A DNA stretch of 64,000 bases from Macrostomum lignano (lineage: Eukaryota). The stretch spans positions 1 through 64,000 of the forward strand of contig NIVC01003790.1 in the NCBI GenBank assembly GCA_002269645.1. Direction: 5' to 3'. Positions 1-64,000 of the stretch are shown here, piece after piece. Position numbers and translations under genes: made by a program. The notes below the pieces were generated by a model, which worked only from the letters and a program-made list of their open reading frames with translations, made no database searches and was not told the DNA's origin. Numbering within the stretch: position 1 is the first letter of the stretch; every line of letters begins with the position of its first letter.

Positions 1-2194
1 CCGACCGTCTCCTCGCTGGTAGTGAGGTAATAGAGAAAGCGCTTCACGTCTCTGAGTCGCGGCCCTGCCACCTCTACCCGGCGCAGACCATCCGGCAGTC
101 TTCCGCCTCTTCTGGCGGAGCAGACGCAGAGTGCAGCTGTGCCGGCTGGCCAGAGATGCTACCACCGGTCTAGCAGGAACGCCTCGCTCTGAGCCAGGCT
201 GCCGCCCGCCCGATGTGGAAGAAGTAAAACGCTCGCTGACCCGCGGCGCGTCGCTCCACCGGGAGAGGACTCTTGGGCGCCGGGCCGTCGCGCGGCTGAC
301 CGCGCACAGCTGAGAAGGTTCGGCAACGGCGGCGCATCCTCAGCTGCGTGACGGACATCCGCGATGCGTCGAGGCTGTGCCGGTGGCTGGCCAACAAAGT
401 CCGGCTCCTGTTGTCGATACTGTTGAATGGGCCGGTCCTCGCCGTTAAGCTTTCCGGGACAAGAGTCGCGTCGAACACGGGGCCTGCGCTGGTGCTCGAA
501 GACCCAGCGTCGTAGTAGTCGTTGTCTCTTTCGGTATCGATGCACTCGTCGTCATCGTCGCAGAACATGTGCAGCCGCTCAAGGCCTTCAACTAGTGAGC
601 GACGCTGAGCAAAGTAGCGCGCCGTAGAGCACAGTTGGTTGGCTATCAAACACGCGATGACCGCGGCCAGACGCATTTACCGCTGTCTGCGTCAGCGCCG
701 GAAGAAGGCGCATCCGGGGAACGTCTCGCCTACGCTGGCTGCGGCTGCGACTACGCCGAAGCGTAATGCGGAGCTGCGGAGGCGACGGCGATTCTCTGCC
801 GGTATTTGTCCTACTGTTGACGATGCTTTCGTTGTGGCTGCCGCTGTCTGGCAGGCGTCATCTCGAGAACTTGGTGGCTGGGGACGTCGTTCAGCTTGAG
901 CCCGAACTGTGCTTCTAGTTTTGGTTCGGCCTCTGGATTGTTCTGTGTTTGTTCGCATTGAGTTGGACGTGGCTGCTGCTGTTTTTTGTTGTTGTTGTTG
1001 TTGTTGCTGTTGCTGCTTGTTGTGTGTTGTTGCTGTGTGTTGTTGTTGCTGTTGTTGTTGCTGTTGTTGTTGCTGTTGTTGTTGCTGTTCTTGTGTTGTT
1101 GTTGTTGTTGTTGTTGTTGCTGCTGCTGTCGTTGTTGTTGCTGCTGCTGCTGTTGCAGCTGATTTTGCATTTGCCTTTGTAGCAACTGTTGCTGCTCAAG
1201 CATCTTCTGTTGTAGCAGTTTCTGTTGCTGCTGTTGAAAGATTTGAAGCTGATGTTGATGCAAGAGGCGCTGCTGTTGAAGCAGCTGCTGCTGATGAGGC
1301 GCTTGCTTCAGCTGCTCTTGGTGCTGTAGCAACTGACAATTTGATTGTCGAAATGATCTCTGTGTGTTTAACGTCGATTGCCGCTGCTGTTCTGGCTGAG
1401 AATTGCACTCCGGCAGTGGCGGGGCGCCCCTCCGACCGCGAATTACAGTCTCACTACCCCGCGGCCCAGCTGCAGCTCTGAGAGTGCGGTCATCCGCTGC
1501 TTTCTGCTCTATGATTGTGTCAACCTCCAAGTCCATAGCTGACGAATCGTCCTCCTCTTCCGCTTTAGGCATGACCCGATCGATGCTGCTAGGAAATTGT
1601 TGGTGGGCAATTTGCCGCAGCAGGCGCTGCTGTTGCTGCTGTTGCTGTTGGCTGAGCTGTCGCCTCGGACTCAGCCCATAGTTACCGTGGACTGGACACG
1701 GCCGACTATGAGCTGCAGCTGCCGAAGACTGACTTCGCTTAGGGGGCTGATTTCGACCGGCGCTGGCACTGTCGGACCGCTGCTCAGCTGGCTGAGTACG
1801 ACCGTCATTGTCGGAATACTCTGGTGGTGGAGGCAGCATCGGTGGCGGAGGCAGCGGGCGCATTGGTGGCTGAAGGATTGACAGGTCTTCCGTCTGCCGC
1901 TTGGCCTGGCCATTTTCAATACAGACAGCGGGCAGCAGGCGCATCGGCTCTAGCAGCACCACCTTGGCCACCGTTGACTCCTTGAGCATCCTGTCGACTC
2001 TGATGATGATGCCGCGGTTTGTACAGCGGAGACTCGCAGCCGCCATTGTCAACTATGTAGTCCGTGATGACGAAGTTGTAATTCGGCGTCGGCTTCTGGT
2101 CGGCTGGCGACACGCCGACTCCGCCGCTGCCGTTGCCAGCGGATCTCTGCTGCTGGCCGGGCCGTTTGCTCAGTCGAGACTGGCGTGCTCCCAT
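1..2194 (-). CDS. Putative poly-Q / Pro-rich protein gene with several frame breaks (pseudogene or indel errors); continues off the window edge
   Basis: GC-rich coding-like tract. ATG at 2194 gives MGARQS (MGxxxS myristoylation pattern), stopping at 1916. Frame 811-2052 carries PPPPEY, CPVHG and long Q runs. Further open segments lie in other frames (about 858-590 and 170-676). No family recognised. Confidence 0.45.
970..1335 (-). repeat. CAG/CAA poly-glutamine microsatellite
   Basis: (ttg/ctg)n on the + strand; encodes the Q-rich part of ORF 811-2052. Confidence 0.9.
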
Positions 2195-3631
2195 TCAGTC
2201 TGGCTGGCTGAAGGCGGAAGTCCGGCTGAGCGACAGAATTCAGTCGGCCATGGCCCGCGCCACAGATGAAAAATTCCTCAGCAACTTCTTGCTCTTTCTC
2301 TCTGTCTGCCTCCACAGTTTTCCACCCAAGTGTGGCAGGCCGGCCCGGTTGTCAAGCGAAGCGAGAACAAGGGATTTGGGGGATCTTCACGCTGTAATTC
2401 ACTTTATTCCTTTGCCACCTTGGATTTTCTACCCTCTAGCCTTGTAGATTGGTGCTGTCGGGTAAGAAAACACGCGCCAGTATCAGGAGAGAGAGGAGGA
2501 GAGCAGCCGTGGAGAGCAATAAGTCGCTTGGTAGGAGGTTGCGCAGGTCAGGAGGCGTTCGCTCTTTTCTCGCCGGAAGACAAGACGGGGGCTGTACGGC
2601 CAGTGGTTGGCAGCAGTACTTTTGTCTACGGAGGGGAGTTGGGAACTTCGGTTCCAATTTTAGAGAACTGCGAGCAAGAGAGAGGAGGGCGACGAATAAG
2701 GCAACGACCAAAATGGGAATTCTGTGTGGTTCTTTCTCGCTAAGCTGCTATGGAAAGCCAAGTGCTTGGGAGAGAGAAGGAGAGAGAACGCATGCGCGCA
2801 TTAATACACTGGCCAGGCCAGAAAGTCGCCTGCCCCAGCCTTAGCTGCGCCACCATTGGCTGCTGCGGCAAGTAGGACTGGAAGCATGCGTGCAGCATTA
2901 GCAATGGGCCTTCCGATTCGCCCAATGCCTTCAAAGCCCATCGTGGCTGCCTCATTTTCTCTTCTCCGCAACTGTAGGAAAATCCGTTCTACTGGCTGTG
3001 ACGGGGTTGGGGCCTACCAGCCTTAGCTGTCAAAAGTTCTGAACTGTGGAGGAAGGGTTCTTTGGCCAAGGGCGGTTCCCACCGCGGTTGCATGACCTGT
3101 CCACCTGTCCACCAATGGAAGTTCCAAGTGCGTGCTTCTTTTTAGTCCAATTTTCATAACTTCTCATCAACTGCGGGTTTCTTTAGGCCCAAAGATTGGA
3201 GCTTCTGGTAAGGGGAATAGTTTTGGAAATGGGAAGGGAGACGAAAGAGAACGTGGGATTATAGATTTAGCTAGCCATGTGGACTTGCAGCGGGATGCAG
3301 CGGAGCTATAACTGGGCGTAGCCGCAAGGACAACAATTGTCATTGTCCTTAAAATGCACCCAAATCTGCCGTTTTTCAGCCCGCTTTCTTGGAAATACTT
3401 CTAGAAGCGAATATCCTGCGGAATTTCACATGCAATTATAGTTTTCATGCGTGTTTTTCTCGTACGTATTTTAAGCCTTCAACACAAACAAGGATAAATG
3501 GCCACTCCACAGGTGTCGCCTTGGACTAGGGGGGGGGGGGCAGAGGGGCAAAGGGGGGATAGTGGGGACAGATCCAAGAATCATAAAGGAAAACTTCGTA
3601 TATCATTTTGGGAATCAGTGTTTTTAGTAAG

Positions 3632-4460
3632 TATTCTTGGCGCCACAGTCACTCATTTTGGCGCCACAGTCACTCATTTTAGCGCAGCAGTCACTCATTA
3701 TAGCGCAGCAGTCACTCATTTTAGCGCCACAGTCACTCATTTTAGCGCCGCAGTCACTCATTTTAGCGCCACAGTCACTCATTTTAGCGCAGCAGTCACT
3801 CATTTTAGCGCAGCAGTCACTCATTTTAGCGCAGCAGTCACTCATTATAGCGCAGCAGTCACTCATTTTAGCGCCGCAGTCACTCATTTTAGCGCAGCAG
3901 TCACTCATTATAGCGCAGCAGTCACTCATTATAGCGCAGCAGTCACTCATTATAGCGCAGCAGTCACTCATTTTAGCGCCGCAGTCACTCATTTTAGCGC
4001 CGCAGTCACTCATTTTAGCGCCGCAGTCACTCATTTTAGCGCAGCAGTCACTCATTATAGCGCAGCAGTCACTCATTATAGCGCAGCAGTCACTCATTTT
4101 AGCGCAGCAGTCACTCATTTTAGCGCCACAGTCACTCATTTTAGCGCAGCAGTCACTCATTTTAGCGCCGCAGTCACTCATTTAAGCGCAGCAGTCACTC
4201 ATTATAGCGCAGCAGTCACTCATTTTAGCGCAGCAGTCACTCATTTTAGCGCCACAGTCACTCATTTTATTAGCACCGCAGGCACTCATTTTAGCGCAGC
4301 AGTCACTCATTATAGCGCAGCAGTCACTCATTTTAGCGCCGCAGTCACTCATTTTAGCGCAGCAGTCACTCATTTTAGCGCCGCAGTCACTCATTTTAGC
4401 GCCGCAGTCACTCATTTTAGCGCAGCAGTCACTCATTTTAGCGCTGCAGGCACTCATTCT
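3632..4460. repeat. 21-bp minisatellite CACTCATTTTAGCGCAGCAGT
   Basis: About 39 tandem units; same family recurs at 58620-58872. Confidence 0.95.
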
Positions 4461-6104
4461 TGATTTCCATGACGGGTCACAAGGTGTGGGGGCTGGAGGA
4501 CAAAGCCCCCATGTCCCCCTACAGCTTTTACAGGCCTGTACACAGTCTATACACAGTATTATCCAAAGTTCTAGCTAAATTGCTAGCTAACTGACTACCC
4601 ATCTGCAGTCGGAAGTGAATAATGTTAAGCATAGCTAATTGCGCAATTTGAATAAAAACTCATTACGCAATGGTTGGCGATGAGATCAATGCCCCTGAAA
4701 GATACCCAACTTGAAAGGCTATCCAGGTCTGAAATGCAATTTCTCCTCAGACAGAATGTTTTTCTCAACGACTTTCTGCTAAGCTAATATTCGGGACAGG
4801 AGGCATGGGGCCACACCAATCTTGGTGCACACTACTGGCACTCCCTCATCAGTACACTATTTACTTAATCCCGATTTGCATAGCTTCTGGATCTTACTCG
4901 GCCACTTTACTGATGCTTGCTCAGCTCACTGAGCCAGATTTTTCCATCTAGATTATTCCTTCTCGCTTGGTAGAATTTTTCCCATTAATATTTATCCCTG
5001 ACCCGATTTCCCTTAATTTCGATGCGGGTAAGCTCATAGGTTCTTGGTCACGAGCTCGAGTTTCCGGACCTCCCGGTATGTAAAACTTCTCGAAATCTCA
5101 TGCTTAGCTTGCAAGAGCGTTTCATCCGCGAACATAGCGGTGAGGCTCCGCACCCAGATGGCTTGGAAGTGTAAAGTAGCCTAGCAGCAACCCGTCTCTG
5201 TTGTCTCGCGTCGAATTAACGCGGGTTTAATAGTGCACGATCAGCACACATACAGAGTTAGCCAGTACAATACCCTGTGCGTGTACATGTATCCATGTGC
5301 TTGTGCGTGCTCAGGGATCAGCAAAATGTTGATTTACGGCAGTATCCAAAGCTCTCTGTGAAATAACTATAGCAACTAAGGCTTCTGATTACTGGCTTTT
5401 ATGTATAGTCCAATTTTTAAGGCACTTTAGTCTGGACACTGCAAAGGACCTTGGCTTCATTGTTTCATTTCCTGTTTCTTCTTGATTCAACTTTTCTACT
5501 GTATTAGGCAAAACATACAAAAGCAATACATCATCAGGCTGCACACATGCAGCAATGGTTTATTTCCTTACAGAGAAAAAACAGGAAAGCCACGTTTTAA
5601 CAACCGAATAATGACTGATAGACTGGCTGACTACTGACCGATCGCTGGGACATTTTGAGTGACTGACTACTGCTGTAGTCGCTTTATCGATCTAACATCA
5701 AGGACAACTAAAGCAACGTATATACTTTAGTAGTCCTTGTCTAACATGAGTGTCTGATTGTCCTACATTGTTAACATTTAAGTCAACAATTTTATTGACT
5801 TCCGAGTCTAAAACTTTTTTTGTTGGGGCGTTTCTCAAGCTAGAAACTTCCCAAGTTTGATATTGTACATCGTCGAAAAGTCTTGCTAGTCAACTTTGTC
5901 AGTTTACAAGCCAAACTACATACACGATTTCGCGATGATGTAAATTTTCGAGCTTGTGTCCTAATTTGCGGTCCTAAAAACGAATGCCACATCAAATGCA
6001 AGCCCAACGCTAACAAGAAGATGAAGCAGATGACCTCCATGGCCTTCACATTTAGAAGCAATTACAAAACGCTGGGGTTGATGTTTTGTTTGACAACAAA
6101 ACGA

Positions 6105-6585
6105 TGTATGGAGGTTTCTGTAACTTTACGGAGGCCCTGTAGCTCTATGGAGGTCCTTGTAACTCTACAGAGGTTACTGCACGTATCTATACGAAGGTCC
6201 CTGTATCTATACGGAGGTCCCTGTATCGATACGGAGGTCCCTGTATCTATACGGAGGTCCCTGTATCGATACGGAGGTCCCTGTATCGATACGAAGGTCC
6301 CTGTATCTATACGGAGGTCCCTGTATCAATACGGAGGTCCCTGTATCTATACGGAGGTCCCTGTATCTATACGGAGGTCCCTGTATCGATACGGAGGTCC
6401 CTGTATCTATACGAAGGTCCCTGTATCTATACGGAGGTTCCTGTATCTATACGGAGGTCCCAGTATCTATACGGAGGTCCCTGTATCCATACGGAGGCCC
6501 TGTAACTCTACAGAGGTCACTGTATCTATACGGAGGCCCTGTAACTCTACAGAGGTCCCTATAACTCTACAGAGGTCCCTATAAC
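6105..6585. repeat. 20-bp minisatellite CTGTATCTATACGGAGGTCC
   Basis: Direct tandem units visible, degenerate at both ends. Confidence 0.93.
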
Positions 6586-8948
6586 TAAAGCGCCAAAAAA
6601 TTGACAATAAATATGACTTGACACGGACTAAAAGCAGATATAGAATACGTACTTCATGTTGTTGTAAATAGTAAATTATATCGGGTAGTCATGTACAATA
6701 TTGGAATTTGATTTAGCACCGGAGTCATATCAAGGTCACAGATAATTTGGCAGGACACACTTGTTTTCCCAAGGAAACCCGGGATATTTCATATTTTATC
6801 GTCGTAACTAAAATGTACCAAAACGTGGAGCACTCATCGAGTCTGCCTGCCTTGATTTTGACAGATTTATCGCGTGCTCATTGTTGGCCTAACAAGAGGA
6901 ACAAATACATATTCCTGGGAATACGTTAGTCGTGCAATTTAAAAACCAAAGAGCGTTTTGAAAATAGAAAACAGGTAGAGCTAAGTGTAACTTCTATTCG
7001 GTAGTGCAACAACAGAAGGGAATCGTTGCGTAAAATTACAGGCCAATGAGATTTCGGTGCGTCAATCATACGAGTTTGCTCCATATGTAATGACCCCCGC
7101 GTCAAAGATAACAAGGCTCGATATATATAGTTAAAAAATAAGCTGCATACATTCACATGTAGCCAGAGATAAGGGCTTGCATGTTACATAGCCTATAACG
7201 CCGTTCGTTACCTTTCTGAGATTCTGAGGATAAGGGAGGGATGACCGAGGTCATTTAAGAATAGATCTTAGGTTTGATCGGCATCGGTGCCATGCGGTTT
7301 GGCGTTTGCAGCTACACGCTGGCCCGACCCTGCCTTATCTCTTTGTCAGGCCCTGTCAATCAACTGTTGGGGTTACACTGTACACGACCAGCGAACACAA
7401 AGTATTACGTCATCGCTGAGCTTTTTCTGTTTTTGAAAATGACAGCCTAGGCCCTCTACAATAGACCCATCTATCACTCTCTGAGGCAGGAATGTAGATT
7501 GCTAAAATAATGCTCGTCGCAAAAAAACTGTGCAGATAGTTTTCTGTACAAAATCAGCTTTTAATTTGTTTTAATCCAACAGAATTTGATGCATATACAT
7601 GTATAATGGCAGTGTAGCATAAAGGCAAAGAGCTGTGCTGTCTGGTCTATGGCAGCGGAGAATATGGAGAGTGCTGTCTGCAGTCTATGGCAGCGGAGAA
7701 TATGAAGAGTGCTGTCCATGGCAATGCGATCCAATTCAGAATTGTTCAGTGTTAGATCGGTGCAAAACGATTTAAAACAAAGAATAAAACGTTGTACATC
7801 AAATCGCATAACCTTAACTTATAGCTTGAATTTGCAGTCAGCTTGCAGGTGAAGCACAAACTCAGAGTTTTGTTAGAGTGGATAAATCTCTTCTCGCATT
7901 GTGTTCGTTTAATTAGTGACCATTGATTACATGTACAGTATGTTGATTTTTCAGTGTACTCGACGCTCCTTGAACTTAATATACATGTATATGCATGGTT
8001 TGGTTGATTTTTTAAAATATGCGTGCTCAGATGTCAGTGTGACGAAACTCTTAGGCTATAAGCCTATAATAAAAATCTAAGTTTGTGTTAACATTCATTT
8101 TTCTCCTTTGTGGGGGTATACATGTACATACATGTAAATGTAACATCAATCATTGTAGTTGCAGTAGTTGTGTAGTTGTAGTTGTACTTGCAAAAATCTA
8201 TAAAAAGTAACTTTTATATTGAATGATGTAAATATATTGAATATAAAAATATTGAATATTTTCAATTGGTGCAAGTTGTTGAAAATAAAGCAGAACGTAG
8301 TGTTCCACCAAAGAAAACTTGATAAATTTATTTACATTGATAATTTGTAGATTCATTACTAAAGCTAACTAAAACGTACTAAATAGAATACCACTTAAAA
8401 GAGCAATTTACCATCGTCTTAATATATAGTAAGTCTAAATCTATTTCAAGCAACATTTTAAAAGTCAATTACATACAAATAAACATCTAGAGTTTTCGTT
8501 TTGTTGTTAAAATTTTGATTTAGAAAATTTGCGTATGTTTAACAGTGGGTAAATTTGCGAAATTTGCAATATCAAGTAGGCCGCGACCCGCATTATAAAT
8601 TGTGTTGAGGCAAAGTTTTGGCGAAAATAAGTCGTGTAATAAATATACTTGTGATTACTTTTTATGAAATATTATCAACATCTAAATAATAAATAAAGTC
8701 GTATAAAGCGACAAAACTATATTTTATAGTAGCATTATTCATTATATCCATCACTATCACTATATCAGTGCCAGTCATGAGTCAACCAGTGGAAGGTCAA
8801 AGCAATTCAATAACCAATGGCCATAGCTTATTCATTGACAGTAGGCCTACGGGCCCTAGTGCCTAGAACTAGAATATAATAAAATAAAAAAATTCAAATA
8901 AGGAGCTTCTGGTTCATTCAGTACAGAAGTTACTATTATTAATGTTAT

Positions 8949-9394
8949 GGCAGTTATTATTTGTCCAGTGACCGGACAAATAGCAAAAAGGCTATTTGTC
9001 CGGTTAAATTGCTAACACAAGTATCTTATTTGTTTCGTGATGAATATTCTAGATTTTTAAGACCTTTTCTCATATATTGATTAATATTTTCTTGTATACT
9101 AGAGTGTAAGCAAAACAGTGTATTCAATTTGGCACAATTTGGTGTATAAGACACATACTAGTATAACAATATAATAATCAAGATATGAGTAAGAAGTCTT
9201 TGAAGTCTAAGAATATTTACCCTTGTGGTTTTTATGAACTAGATATTATAACATTATCAATTTAACCGGACAAATAACAAAATGTCTATTTGTCCGGTAT
9301 TAATCGGATGAATAGGAAAGCATGGTCAGGATCTAGTAACCGGACAAATAACCACATTGCTATTCATCCGGTCACTGGACAAATAACAACTGCC
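8949..9394. mobile_element. MITE-like element with ~28 bp terminal inverted repeats and internal ACCGGACAAATA palindromes
   Basis: GGCAGTTATTATTTGTCCAGTGACCGGA (8949-8976) is the reverse complement, with 1 mismatch, of TCCGGTCACTGGACAAATAACAACTGCC (9367-9394). A second inverted pair lies at about 8993-9011 / 9258-9276. No clean TSD. Confidence 0.7.
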
Positions 9395-9964
9395 TAATAG
9401 TATTATTAAGCCCATTGGCTTTGATATTAATAATATTTAATATTTAATCATTTTAGTATTTAATATTTTAATATTTATCTTTTATCATCATTATATTAAT
9501 CTTTTAATACTCTTTTTAATTTATTAATTCATGGCTTTATCCTTCAAAATATACCAAGCCATAGAATGAATTCATCAAATTTTGGAAAATATTTACATTA
9601 AAAAGTTTAGATTCTAAAAAATGTTCAACTTTCAAATACACAATTCTCCAAAACTGCTTGGATCAAATTAATATTAGTTACATAGGACTATAGGAATGCT
9701 CACAAATCAACCTACTATTACCTCTGAGGGTAATTTTTTGCAGTTTTTTGCTTTATTATCATTTTGGATAGCCTCTAAGACTCTGGCGAAAGTTTCAGAA
9801 AAATTGAAAAATTGGAAGTATTTTATGTACCTAAAGTTCAAGAAGGCCACAACCTTGGCTTGGCTATTAGTATTAGGGCCTATAGGGTTATATCTTTTAA
9901 ATAGTTGAATTTCTAGCCTTTTGCTTTTTTTCTATCTAGTAGGCCTACATAGGCTTAAACTATT

Positions 9965-10640
9965 TCTAACTATAAAAATCAAAACTCTGTGTGTGTGTGT
10001 CTGTGTGTGGACAATTTTGATTGCTATGGACTCCCAAACCGCTCAACCAAATGACACCAAATTTTACACCCACCTTAAACTTACTACGGAGAATGTCTTA
10101 GGCTACCTTTTAATTTCCTAGACTCAAGTCTTCCTACCTAAAAGTACAAAAAACTGCTCAAAATGCGCAATTTTTTCACTAAATCCTCCATAGCGCTGCT
10201 CCACTTCTACCGATTCTCTTCAAATTTGACACAAGCAATTTTCAACTATTTTAGCACAATCATGTAAAATTTCGAGTCTCAAAGTTAATCCTGAGCGGTG
10301 CTGTGCACTTTTAAAATTAGGCTGTTTTTTTTCAATGTAGCAACCACCCCAACCTCCACCCGCCTGCCTCTCTTTCCCGATACCGATCTGGGCCCAGATG
10401 TGTAAAAGGGTTTCAAAATTGACTTTCAGCTGCCATAAGTTTGCTCCACGTAAAGCGATTGACTTCAAACTTAACACAATTCTTCATTGACTCATTCTCT
10501 ATCTAAATGTAAAGTTTCAACTCTGTAACTCAATCAGAACAGAAACTGTAAGCATGTGAAGTTTGTCTGCTTTTTCTGTTGTTTGTGCCACTCCTCACTC
10601 ATTCCCCCAGAGCCAGACGAAGGGTCAGGCGATAGGACTG
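9965..10640 (+). mobile_element. Non-autonomous Helitron-like element (5' end clear, 3' end degenerate)
   Basis: 5' TCTAACTATAAAAATCAAAA, then a (TG)n microsatellite, then a CTCCCAAAccGCTCAACCAA core shared with the Helitron at 22680-22889 (-). No CTAG 3' end seen; 3' coordinate approximate. Confidence 0.45.
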
Positions 10641-11214
10641 AATGTACATAGCAAATGTACAGTGTTTTGGAATACTTTATTTATAACTTTCTCTGCACCC
10701 CGAGAGTGGAGAGGCTACGTTTAGCCATAACGTTTAGTGAGAAATTCTAACCACTGCCCTCCCCTCTGTATTGGCAAACTCTGCAGAGTTTAACACTGGA
10801 TAGCAATTGGCAAATCGAGGGAATCCAGCATGGTTTGTAAGAGCGAAAGATTTATGAAAAGGCGATGCGATGCAATGCAATACAACCCTACTAAATTAGG
10901 CACACCATGGAAATTTTAGGTTTCTTTTAAAGGTACTGTGTAAATTTTAAATGGCCTCCTAAGAAATGCATATTTCCTTGGTTGTTAGACTGATGCAGAC
11001 TGCAGTGGAGCTAAAGATACACAAATTCCTTTCAGGGCTGTAAATTGGCAAGAAAGATGACATGATCAAAGCATGAGAACAACCATGAGAGTACTACGTC
11101 CCACAAACTGGCTTTCCAAGCAGGGATGGGCAGACTTTTACCTCAAAGGCCAGATAAAGAATCCAGCTCATAGCTGAGGGGCAGATGAAAGTGGAAAGAA
11201 GAAGGAATAGACGA

Positions 11215-12315
11215 TTCGAAGAGAGGAGAGGCGACAGAGGGGATAAAAGAAAAGATGAAAGATAATAGGAGAGATGAGGGGGTGAGGACGATGAGAGAGA
11301 GGGGAGAAGAGGGGAGAGAGGAAAAGCGAGAGGAGAGAGTAGAGATGAGAGAGCAGAGAGTAGAGATAAGAGAGCAGAGAGCTGCAGATGAGAGGAGAGA
11401 GGAGACAGCAGAGAGGAGAGCAGAGAGGAAACAGGTGAAAGAAGAGATGAGAGAGTAAAGGGAAGAGAGAAGAGATAAAGATACATCTCTACATCTCTAA
11501 GGTTCTAGAGATGAGAGAGGTGGAAGGAGAGATAAGAGATAATGGAGAGAGGAGAGTGGAGTGAGAGAAGAGAGGGAGACAGAGTATAGAAAAGGGAAGA
11601 GAAGAGAAAAGAAGAAAGGAGAAAGGAAAGTGAGGAGTCAAAAGAGGGGAAAGAAAAGAGTACAGAGGAGAGAGGTGAGAGAACATATAAGACATAGATG
11701 CCAGATTAAAGAGGGGGATGAGAGAGCAGAGACGAGAGTGAACAGATAAAAGATGGGAGAGTAGAGAGAACAGAGGAGAGGTTAGAGAGGAGAGAGGAGA
11801 GACAAAGGTAGAGAAGTGAGTGAGGAGAGAGGAGAGGAAAGAGGAGAATGGAGGGGGGAGAGAGTAGAGAGAGAAGGAGAGATAAGAGAAAAAGACAGAG
11901 AGAGAGAGAGAGAGAGGGGGGGAGCAGAGAGAAATGAGAAATGAGAAGAGATAAGAGAGAAAAGATAAAAGAAGAAAAAGGAAAGATGAGAGAGCAAAGA
12001 CGAGAGAGAAAAGAGGTGAGGGAAGAGGCGAGAGAAGAGGGGAGAGATGAGAGAGTAGAGGAGAGAGTTAAGAGTAGAGAGAAAAGAATAGAAAGGAGAA
12101 GGAAGATAAGAGAGAAGAGGGGGTGAGAGGAGAGAGGAGAGGGAGAGAGAGGAGAGAGGAGAGGAGAGAGAAAACGAAAAAGTAGAGAGGAGAAAGGAGA
12201 GGAGAGAGAAAAGAAGAGAGATGAAAGAGAAGAGAGATGAGGGAAGATACGAGAGAAGAGGGGAGAGAGGAGAGAGGAGAGACGACGGACGAGAGAGATG
12301 AGAGGAAACAAAGAG
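11215..12315. repeat. Purine-rich (AG/GGAGA) low-complexity tract
   Basis: About 1.1 kb almost devoid of pyrimidines on the + strand; ORFs over it are compositional artefacts. Confidence 0.9.
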
Positions 12316-13281
12316 ACAATAGAAATTTTAAAGGATCCAAGGGACATAGGGAGAGTCAGGGAGAGGCCAGAGTTTGCCAATACATGTTTTAGAGTCAGAC
12401 AGACATTGCCTGGCATTCTGTGGAGTACCCCAGCAAACAATATCAACATTTGCCTCAAACCCTAATTTTACACGAATGTGCTCCATTTTATGTCTACCTC
12501 TATCCTACTAACATTAATTTGTTTGTGTATGGCGTTAGATTTCAGAATACATGCAAAAGTAGTTCCCGGGATTGGAATTCCCCGGGTTCAAAATCCGCGG
12601 GTTTCAACAGCTTGTTTATTATAATTAGCCCTAAGCCTATACTATAATAACAACTATATTTTAATAAATTATATAAAATTTAATAGGCCTAACTCAATAT
12701 TATCTCAACAAATGATAAAATTTATTATAAATTTATATGCCATAGGCCTAGGGCCTAATTCTAGTGGCATAACTAGAAGGCAAGGGGCAGTTTCCTTTCC
12801 CCTTAAGCAGAGACTAGAAAAAAGGGGATCTTAGTCAAATTGTCAATTGGCATTTTGTCAACTATAGAGCCATTGTTCTCTCTTAGAGCACTTTGTCAAT
12901 TGGCCAATTAGTAGACCTAAATATGGTCACTTTATCACTGTGTATTATATACATATATGCAATTTAATATTTTATACACATGTTTATTGCTATATTTATA
13001 CCAAGAATTGTTCTGTTAAACTCTCTTAAATGAAAGAAGAAAGTCAAGCAGGTTAATTATTTCAAAGTGCAATATATTGAATTGACCTATTGTTTCCAAA
13101 ATATATAAATAATGTATGTTTGAATTTTTTGAAGGTTTTCAAATGTTTGAAGTGTTTTTACATGTTTTTACATGTTTGAAGATATTCAAATTTAGATTTA
13201 AATAAAAAATCAACATTAAATTACAACAAAGTATATACATACTTAAGAAAGAATGATAGTGACAAACAATTAACTATTTAA

Positions 13282-15514
13282 CAGTAGGAATACCAAGCCA
13301 TTTTTCCACCCGTCGAACTACCAAGAGGGGGGAAAAATTTCCCCCCCCTGACAATTTTTTTTGCTGCGCTGGAATGGAGCAATGCAGACACACAAAATTC
13401 AAGAACACGGGCTAACTTTTTGTTGCGCACCTTCTCAAACAAGAATCAAGTCGCCAGCCCTCCGGACCGTCGAGATATTTGACGATTCTACCAGAAGGTC
13501 AGATTTTTCCCATAAGCGCCAGTGTATTCAGTACACCCCTGTGCGCCAAATAGCACTGCGCCTCAGTTCAGCCTTGCCAAGTCTCCAAATTTCATCAGCA
13601 CATCGACCAAATGTGTCTGCATCAGTTCTGACTTCGTTGGTTACTGGCCTTCACCGAGACGGAGCTTCTAGACCCGAGGTGGCACCAGGTGACTATGAAC
13701 ACCTTGATGCGAATTTCTCTAGTTTCACCGATCAAGCCTCGACAGTAGGCAAGCCTCAACTGCCAGACACCCTCAGCTAGTCTCCTGAGCATTCCTTCAT
13801 CATCCCGACACCGTCGGCTCCTTCAACAGATTACACCAGGTGACTATGGACAGCCTGTTGCAAATATGTCAGGTTTTTCTTATCAAGCTTCAATAATGAG
13901 CAAACCTCAACTGCTGGACATCCTCAGCTAGTCAGTCAAGCATTCAGCCATCACCCCGACGCCATCGGCACCTTCAACAGGTGGCACCAGGGGAGTAAGG
14001 ACACCTGAGCGTGATTTTTCATCATGCTCTTAACATTTCTGAATCATTAAAAAATGAAAAAAACGGATTGAATTTACTGGCTTCTGTAGGGCGTAGGCCG
14101 TGCGCTGCACTCTCTGCCCCACATTATTATTCATGACTCATTCTCTTGCCTAAACTTGTTTACCAATTCTTGACCAATTGCACATCGCTGCACCCCACCC
14201 CACAATATTGACTAATAAATATATTGAGTAAACAGAGCCATACAGAGGCCACCTTTTCGGCACGCAAACCCAGACTTCACAGCTTCTTAGAAGCATAACC
14301 CTTTCTGCATAAAAATTGGGTTCAATATTATAGTTGAATAAACTAAACAGCTTTTCGAATAAAATATGTATGTAGCTCGTATGCATAAAAGTATGTGTAA
14401 TAATAATATAAATATACAGCAACATGAGTTCAAGCTTAACTATAGCAATGTCCGTGCTTTAAAAATTTTGAGAGCTTCAGCAATGTTAAGAGCATGATGA
14501 AAAATCAGGCTCAGGTGTCCTTACTCCCCTGGTGCCACCTGTTGAAGGTGCCGATGGTGTCGGGGTGATGGCTAAATGCTTGACTGACTAGCTGAGGATG
14601 TCCAGCAGTTGAGGTTTGCTCATTATTGAAGCTTGATAAAAAAGACCTGACATAGTTGCAAAAGGATGTCCATAGTCACCTGATGCCACCTGTTGAAGGT
14701 GCCGACGGTGTCGGGATGATGACAGAATGCTCAGGAGACTAGCTGAAGGTGTCCGGCAGTTGAGGCTTGCCTACTGTCGAGGCTCGATCGGCGAAACTAG
14801 AGAAATTCGCATTAGGGTGTCCATAGTCACTTGGTGTCATCTGTTGAAGGAGCCGACGGTGTCGGGATGATGACGGAATGCTTGAGAGACTAGCTGAAGA
14901 TGTTCCGCGGTTGAGGCTTGCCCATTGGCAAGGCTTGATCAGCGAAACTAGAGAAATTTGCATCAGGGTGTTCATAGTCACCTAGTGTAATCCGTTGAAG
15001 GTGCCGACGGCGTCGGGGTGATGATGGAAGGCTCAAGAGACTAGCTGAGGATACCTAGCAGTTGAGGTATGCCCACTGTCGAGGCTTGATCAGCGAAACT
15101 CAAGAAATTTGTATCAGAGTGTCCATAGTCACTTGGTGCCACCTGTTGAAGGTCCAGAAGCTCTGCCTGGGTGAAGGCTAGTGACCAACGAAGTCAGAGC
15201 TGATGCAGACACATGTTGTCGACGTGCTGATGAAATTTGGAGACTTGGCAAGGCTGCACTGAGGCGCAGTGCTGATTGGCGCACAGGGGTGTACTGAATA
15301 CACTAGCGCTTATGGGAAAAATCCGACCTTCTGGCAGAATCGTCGAATATCTCGCCGGTCCGGAGGGCTGGCGACTTGATTCTTGTTTGAGAAGGTGCGC
15401 AACAAAAAGTTAGCCCGTGTTCTTGAATTTTGTGTGTCTGCGTTGCTCCGTTCCGGCGCAGCAAAAAAAATTGTCAGGGGGGGGGAAATTTCCCCCCCCT
15501 TGGTAGTCCTACTG
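13282..15514. mobile_element. Foldback-type DNA transposon with very long TIRs, TTAA target-site duplication and internal 151-bp tandem repeats
   Basis: TTAA at 13278-13281 and 15515-15518. Termini are CAGTAGGA(A/C)TACCAAG. The left arm 13282-14043 is inverted relative to the right arm 14476-15514, around a 432 bp spacer. The 151-bp period was measured at CACCAGG 13683/13834/13985 and CATAGTCAC 14671/14822/14973/15124. No transposase. Confidence 0.85.
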
Positions 15515-16159
15515 TTAATCACTGAATATTGATCCAGTTGATAAAATGACTAGCACCCAAAAAGCCTCCCCTTCTACCTTCCTTGGGTTTAGCCTTAGGT
15601 TTTTACCTTCAAAATCTGCTTTTTTACTCAACAAATTTCTAGTTGTGCTACCATATAATTTCAAGTTTACATTAGATTAATCTTTTAATATCATTTTAGG
15701 GAGTCTATTTTTCATCCCCTTTCAATTTTCTTTTAGTTTAGTCTCCTTTTCTATACAAGGCCTACCTATAGAGCAAAAGTAACTTTTGTGGCAATATTAG
15801 ATAATTTTATGAATGAATTTATAAATTTAAAGGTATAGAAACCTTTTGATTGCCATAAAATAGCTTATGTGTTATTATTTTATAATTGATATCAATTTAT
15901 TTTTTACAAAAGTGTAATAAAGGGGTTTGATGAGTTTTTTTATTTAAAAAAATATAGAAATATTTGCATTTCATTATGTTGACCTATCTCATTGAGAGAT
16001 CTTCATAAAAATCGAGTTTATAAAAACTAGCAATCTTTGCCCCCCAATAAGAGACATCTGGATAGAATCTTTGTTCTTTACAAGTAACAAATAGACAGAG
16101 AAATAAAGCCTTCAAAAAACAACAGACATTCCCTCTAAAAAGAAACCATCCCAAGAGAG

Positions 16160-17285
16160 CAAGCATCCCCAGAATAGCAAGCATCTCCTAAGACCACAAG
16201 CATCCCCCCTCCCAATAACAAGCAACCCCAGATAGCAAGCATCTCTCAGATAGCAAGCATCTCTCAAATAGCAAGCATATCCAAGATAGCAAGGATCCCC
16301 TAGACAGCAAGCATCCCCCCCCAGATAGCAAGCATCCCCCAGACAGACAGCAAGCATCCCCAAGATAGCAAGCATCCCCAAATAGCAAGCATCCCCCAGA
16401 CAGACAGCAAGCATCCCCAAGATAGCAAGCATCCCCAAGATAGCAAGCATCCCCAAGATAGCAAGCATACCCCAGATAGCAAGCATCCCCCAGACAGCAA
16501 GCATCCCCCAGATAGCAAGCATCTCCCAGATAGCAAGCCTACCCTAGATAGCAAGCATCCCCTAGACAGCAAGCATCCCCAAGATAGCAAGCATACCCCA
16601 GATAGCAAGCATCCCCCTAGATAGCAAGCATACCCCAGATAGCAAGCATACCCCAGATAGCAAGCATCTCCCAGATAGCAAGCATCCCCCAGACAGCAAG
16701 CATCTCCCAGATAGCAAGCATCTCCCAGATAGCAAGCATCCCCCAGACAGCAAGCATCCCCCAGATAGCAAGCATCTCCCAGACAGCAAGCATACCCCAG
16801 ATAGCAAGCATCATACCCCAGATAGCAAGCATCCCCAAGATAGCAAGCATCCCTAAGATAGCAAGCATCCCCCCGATAGCAAGCACCCCCCTAATAGCAA
16901 GTATACCCCAGATAGCAAGCATCCCCCAGACAGCAAGCATCCCCCAAATAGCAAGCATCTCCCAGACAGCAAGCCTACCCCAGATAGCAAGCATCCCTTA
17001 GACAGCAAGCATCCCCTAGATAGCAAGCATACCCCAGATAGCAAGCATCCCCTCGATAGCAAGCCTACCCCAGATAGCAAGCATCCCTGGATACAAAGAG
17101 TCCTTATAGATAGCTAGCAAACCCCTCTCAGATAGCAAGTACCCACTATCCCCCAAGAGCAAGCATCTCCCAATAACAAGTTACCCCAGTAGCAAGCATC
17201 CCTCAGATAGCAAGCATCCCTCAGATAGCAAGCATCCCCCTGATAGCAAGTATCCATCCTTAAATAGCAAACATCTACCAGACAA
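16160..17285. repeat. ~19-20 bp minisatellite GATAGCAAGCATCCCCCA inside Helitron A
   Basis: Tandem units; a short version occurs at 18375-18540 in copy B. Confidence 0.95.
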
Positions 17286-17334
17286 CAAGTAGCTAGTGCA
17301 ACAATTTCCATAGCTTTATAATGGCTCCATTTTG

Positions 17335-17640
17335 TTTGGCATGATGCTTCTTTTTTCATTTCAATTTCTATCTCTTTTACGTTTGACATGGCATCTCTTT
17401 TATGTTTGACATGGCGTCTTTTATATGATTGACATGATGGTTCTTTTATGTTTGACATGGTGCCAATTTTATGTTTGGCATGGTGGCTCTTTTTTGTTTG
17501 ACATGGTGGCTCTTTTATGATTGACATGGTGGCTCTTTTATGTTTGAAATGGTGGCTCTTTAATGTTTGACATGGTTCCAATTTTATGTTTGACATGGTG
17601 CCACTTTTATGTTTGACATAGCACTTCCTTTATGTTTAGC
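17335..17640. repeat. ~21 bp minisatellite ATGTTTGACATGGTGGCTCTTT inside Helitron A
   Basis: Short version of the array at 18620-21990. Confidence 0.9.
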
Positions 17641-18619
17641 AGTTTTGTGTTTTTAAAGTGTTTAAAGTTTTTAAAGTCGAAATTATTTTGCGCTACTAAG
17701 ATGCAAACCCAGGTTGCTACATTAGCAGTCTAGTCTGTTCGCATCTAGGCTATCTATTTTCAATTGGAGAACTTAAACTGTGGCCCTTATAATTCAATTC
17801 TTACAGCAAGTCGGTTAGGGTAAAAAGGGTAAACATAATCAATTTCTCAGTCAGCCAGTATCAGTCTCAATTAAGTTAGCAATATGGTTACGCAATTTGT
17901 GTCAAGTTGTATGTGCTTTTCTCTGGCACTGTTTTCAACTTGGTGTGATGTAATCTTTATCAGAATTGAAATTCAGTCAGTCAGTTTTTTCTCTAGTATT
18001 CTTACAATGCATTTCAAGTCGAAATTTTGCTTGACCTTTGCGAAAAAGCATGTTTTTCAAATATTTTATCCCTTTAACATTGAGCAATTTCTTAGCTAAG
18101 ATGCATGTACTGTCCCAGGAACATTTCTGATCAAATGGTGCAAGTTTGACGAAAATTGGTTGAGCTGTTTTTTCTGAAATCTATCGCATACCTACCTACC
18201 TACCCACAGAAACTCATTTTTAGTATATCTGACTAGCAATCTTCGCCCCCCGTTGCGGGACATCTGTATAGAACCTCTGTTCTCTACAAGTAACAAAAAG
18301 ATAGCCAAAAAAAGCCTTCACAAAGAAAACAGACAAAATACTCAAAGGAAGTGCAATGCAAAAAGAAATCATCCCAAGACAGCAAGCATCCCCCAGATAG
18401 CAAGCATCTTCCAGATTACAAGCAACCCCCAGATAGCAAGCATCCCCCATATAGCAAGCATCCCCCAGATAGCAAGCATCCGCCAGATAGCAAGCATCCC
18501 CTACATAGATAGCATCCCCAAATAGCAAGCATCCACCAGACAATAAGTAGCTAGTGCGACAATTTCCTTAGCATTATAGTGGCTCCTTTAAAATTCGCTT
18601 ACTTTTATGTTTGAAATTG

Positions 18620-21600
18620 TGTAAATTTTATGTTTGACATGGTGGCTGTTTTAAGTTCTACATGGCAACTGTTTTATGTTTGAAACGATGGCTTTTTAAT
18701 GTCAGACATGGTGGCTCTTTTATGTTTTACATGGTGGCTCTTTTATGTTTGACATGGTGCCTCTTTATTGTTTGACATGGTGGCTCTTTAATGTTTAACC
18801 TGGTGGCTCTTTTATGTTTGAAACAGTGGCTCTTTTATGTTTGACATGGTGGCTCCTTAATGTTCGAGAAAGTGGCTCTTTAATGTTTTTCATGGTATAG
18901 CTCTTTTATGTTCGACATGGTGGCTCTTTTAGGTTTGACATGGTGGCTCTTTTAGGTTTGACATGGTGGCTCTTAAATGTTTGACATGGTGGCTCTTTAA
19001 TGTTCGAGAAAGTGGCTCTTTAATGTTTTTCATGGTATAGCTCTTTTATGTTCGACATGGTGGCTCTTTTAGGTTTGACATGGTGGCTCTTAAATGTTCG
19101 ACATGGTGGCTCTTAAATGTTTGACATGGTGACTCTTTAATGTTTCAAATGGTGGCTCTTTAATGTTTAACATGGTGGCTCTTAAATGTTTGACATGGTG
19201 GCTCTTTAATGTTCGAAATGGTGGCTCTTTTGTTTTACATGGTGGCTCTTTAATGTTTGACATGGTGGCTCTTTAATGTTTGACATAAAGTCACTTATAT
19301 GTTCAAAATGGTGGCTCTTTAATATTTTAAATTGTGGCTCTTAAGTGTTCGACATGGTGGCTCTTTAATATTTTACATTGTGGCTCTTAAGTGTTCGACA
19401 TGGTGGCTCTTTTAGGTTTGACATGATGGCTCTTTTAGGTTTAACATGGTGGCTCTTTTAGGTTTAACATGGTGGCTCTGTTAGGTTTAACATGGTGGCT
19501 CTTAAATGTTCGACATGGTGGCTCTTTAATGTTCGACATGGTGGCTCTTTAATATTCTTCATGTTATAGCTCTTTCATGTTTGACATGGTGGCTCTTTAA
19601 TGTTCGAAATGGTGGCTCTTTAATGTTCGAAATGGTGGCTCTTTAATGTTCGAAATGGTGGCTCTTTAATGTTCGAAATGGTGGCTCTTTAATGTTCGAA
19701 ATGGTGGCTCTTTAATGTTTGACACAAAGTCACATATATGTTTGACATGGTGGCTCTTAAATGTTTGACATGGTGGCTCTTTATGTTTGACATGTTGGCT
19801 CTTTTATGTTTGACATGTTGGCTCTTTTATGTTTGAAATGGTGGATCTTTAATGTTCGAAATAGTGGCTCTTTTATGGTCGACATGGTGGCTCTTTAATG
19901 TTCGAAATGGTGGCTCTTTAATGTTCGAAATAGTGGCTCTTTTATTTTCGACATGGTGGCTCTTTATGTTGGACATGTTGGCTCTTTTATGTTTGACATG
20001 TTGGCTCTTTTATGTTTGACATGGTGGATCTTTAATGTTCGAAATAGTGGCTCTTTTATGGTCGACATGGTGGCTCTTTAATGTTCGAAATGGTGGCTCT
20101 TTAATGTTAGAAATAGTGGCTCTTTTATTTTCGACATGGTGGCTCTTTTAGGTTTGACATGGTGGCTCTTTTATGATTGATATGGTGGCTCTTTAATGTT
20201 TAGCATGGTGACTTTTAATGTTTGACATGGTGGCTCTTTAATGTTCGGCATGGTGGCTCTTTAATATTCGACATGGTGGCTCTTTAATGTTCGACATGGT
20301 GGCTCTTTAATGTTTGACATGGTGGCTCTTTAATGTTTTACATGGTTGCTCTTTTATGTTCGACATGGTGGCTCTTTAATGTTTGACATGGTAGCTCTGT
20401 TATGTCCGAAATGGTGGCTCTTTAATGTTTGACATAAAGTCTCATATATGTTTGACATGGTGGCTCTTAAATGTTTGACATGGTGGCTCTTTATGTTTGA
20501 CATGTTGGCTCTTTTATGTTCGAAATGGTGGCTCTTTTTTGTTCTACATGTTAACTCTTTTTTATTTGATACGGTGGCTTTTTTAATGTCTGACATGTTG
20601 GCTCTTTTATGTTTGACATGGTGGCTCTTTAATGTTCGACAAAGTGGCTCCTAAATGTTTGACATAGTGGCTCTTCAATGTTTGACAATGTGGCTTTTGA
20701 ATGTTTGACATGGTGGCTCTTTAATGTTTGACATGGTAGCTCTGTTATGTTCGACATGGTGGCTCTTCTAGGTTTGACACGAAGGCTCTTAAATGTTTAA
20801 CATGGTGGCTCTTTAATGTTTAACATGGTGGCTCTTTAATGTTTCACATGGTGGCTCTTTAATGTTTTACATGGTGGCTCTTTTATGTTTAACTTGGTAG
20901 CTCTTTGTTATTTTACATGGCAGCTCTTTTATGTTCGACATGGTGGCTCTTTAATATTCATGTTATAGCTCTTTCATGTTTGACATGGTGGCTCTTTAAT
21001 GTTTAACACAAAGTCACATATATGTTTGACATGGTGGCTCTTAAATGTTTGACATGGTGGCTCTTTATGTTTGACATGTTGGCTCTTTTATGTTTGACAT
21101 GTTGGCTCTTTTATGTTTGACATGGTGGCTCTTTAATGTTCGAAAAAGTGGCTCCTAAATGTTTAACATAGTGGCTCTTTGATGTTCGAAATAGTGGCTC
21201 TTTTATTTTTGACATGGTGGCTCTTTAATGTTTGATATGGTGGCTGTTTAATGTTTGAAATGGTGGCTCTTTTATGTTTGACATAAAGTCACTTATATGT
21301 TTTACATGGTGCCTCTTAAATATTAGACATGGTGGCTCGTTTAGGTTTGACGTAGTAGCTCTTTAATGTTCGACATGGTGGCTCTTTAATATTCGATATG
21401 TTGGCTCTTTTATGTTTGACATGGTGGCTCTTTAATGTTCGACAAAGTGGCTCCTAAATGTTTGACATAGTGGCTCTTTAATGTTTGACAATGTGGCTTT
21501 TGAATGTTTGACATGGTGGCTCTTTAATGATAGACATGGTGGCTCTTTTATGTTCGAAATGGTGGCTCTTTAATGTTTAAAATAGTGGCTCTTTTATGTT

Positions 21601-21990
21601 CGATATGGTGGCTCTTTAATGTTCGAAAAAGTGGCTCCTAAATGTTTGACATAGTGGCTCTTTGATGTTCGAAATAGTGGCTCTTTTATGGTCGACATGG
21701 TGGCTCTTTAATGTTCGAAATGGTGGCTCTTTAATGTTCGAAATAGTGGCTCTTTTATTTTCGAAATGGTGGCTCTTTAATCTCGAAATGGTGGCTGTTT
21801 AATGTTCGAAATGGTGGCTCTTTTATGTTTGACATAAAGTCACTTATATGTTTTATATGGTGCCTCTTAAATATTAGACATGGTGGCTCGTTTAGGTTTG
21901 ACATGGTGGCTCTTTAATATTCGATATGTTAGCTCTTTTATGTTCGACATGGTGGCTCTTCTATGTTTGACATTGCGCTTCTTTTATGTT
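18620..21990. repeat. ~21 bp minisatellite ATGTTTGACATGGTGGCTCTTTA inside Helitron B
   Basis: About 3.4 kb diverged tandem array with higher-order blocks. Confidence 0.95.
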
Positions 21991-22040
21991 TAGAAGTTTT
22001 GTGTTTTTAAGGTGTTTTAATAAAAAAAATCTTTTTTGCC

Positions 22041-22107
22041 CTACTAAGATTCGAACCCAGGTCGCTACATTAGCATTCCAGTCTGTTCGCATCTGGGCTA
22101 TCTTTTT
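22041..22107 (-). other. tRNA-derived Pol III promoter cassette (A box/B box) inside Helitron B; degenerate copy in Helitron A at about 17695-17755
   Basis: Minus strand reads TAGCCCAGATGCG...GGTTCGAATC, with a T-run about 20 nt downstream. No intact acceptor stem, so not a real tRNA. Confidence 0.6.
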
Positions 22108-22679
22108 CAATTGGAGAACATAAATTGTGGCCCTTATAATTCAATTCTTACAGCAAGTCAATTGGAGTAAAAAGTTATGACATAATCAATTTCTCAGTCA
22201 GCCAGAATCAGTCTCAATTTAAGTTGCCAATATGGTTACGCAATTTCATTCAAGTTGTGTGTGCATTTCTTTGACACTGTTTTCAACTTGTTGTGATGCA
22301 ATCTTTATCACAATCGGAATTCACCCAGTCAGTTTTTTCTCTAGCATTCTTACAATGCATTTCAAGTCGAAAATTTTGCTTGACCTTTGCAAAAAAGCAT
22401 GTTTTTCGAATATTTAATCCCTTTAACATTGAGCAATTTCTTAGCCAAGATGCATGTACCGTCCCAGGAAAATTTCTGATCGAATGGTGCAAGTTTGAAG
22501 AAAATCGGTTGAGCCAATTTTTCTGAAATCTATCGCATACCTACCCACAGACAACTCATTTTTAGTATATAGGAAGATGATGATGATGACTGATTTTTAG
22601 TATATCTGATGACTGATTATGACTGAATGAAATTGACTGTGAATTCTCTTGCTGTGTGCAGGCTGATAAAATTTGCATT

Positions 22680-22941
22680 AAAAATGCCCATTTAAAACAG
22701 TTTTTCAAATATTTAATCTCTTTAGCAATGAGCTAAAGCTTAATAAAAATACATGTACCAATTCGGGAACATTTGACATCTTTTGGTGAAGAAACGGCGA
22801 AAATTGGTTGAGCCATTTGGGAGATAATCGATTGCATACAAGCAAGCAAGCAAGCAAGCAAGCAAGATTTTCATTTTTAGTATATAGGATGCATACATAG
22901 AAACATACAAACATACAATTTTTTCATCTTTAGTATATTAG
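22680..22941 (-). mobile_element. Truncated, nested Helitron 5' ends
   Basis: A|TCCTATATACTAAAAATG at 22889 followed by (TTGC)n and a core; CTAG|TCTAATATACTAAAGATG at 22941 followed by TGTA-type repeats. Another 5'-end stub lies at about 22595-22610. Confidence 0.65.
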
Positions 22942-23592
22942 ACTAGATTTGTCTAGGAATGAAAAAAATATTTTTAATGACAATTTTTGACTTTTGTAAT
23001 AATAGAATATTTTTCTCTTACTTTGATCTATTAAAATACATTTACAATTTGTGTTCCTATATTCCTATAATATTGAATATCCTTTTAAATCATTCAATTT
23101 TTCTACAATTTTGTGCCTTTAATAGCTAATATGTTTGCTTTTATAATTTTTTGGCCAAATATACTTTTGCATGAATTATATTTATATTTTTTAAGGTAGA
23201 TACATTTTATATCCCATTTTGATAGAAATACTTATATGCAAGTAGAATAGAAGGTAAGAAGTATGACATTAGAAATAATTTTTATGGAAATTTCTAAATC
23301 GAAATTGGTACTAAATTTTGGGGGCTCTAGATTCATTAAAGTTTTTAAACATAATTTTACAATGTATAGAAAGCTATTGATCTATTTTCAACCTATTTTC
23401 ATTAGCATTGTCTTATTAAACCTTTTCTTTTTTATGTTTTGTTACTTTTTAGATAAAAAAATATTGTTTTTTAAAAATGCATAACTTTTTCAAACATGTA
23501 TTTAAAATGAAACCTTATAATATTTTTTAAAATCTTATCATTCTAATTCAAAAAAAAAATTCTTATGAAGATCATAACTACATTTAACTAGG

Positions 23593-24500
23593 TGTATGCC
23601 ATGAGGCCAGGAACAAGCCCAGATTTCAGATTTATTTCAATGAAGCCAAAAAGTTGTCTCACGCTCCTGTCTACTAACTTGGGTAACATACGATTGTAGA
23701 AACACAAACAGAAACAATAGCATTTTTTATTAGAGGCAGGGGGTTGTGTCATTGTTTGCACCCTGGCGCACTTTAAGCGACATAGGCACACAACCGGCGA
23801 GAGGCATTGCTGCCCATTCCGCCGACTCCCCTGAGCAGGCACACAAGCGTGCGGATACGTACGCAGGCACACACTCACACAGGAGTGTACAGCGGCCCTA
23901 ACTTTATATTATCGTTAGGCATGTACACTTCACTGCGCCTTGGGGGGTTGGCTCTCAAGGCCGTTAATTGCACAAGCAGAGCCAAGCCGAGATTCAAATT
24001 CAGCCCCAAATTAATGTGACTGCACTTGGAATCGAGCCTGAGTCGCTGGCACACCAGAGCAGCTGCGCTACCGCTGGGCTACGGCCCCCCGTTGAAACAA
24101 TAGCATAGCCGATCTTTGTCACGCCCCCCTCCGGAGTGAAGCCCTCTTAGATTATACATGTAACAACGATTATAAACTAAGGAAAGCGTCTGGAAGCCTG
24201 AACACGTGGCTCTGATCGCTTAAAGTAGTCTGCGATCAACATAGTGAGTTATTAACCTGATTCGTTGGGACGTGTCCGATTCTATGGCCTGTAGCGGTCG
24301 GGTTCCCTTCGAATTCGCTCGCTCCTCCGTGTTGGTATGGCCTGTGCAACCTGTGGCTCCGGTGCAGCTGGTCTCTGACCTTCCACATCCGTCTCATCGG
24401 TTTCTTCATCAGAAAGAGTGCGAGGCGCGAGTTGATTGTTGCTGACCAAGCGTAGTGGTTAGTGGATCTCAAACTTTCGACCTTGTAGGTAATTCTTTAG
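23593..24500 (-). mobile_element. Truncated LTR-retrotransposon 3' end (integrase tail, PPT, short LTR) interrupted by a SINE
   Basis: Minus-strand translation ...AIPTRRSERIRREPDRY (typical integrase C-tail, about 24290-24340). PPT GGAGGGGGGCG at 24122-24132, followed by TG at 24121. AATAAA and a terminal ...ATACA at 23593. Confidence 0.5.
23724..24093 (-). mobile_element. Full-length tRNA-derived SINE with A-tail and 13-bp TSD
   Basis: Head GGGGCCGTAGCCCAGCGGTAG...GGCTCGATTCC; 3' CTAATAAAAAA. Direct repeat GAAACAATAGCAT at 23711-23723 and 24094-24106. Confidence 0.8.
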
Positions 24501-24833
24501 ACGAGAGACAGCCCAGACAATGGCTAGGGCTTCTCTTTCAATATTGGAGTAATTTTCCTCTGCCTTCGGTAGTCGATAGAGTCCTGGAAATATAAATTAG
24601 GTGTTAGGTGTGATCAATTTTTAGTCTTCCAATCTGATTCTGTCTATGCCATATAAATTTATCATTATGCAAAAATTTAATTTAATAATATGTACTGTAA
24701 ATAAAGAATAATTCAGTTTAGTAGATCCTGAAGGTTCTGTTAAAATTATACATAGTTTTTGTTTTTTATTGCAAGGATTGAGACAATATATTTATTTTTC
24801 TTAGCAAGCTTGACAATTTTCAAATGCAGCCTC

Positions 24834-27800
24834 ATGAGCAGCAGCTGCCAGGCAAACCAGCTGCCATTGTCAGCCAAGAAGCGCCAGAATGGCGCGCCCA
24901 CCGCCGCCCATACTCAAGAGCCAGCTCTGCCAGAACTTGGCCCGGGCGCCAGAATTTGCGCCATGGCAACCTGCTCTACTGCGGCGCTGCAAAATTTTTT
25001 ACTTAGCGCAGGCGCTGGCGCCGCCATTTGCTCGTCATCATCGGCGCCCGCTTCGGCCAGCTGCTCGCCCTGCAAACCTCCGCCTGTCTGTGCTCGCAAC
25101 AATTTGACAGCGGCGTCGACTACAAAGACGAATACGGCGGCAACTGCGGGATCGTCGGCTTCGTCTGGCGCGTCAGCTGATTCGTCGGAGTCGCCGACGC
25201 CGGAGCTGCTGCTGTCAGATGAAGAAGCCGAGGTGAGCGTCGGAGGAAATCAACTGTCTGGTGTGGTGCTGTGAACTGATAAGCTGACGAGGCATCGGGG
25301 TAATCCAAAGACAGCCAAGTTACTCCCGCTGGCTGTGTGGCTTTTTTATAAAAGTATTACCTTTATTTAGTATTATGGACATGACAGTATCAGAATTTGA
25401 AACTTTCTGTTCTTTTTCGTTTCTGCTCTCTCCAGGTGTGCCCCCGTGATCCCACAGGATTCTCTCTCTCTCTCTCCAGGTGTGCCCCCGCGATCCCACA
25501 GGATTCTCTCTCTCTCTCCAGGTGTGCCCCCGCGATCCCACAGGATTCTCTCTCTCTCTCCAGGTGTGCCCCCGCGATCCCACAGGATTCTCTCTCCAGG
25601 CCCCCGTAATCCCACAGGATTCTCTCTCCAGGCCCCCGTGATCCCACAGGATTCTCTCTCCAGGCCCCCGTGATCCCACAGGATTCTCTCTCTCCAGGTG
25701 TGCCCTGTGATCCCACAGGTTTCTCTCTCCAGGTGTGCCCTGTGATCCCACAGGTTTCTCTCTCTTCAGGTGTGCCCCGTGATCCCATAGGTTTCTCTCT
25801 CTCCAGGTGTGCCCCGTGATCCCACAGGTTTCTCTCTCCAGGTGTGCCCCGTGATCCCATAGGTTTCTCTCTCTCCAGGTGTGCCCCGTGATCCCACAGG
25901 TTTCTCTCTCCAGGTGTGCCCCCGTGATCCCACAGGATTCTCTCTCTCCAGGTGTGCCCCCGTGATCCCACAGGATTCTCTCTCTCTCTCTCCAGGTGTG
26001 CCCCCGCGATCCCACAGGATTCTCTCTCTCTCTCCAGGTGTGCCCCCGCGATCCCACAGGATTCTCTCTCTCTCTCCAGGTGTGCCCCCGCGATCCCACA
26101 GGATTCTCTCTCCAGGCCCCCGTAATCCCACAGGATTCTCTCTCCAGGCCCCCGTGATCCCACAGGATTCTCTCTCCAGGCCCCCGTGATCCCACAGGAT
26201 TCTCTCTCTCCAGGTGTGCCCTGTGATCCCACAGGTTTCTCTCTCCAGGTGTGCCCTGTGATCCCACAGGTTTCTCTCTCTTCAGGTGTGCCCCGTGATC
26301 CCATAGGTTTCTCTCTCTCCAGGTGTGCCCCGTGATCCCACAGGTTTCTCTCTCCAGGTGTGCCCCGTGATCCCATAGGTTTCTCTCTCTCCAGGTGTGC
26401 CCCGTGATCCCACAGGTTTCTCTCTCCAGGTGTGCCCCCGCGATCCCACAGGATTCTCTCTCTCCAGGTGTGCCCCCGTGATCCCACAGGATTCTCTCTC
26501 TCCAGGTGTGCCCTGTGATCCCACAGGATTCTCTCTCTCCAGGTGTGCCCCGTGATCCCACAGGATTCTCTCTCCAGGTGTGCCCCGTGATCCCACAGGA
26601 TTCTCTCTCCAGGTGTGCCCCGTGATCCCACAGGATTCTCTCCCCAGGTGTGCCCCCGTGATCCCACAGGATTCTCTCTCTCCAGGTGTGCCCCGTGATC
26701 CCACAGGTTTCTCTCTCTCCAGGTGTGCCCCATGATCCCACAGGATTCTCTCTCTCCAGGTGTGCCCCCGTGATCCCACAGGATTCTCTCTCTCCAGGTG
26801 TGCCCCCGTGATCTCACAGGATTCTCTCTCTCCAGGTGTGCCCCCGTGATCCCACAGGATTCTCTCTCTCCAGGTGTGCCCCCGTGATCCCCGCTATTTC
26901 TCTCCAGGTGTGCCCCCGTGATCGCACAGGATTCTCTCTCTCCAGGTGCACCCCGTGATCCCACAGGTTTCTCTCTCCAGGTGTGCCCCCGTGATCCCCG
27001 CTATTTCTAAAAGTATGCGCGACTAATCAAACGTCATTCTCCCATCGTTGTCAAATAACCGCGCAGTCCAAGACGCAGCCCGGAGCCGCCGATGACGCCT
27101 GCCGCTGCCGGTCCTGCCGATCCCGACGCGCCGCCCAGCGGGTCCGCCGGGGCCTCGACCGGCCGAAGCTGCAGCCCGAGGCGGAGGCCCGCCTGACCGC
27201 CCTTGCCGACTGGCTGGCCGAACGGGACCCCGGCGCTCTCTATTCGGCCGCAGAAGAGTTGGGTAGGCAACTGGCGCGCGAGGCCGGCGCCAGGCTGGCC
27301 GAGGCGCTGAAAAAGCTGGCGCCAACTGGCGAGTACAACCGAGACTGCTGCCGCTCCATGACCCGGATACTGCGCGAAGAATACGAACGGATGCGTAAGG
27401 ATGCCACTAGGCAGGCTGCGGTTCTCAAGTCGTTGGATACTGCTCATCTCACACAGTGCGGCCTCAGCTGGCAGTTCCTGTGCGAGCACTGGTTCCAGAG
27501 CCTGGCCTACGGTTGCGCCGAGCTGCGCCAGCTGCAGAACATCATGATGGAGCGCCTGAAGCCCCGGCCGGAGGATCGGGAGACCCCGTCGCCTATGAAG
27601 CTCTACTTAGAGCTGGACGCGAACATGTCGGAGGCTGAGAGTCGATGGCGGCTGGTCCGGCCCCGCCTGCAGAATTGGCGGGCGCAGCACTGCGCCGTCG
27701 GCTTCAGTGGCCTGGCTGAGGAGCTGGCCGGCACTCTGCTCACTGATGAATCTGTTGTACAGCAGCTGTACAAACTGCACGTGCAGAGCTCTAGCGAGAC

Positions 27801-30222
27801 GCCTGCTCAGACTTACACCTGCACCAAGTGCAACAAAACTCTTTGCGGCTGCTATATGTGCTCATTTACACACTGCGTCACCTGCGGCTTCGAGGAGGCC
27901 GGCGGAGGCGGCGACGGCGCCGGCAGCAGCAGCGGCGGAGGACGGCGTCGCAAGCGGCACAGCGACGTTGAACTGCGCGGCTGCTGCTCATCTGGCGAGG
28001 AAGAAGCTGCCGACGCTGCGGGCGACTCCACCGACGCCCATCGCCGTAAAACCGACATCGCCGCCGCCCTGGTTTCGTCTTCGCTGTGCAAGTCGACGTC
28101 GGCTACTGACGCCGCCGTCGTGTCGTCAAATTCAAAGGGCGGCGGCGGCGGCAGCGGCTGCTGCGCCTTTTACTCCGAGGCCGAGGAGTTCATCAAGGGC
28201 AGCAGCGGCGGCCGGTGCCAACATCAGCACCTGCTGCTGGACGCTGCCCAATACCCGCAGAATTATCAGGTGCCGCAGCATCAGCATTCGCATCATCAGC
28301 CAGCAGCTTCTGACGCCGACAAGGCAACAGGAGACTCGACAACTGGCAACGAAAATGGCCGATTCTGCGACTGCTGCTACTGCGAGGTGTTCGGCCACAG
28401 CGGCGGACAGCAGCCGGCTGTGCCGCCAAAATTTTTTGAGAAGCGCGAACAGTTGCGCTCGAAATTGCTCCGCAAAAAGCAGCAGTCGAAGCAGGGGCAG
28501 CAGAAGCATCAGCAGCAGCAGCAGCAGCCCGAGCCTCCAAATGACGCTGCTGGTGTCGGTGGCGGCGTGGGAGCGATTTGCCAATCGTCATCGACCGATA
28601 TCGACGCTTTAGTGGAGTTCATTGAGGGCGCCAAGGCTGGCAAGGAGCGCGCAGCGAAACGCGAAGCGAAGAAAACCCGGCAGAAGGCGGCGCGCAAAGC
28701 GGCTGAACCAGCAGCCACGTCGCCGGCAGCTGGTCGCCAGCGGCAGCAGCAGCAACGTCAGCGAGATGTTGAAAATCAGACTCCAGTTCGAGGCGGCAAG
28801 CTTCAAGATGCAGCAGACCCCAACAGCGGCAATGGCAGGTCAGCTAACGGAGACAGACAGCGGATGCTGGGCCGCCAGGAACTTGGTAATTTTACACTCT
28901 AGCTTTTTTCTTTGTTTTATTTAATAAATTAAAATTTACGATACTCATCACATTCGGAACATTTTCTCTTTTATCCTAAACTTCCGTTCTTCAATCCTGA
29001 ACTTCCGTTCTTCAATCCTAAACTTCCGTTCTTCAATCCTGAACTTCCGTTTTTCTATCTTGAACTTCGGTTCTTCAATCCTGAACTTCCGTTTTTCTAT
29101 CTTGAACTTCGGTTCTTCAATCCTGAACTTCCGTTCTTCAATCCTGAACTTCCGTTCTTCAATCCTGAACTTCCGTTTTTCTATCTTGAACTTCGGTTCT
29201 CCAATCCTGAACTTCCGTTCTTCAATCCTGAACTTCTTCCGTTCTTCAATCCTGAACTTCTTCCGTTCTTCAATCCTGAACTTCCGTTCTTCAATCCTGA
29301 ACTTCCGTTCTTCAATCCTGAACTTCCGTTCTTCAATCCTGAACTTCCGTTCTTTTATCCTGAACTTCCGTTCTTCAATCCTGAACTTCCGTTCTTCAAT
29401 CCTGAACTTCCGTTCTTTTATCTTGAACTTCGGTTCTTCAATCCTGAACTTCCGTTCCTCTATCCTGAACTTCCTTTCTTCTATCCTGAACTGCCGCTTT
29501 ATCCTGAACTTCCGTTTCTCTATCCTGAACTTTGCTTTTCTATCCTGATCTTCCGCTCTTCTATCCTGAACTGCCGCTCTATCCTGAACTTCCGTTCTAT
29601 CCTGAACTTCCGCTCTTGTATCCTGAACTTTCGTTCTTCTATCCTGAACTTTCACTCTTCTATCCTGAACTTTCGCTCTTCTATCCTGAATTTCGGTTTT
29701 TCTCCTGAACTTTCGCACCTCTATCCTGAACTAAGTTGATCTCACGCACTCTTTACAGAAGGCTTAAACCGGCGCGATGACCTTGACGACGACCAGCTGT
29801 TCGATGACGACGATGTTGACCCTGTGGTTGAGCAGTTCAAAAGGTGAGCCTATTATGACGCGTCAGTTCACTCAGTACACTCAAAAGTGACCCAGTACAC
29901 TCAACAGTGACCCAGTACACTCAACAGTGACCCAGTACACTCAACAGTCACCCAGTACACTCAACAGTCACCCAGTACACTCAACAGTGACCTAGTACAC
30001 TCAACAGTGACCTAGTGCACTCAACAGTGACCTAGTGCACTCAACAGTGACCCAGTACACTCAACAGTGACCCAGTACACTCAACAGTCACCCAATACAC
30101 TCAACAGTCACCCATGGCTCTGTATCCGAATTTGCAGTTTTGTGATGAACTGCCAGACGCCAAAGGAGCGCCAAAAAGTGCGACTGGACTTGGACAGCTT
30201 GTCAATGTTAATGAAAAAGTGA
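24834..30222 (+). CDS. FAM193: FAM193-family protein, 4 exons, 795 aa
   Basis: Exons 24834-25232, 27067-28885, 29759-29843 and 30138-30222 join in frame via GT-AG introns (2388 nt). Motifs CRCRSCRSRR, FCDCCYCEVFGH, LRSKLLRKK, DIDALVEFIEG, and C-terminal DPVVEQFKSF...KERQKVRLD match my recollection of FAM193A/B conserved blocks. Exon 1 is the least certain. Confidence 0.8.
25425..27007 (+). repeat. 30-40 bp intronic minisatellite (TC)nCAGGTGTGCCCCGTGATCCCACAGGAT
   Basis: Fills FAM193 intron 1; unit length varies with the (TC)n run. Confidence 0.95.
28972..29730 (+). repeat. 21-bp intronic minisatellite TCCTGAACTTCCGTTCTTCAA
   Basis: Fills FAM193 intron 2. Confidence 0.95.
29866..30112 (+). 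repeat. 20-bp intronic minisatellite CCCAGTACACTCAACAGTGA
   Basis: Fills FAM193 intron 3. Confidence 0.95.
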
Positions 30223-30867
30223 ACAGCATCTGAACTTTTTTTCTTGGTCTGCAACACAGTTTGAAGCAAGCTGTCCTGCAGAAGGCACTAGAATTATTAG
30301 AAATATATTTAATAAAATTATTTCTTTTATTTAGTTATTTTATTAGAACTCTTGTTAACAAAAAGTTGAAAAACCTGCTTGCTAATCGAGGACAGACAAC
30401 TCTTACTAATTAGCCTGGGTATGCTGTGAAATTCAAGGCTAATAATTTCCTCTTTTGTACCTAGACTTGCATCCCCGTTTTTTTGGTTTGAAAAAAATTT
30501 AAATCAGTTTATTGCTCCTCATCATTTAGTATATTTTGTATTGAAGGATAGGCCTTCGAATATTGGATTTATTGTGCTCAGTAGCGTCTCACCTGCTCCC
30601 TGATATTTTGTGTGTACGCAATTAAAAGTACATCTCAGCTGCCCTGTCCGTGTGTGCTACTAACACTACTATTATTATTATTTATTTACGATTGGTAAAT
30701 TAGTGAGCTGCTGTGTTTATTTTTATTAGTTAGACCGTTTTTTTCAACCAGTATGTAAATATTTATCGCTTTTGCGTCTCCGCTCCACCTGACTGTTGGC
30801 CCACAGACTCTGTTGGGGAGGGGCCGGAGTCCTTTATTGTCGGCTTGGTTTGCGCTTTGGCAACTCT

Positions 30868-32160
30868 TTGTCTTGTCTGTCCTGTCCGCCTCTGTATGTC
30901 CGCCTGCTTGTCTTGTCTGTCATGTCCGCCTGCTTATCTTGTCTGTCATGTCCGCCTGCTTGTCTTGTCTGTTCTGTCCGCCTCTGTATGTCCGCCTGCT
31001 TGTCTTGTCTGTCATGTCCGCCTCTGTATGTCCGCCTGCTTGTCTTGTCTGTCCTGTCCGCCTCTGTATGTCCGCCTGCTTGTCTTGTCTGTCCTGTCCG
31101 CCTCTGTATGTCCGCCTGCTTGTCTTGTCTGTCCTGTCCGCCTCTGTATGTCCGCCTGCTTGTCTTGTCTGTCATGTCCGCCTGCTTGTCTTGTCTGTCA
31201 TGTCCGCCTGCTTGTCTTGTCTGTCATGTCCGCCTCTGTATGTCCGCCTGCTTGTCTTGTCTGTTCTGTCCGCCTCTGTATGTCCGCCTGCTTGTCTTGT
31301 CTGTTCTGTCCGCCTCTGTATGTCCGCCTGCTTGTCTTGTCTGTTCTGTCCGCCTCTGTATGTCCGCCTGCTTGTCTTGTCTGTTCTGTCCGCCTCTGTA
31401 TGTCCGCCTGCTTGTCTTGTCTGTCATGTCCGCCTGCTTGTCTTGTCTGTCATGTCCGCCTGCTTGTCTTGTCTGTCATGTCCGCCTCTGTATGTCCGCC
31501 TGCTTGTCTTGTCTGTCCTGTCCGCCTGCTTATCTTGTCTGTCATGTCCGCCTGCTTATCTTGTCTGTCATGTCCGCCTCTGTATGTCCGCCTGCTTGTC
31601 TTGTCTGTCATGTCCGCCTGCTTGTCTTGTCTGTCATGTCCGCCTGCTTGTCTTGTCTGTCATGTCCGCCTCTGTATGTCCGCCTGCTTGTCTTGTCTGT
31701 CCTGTCCGCCTGCTTATCTTGTCTGTCATGTCCGCCTGCTTATCTTGTCTGTCATGTCCGCCTCTGTATGTCCGCCTGCTTGTCTTGTCTGTTCTGTCCG
31801 CCTGCTTATCTTGTCTGTCATGTCCGCCTGCTTATCTTGTCTGTCATGTCCGCCTCTGTATGTCCGCCTGCTTGTCTTGTCTGTCCTGTCCGCCTGCTTA
31901 TCTTGTCTGTCATGTCCGCCTGCTTATCTTGTCTGTCATGTCCGCCTCTGTATGTCCGCCTGCTTGTCTTGTCTGTTCTGTCCGCCTGCTTATCTTGTCT
32001 GTCATGTCCGCCTGCTTATCTTGTCTGTCCTGTCCGCCTCTGTATGTCCGCCTGCTTGTCTTGTCTGTTCTGTCCGCCTGCTTATCTTGTCTGTCATGTC
32101 CGCCTGCTTGTCTGTTTGTCATGTCTGTCTGTGTATGTCTGCCTGCCTGCCTGTCTGTCT
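30868..32160. repeat. Composite 26+14 bp minisatellite (TGTCCGCCTGCTTGTCTTGTCTGTCA / TGTCCGCCTCTGTA)
   Basis: Two interleaved unit types sharing TGTCCGCC. Confidence 0.95.
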
Positions 32161-32861
32161 TAGTGTCTGTCTGCCTGTCTGTCTGCTTGTGTCCGTCTGT
32201 TTGCCTGCGTGCCCTGTATGTTTTTATACTGTTTCTTCGTGTTTTCAAATTTTTCAGCCACTGTTCACTACCCGCTCACTAGACTACTAATAGCTGTTGG
32301 CTAGTAGTATGCGTTGAGAATTTCGACTTCGCCTTCTCTCATACAGATTGTTCACTTTACGTGCAGTGATGAAATTGACATCTTGTTGTGTAGTTGGTAA
32401 ACAATCATTGCACCATCGGTGTTCATAGTGTCTAAATGCTGGGTTTTTTAAAGTTAATTTTATTTGTTTAAATGCTGACTTGTGCATAAGAGTTTTCCCC
32501 TCATTTTTAAAATTACTGCGAGCTGGCTAATGCGAAATTCTCTATTGACGAGCCCTGCCAGTTATTGTACTTTCACTCCGTTTTTTGTGCTTACATGAAT
32601 GAAGACTTTATAAATTTGAAGTGAGGCGGCTTTGCAAAAATGTTATAACTGCCGCCTGCGCTGCTCGCGATTGGGTTAGAAATCTTTGTAGCTCAGCCTT
32701 CTTTTTATATAAATATACATACTGCAGCCCTATCTGCCCGGAACAAAGTGAAGCTGTTTTTTTACAATAAAAATGCCTAATTTACACTTTTACCTGCCTT
32801 CTGGCATTGGCTTCTTGTTTCATTTCTTTGCCTTTCTTTTCAACTGAGCACAGTTTGTGTC

Positions 32862-34797
32862 ACGCTGCAGTTAGCACACGGGATGTTAGTGAGGCAGTGC
32901 TAATCACACTGCAGTTAGCACACGGGATGTTAGTGAGGCAGTGCTAATCACACTGCAGTTAGCACACGGGATGTTAGTGAGGCAGTGCTAATCACACTAC
33001 AGTTAGCACACGGGATGTTAGTGAGGCAGTGCTAATCACACTGCAGTTAGCACACGGGATGTTAGTGAGGCAGTGCTAATCACACTGCAGTTAGCACACG
33101 GGATGTTAGTGAGGCAGTGCTAATCACACTGCAGTTAGCACACGGGATGTTAGTGAAGCAGTGCTAATCAGACTGCAGTTAGCACACAGGATGTTAGTGA
33201 AGCAGTGCTAATCAGACTGCAGTTAGCACACAACAAGTTAGTGAAGCAGTGCTAATCACACTGCAGTTAGCACACGGGATGTTAGTGAGGCAGTGCTAAT
33301 CACACTGCAGTTAGCACACAGGAAGTTAGTGAGGCAGTGCTAATCACACTGCAGTTAGCACACGGATGTTAGTGAAGCAGTGCTAATCACACTGCAGTTA
33401 GCACACGGGATGTTAGTGAGGCAGTGCTAATCACACTGCAGTTAGCACACGGGATGTTAGTGAGGCAGTGCTAATCACACTGCAGTTAGCACACAGGAAG
33501 TTAGTGAAGCAGTGCTAATCACACTGCAGTTAGCACACGGGATGTTAGTGAGGCAGTGCTAATCAGACTGCAGTTAGCACACGGATGTTAGTGAAGCAGT
33601 GCTAATCAGACTGCAGTTAGCACACGGGATGTTAGTGAAGCAGTGCTAATCAGACTGCAGTTAGCACACAGGAAGTTAGTGAAGCAGTGCTAATCACACT
33701 GCAGTTAGCACACGGGATGTTAGTGAAGCAGTGCTAATCAGACTGCAGTTAGCACACAGGAAGTTAGTGAAGCAGTGCTAATCACACTGCAGTTAGCACA
33801 CGGGATGTTAGTGAGGCAGTGCTAATCACACTGCAGTTAGCACACAGGAAGTTAGTGAAGCAGTGCTAATCACACTGCAGTTAGCACACGGGATGTTAGT
33901 GAAGCAGTGCTAATCACACTGCAGTTAGCACACGGGATTTTAGTGAGGCAGTGCTAATCACACTGCAGTTAGCACACAGGAAGTTAGTGAAGCAGTGCTA
34001 ATCAGACTGCAGTTAGCACACGGGATGTTAGTGAAGCAGTGCTAATCAGACTGCAGTTAGCACACAGGATGTTAGTGAAGCAGTGCTAATCACACTGCAG
34101 TTAGCACACAGGAAGTTAGTGAAGCAGTGCTAATCACACTGCAGTTAGCACACGGGATGTTAGTGAGGCAGTGCTAATCACACTGCATTTAGCACACGGA
34201 TGTTAGTGAGGCAGTGCTAATCAGACTGCAGTTAGCACACAGGAAGTTAGTGAAGTAGTGCTAATCACACTGCAGTTAGCACACGGGATGTTAGTGAGGC
34301 AGTGCTAATCACACTGCAGTTAGCACACGGATGTTAGTGAGGCAGTGCTAATCACACTGCAGTTAGCACACGGGATGTTAGTGAAGCAGTGCTAATCAGA
34401 CTGCAGTTAGCACACAGGATGTTAGTGAAGCAGTGCTAATCAGACTGCAGTTAGCACACAACAAGTTAGTGAAGCAGTGCTAATCACACTGCAGTTAGCA
34501 CACGGGATGTTAGTGAGGCAGTGCTAATCACACTGCAGTTAGCACACAGGAAGTTAGTGAAGTAGTGCTAATCACACTGCAGTTAGCACACGGGATGTTA
34601 GTGAGGCAGTGCTAATCACACTGCAGTTAGCACACGGATGTTAGTGAGGCAGTGCTAATCACACTGCAGTTAGCACACGGGATGTTAGTGAGGCAGTGCT
34701 AATCAGACTGCAGCTAGCACACGGGATGTTAGTGAGGCAGTGCTAATCACACTGCAGTTAGCACACGGGATGTTAGTGAGGCAGTGCTAATCAGACT
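32862..34797. repeat. 44-bp minisatellite CACTGCAGTTAGCACACGGGATGTTAGTGAGGCAGTGCTAATCA
   Basis: Period 44 (GGATGT at 32881 and 32925); about 44 units; no unique spacers. Confidence 0.95.
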
Positions 34798-35427
34798 AGG
34801 TTTATCGCAGTCAACTTGGCTCGAATATTATTCATAATCTTTTCTGTCATTTGGTAGCTCAGACGTACCTACTAAAAGTGCGACTCTGTGTATCTATGCA
34901 ATACTCTAAGGCATGTAAGTCCTTAGAATTTTTTAGAATTTCTGTCGTGGATTTCAGGTAGTTACCTGAAAATTCTGTTTGTCTGTCTGAATTGCATTTT
35001 GATAAAAAATGCATAAATAAAGGTTATCTTTCTGCAGCACAGTATGCATAGGAATTATAAGGTAGACAGAACTGCAAGCTCACAGAGAATGTGTAATAAA
35101 CTAAAATGTTTTAGAAAAGTAGAAGTAGAACTTTTGTTAAACTTAGTTATCGTTAGTTGTGCGCTATTGTTAGAGTTTTCTAGTCTCAGAAAATGAACCG
35201 CTCAAAAAGAAGCAAAAAAGAAGGCAATAGAAAAGTCCAAAACAAGAATTGCTTGAATTATCGGCCTGCCTTGCAACTGGCGGTTTTACACACCTACAGC
35301 TGCAATGATATCAAACTGGTAGGCACATATCTGTATGACAGTCAACCCTTCAATTTTGGAGGGGACACGAACATTTGTATCCTAATTAGGATGGCAGCTC
35401 AACATCTCATACGAGTACAAGACACAA

Positions 35428-35520
35428 GGGGTTGTAGCCTAGTGCTCCGAGCATCGGACTCAAGACTGAAAGGTTGGTGCTTCGATTCACGACCCACCCG
35501 AAACAATTTTCGCATCTTTT
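35428..35520 (+). mobile_element. tRNA-derived SINE head fragment
   Basis: TAGCCTAGTG A-box and TTCGATTC B-box, then ACCCACCCGAAACAATTT shared with the SINE at 56972. Confidence 0.6.
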
Positions 35521-35632
35521 GTAAGCTGACTAATAGCTGTACACGTTTACTTGAGTCAGCTAGCTTAGTTTAGACAATTTCATTGCTAAAATCTTCAACC
35601 TTTCTGACTATAACGACGACTTCAAACGACTT

Positions 35633-36613
35633 TGTAACGTTTGGTTGTCTCTTGGTTGTCTCGAGGTGGCCTGGCAGGTCTTTGTATCCCACCGCTGCCA
35701 CCAGTGAAGTACTTCTCCTTCTCGGGTTCTCGAAGATGTTCCTGAAAATGGAACCCGCTGCTCCTGAAGAAGCTAGATAGCACCGCAGTACTACCTATCG
35801 ATTTGCCTGAAAATGAAACTAAAACGTGCCGTTACTTGGTAGGGTTGCTGCCACCTTGGTGTGCGGACTCGACGCGTCGGCAGAGTTGTCTATCCGTCAC
35901 CTGAAAGAAAATTAACAAAGTCGCTCGGAGCAAAGGCAAATCTGAAAAATGTCTCGACAGTCGATCGTCTTAGTAAATGCTGCTCGAACCTGAAAACCTG
36001 TAAAACCTGAAATGAGAGAGGAGAGCTCGGAGGCAGAGGCTTCACGAGTTAGCCACAATGCTCCGCGAGACGACGCCGTCTGGAGAAAAATGGCTCGCAG
36101 ATGCTCCGTATTTATAGCCGAGCGGACCCCCAAAAGTCACGTGAGTTTCATGCGGTGAGCGCGTGAAACTTCCTTATTTGGGCATTGGAATCATGCGAAC
36201 GACGCGTGATCCAAGGCCAACTTCCAAATAAGGCAAGCCTGTCACGCAGCAGTGGCGTGACTCAAGGTCAGTGGCCACGCACAGTGTGCGTGCACAGTCA
36301 CGTGCTTAGTCTGTGCTAAAAATAGAAACGTGGGCGGATGAGTCATCCTGTTTACTCCCTCTAGGCAGCCCTTACACTCCGCGCAGGTGATGAGTCATCC
36401 TGCTACGCCTCCTCAGCGCGAGTGGGAAGACATTGAGTGTGGCTGCCCGCGCCCGCTCAGGCGATGAGTCATCGGGCAGTAAACACTTAGGCCCAGCACA
36501 GGGTATCTCTCTCACTAGATCAGGTGGACTGAGCCACTGTGCAGCGGATCACAGCGCCCTTAGGGAAAGCTAGTGAATGCTGCTGAATAGCCAGTTAGCA
36601 GCCAGTCACTACA
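35633..36613 (-). repeat. 3' LTR of the Gypsy element
   Basis: Direct repeat of 45489-46469 (offset 9856; the ORF track gives identical peptides at 35912 and 45768). Confidence 0.97.
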
Positions 36614-37133
36614 CTCTCCCCGTCCAAATTAAATTGCAGCAGCGGAACGATGATTCAATTTATTTGAAAAGAAAATCGGCTCTAACAAGGCCACTTGAGT
36701 ATTTATTGCTACTAAAGAAGAAAATCAATGCGCGCCAGTCAAAAAGATGGTGTACCACTGCGAAAAAGGCAACGTGAACTACATGTCATATTAATTGCGG
36801 AATAAAATGTTGATTACATGAGACAGTTTTATAGATTAGGTTGCATAGTTGTAATAATGTGAGATATTTTAATTTTGAGATTTTTGAAAGGAAGATTTCC
36901 TGATTATTGATTTATAGATTATTTAATAAAGTATAAATGTTGTCATGTAATTTAAAGTTTTGTCGCATATAAACTACAGATGATGTCAACAGTTTAACTT
37001 GTTTGATGGTGTTTTTAATGAAAGGTATTGATTTGAGCAAAATGACTTTTGAGTAATAAAGACAACCTTGAGCTTGCGGAAATAACGTTTCACTAATAAC
37101 GAGTTGATGAATTATTGGCCAAAAGGGATGAAG

Positions 37134-39145
37134 TCAAAAACGAACGAACTTATTAAAACCGGCCGGCACGTCAGCGGCGAGGCCCAAAAAGAACAGTAGT
37201 TTCAATATGGCCAGTTCTAACGATGAAGCGTGCGGCGGATGAGGCGGAAGAGCAGCGGCCGTTCGACGGGCGACCTCCTTTATGGCCCGCTGCCTCTCGT
37301 CAGGTGAGGCGGCTCGGAAATCCGCTCTGATTCCTTCTGGCCAACTTTGGCAGAGCTGCCCCTTTTGTCCGGCTGATACTAGGAGCTCAGTGAGGATGAT
37401 GATGGCCTTCTCGGTGATGGAGCTCGGGCGATCGCTCTGCGTTTCTGCATCCACTAGCTGCGGTCGAGCCCGGATAGCAGCGCTAATCGCCTCCGCGAGT
37501 TCGGTCCGGCTGAATAGGCGGGGCGGCGACGGCACCGGTGACGGTCGGCGGAATCGAGGGGTCGACGGCGTGGGCGGCGTTGGGACCTCGTCCAGATTGA
37601 CGACGTCGGGTTGCGGCGGTGGTGTCAATACACCCAAATAGTGCCCTGGCGGTGGCGAGAGTGACGGAGGCGGCGTGTGCAGCACATCCTCCCTTGGATT
37701 CAGAAGATCCGGCGGATGCTCATTCGGCGAGACCTGCTTTCCCACGACGTCCTGGATAGGAGGCAGCAGATCTTCACCGGACTCTTCCTGCAGGGAGCTA
37801 CTCAGGCTACCAAGCAAGTCGAGCAGTTCTCCGTCAGGCGCTTGAGCCTCACCCGATTGCTGCGGATTAGGAGTGCCTTGCACTGGCCGGCTGGGCGCTC
37901 CTCCCTGATGGTCGGCGGTAGCTGGAAGTCGGGCATCGAATGGACTAGCTAGGGCCGGATTTAATCTACGGCGAATGACCTCCGCCCTTTCGTTGGCAAC
38001 CGCGAGACGATCCTCCAACGATGAGGGCTGCAGCGGAGCGAGTCGGCGTACCTCGATCCGAGGCTCCTGTCTGCGCTGATCGTCCCAACGACTGCGGCGC
38101 CTATGCGTCGTGTCCTGGGCCGGCGTCGGTAGGGCTTGCGTTCGGCGAAGCGGCAGGGCAGGCCGCGTGCGCTTCCGGCCACTAGCTGGTGAGGGCGTCC
38201 AGTGAGAACACCTCAGTTTTCCAAGCTGAAATTTGCGCCATTGAGCAGTGTGCCCAGCAACTGTTTCAGGCGAACATTAATAATTTTGACATTAATTTCT
38301 ACACTGATAGCCAAGCTGCTATTAAGGCCTTAACCACTGAGAATATCTCCGCTGCTACAGTATCTCAATGCCACCGCAGTGTGCAATCTCTCTCAGTCCT
38401 TAACAGGATTAGAATTATCTGGACACCTGGTCACAGCAACATCCTGGGCAACGAGCTCGCGGACTCTCTCGCCAAGGAGGGCAGCAACCCAGACGGCAAC
38501 CACCGTCTGATGAGGCTACCCACCCCCAGGTCGCAAGTCACCCGCCATATCAACAGGTGGCTCCATCAGCAGCACCAGCTCCACTGGAACAGCTGCACCG
38601 AGTACAGGCAGAGCCGCTCTGCCATGCCTAACCTGAACAGGAAAGTCTCTGATTATCTGATTTCGCTTAACAGAACCGACCTCAGGGAGATGTGCATGGT
38701 CCTAACCGGCCACGGATTCTTCCAGAGACATATATCGTTGCAAACCGGTTGCCCTCCCACCTGTCCCTTCTGTGGCATAGGAGAGGAGACCGCGGAGCAT
38801 CACGTCACCTTCTGCCCTTACTTCAACAAGGCGCGGCACAAATACCTCGGCCACCCCCAGCGGATGGACGAGCTGACCACCGCGGACAATATCCGAGACC
38901 TCCGCGCCTTCGTCCGGGACTCCGGCCGGATGAGGGTCGCCGATGCCTCCACTGCGGACCTGCCGACTACTGGCGGGGACTGGGCGCACCCCCAAGGCTA
39001 ATCCTTGTGCTCTTTTACCTTGGGGTTGCGATAGGGGCCTCGCGGCCTATTCGCGGCGCCTGCGCCCCCCGTCAGTAGTAGTAGTAGTAGAGGGCGTCCT
39101 AGAAGGCTCGCGGTCGCGCCTCTTCCGGTTTTCTTTACCCGTCAT
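37134..39145 (-). CDS. Gypsy ORF3 (non-env, 370 aa when reconstructed), interrupted by the LINE insertion
   Basis: Joining 38200 to 39100 gives one stop-free frame from ATG 39145 ([29 protein letters not shown]...) to the stop at 37134; 1113 nt. Confidence 0.8.
38201..39089 (+). mobile_element. 5'-truncated non-LTR retrotransposon (RNase H + CCHC end of ORF2; I/Loa/R1-type) nested antisense in the Gypsy element
   Basis: [28 protein letters not shown] (LINE-type RNase H lacking the first Asp motif), LTGH and CPFCG...EHHVTFCP, stop at 39001. (AGT)n tail at 39074-39089. 10-bp TSD GAGGGCGTCC at 38191-38200 and 39090-39099. Confidence 0.9.
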
Positions 39146-39151
39146 GCTGCT

Positions 39152-42100
39152 TTAATGTTGCTTTACAGCGCTGGAACAGGCACGAGGCCGGCGAAAAAGG
39201 TTGATTAACCGGCTCAAGTAGGACTTTGACTTTGGTTTAAGAACCAAGCGGTCAGGTTCCTTTCGAGCCCTAACTGGCCTGTCATTGACGGCCCATTCGA
39301 CTTGACTAGTTGATGGCAAATTGGCCGACAAAACATGACTATTATTTGGCAAATTGGCCGACATAACATGACTATTACATTGATTATTCCTATCAGAGTC
39401 TAGGTTAAACCTATCGCTAATTTCAATTTCAGGTCGCCTCTGCGTTTCAACTGTAGGAGCGGATGGAGCGTCGCAAGAATCATACGGCAGTGACTCAAGC
39501 TCAACTCTATTCTCCATAACTTCAGGTTCCTGGATGCGGACTTCGGTTGGACGCGCGCCTGGCTGAGCAGCTGATCGGAGTCGCCAGCGATAGGCGGGTC
39601 TCGTGTCCAGGTCGTCTTCTTCGTCAGAGTCCTCAGAGATGGCGGGGAGTGTCGCAGCTCCGGCGTCAGCCTGTCGAACTCGGCGTTGCTTCTTCGGCTC
39701 AGCTGGCCCTTCGAGATCTGCAATTGGATAATCTGAAGTGGGCACAAGGAGGAGGTTCCGGCGATGAACTACCATCTCGTCCGGTCGTTCTCGAGGGTGT
39801 CGAACTTTCCGTCGAATCTTGTAGACGACCTCTCCTTTGCTTTCCACCACTTCGTACAACGATCTCCTTGGCCTGTGAAATTTTGCTGCTTCGTCGTCGT
39901 GTAGGACCGGGTTGTTCAAGAAGACGAGATCTCCCGGCTGTAGCTTCTTAGCTGCTGGTCGGTTCTCGTAGTGCTCGTCTCGCGCTTGCTGATGCAGGCC
40001 TAGCCGTTCCTTGGCGAGGTCCGTGGCGTGCTTGAGGCGTTGGTGAAACTCTGCGACGTAATCAGGCAGGTTAGCGTACTCCGGGAGTAGCTTCAATGAG
40101 TTGTCGAGAGGCATCCTGTATTCTCGGCCATAGACTAAGAAGTAAGGCGTATAGCCTGTGACTGGATGAACGCTGGATCGAAGAGCAATCATGCACGCTG
40201 GCAGAAATGTGTCCCAATCGCGATGATCGTGCTCGAGGAGACATGTCAGAATGCTCTTGATCTGCTTGTTCAGATTTTCTACCAGTCCGTTGGATGCTGG
40301 GTTGTACGGCGTCGTTGTCGTGTGCCTGATCGCGTAGAGATCACAGAACTTCTTGAAGGCGTTTCCTGTAAAGTTCGTGCCTTGGTCCGTGTGAATCCAA
40401 GCTGGAACTCCGTATTCTGGAATAAATCGGTCCTGTAGTAATCGTATAACGGTTTTAGCTTTCTGATTTCTCATCGGATAAGCTATCGGAAACTTTGATG
40501 TCGCACAGCAGAGTGTCAGGATGTATCGATGACCTCCTTTGGACGGTTGCGCAATCGGTCCGATCACATCCATGTGAAGTCTTCCAAAAACTTCGCAGAC
40601 TGGAAAACTCTGGACTGGCACTTGCTGTTTTCGTCGTGACTTGCTCTCTAGGCAGGTTCGGCATTTGCTGACGTAGGTCTCAATGGCTCGGACTAGACCT
40701 GTTCGCCAGAATCTTTCGCGCACACGTTGGGCGGTCTTTCGCTGTCCTTGGTGTCCTGCTAAAGGCGAATTGTGGAGCTCGTTAAAAACTTCGTTGTCGA
40801 GAGCTACTGGTAAGACAATCTTCGGTGGAGTGTCTTTTTCCGTCATGTTGATCATGAGTAGATCTCGCTCGAGGAATAGTAACTCGTAGTATCCAAGCAG
40901 ATTCCGTTGCTCTCTGCTAAGTCGTAATCGATCGTCAAACGCTGGTTTCGGTTGATTCTCCTTGATCAACTTGTAAACGTAGCCAATAGCTGGGTCATCC
41001 TGTTGAGCTTTGATGAGCTTGTCGCGCGGCAATGGCGGCTTCAGATGATCCGTAAGCAATGCTCGGCAGCGCGGCAGACTTTGAGAAGTTGCGAGCTGGG
41101 GAGATGCTTCAGCTGTACGTGCTCTGTCTTCCTCGTATGCAGACTTCGTCACCTCTGCATAGGAACGCGTCGGTTTCGGCGTAGGACGAAGGCGCGTCAT
41201 GGCGCAAGACATATCGTCCACGCGTTGATAATGGGTGGTCGGCTGCAGGCTCATGGAAGAGCAACGAGACGGCTCGACCTGCTGAGTCTGTCGGCTCATG
41301 GAAGAGCAGCGGGACTCCTCAGCGGTAAATTTTCGACCGAGATCTGAACAGTGGCGCTCGACTGGGAGGGCTGCTGGAGCGGTGGCCTCCGAATCTTCGT
41401 CCAAGTCAGTCTCCAAACTCTGTAGGTAGACCTGATGGCTGTCGTTGGAGAGGGCTGAGGGTACAGTGGCCTCTTGAACTTCATCCAGATTGGTCTCCTT
41501 GAAGTGACGGCGAGCGTGGGTGGCTCGGCAGAGGGCTGCTGGTGCGGTGGCCTCTGTGTCTTCATCCAAGCTTGCTGTCTCCTGGCTTCGACGTGAACAG
41601 TGGAGAACTCGGCAGAGGGCTGCAGGTGCGGTGGCCTCTGGTTCGTTGTCCAAGTCGGTCTCTGCCTCTGGATCGCGATTGTGGGTCTTGATTGAGAAGG
41701 CTGCTGGTGCGGTGGCCTCTGAATCGATGCCCGGATCAGTTTCCTTAATGCGGCGACACTCACGCTGAGTGGTGTCTCCTGTCTCCTCGCGGTGGCAAGC
41801 CAGGACAGCGTCGACGTCTTGGAGTACTCCGTAATCGCATTCTAACGGAAGCGTGTCCGGGCGTCTTGATAGCGCGTCGGCGTTGGTGTGGTCAGTACCC
41901 TTGCGATGGGAGATGGTGAACTGAAATTCGCTGATCCTCTGGACCCATCGACCTAGAATCCCTGTAGATTCAGTCTGACGTAACAGCCAGAGCAAGGCCT
42001 TATGGTCACTTCTTACTTCAAACTTCTTTCCTATTAGGTATTCTCGAAAGTGTCGCATGGCATCGACAATAGCCAGTAGCTCCCGCTTGGTGACCGTGTA

Positions 42101-44100
42101 GCGAACTTCCGGGTCACGGAGCTTGCGACTGAAAAAGGCGATCGGTCGTTCTATTCCATCGGATTGTAGTTGTCCTAGACATGCACCGATTCGGGTGTCG
42201 GATGCGTCGGTATCCAGGATGAACTTGACCTTCGGATCCTCATTGAACTCTGGGAGGGCGAGTACTTCGGTTGAGCATAGCTTGCTCTTCAGAGTCTCAA
42301 AGGCAGTCTGATGCTGCTGCGTCCAATGACGCTGGAATCCTTGCAGGTCCTTGCGTGTCAATGCGTGTAACGGGGCAGCAATGCCCGAGTAATCCTCGAC
42401 GAACTTCTTGTAGTAATTGGCGAGACCAAGAAAGCTTCGTAGTTGACGAACAGTCCGAGGCGTTGGCCAACTGCGTATCTGCTCAATCTTGTCTTCGCTT
42501 GTCCGTAGGCCTTCCGGCGTAATCACGTGGCCTAGATAGTGGAGCTCCTTCTTGAATAAATGGCATTTCTTCGGCTTTAGCTTCAAGTTGGCGGCTATGA
42601 TTCGGTTTAGGACTTGTCGTAGACGGTCTAAGTGATCTTCGAACGTCACTGCGTGTACAACGATGTCGTCCATGTAACCAAGAGCGGCCTGCGGTGCTAG
42701 TCCTTCTAGCAGTTGGTTGATACAACGCTGGAACGATCCGGGGCTGTCGGTGAGTCCCATTGGTAGCACCTTGAAGCAGAATTGTCCACGATCGAGCACA
42801 GAGAAGGCAGTGATGTCCTGGTCTTCCTCACGGAGAGGGATCTGGTAGAAACCTTGTACCAGGTCGAGGCTTGAGTACCACTGCGCTCCTTTGAGTTTGG
42901 CGAAAGTTTCCTGAATGTGCGGGATCGGGTACGGGTGCTTCAGCGTCACATCGTTGATCGCTCTGAAGTCGTGCACAATGCGAATCGTCTTGTCCTTCTT
43001 TGGTACTAGGATCATCGGCGAATTGTAACTGGAGTACGTTGGCCGAATGATGCCTTTCTTCAGCATATCGTCGAGCATCTGATCCAGTTGCGGTCATGGA
43101 TGCGGAGGTATCCGGCGAGGAGGAATCGCGATTGGTGTCGAGTCGGTGAGCACTATCTCATGAGTTACCAGGTGTGTCAATCCGTGGTCCAACGGAGTTA
43201 GGGAGAATGCCTTCTCGCATTCCTTGAGTACTTCTTGAACCTGGTGCTTCTGGTGGCTGTTCAGCTGGTCTCCGACGTCGACCTCGTTGATCCTCGTTTC
43301 TTCTGTCGTTATCACTTGACGGACTTCTGGCTCATTCGACTCGCTGAAGTACTCGAGGTCCTGGGTCTTGAGTGGCGTGGCTACTCCCATTAGCATGTTG
43401 CGACGCAAGTGAACCTCCGTGTCTGATGGGTTGAGTACTTCCATCACTCCTCGACCTTCTGTCATCGTGTGCAGGACCGGGGCTGCGTCTAACTGGTGAT
43501 GCTTCGCTCGCAGTCCTGATTTGAGCGGTTCGATAATCATCGGTGAACCGTAGTTCTGCTGATGACCTTCGGCTAGTTTAATGGCGACGAGGCAGGAACA
43601 TTGAGGCGGCAGAGTGCATTTTTCAGCGACGTACACTCGGCAGGCTTTCAGTTCTCTCCTTGAATAGCGTACCGGAAGTCGGGTGCCTTGTCGGAATGTG
43701 AGCATTCCTTGCTGGAAGTCCAGTCCTTGGCAATGACTCCGCATGAAATCAATTCCTAAAAGATTTTCACAGTCTCCTTCGGCGACGAAGAATTCGGTTT
43801 CCGCGACATAGTCCCCGAATTCAATTGATAGGATAACCTTGGCGGCGAGACTTAACTCGGTCCCGTCGTACATAGCGACTCGGTTAGGATAAGCAGGTGC
43901 GACTATACAACGTGGTGAACGACGCCTAATGGCGGCCCAAGTGGACGCTCCGAGGAAGTTTCTTCTGCTTCCGCTGTCTAGCAGAAAGGCGACATCTCGT
44001 CGAGCCACTCGTCCTGTAATAAATGGGTCGGCGTCACGCGCATGGACAGTATTTACAAAGGAGGCGTCCACGAAACCTCCATCGTCCGTTTCTTCGATTA
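39152..44100 (-). CDS. pol: Gypsy pol polyprotein (protease, RT, RNase H, integrase) with one in-frame TGA at 43094-43096
   Basis: LLDSGS protease; LPMGL / YMDDI RT; LDTDAS...ELLA...SDH...NADALSR RNase H; HNSPLAGH...C..C zinc finger and DVIGP...TDQG...VEN integrase. Confidence 0.95.
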
Positions 44101-44117
44101 CTGACGACTCGGACGAG

Positions 44118-45275
44118 TCAGCTGCCGCGGCTGCGGGCCATACTCTTCCGGGGCGTGTTCGGTGTCGGCTGCATAGCCTGGGCTGGAGCTCGGGGGGCGT
44201 TGCCGTTTACGTCCTCCGGCCGGCCGTTTCCCGTAAACTGCTGAGATGATTGGCGTCTGTACGGACAATCTCTCGCCTTGTGTCCGTCTTGATTACACTC
44301 GTAGCACGTGTAGTGCGGCGGTCGGTTCGCTTGACCGATCACTTGATTGGCTGTGACTTGCTGAGCCAACGTGTTAAGCAGATGCTGCTGCTGCTGCATC
44401 ATTGCGGCTTGTTGCTCAACGACCTTTTCCAACTTCGAGAGGGCGCTGTTGTTGGGCTCCTTTGAGGCTTGTCCCTCCCCGTCCAACATTCTGACCGGGG
44501 GCTCCTTCGAACGATGAGCCAGGTCTTTGGCTAATTCCATCCTCTTCAGTGCTCGCAAGGCTTCGCTGAGTGTCGTAGGTCGGATCCAGAAAAGTTTCTC
44601 GCGGCAGTCTGATGACTTGCGAATCCCGCGCAGGAACTGGTCAATCAGTTCTTGCTCTAGATGGCGAGGCTCGAGCCAAGGGAAGGCTTGCTCTCCTAGC
44701 TCCTGCAGAGCATCGGCGTAATCTTCCGTTGATTCGTTCTTGCGCTGGCTGCGACCTCTGAATTCCTCTCGATATTCGTCTGGTCCTGAGAGTCGTGCGA
44801 ATCTCTCTATTAGCCGTTGCTGAAGCTGTCGATAGCTGATGCGGTCGGGCAGCCTCATGCGAAGTACCGCAGCGTAGGCCGAATTTAGGTCTAAATTCGC
44901 CAGCAATTGGGCCTTCTTGTCGTCTTCATCCTGTAGATCTTCTGCCTCGCATCGTAGGTCGAAAGCCTTTAGCCAAACGCGGATGTCCTGCGATGGCGTA
45001 TAGCTCTTCATCTTGACTTGCTTCTTAGGCTGTAGATCGAGCTGACGTTGCATGGCCTGCAGCATCCTGCGGATCATGTCCGGGTTGGTGTCACGTCCGA
45101 GGTTGTTGAGTCCTGCAAATGGATCTTCCTCCTCCTCTCTTGAGTCGTCTCTAAAATTAAATCTTAAACCACATGGTATGGGCGAACCTGCAGCAGCTGC
45201 GGCGGAGTTTCCGTTGTCCTGACGCGTGTGCTGCTGATCACCGATGAGATCTTCTCGATCACTGTCGTGAGACAT
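44118..45275 (-). CDS. gag: Gypsy gag with CCHC zinc knuckle
   Basis: 385 aa ORF; capsid-like WL..F / QF..G motifs; CYECNQDGHKARDC. Confidence 0.93.
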   Translation of the reverse strand: MSHDSDREDLIGDQQHTRQDNGNSAAAAAGSPIPCGLRFNFRDDSREEEEDPFAGLNNLGRDTNPDMIRRMLQAMQRQLDLQPKKQVKMKSYTPSQDIRVWLKAFDLRCEAEDLQDEDDKKAQLLANLDLNSAYAAVLRMRLPDRISYRQLQQRLIERFARLSGPDEYREEFRGRSQRKNESTEDYADALQELGEQAFPWLEPRHLEQELIDQFLRGIRKSSDCREKLFWIRPTTLSEALRALKRMELAKDLAHRSKEPPVRMLDGEGQASKEPNNSALSKLEKVVEQQAAMMQQQQHLLNTLAQQVTANQVIGQANRPPHYTCYECNQDGHKARDCPYRRQSSQQFTGNGRPEDVNGNAPRAPAQAMQPTPNTPRKSMARSRGS

Positions 45276-45488
45276 CTTGATGCTGACTTAGTCGTGGTAG
45301 GCGTGACTGATGACGTGTCCGAAAGGGTGATAGTTGAGTGGCGTTGACGTCGATTCGGTGACGTTCTCCTGCTTGCTTGTTGTATCCCGTATCTCGGATC
45401 CTTTGTCTCGAATCTCGAATCCTTTGTCTCGAATCTCGAATCTCAAATCCTTTGTCTCGAATCTCGAATCTCACCGCTGTTCCACCAG

Positions 45489-46469
45489 TGTAACGTTTGG
45501 TTGTCTCTTGGTTGTCTCGAGGTGGCCTGGCAGGTCTTTGTATCCCACCGCTGCCACCAGTGAAGTACTTCTCCTTCTCGGGTTCTCGAAGATGTTCCTG
45601 AAAATGGAACCCGCTGCTCCTGAAGAAGCTAGATAGCACCGCAGTACTACCTATCGATTTGCCTGAAAATGAAACTAAAACGTGCCGTTACTTGGTAGGG
45701 TTGCTGCCACCTTGGTGTGCGGACTCGACGCGTCGGCAGAGTTGTCTATCCGTCACCTGAAAGAAAATTAACAAAGTCGCTCGGAGCAAAGGCAAATCTG
45801 AAAAATGTCTCGACAGTCGATCGTCTTAGTAAATGCTGCTCGAACCTGAAAACCTGTAAAACCTGAAATGAGAGAGGAGAGCTCGGAGGCAGAGGCTTCA
45901 CGAGTTAGCCACAATGCTCCGCGAGACGACGCCGTCTGGAGAAAAATGGCTCGCAGATGCTCCGTATTTATAGCCGAGCGGACCCCCAAAAGTCACGTGA
46001 GTTTCATGCGGTGAGCGCGTGAAACTTCCTTATTTGGGCATTGGAATCATGCGAACGACGCGTGATCCAAGGCCAACTTCCAAATAAGGCAAGCCTGTCA
46101 CGCAGCAGTGGCGTGACTCAAGGTCAGTGGCCACGCACAGTGTGCGTGCACAGTCACGTGCTTAGTCTGTGCTAAAAATAGAAACGTGGGCGGATGAGTC
46201 ATCCTGTTTACTCCCTCTAGGCAGCCCTTACACTCCGCGCAGGTGATGAGTCATCCTGCTACGCCTCCTCAGCGCGAGTGGGAAGACATTGAGTGTGGCT
46301 GCCCGCGCCCGCTCAGGCGATGAGTCATCGGGCAGTAAACACTTAGGCCCAGCACAGGGTATCTCTCTCACTAGATCAGGTGGACTGAGCCACTGTGCAG
46401 CGGATCACAGCGCCCTTAGGGAAAGCTAGTGAATGCTGCTGAATAGCCAGTTAGCAGCCAGTCACTACA
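45489..46469 (-). repeat. 5' LTR of the Gypsy element
   Basis: Followed on the - strand by C + TGGTGG PBS; TATAAA at 45967-45972 (-). Confidence 0.97.
45967..46329 (-). promoter_or_regulatory. LTR U3 promoter: TATA box, three palindromic GATGAGTCATC AP-1-type sites, CACGTG E-boxes
   Basis: GATGAGTCATC at 46193-46203, 46245-46255 and 46319-46329 (and 9856 nt earlier in the 3' LTR); TATAAA 45967-45972 on the - strand. Motif match only. Confidence 0.6.
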
Positions 46470-46952
46470 ACTTGATTAACTTCAAGTCTGACATGGTGAC
46501 AATTGAACACCGACTTCTGTAGCCAATTTCCAAGGTCTGCTGCTGCAGTTAACTGAATATTCATTCAAGCAAAGTTAATTGAATTATGCTGGCTCTCAGC
46601 CTTTGACAAAAGTCTAGCTGGCTTGAATTTCCAATCCGAGGGCTGCTTGCTGGTCTATGAGTCGAGAGTTTCTCAGTTAGAAATCTGCGTGTTGACGTCC
46701 ATGGCCCTACCTGTTTTTGTTTATCAAATATCTGCTTTTGACCAAGGACCACTAGAAGTTACCGATGTCTCATCAGGACATTTAACGAGGTTTTGCCTTT
46801 AAAACAGACTTCATAGTCGTCTGTTGGAAATAAACTGATCCATTTAGTTATAAGCTGTTCCTGAGTGTCCCTGATAACAACGGTAACTCCTAGTGGTCCT
46901 TGCTTTTAGCTTTGGAGGCCAACAGGCCTGATCAAATCCTGCTGCCACGCCG

Positions 46953-59319: not shown

Positions 59320-59384
59320 TCTTCAACGGGTTGCCGGATTAACATTGAGCTCGGTGTTGATTGAGACTGCCGGACCGTACACCC

Positions 59385-60108
59385 GGATCTGTGAGAATAG
59401 CGGTATCCCAGCAACTGAGGATCTGGGAGAATAGCGCTATCCCAGCAACTGAGGATCTGGGAGAATAGCGGTATCCCAGCAACTGAGGATCTGGGAGAAT
59501 AGCGGTATCCCAGCAACTGAGGATCTGGGAGAATAGCGGTATCCCAGCAACTGAGGATCTGGGAGAATAGCGGTATCCCAGCAACTGAGGATCTGGGAGA
59601 ATAGCGGTATCCCAGCAACTGAGGATCTGGGAGAATAGCGCTATCCCAGCAACTGAGGATCTGGGAGAATAGCGCTATCCCAGCAACTGAGGATCTGGGA
59701 GAATAGCGGTATCCCAGCAACTGAGGATCTGGGAGAATAGCGGTATCCCAGCAACTGAGGATCTGGGAGAATAGCGGTATCCCAGCAACTGAGGATCTGG
59801 GAGAATAGCGGTATCCCAGCAACTGAGGATCTGGGAGAATAGCGGTATCCCAGCAACTGAGGATCTGGGAGAATAGCGGTATCCCAGCAACTGAGGATCT
59901 GGGAGAATAGCGCTATCCCAGCAACTGAGGATCTGGGAGAATAGCGGTATCCCAGCAACTGAGGATCTGGGAGAATAGCGGTATCCCAGCAACTGAGGAT
60001 CTGGGAGAATAGCGGTATCCCAGCAACTGAGGATCTGGGAGAATAGCGGTATCCCAGCAACTGAGGATCTGGGAGAATAGCGGTATCCCAGCAACTGAGG
60101 ATCTGGGA
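59385..60108. repeat. 34-bp minisatellite GAGAATAGCGGTATCCCAGCAACTGAGGATCTGG
   Basis: About 21 near-identical units. Confidence 0.95.
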
Positions 60109-60729
60109 GGGTGGCGGTGGGTGGCCATTCTTTGATGCCTTTTTTCAATCTAATCTTGCTAAAGTGAAATTTTATAACCAGTTAATTACCTGGAATTTTA
60201 TAATTACAGTTGGAATCTGTGTTGCTGTCGGACTCATCCAGCCTAGTTATCTAGATGGATCAAGGATTTCTCTTGCCCAGCCCCTCTGCCCAATCCCCGT
60301 CAATTTTTTTTCCATTAATCTCTCAGTTTCTAGAATAAAATCTTAAGAAGTCCGCAGAAATGAATCCGCTGGACACACACAGAGGGGTCTCACGCACGCT
60401 GTCCTCACCTTTTAGCTTAATTCCTGGCTAATCTCCGGCCTTTGCGGACCCGCTATTTCTGGGGGGGGGGGCTGTCCTCGTAGCCTTTGACTTTTAATTA
60501 ACTCCCGGGCTCATCAACGAGTCAGTTTTGGGATGAAGGATTAAACAGATATTAATTTGCCGAATGTCTTAATTATTCAGTATTTTCCAACTTTAATCTG
60601 CTTTGTTTACAGATCAACTTGTTTTGGCTTAGTTGTATTCTTTTAGGTCCCACTTATTGACTAGATATGTATATGCCATTTTTCATTTTCAATCTTTTAT
60701 TAGTTGGTGCCATTCTGAATGAGGTAGTA

Positions 60730-62152
60730 CCATTTTGTATCTTAGATAAGGAAGAGCCATTTTGTATCTTAGATAAGGAAGAGCCATTTTGTATCTTAGA
60801 TAAGGAAGAGCCATTTTGTATCTTGGATAAGGAAGTGCCATTTTGTATCTTAGATAAGGAAGTGCCATTTTGTATCTTGGATAAGGAAGTGCCATTTTGT
60901 ATCTTAGATAAGGAAGAGCCATTTTGTATCTTAGATAAGGAAGAGCCATTTTGTATCTTAGATAAGGAAGTGCCATTTTGTATCTTAGATAAGGAAGAGC
61001 CATTTTGTATCTTAGATAAGGAAGAGCCATTTTGTATCTTAGATAAGGGAAGTGCCATTCTGTATCTTAGATAAGGAAGTGCCATTCTGTATCTTAGATA
61101 AGGAAGTGCCATTTTGTATCTTAGATAAGGAAGTGCCATTCTGTATCTTAGATAAGGAAGAGCCATTTTGTATCTTGGATAACGAGGTGCCATTCTGTAT
61201 CTTGGATAATGAAGTGCCATTTTGTATCTTGGATAATGAAGCGCCATTTTGTATCTTAGATAAGGAAGTGCCATTCTGTATCTTAGATAAGGAAGTACCA
61301 TTCTGTATCTTAGATAAGGAAGTACGATTCTGTATCTTAGATAAGGAAGAGCCATTTTGTATCTTGGATAAGGAAGTGCCATTCTGTATCTTAGATAAGG
61401 AAGTGTCATTTTGTAGCTTAGATAAGGAAGTGTCATTTTGTATCTTAGATAAGGAAGAGCCATTTTGTATCTTAGATAAGGAAGTGTCATTTTGTATCTT
61501 GGATAAGGAAGTGCCATTTTGTATCTTAGATAAGGAAGAGCCATTTTGTATCTTAGATAAGGAAGAGCCATTTTGTATCTTGGATAAGGAAGAGCCATTT
61601 TGTATCTTAGATAAGGAAGAGCCATTTTGTATCTTAGATAAGGAAGAGCCATTTTGTATCTTAGATAAGGAAGAGCCATTTTGTATCTTAGATAAGGAAG
61701 AGCCATTTTGTATCTTGGATAAGGAAGAGCCATTTTGTATCTTGGATAAGGAAGAGCCATTTTGTATCTTAGATAAGGAAGAGCCATTTTGTATCTTAGA
61801 TAAGGAAGAGCCATTTTGTATCTTAGATAAGGAAGAGCCATTTTGTATCTTAGATAAGGAAGAGCCATTTTGTATCTTAGATAAGGAAGAGCCATTTTGT
61901 ATCTTAGATAAGGAAGAGCCATTTTGTATCTTAGATAAGGAAGAGCCATTTTGTATCTTAGATAAGGAAGAGCCATTTTGTATCTTAGATAAGGAAGAGC
62001 CATTTTGTATCTTGGATAAGGAAGAGCCATTTTGTATCTTAGATAAGGAAGAGCCATTTTGTATATTGGATAAGGAAGTGCCATTTTGTATCTTGGATAA
62101 GGAAGTGCCATTTTGTATCTTGGATAAGGAAGTGCCATTTTGTAGCTTGGAT
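60730..62152. repeat. 27-bp minisatellite CCATTTTGTATCTTAGATAAGGAAGAG
   Basis: About 52 units ending about 85 bp upstream of the kinesin ATG. Confidence 0.95.
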
Positions 62153-62237
62153 TAGCAACATAAGCTGGATTTCGCAGAGGTAGCCAGTCCGCACACCGAA
62201 GCCCCCTGCACATGCAGCTCAGCCACCAGACGAGGCG

Positions 62238-62571
62238 ATGAACATTGACGTAATCGGTCGTGTCCGGCCGTCCATCCGAAACGAGGGCCCCTGCACCCTG
62301 GCCATCGGCTCGGACAACCGGGTGTCATCTCGGCCGGGCGGCCAGTCATTCGTGTTCCAGCACCTGTACCAGCAAGGTTCCAGCAATTTAGACGTCTACA
62401 GTCGGCACGTGGAACCGATGGTGGACATTTTCCTGGCTGGCTACAATGTCTGCTTCATGTGCTTCGGCGAGAGCGGCTCGGGAAAGAGCTTCACCTTGGC
62501 TGGCGATTCGTCTATGAAAAATGGCCTGGTGCCTCTGGTGCTGGCCTCTCTGTTTGCCAAGCTGGACCCAG
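62238..62571 (+). CDS. Kinesin motor-domain protein, first coding exon (gene continues downstream)
   Basis: MNIDVIGRVRP (beta-1 IxVxxRxRP), FVFQHLY, GYNVCFMCFGESGSGKSFTL P-loop. Donor CAG|GTGAGA after 62571; in-frame TAG upstream at 62181. Confidence 0.85.
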
Positions 62572-62624
62572 GTGAGACTGCTGAGTCACTGCCAATTCTT
62601 GGTGGGCAATTCTTGATGAGCGAT

Positions 62625-62780
62625 TTATGATGGGCGATTTTTGATAAACGATTTTTTATAGACGCTTCTTGGTGAGCGATTCTCAGTGAGCGATTCTCAG
62701 TGAGCGATTCTCAGTGAGCGATTCTCAGTGAGCGATTCTCAATGAGCGATACTCACTGAGCCATTCTAAATGAGCGATTC
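62625..62780 (+). repeat. 14-bp intronic repeat GTGAGCGATTCTCA
   Basis: Tandem units just after the kinesin donor site. Confidence 0.85.
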
Positions 62781-63294
62781 TCAATGGTCAACTATTCTAT
62801 CTGCAAATACTATGCTTAAATATGTGCTCACCCAGTTCTCTGCTTACAAATGTCTCTAACTATCACATTCATGTAGCAATGCACGTTTAACTTTAATAGA
62901 ATGCTATATTTATTTTTGACAACTGACTAACTTCATTAGTTAGCCCATGCATGCTATAATTGAAACTGAAAAACTAATTTGTCATTTTCAGCCGATATTC
63001 TTCCCGGACGCAGTGAGTAAAGCGATAATTGTCATTTCTATTTATAACACGGTGATGGCCAAAAATCTCTGATGGAAATGGCGTTTTCATTTTTTTAGTT
63101 TACAATAATTTTCTGTCTGATGCGTACCAGCTGGAATGGCACTGCCAATGCGATTGCTAATGCGCCACTGTTTCTGTCTGTGCCATCAATGCCCCACCTG
63201 CCATTGTGTTCCACTTTTCCTCTGCCTGTTAGGTTGCTGCTGTTTTTGTCTCAATTTTATTCTATTTTATATAGTCTGTCCTTGTGTATATCTT

Positions 63295-63800
63295 CTGTCA
63301 CCTTATCTACCTCATCTGTCTCCTTATCTACCTCACGTGTCTCCTTATCTACCTCACCTGTCTCCTTATCTACCTCACCTGTCTCCTTATCTACCTCAAG
63401 TGTCTCCTTATCTACCTCACCTGTCTCCTTATCTACCTCACCTGTCTCCTTATCAACCTCACCTGTCTCCTTATCTACCTCAAGTGTCTCCTTATCTACC
63501 TCACCTGTCTCCTTATCTACCTCACGTGTCTCCTTATCTACCTGAAGTGTCTCCTTATCTACCTCACCTATCTCCTTATCTACCTCACCTGTCTCCTTAT
63601 CTACCTCATCTATCTCCTTATCTACCTCACGTGTCTCCTTATCTACCTCACCTGTCTCCTTATCTACCTCACCTATCTCCTTATCTACCTCACGTGTCTC
63701 CTTATCTACCTCACCTATCTCCTTATCTACCTCACCTATCTCCTTATCTACCTCACCTGTCTCTTTATCTACTTCACAGTTCCCTTATCTACCTTATCTA
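63295..63800 (+). repeat. 21-bp intronic minisatellite TCTCCTTATCTACCTCACCTG
   Basis: Pyrimidine-rich tandem array downstream of kinesin exon 1. Confidence 0.93.
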
Positions 63801-64000
63801 TCTCCTTATTTCCCTCACCTGTCTTCTTAGCTACCTATTCTTCCCTCTTATCTACCTTATGTTTTCTTTCATCTGTAGCAAAATAATTGCGATAGATAAT
63901 CAAAGATTTCCTCAGTACAATACTCAGGCCTTAGTCAAGCCTTAATTGCTGGCTAATAAGTCTCTTAGCACAAAAAAAGGCAATTTCGAATCCTCCTTTG

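Follow-up and report, generated by a model that had tools for sequence, protein, structure and literature searches.

The window analysed here, a 64,000-nucleotide stretch of a Macrostomum lignano contig, carries on its minus strand an element that is a Ty3/Gypsy LTR retrotransposon by its LTRs, its gag and the PR-RT-RH-IN order of its pol. The two LTRs (35633-36613 and 45489-46469) are 981 bp each with 0 mismatches between them, a 4-bp target duplication flanks the element, and Pfam recognised gag, protease, RT, RNase H and integrase. The 5' LTR (45489-46469; TG...CA, with a TATA box) adjoins a primer-binding-site-like TGG sequence at 45470-45487 and is followed by gag (44118-45275; Retrotrans_gag with a zinc knuckle), pol (39152-44206; protease, RT, RNase H and integrase), the interrupted third gene that we call ORF3, an AT-rich 3' UTR with a polypurine tract (36614-37133) that varies with the ORF3 version, and a 3' LTR of the same sequence as the 5' LTR (35633-36613). 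In the gag-pol overlap, in the 44232 region, a GGGAAAC slippery-like heptamer is followed by a GC-rich palindrome, likely a -1 frameshift signal. The window copy of pol also contains an in-frame stop at 43094-43096, so this copy suffered damage soon after it inserted.

Downstream of pol, ORF3 is split in two. Its 5' piece (39090-39145, minus strand) begins with an ATG at 39145 and includes a basic cluster at 39116-39136, and its 3' piece extends to the stop codon (37134-38200, minus strand). Between them, on the opposite strand, lies a 5'-truncated LINE of 889 nt (38201-39089, plus strand) with an RNase H domain (PF00075, E 2e-8) and an (AGT)n tail, bordered on either side by a 10-bp duplication (38191-38200 and 39090-39099). 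All 40 scored genome matches to the insert, from 1025 candidates, were 100% identical, which marks it as a fragment of a young LINE that has lost its 5' part. The initial annotation had proposed that this LINE hides a third ORF of 370 aa, and uninterrupted natural copies of 370-378 aa bear this out. Rather than joining the window pieces, we compared each separately with one such copy (L002): the 5' piece showed 2 differences over 56 bases and the 3' piece 20 over 1067, with an overlap corresponding to the 10-nt duplication. A search of the genome returned 24 matches, the window and 23 other loci. Four of the 23 carried the full-length frame that LINE-free copies had been expected to show (L002 and L003, 370 aa; L006, 376 aa; L007, 378 aa), and the remaining loci were truncated, frameshifted or interrupted. 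The start was also as described, with TAA, 6 nt and an ATG with A at -3 in the window. Nested elements near the pol end or within ORF3 were seen in other copies of the same family (the window family: L017-L020, L059, L064 and L137); two loci carry a Copia element, and three carry a member of the LINE family that interrupts the window copy.

ORF3 is a real gene under purifying selection. Across the six pairs of the four natural copies, dN/dS (Nei-Gojobori) was 0.14-0.33 with bootstrap upper limits of 0.20-0.75, ranging from 0.14-0.21 between divergent versions to 0.33 between close ones. The N-terminal, linker, TP-rich and C-terminal parts each gave values below 1 wherever they could be estimated (one linker comparison was saturated), and positive selection was not seen in any estimable region. 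Values this far from 1 uphold the earlier suggestion of a conserved accessory gene. The protein is also non-env, as had been suggested: it has no N-terminal hydrophobic stretch or signal peptide, only 2 Cys and 0-1 NxS/T glycosylation sites rather than a Cys-rich glycosylated ectodomain, and no Pfam family match. Among the matches listed by the Pfam and fold searches, none to an F-type or gB-type fusion protein was significant. The sequence features, the absent Pfam match and the helix bundle predicted for the C-terminus led us to reject an env or membrane protein.

Within the same copies, silent divergence differed 30-fold between adjacent genes: dS was 1.57-1.69 in ORF3 vs 0.04-0.065 in pol and gag, a gap that is surprising whatever the function of ORF3. 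Identity among copies was 95-99% across most of gag-pol, roughly 60% in the centre of ORF3 and 38% in the first 3' UTR bin. ORF3 fell into at least eight version classes, 60-79% alike, a count that ignores spurious identity values from short overlaps. L006 and L007 were mosaic, being 58-73% alike over the first two-thirds and 99-100% alike from there through the final third and the 3' UTR. Because these divergent versions sit on near-identical gag-pol, and because the LTR pairs were 97.4-100% identical in all six elements examined (four ORF3 classes covered), a single recent backbone is carrying old ORF3 lineages. The depth of the versions may reflect balancing selection; alternatively, one gag-pol may have swept through older families.

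An integrase search of the genome gave 150 scored matches in groups of approximately 95-100, 80-82, 69 and 63-66% identity, from which 80 stretches were fetched; we refer to the 80-82% group as the sister family. A domain homologous to the ORF3 C-terminus was found in 44 of 61 sister-family loci, and C-terminal profiles built separately for the two families matched each other with a probability of 94.8 and an E of 5.5e-8. The sister homologue is far more varied than the integrase. At all 40 junctions that could be located, it continued the Pol (integrase) frame without a stop, and an unbroken frame from the integrase motifs to the domain was present in 23 of the 44 domain-bearing loci; the fused copies retain an acceptor-like site and Met of their own. 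Another 14 of the 61 loci formed a 97-99% identical group without ORF3, and 3 more gave no hit. The integrase region of the ORF3-less group is 98-99% like that of ORF3-bearing copies, and this young subgroup is a candidate free-rider lineage. Its members are L123, L124, L143, L147, L148, L150, L152-L154 and L156-L160. The 69% family showed no more than a weak match, and the 64-66% families also carry a third ORF, for which an HHalign probability of 3% does not establish homology with ORF3. The third ORFs of these last families (L131-L136 and L197-L201) were acidic, 240-290 aa long and mosaic, with a basic RKFRKC-type helix.

Outside the genome, P0004 and P0007 were the only relatives among the searches run. 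A homologue search with the C-terminal part accepted 0 of 1702 candidates. Among 1.84 billion representatives there were two hits, of which P0004 is a true relative and P0005, a repeat protein, was discarded as spurious. With a deeper profile, a single one of 7995 longer candidates was accepted, namely P0007, whose label is that of a hypothetical protein of Macrostomum lignano; none of 7997 shorter candidates was accepted, and the ESM Atlas returned no usable hit.

ORF3 had been described as in frame with pol, which is true of the window but not of the family. The distance from the pol stop to the ORF3 ATG, measurable in 21 of 22 copies, was 2, 4, 5, 6, 8, 11 or 16 nt with one overlap, and the two genes shared a frame in only 2 of the 21, the window and L002. 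A stop separates pol from ORF3 in 20 of these 21 copies, and in the remaining copy ORF3 lies in a different frame. Given the varying gaps and the shared frame in only 2 of 21 copies, we reject read-through into a Pol-ORF3 fusion, one of the expression routes first suggested, for the window family.

A subgenomic RNA, another of those routes, is the one that the sequence favours. A predicted 3' splice acceptor (39171-39200, minus strand), with a branch-like sequence, a pyrimidine tract and CAG, lies 25 nt before the ORF3 ATG within the last pol codons. We scanned 18 starts from families at 64-100% integrase identity, of which 2 were not found and 1 was mismatched, and a Y-AG|C site was present 7-30 nt before the ATG at all 15 correctly located starts, in differing pol phases and, in one family, downstream of the pol stop. 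In the sister family the pyrimidine tract of several acceptors is weak (0.43-0.5), and such sites occur in the background at a rate of 0.05-0.21 per window scanned; within the window family the site lies in near-identical pol, so that its conservation there says little. The acceptor-like site is conserved. Among the rows listed for five contig sets (four guessed to be RNA and one of unknown kind), none joined this site to an exon or a spliced leader, and contigs run unspliced from pol into ORF3; these sets are shallow and may contain DNA. The sense strand is without a strong splice donor (best 3.3 bits, with 5 of 100 shuffles as low), a marginal depletion that was not significant against a synonymous-codon control (P 0.28, with a donor matrix not trained on the host). 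Host introns show canonical donors. As 38.8% of M. lignano genes are reported to be trans-spliced and multi-gene precursors to be common (PMC5730564), a spliced leader could use the ORF3 acceptor. For this expression step only, we consider it unlikely that ORF3 is instead reached by stop-restart reinitiation or an internal promoter. The short stop-start gaps (2-16 nt in the window family and 2-4 nt in the 64-66% families) and the lack of a junction in the contigs would suit such a route, but one family retains the acceptor-like site in noncoding sequence and another retains it without any stop, and if Pol likely arises only from a rare -1 frameshift at the slippery-like site at 44232, little reinitiation would follow. 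The 5' LTR leader (45604-45946) itself contains seven pyrimidine-rich CAG acceptor-like sites; sister-family LTRs mostly have none or one, and L139 has seven.

The basic clusters and Pro-rich linker attributed to the protein were found, with 14-17% Pro. The N-terminus is Arg-rich, Arg and Lys making up 25-26% of the first 110 aa in all three versions counted, and the linker carries 13-15 S/T-P sites. The C-terminus (37137-37418, minus strand) is predicted to form a four-helix domain, which is common to the sister family. A first ORF3 structure model was poor (pLDDT 51.6) and its fold searches were uninformative; a model of the four-helix domain from 31 sequences reached a pLDDT of 86 and a pTM of 0.79. 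A Foldseek search of viral structures gave this model no match at E<=0.001. Its best VIA Z scores, 6.9 and 6.4, were to the FAM86A N-terminal domain (rmsd 3.4, 88-89 aligned), a match that scored level with AppA SCHIC and with cullin repeats and fell below the level that would indicate more than a common helical arrangement.

Several short motifs lie upstream of this domain, all on the minus strand. The Arg-rich RRRSRWD (38079-38102) is a putative UHM-ligand-like motif (ULM) found in the window family only. An acidic LxxLL-type motif at 37812-37826 is followed by a second approximately 23 codons downstream, their exact residues varying. A putative SUMO-interacting-like motif (SIM), VVNLDE (37587-37604), has as its sister-family counterpart VIDLT; SIMs follow a pattern of a hydrophobic core with flanking acidic residues. 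Finally, a putative LC8/DYNLL-binding-like motif, DAETQS (37434-37451), which is of TQT type in the sister family, places a TQ anchor just before the four-helix domain. Across 30 window-family loci, the LC8-like motif was present in 24, the SIM-like motif in 22 and the ULM-like motif with its Trp in 19, with Leu for Trp in 2 and no such motif found in 9; it was absent in 15 of 15 sister-family versions. Read from its residues, RRRSRWD fits the published description of a ULM, namely, within a disordered region, a basic stretch, a Trp and a residue that is either acidic or N/Q; Rev has a ULM of its own (PMC6511859). A host U2AF65 UHM exon and host LC8 were both located in the genome.

The TQT-type LC8 anchor motif has been described (PMC7861614), and exact TQT occurred in 7 of 15 non-redundant sister versions vs 0.98 expected from shuffles. 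The looser [TC]Q[TSV] occurred in 3 of 3 window-family versions (0.50 expected), where the anchor is the variant TQS/TQV, and in 10 of 15 sister versions (3.04 expected). A VIDLT-type motif was present in 9 of 15 sister versions, with a looser (V/I/T)(V/I)NLD in the window family, and the generic SIM pattern in 8 of 15 sister versions vs 4.2 expected, only some 2-3 times over chance. The exact TQT and generic SIM counts are the fair, untuned ones; the strict patterns were drawn up with the sequences already in view, and these share ancestry, so the values from shuffling should not be read as probabilities. Inspection of ORF3 by eye revealed no evident leucine-rich export signal. Readings of the protein as having a BEN domain or a nuclear export signal, considered by eye, were dropped. 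In the window (39145-39130), residues 4-6 of ORF3 read KEN, which we take to be a KEN box, an APC/C degron; it is kept in all window-family versions read and is absent from the sister family.

From these motifs, a nuclear role for ORF3 is plausible. We tentatively propose, as the best of the readings considered though an unsettled one, that ORF3 is a trans-acting, Rev/CERV-like nuclear regulator of the full-length RNA of the element. A short ORF3 message would likely be made through the splice acceptor at the pol end. The Arg-rich N-terminus would then serve in nuclear entry and RNA binding, with ORF3 binding nascent full-length element RNA in trans; the TQ motif would let host LC8 dimerise the adjoining helical domain; the SIM-like motif would bind SUMO-modified chromatin or RNA factors; and, in the window family, the ULM-like motif would compete at 3' splice sites for UHM domains of the U2AF65/SPF45 type. 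In this way ORF3 would shield the element RNA from splicing, retention and SUMO-dependent silencing, keeping it intact and exportable. The element may need such a protein because its acceptor-rich leader would be at risk in a spliced-leader trans-splicing host, where use of the leader's seven acceptor-like sites by trans-splicing would remove the 5' end needed for reverse transcription. Host pressure on the ORF3 protein or RNA would keep many old versions circulating, and template switching would reshuffle them onto the uniform gag-pol.

The ORF3-less sister copies, with their near-identical integrase, would favour action in trans, although the success of that subgroup may mean that the gene is simply dispensable. 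An acceptor-rich leader and the ULM do not go together, L139 having 7 acceptor-like sites yet no ULM. Three further points stand against a Rev-like reading as a whole: the ULM-like motif is missing from the sister family, no export signal is evident and no junction was seen. The LC8- and SIM-type motifs, moreover, would fit a role at chromatin equally well.

Such a role, with ORF3 as a chromatin-level anti-silencing factor or a transcriptional activator on the LTR, seems to us somewhat unlikely. An LC8-dimerised, SUMO-binding protein with LxxLL acidic helices would compete with small-RNA-guided heterochromatin machinery or recruit co-activators. The motifs common to both families are the LC8-like and SIM-like ones, not the ULM, and ORF3 has two acidic LxxLL-type motifs. 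Deep versions and free-riding ORF3-less copies would also be in line with an arms race over a shared product; no ORF3 region, however, has dN/dS >1, the protein has no significant match to a DNA-binding or chromatin-reader fold, and its N-terminus is Arg/RS-rich, as in RNA-binding proteins. Against this reading, too, Panoramix and Sov are fly proteins. Panoramix, a disordered nuclear adaptor in Drosophila piRNA silencing, works through TQT motifs, an LxxLL motif and contacts between SUMO and SIMs, and ORF3 resembles it in its TQT/LC8, LxxLL and SUMO-type motifs (PMC7861614; 10.1101/2021.07.27.453956). The likeness is one of short motifs only, and unlike Panoramix, which is a host silencing factor, ORF3 is encoded by a transposon. 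A broader scheme, which we think distinctly unlikely to hold in full, would make ORF3 a clade-wide, hitherto undescribed counter-silencing protein that mimics the host co-transcriptional toolkit (LC8 dimerisation, SUMO binding and a one-family U2AF ligand). Spliced-leader trans-splicing would excise it from the genomic RNA as it does the downstream genes of an operon, its versions would form an ancient allelic series that recombines on one uniform gag-pol, and gene-less cheaters would be served by it in trans.

It is improbable that ORF3 is a module of the pre-integration complex, packaged in the particle or fused to integrase, that would bring cDNA to the nucleus via LC8/dynein or steer integration to SUMO-marked chromatin. 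The integrase frame that continues into the sister homologue at 40 of 40 junctions, unbroken in 23 of 44 loci, is what this reading would predict, but the window family interposes a stop (20 of 21) or a change of frame (1 of 21), the fused copies retain their own acceptor-like site and Met, and ORF3-less copies have multiplied recently. It is scarcely credible that ORF3 is an envelope protein or a small fusogen, a fragment captured from a host gene, or a frame open by chance: it occupies the env position and has one hydrophobic 19-mer at 1.8 (Kyte-Doolittle), but that 19-mer is helix 4 of the predicted bundle and the sister homologue peaks at 1.0, the features of the protein given above are not those of env, all 48 genome matches of the C-terminal domain (30 of these read) look like element copies, and dN/dS is far below 1.

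A close parallel to the proposed nuclear RNA regulator is CERV, which is encoded by Cer1, a Gypsy element of C. elegans. CERV is an orphan accessory protein of the nucleus that is made from a spliced message, has a basic NLS and Pro-directed phosphorylation sites, and is required for export of unspliced RNA (PMC10309623). ORF3 is likewise an orphan accessory protein of a Gypsy element, and its role in RNA export is proposed by this analogy. Unlike ORF3, CERV has 517 aa, consists partly of gag exons, and has a Cys loop and a G-protein-like domain (PMC10309623); ORF3 is a single ORF after pol with 2 Cys and one predicted four-helix domain. We compared CERV by description, and no homology between the two is suggested. 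ORF3 is about three times longer than Rev and, unlike it, lacks a clear export signal and a recognised response element and has a ULM-like motif limited to one family. With HIV-1 Rev it shares an Arg-rich stretch with a Trp-centred ULM-type motif, in which basic residues and an acidic residue accompany the Trp (PMC6511859).

Errantivirus env is expressed by splicing, and ORF3 resembles it in lying after pol with a likely acceptor at the pol end; unlike env, it has no signal peptide, cysteine-bridged ectodomain or anchor. Flatworm env elements have been reported as GAG-ENV-POL with a gB-type env (PMC13524379). Non-env third ORFs are already known from rotifer and plant elements and from Cer1 (PMC5408684; PMC7264820; PMC10309623). 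Those of bdelloid rotifer LTR elements encode a GDSL esterase, a DEDDy exonuclease or transmembrane segments (PMC5408684), and plant LTR elements carry sense additional ORFs (PMC7264820). Like these, ORF3 is a non-env gene between pol and the 3' LTR; unlike the rotifer enzymes, it matches no family, and it occurs in separate, Pol-fused and deleted states and in deep allelic versions. What appears new, from the copies compared, is the presence of at least eight deep ORF3 versions on near-identical gag-pol, and the Pol-fused and lost states in the sister family. In the literature searched, we found no account of the ORF3 protein family, of an LC8-plus-SIM retrotransposon accessory protein or of such an allelic series. 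The main text of PMC12801592 contains 0 occurrences of 'ORF', and its supplements and the earlier classification paper that it cites may bear on novelty.

Few LTR-retrotransposon accessory genes have a known job, CERV being one (PMC10309623), and ORF3 offers natural experiments of its own: one backbone bears many old versions, and among close relatives the gene is found separate, fused to Pol or lost. Short motifs in ORF3 point to testable host partners in LC8, SUMO and U2AF-type domains. If the proposed RNA regulation is true, a retrotransposon of a flatworm rich in stem cells would be acting as complex retroviruses do, and the opposing host pathway would be pinpointed; ORF3 may also show an element expressing a downstream gene via spliced-leader trans-splicing.

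Some further features of the element and its surroundings were observed. Between RNase H and integrase (41351-41744), pol contains approximately five 81-84-nt repeats encoding ATAPAAL-type units, the number of which varies among copies. In the U3 of the 5' LTR (46120-46327), four TGA(C/G)TCA sites, elements of the AP-1 type, lie upstream of the TATA box. The PBS-like TGGTGGCAGC occurs one to three times per LTR inside U5 (45580-45545 in the window and the matching place of the 3' LTR), in the window family as well as in sister families (L123, L127, L140 and others), and the LTR looks as if it had grown beyond older primer-binding sites. Just upstream of the element, host-like frames at 46953-47468 and 47906-48388, both on the minus strand, show by eye C-type-lectin/PAN-like Cys patterns, and much of the rest of the window (3400-34900 and 53100-64000) consists largely of many unrelated minisatellite arrays with units of 18-48 nt.
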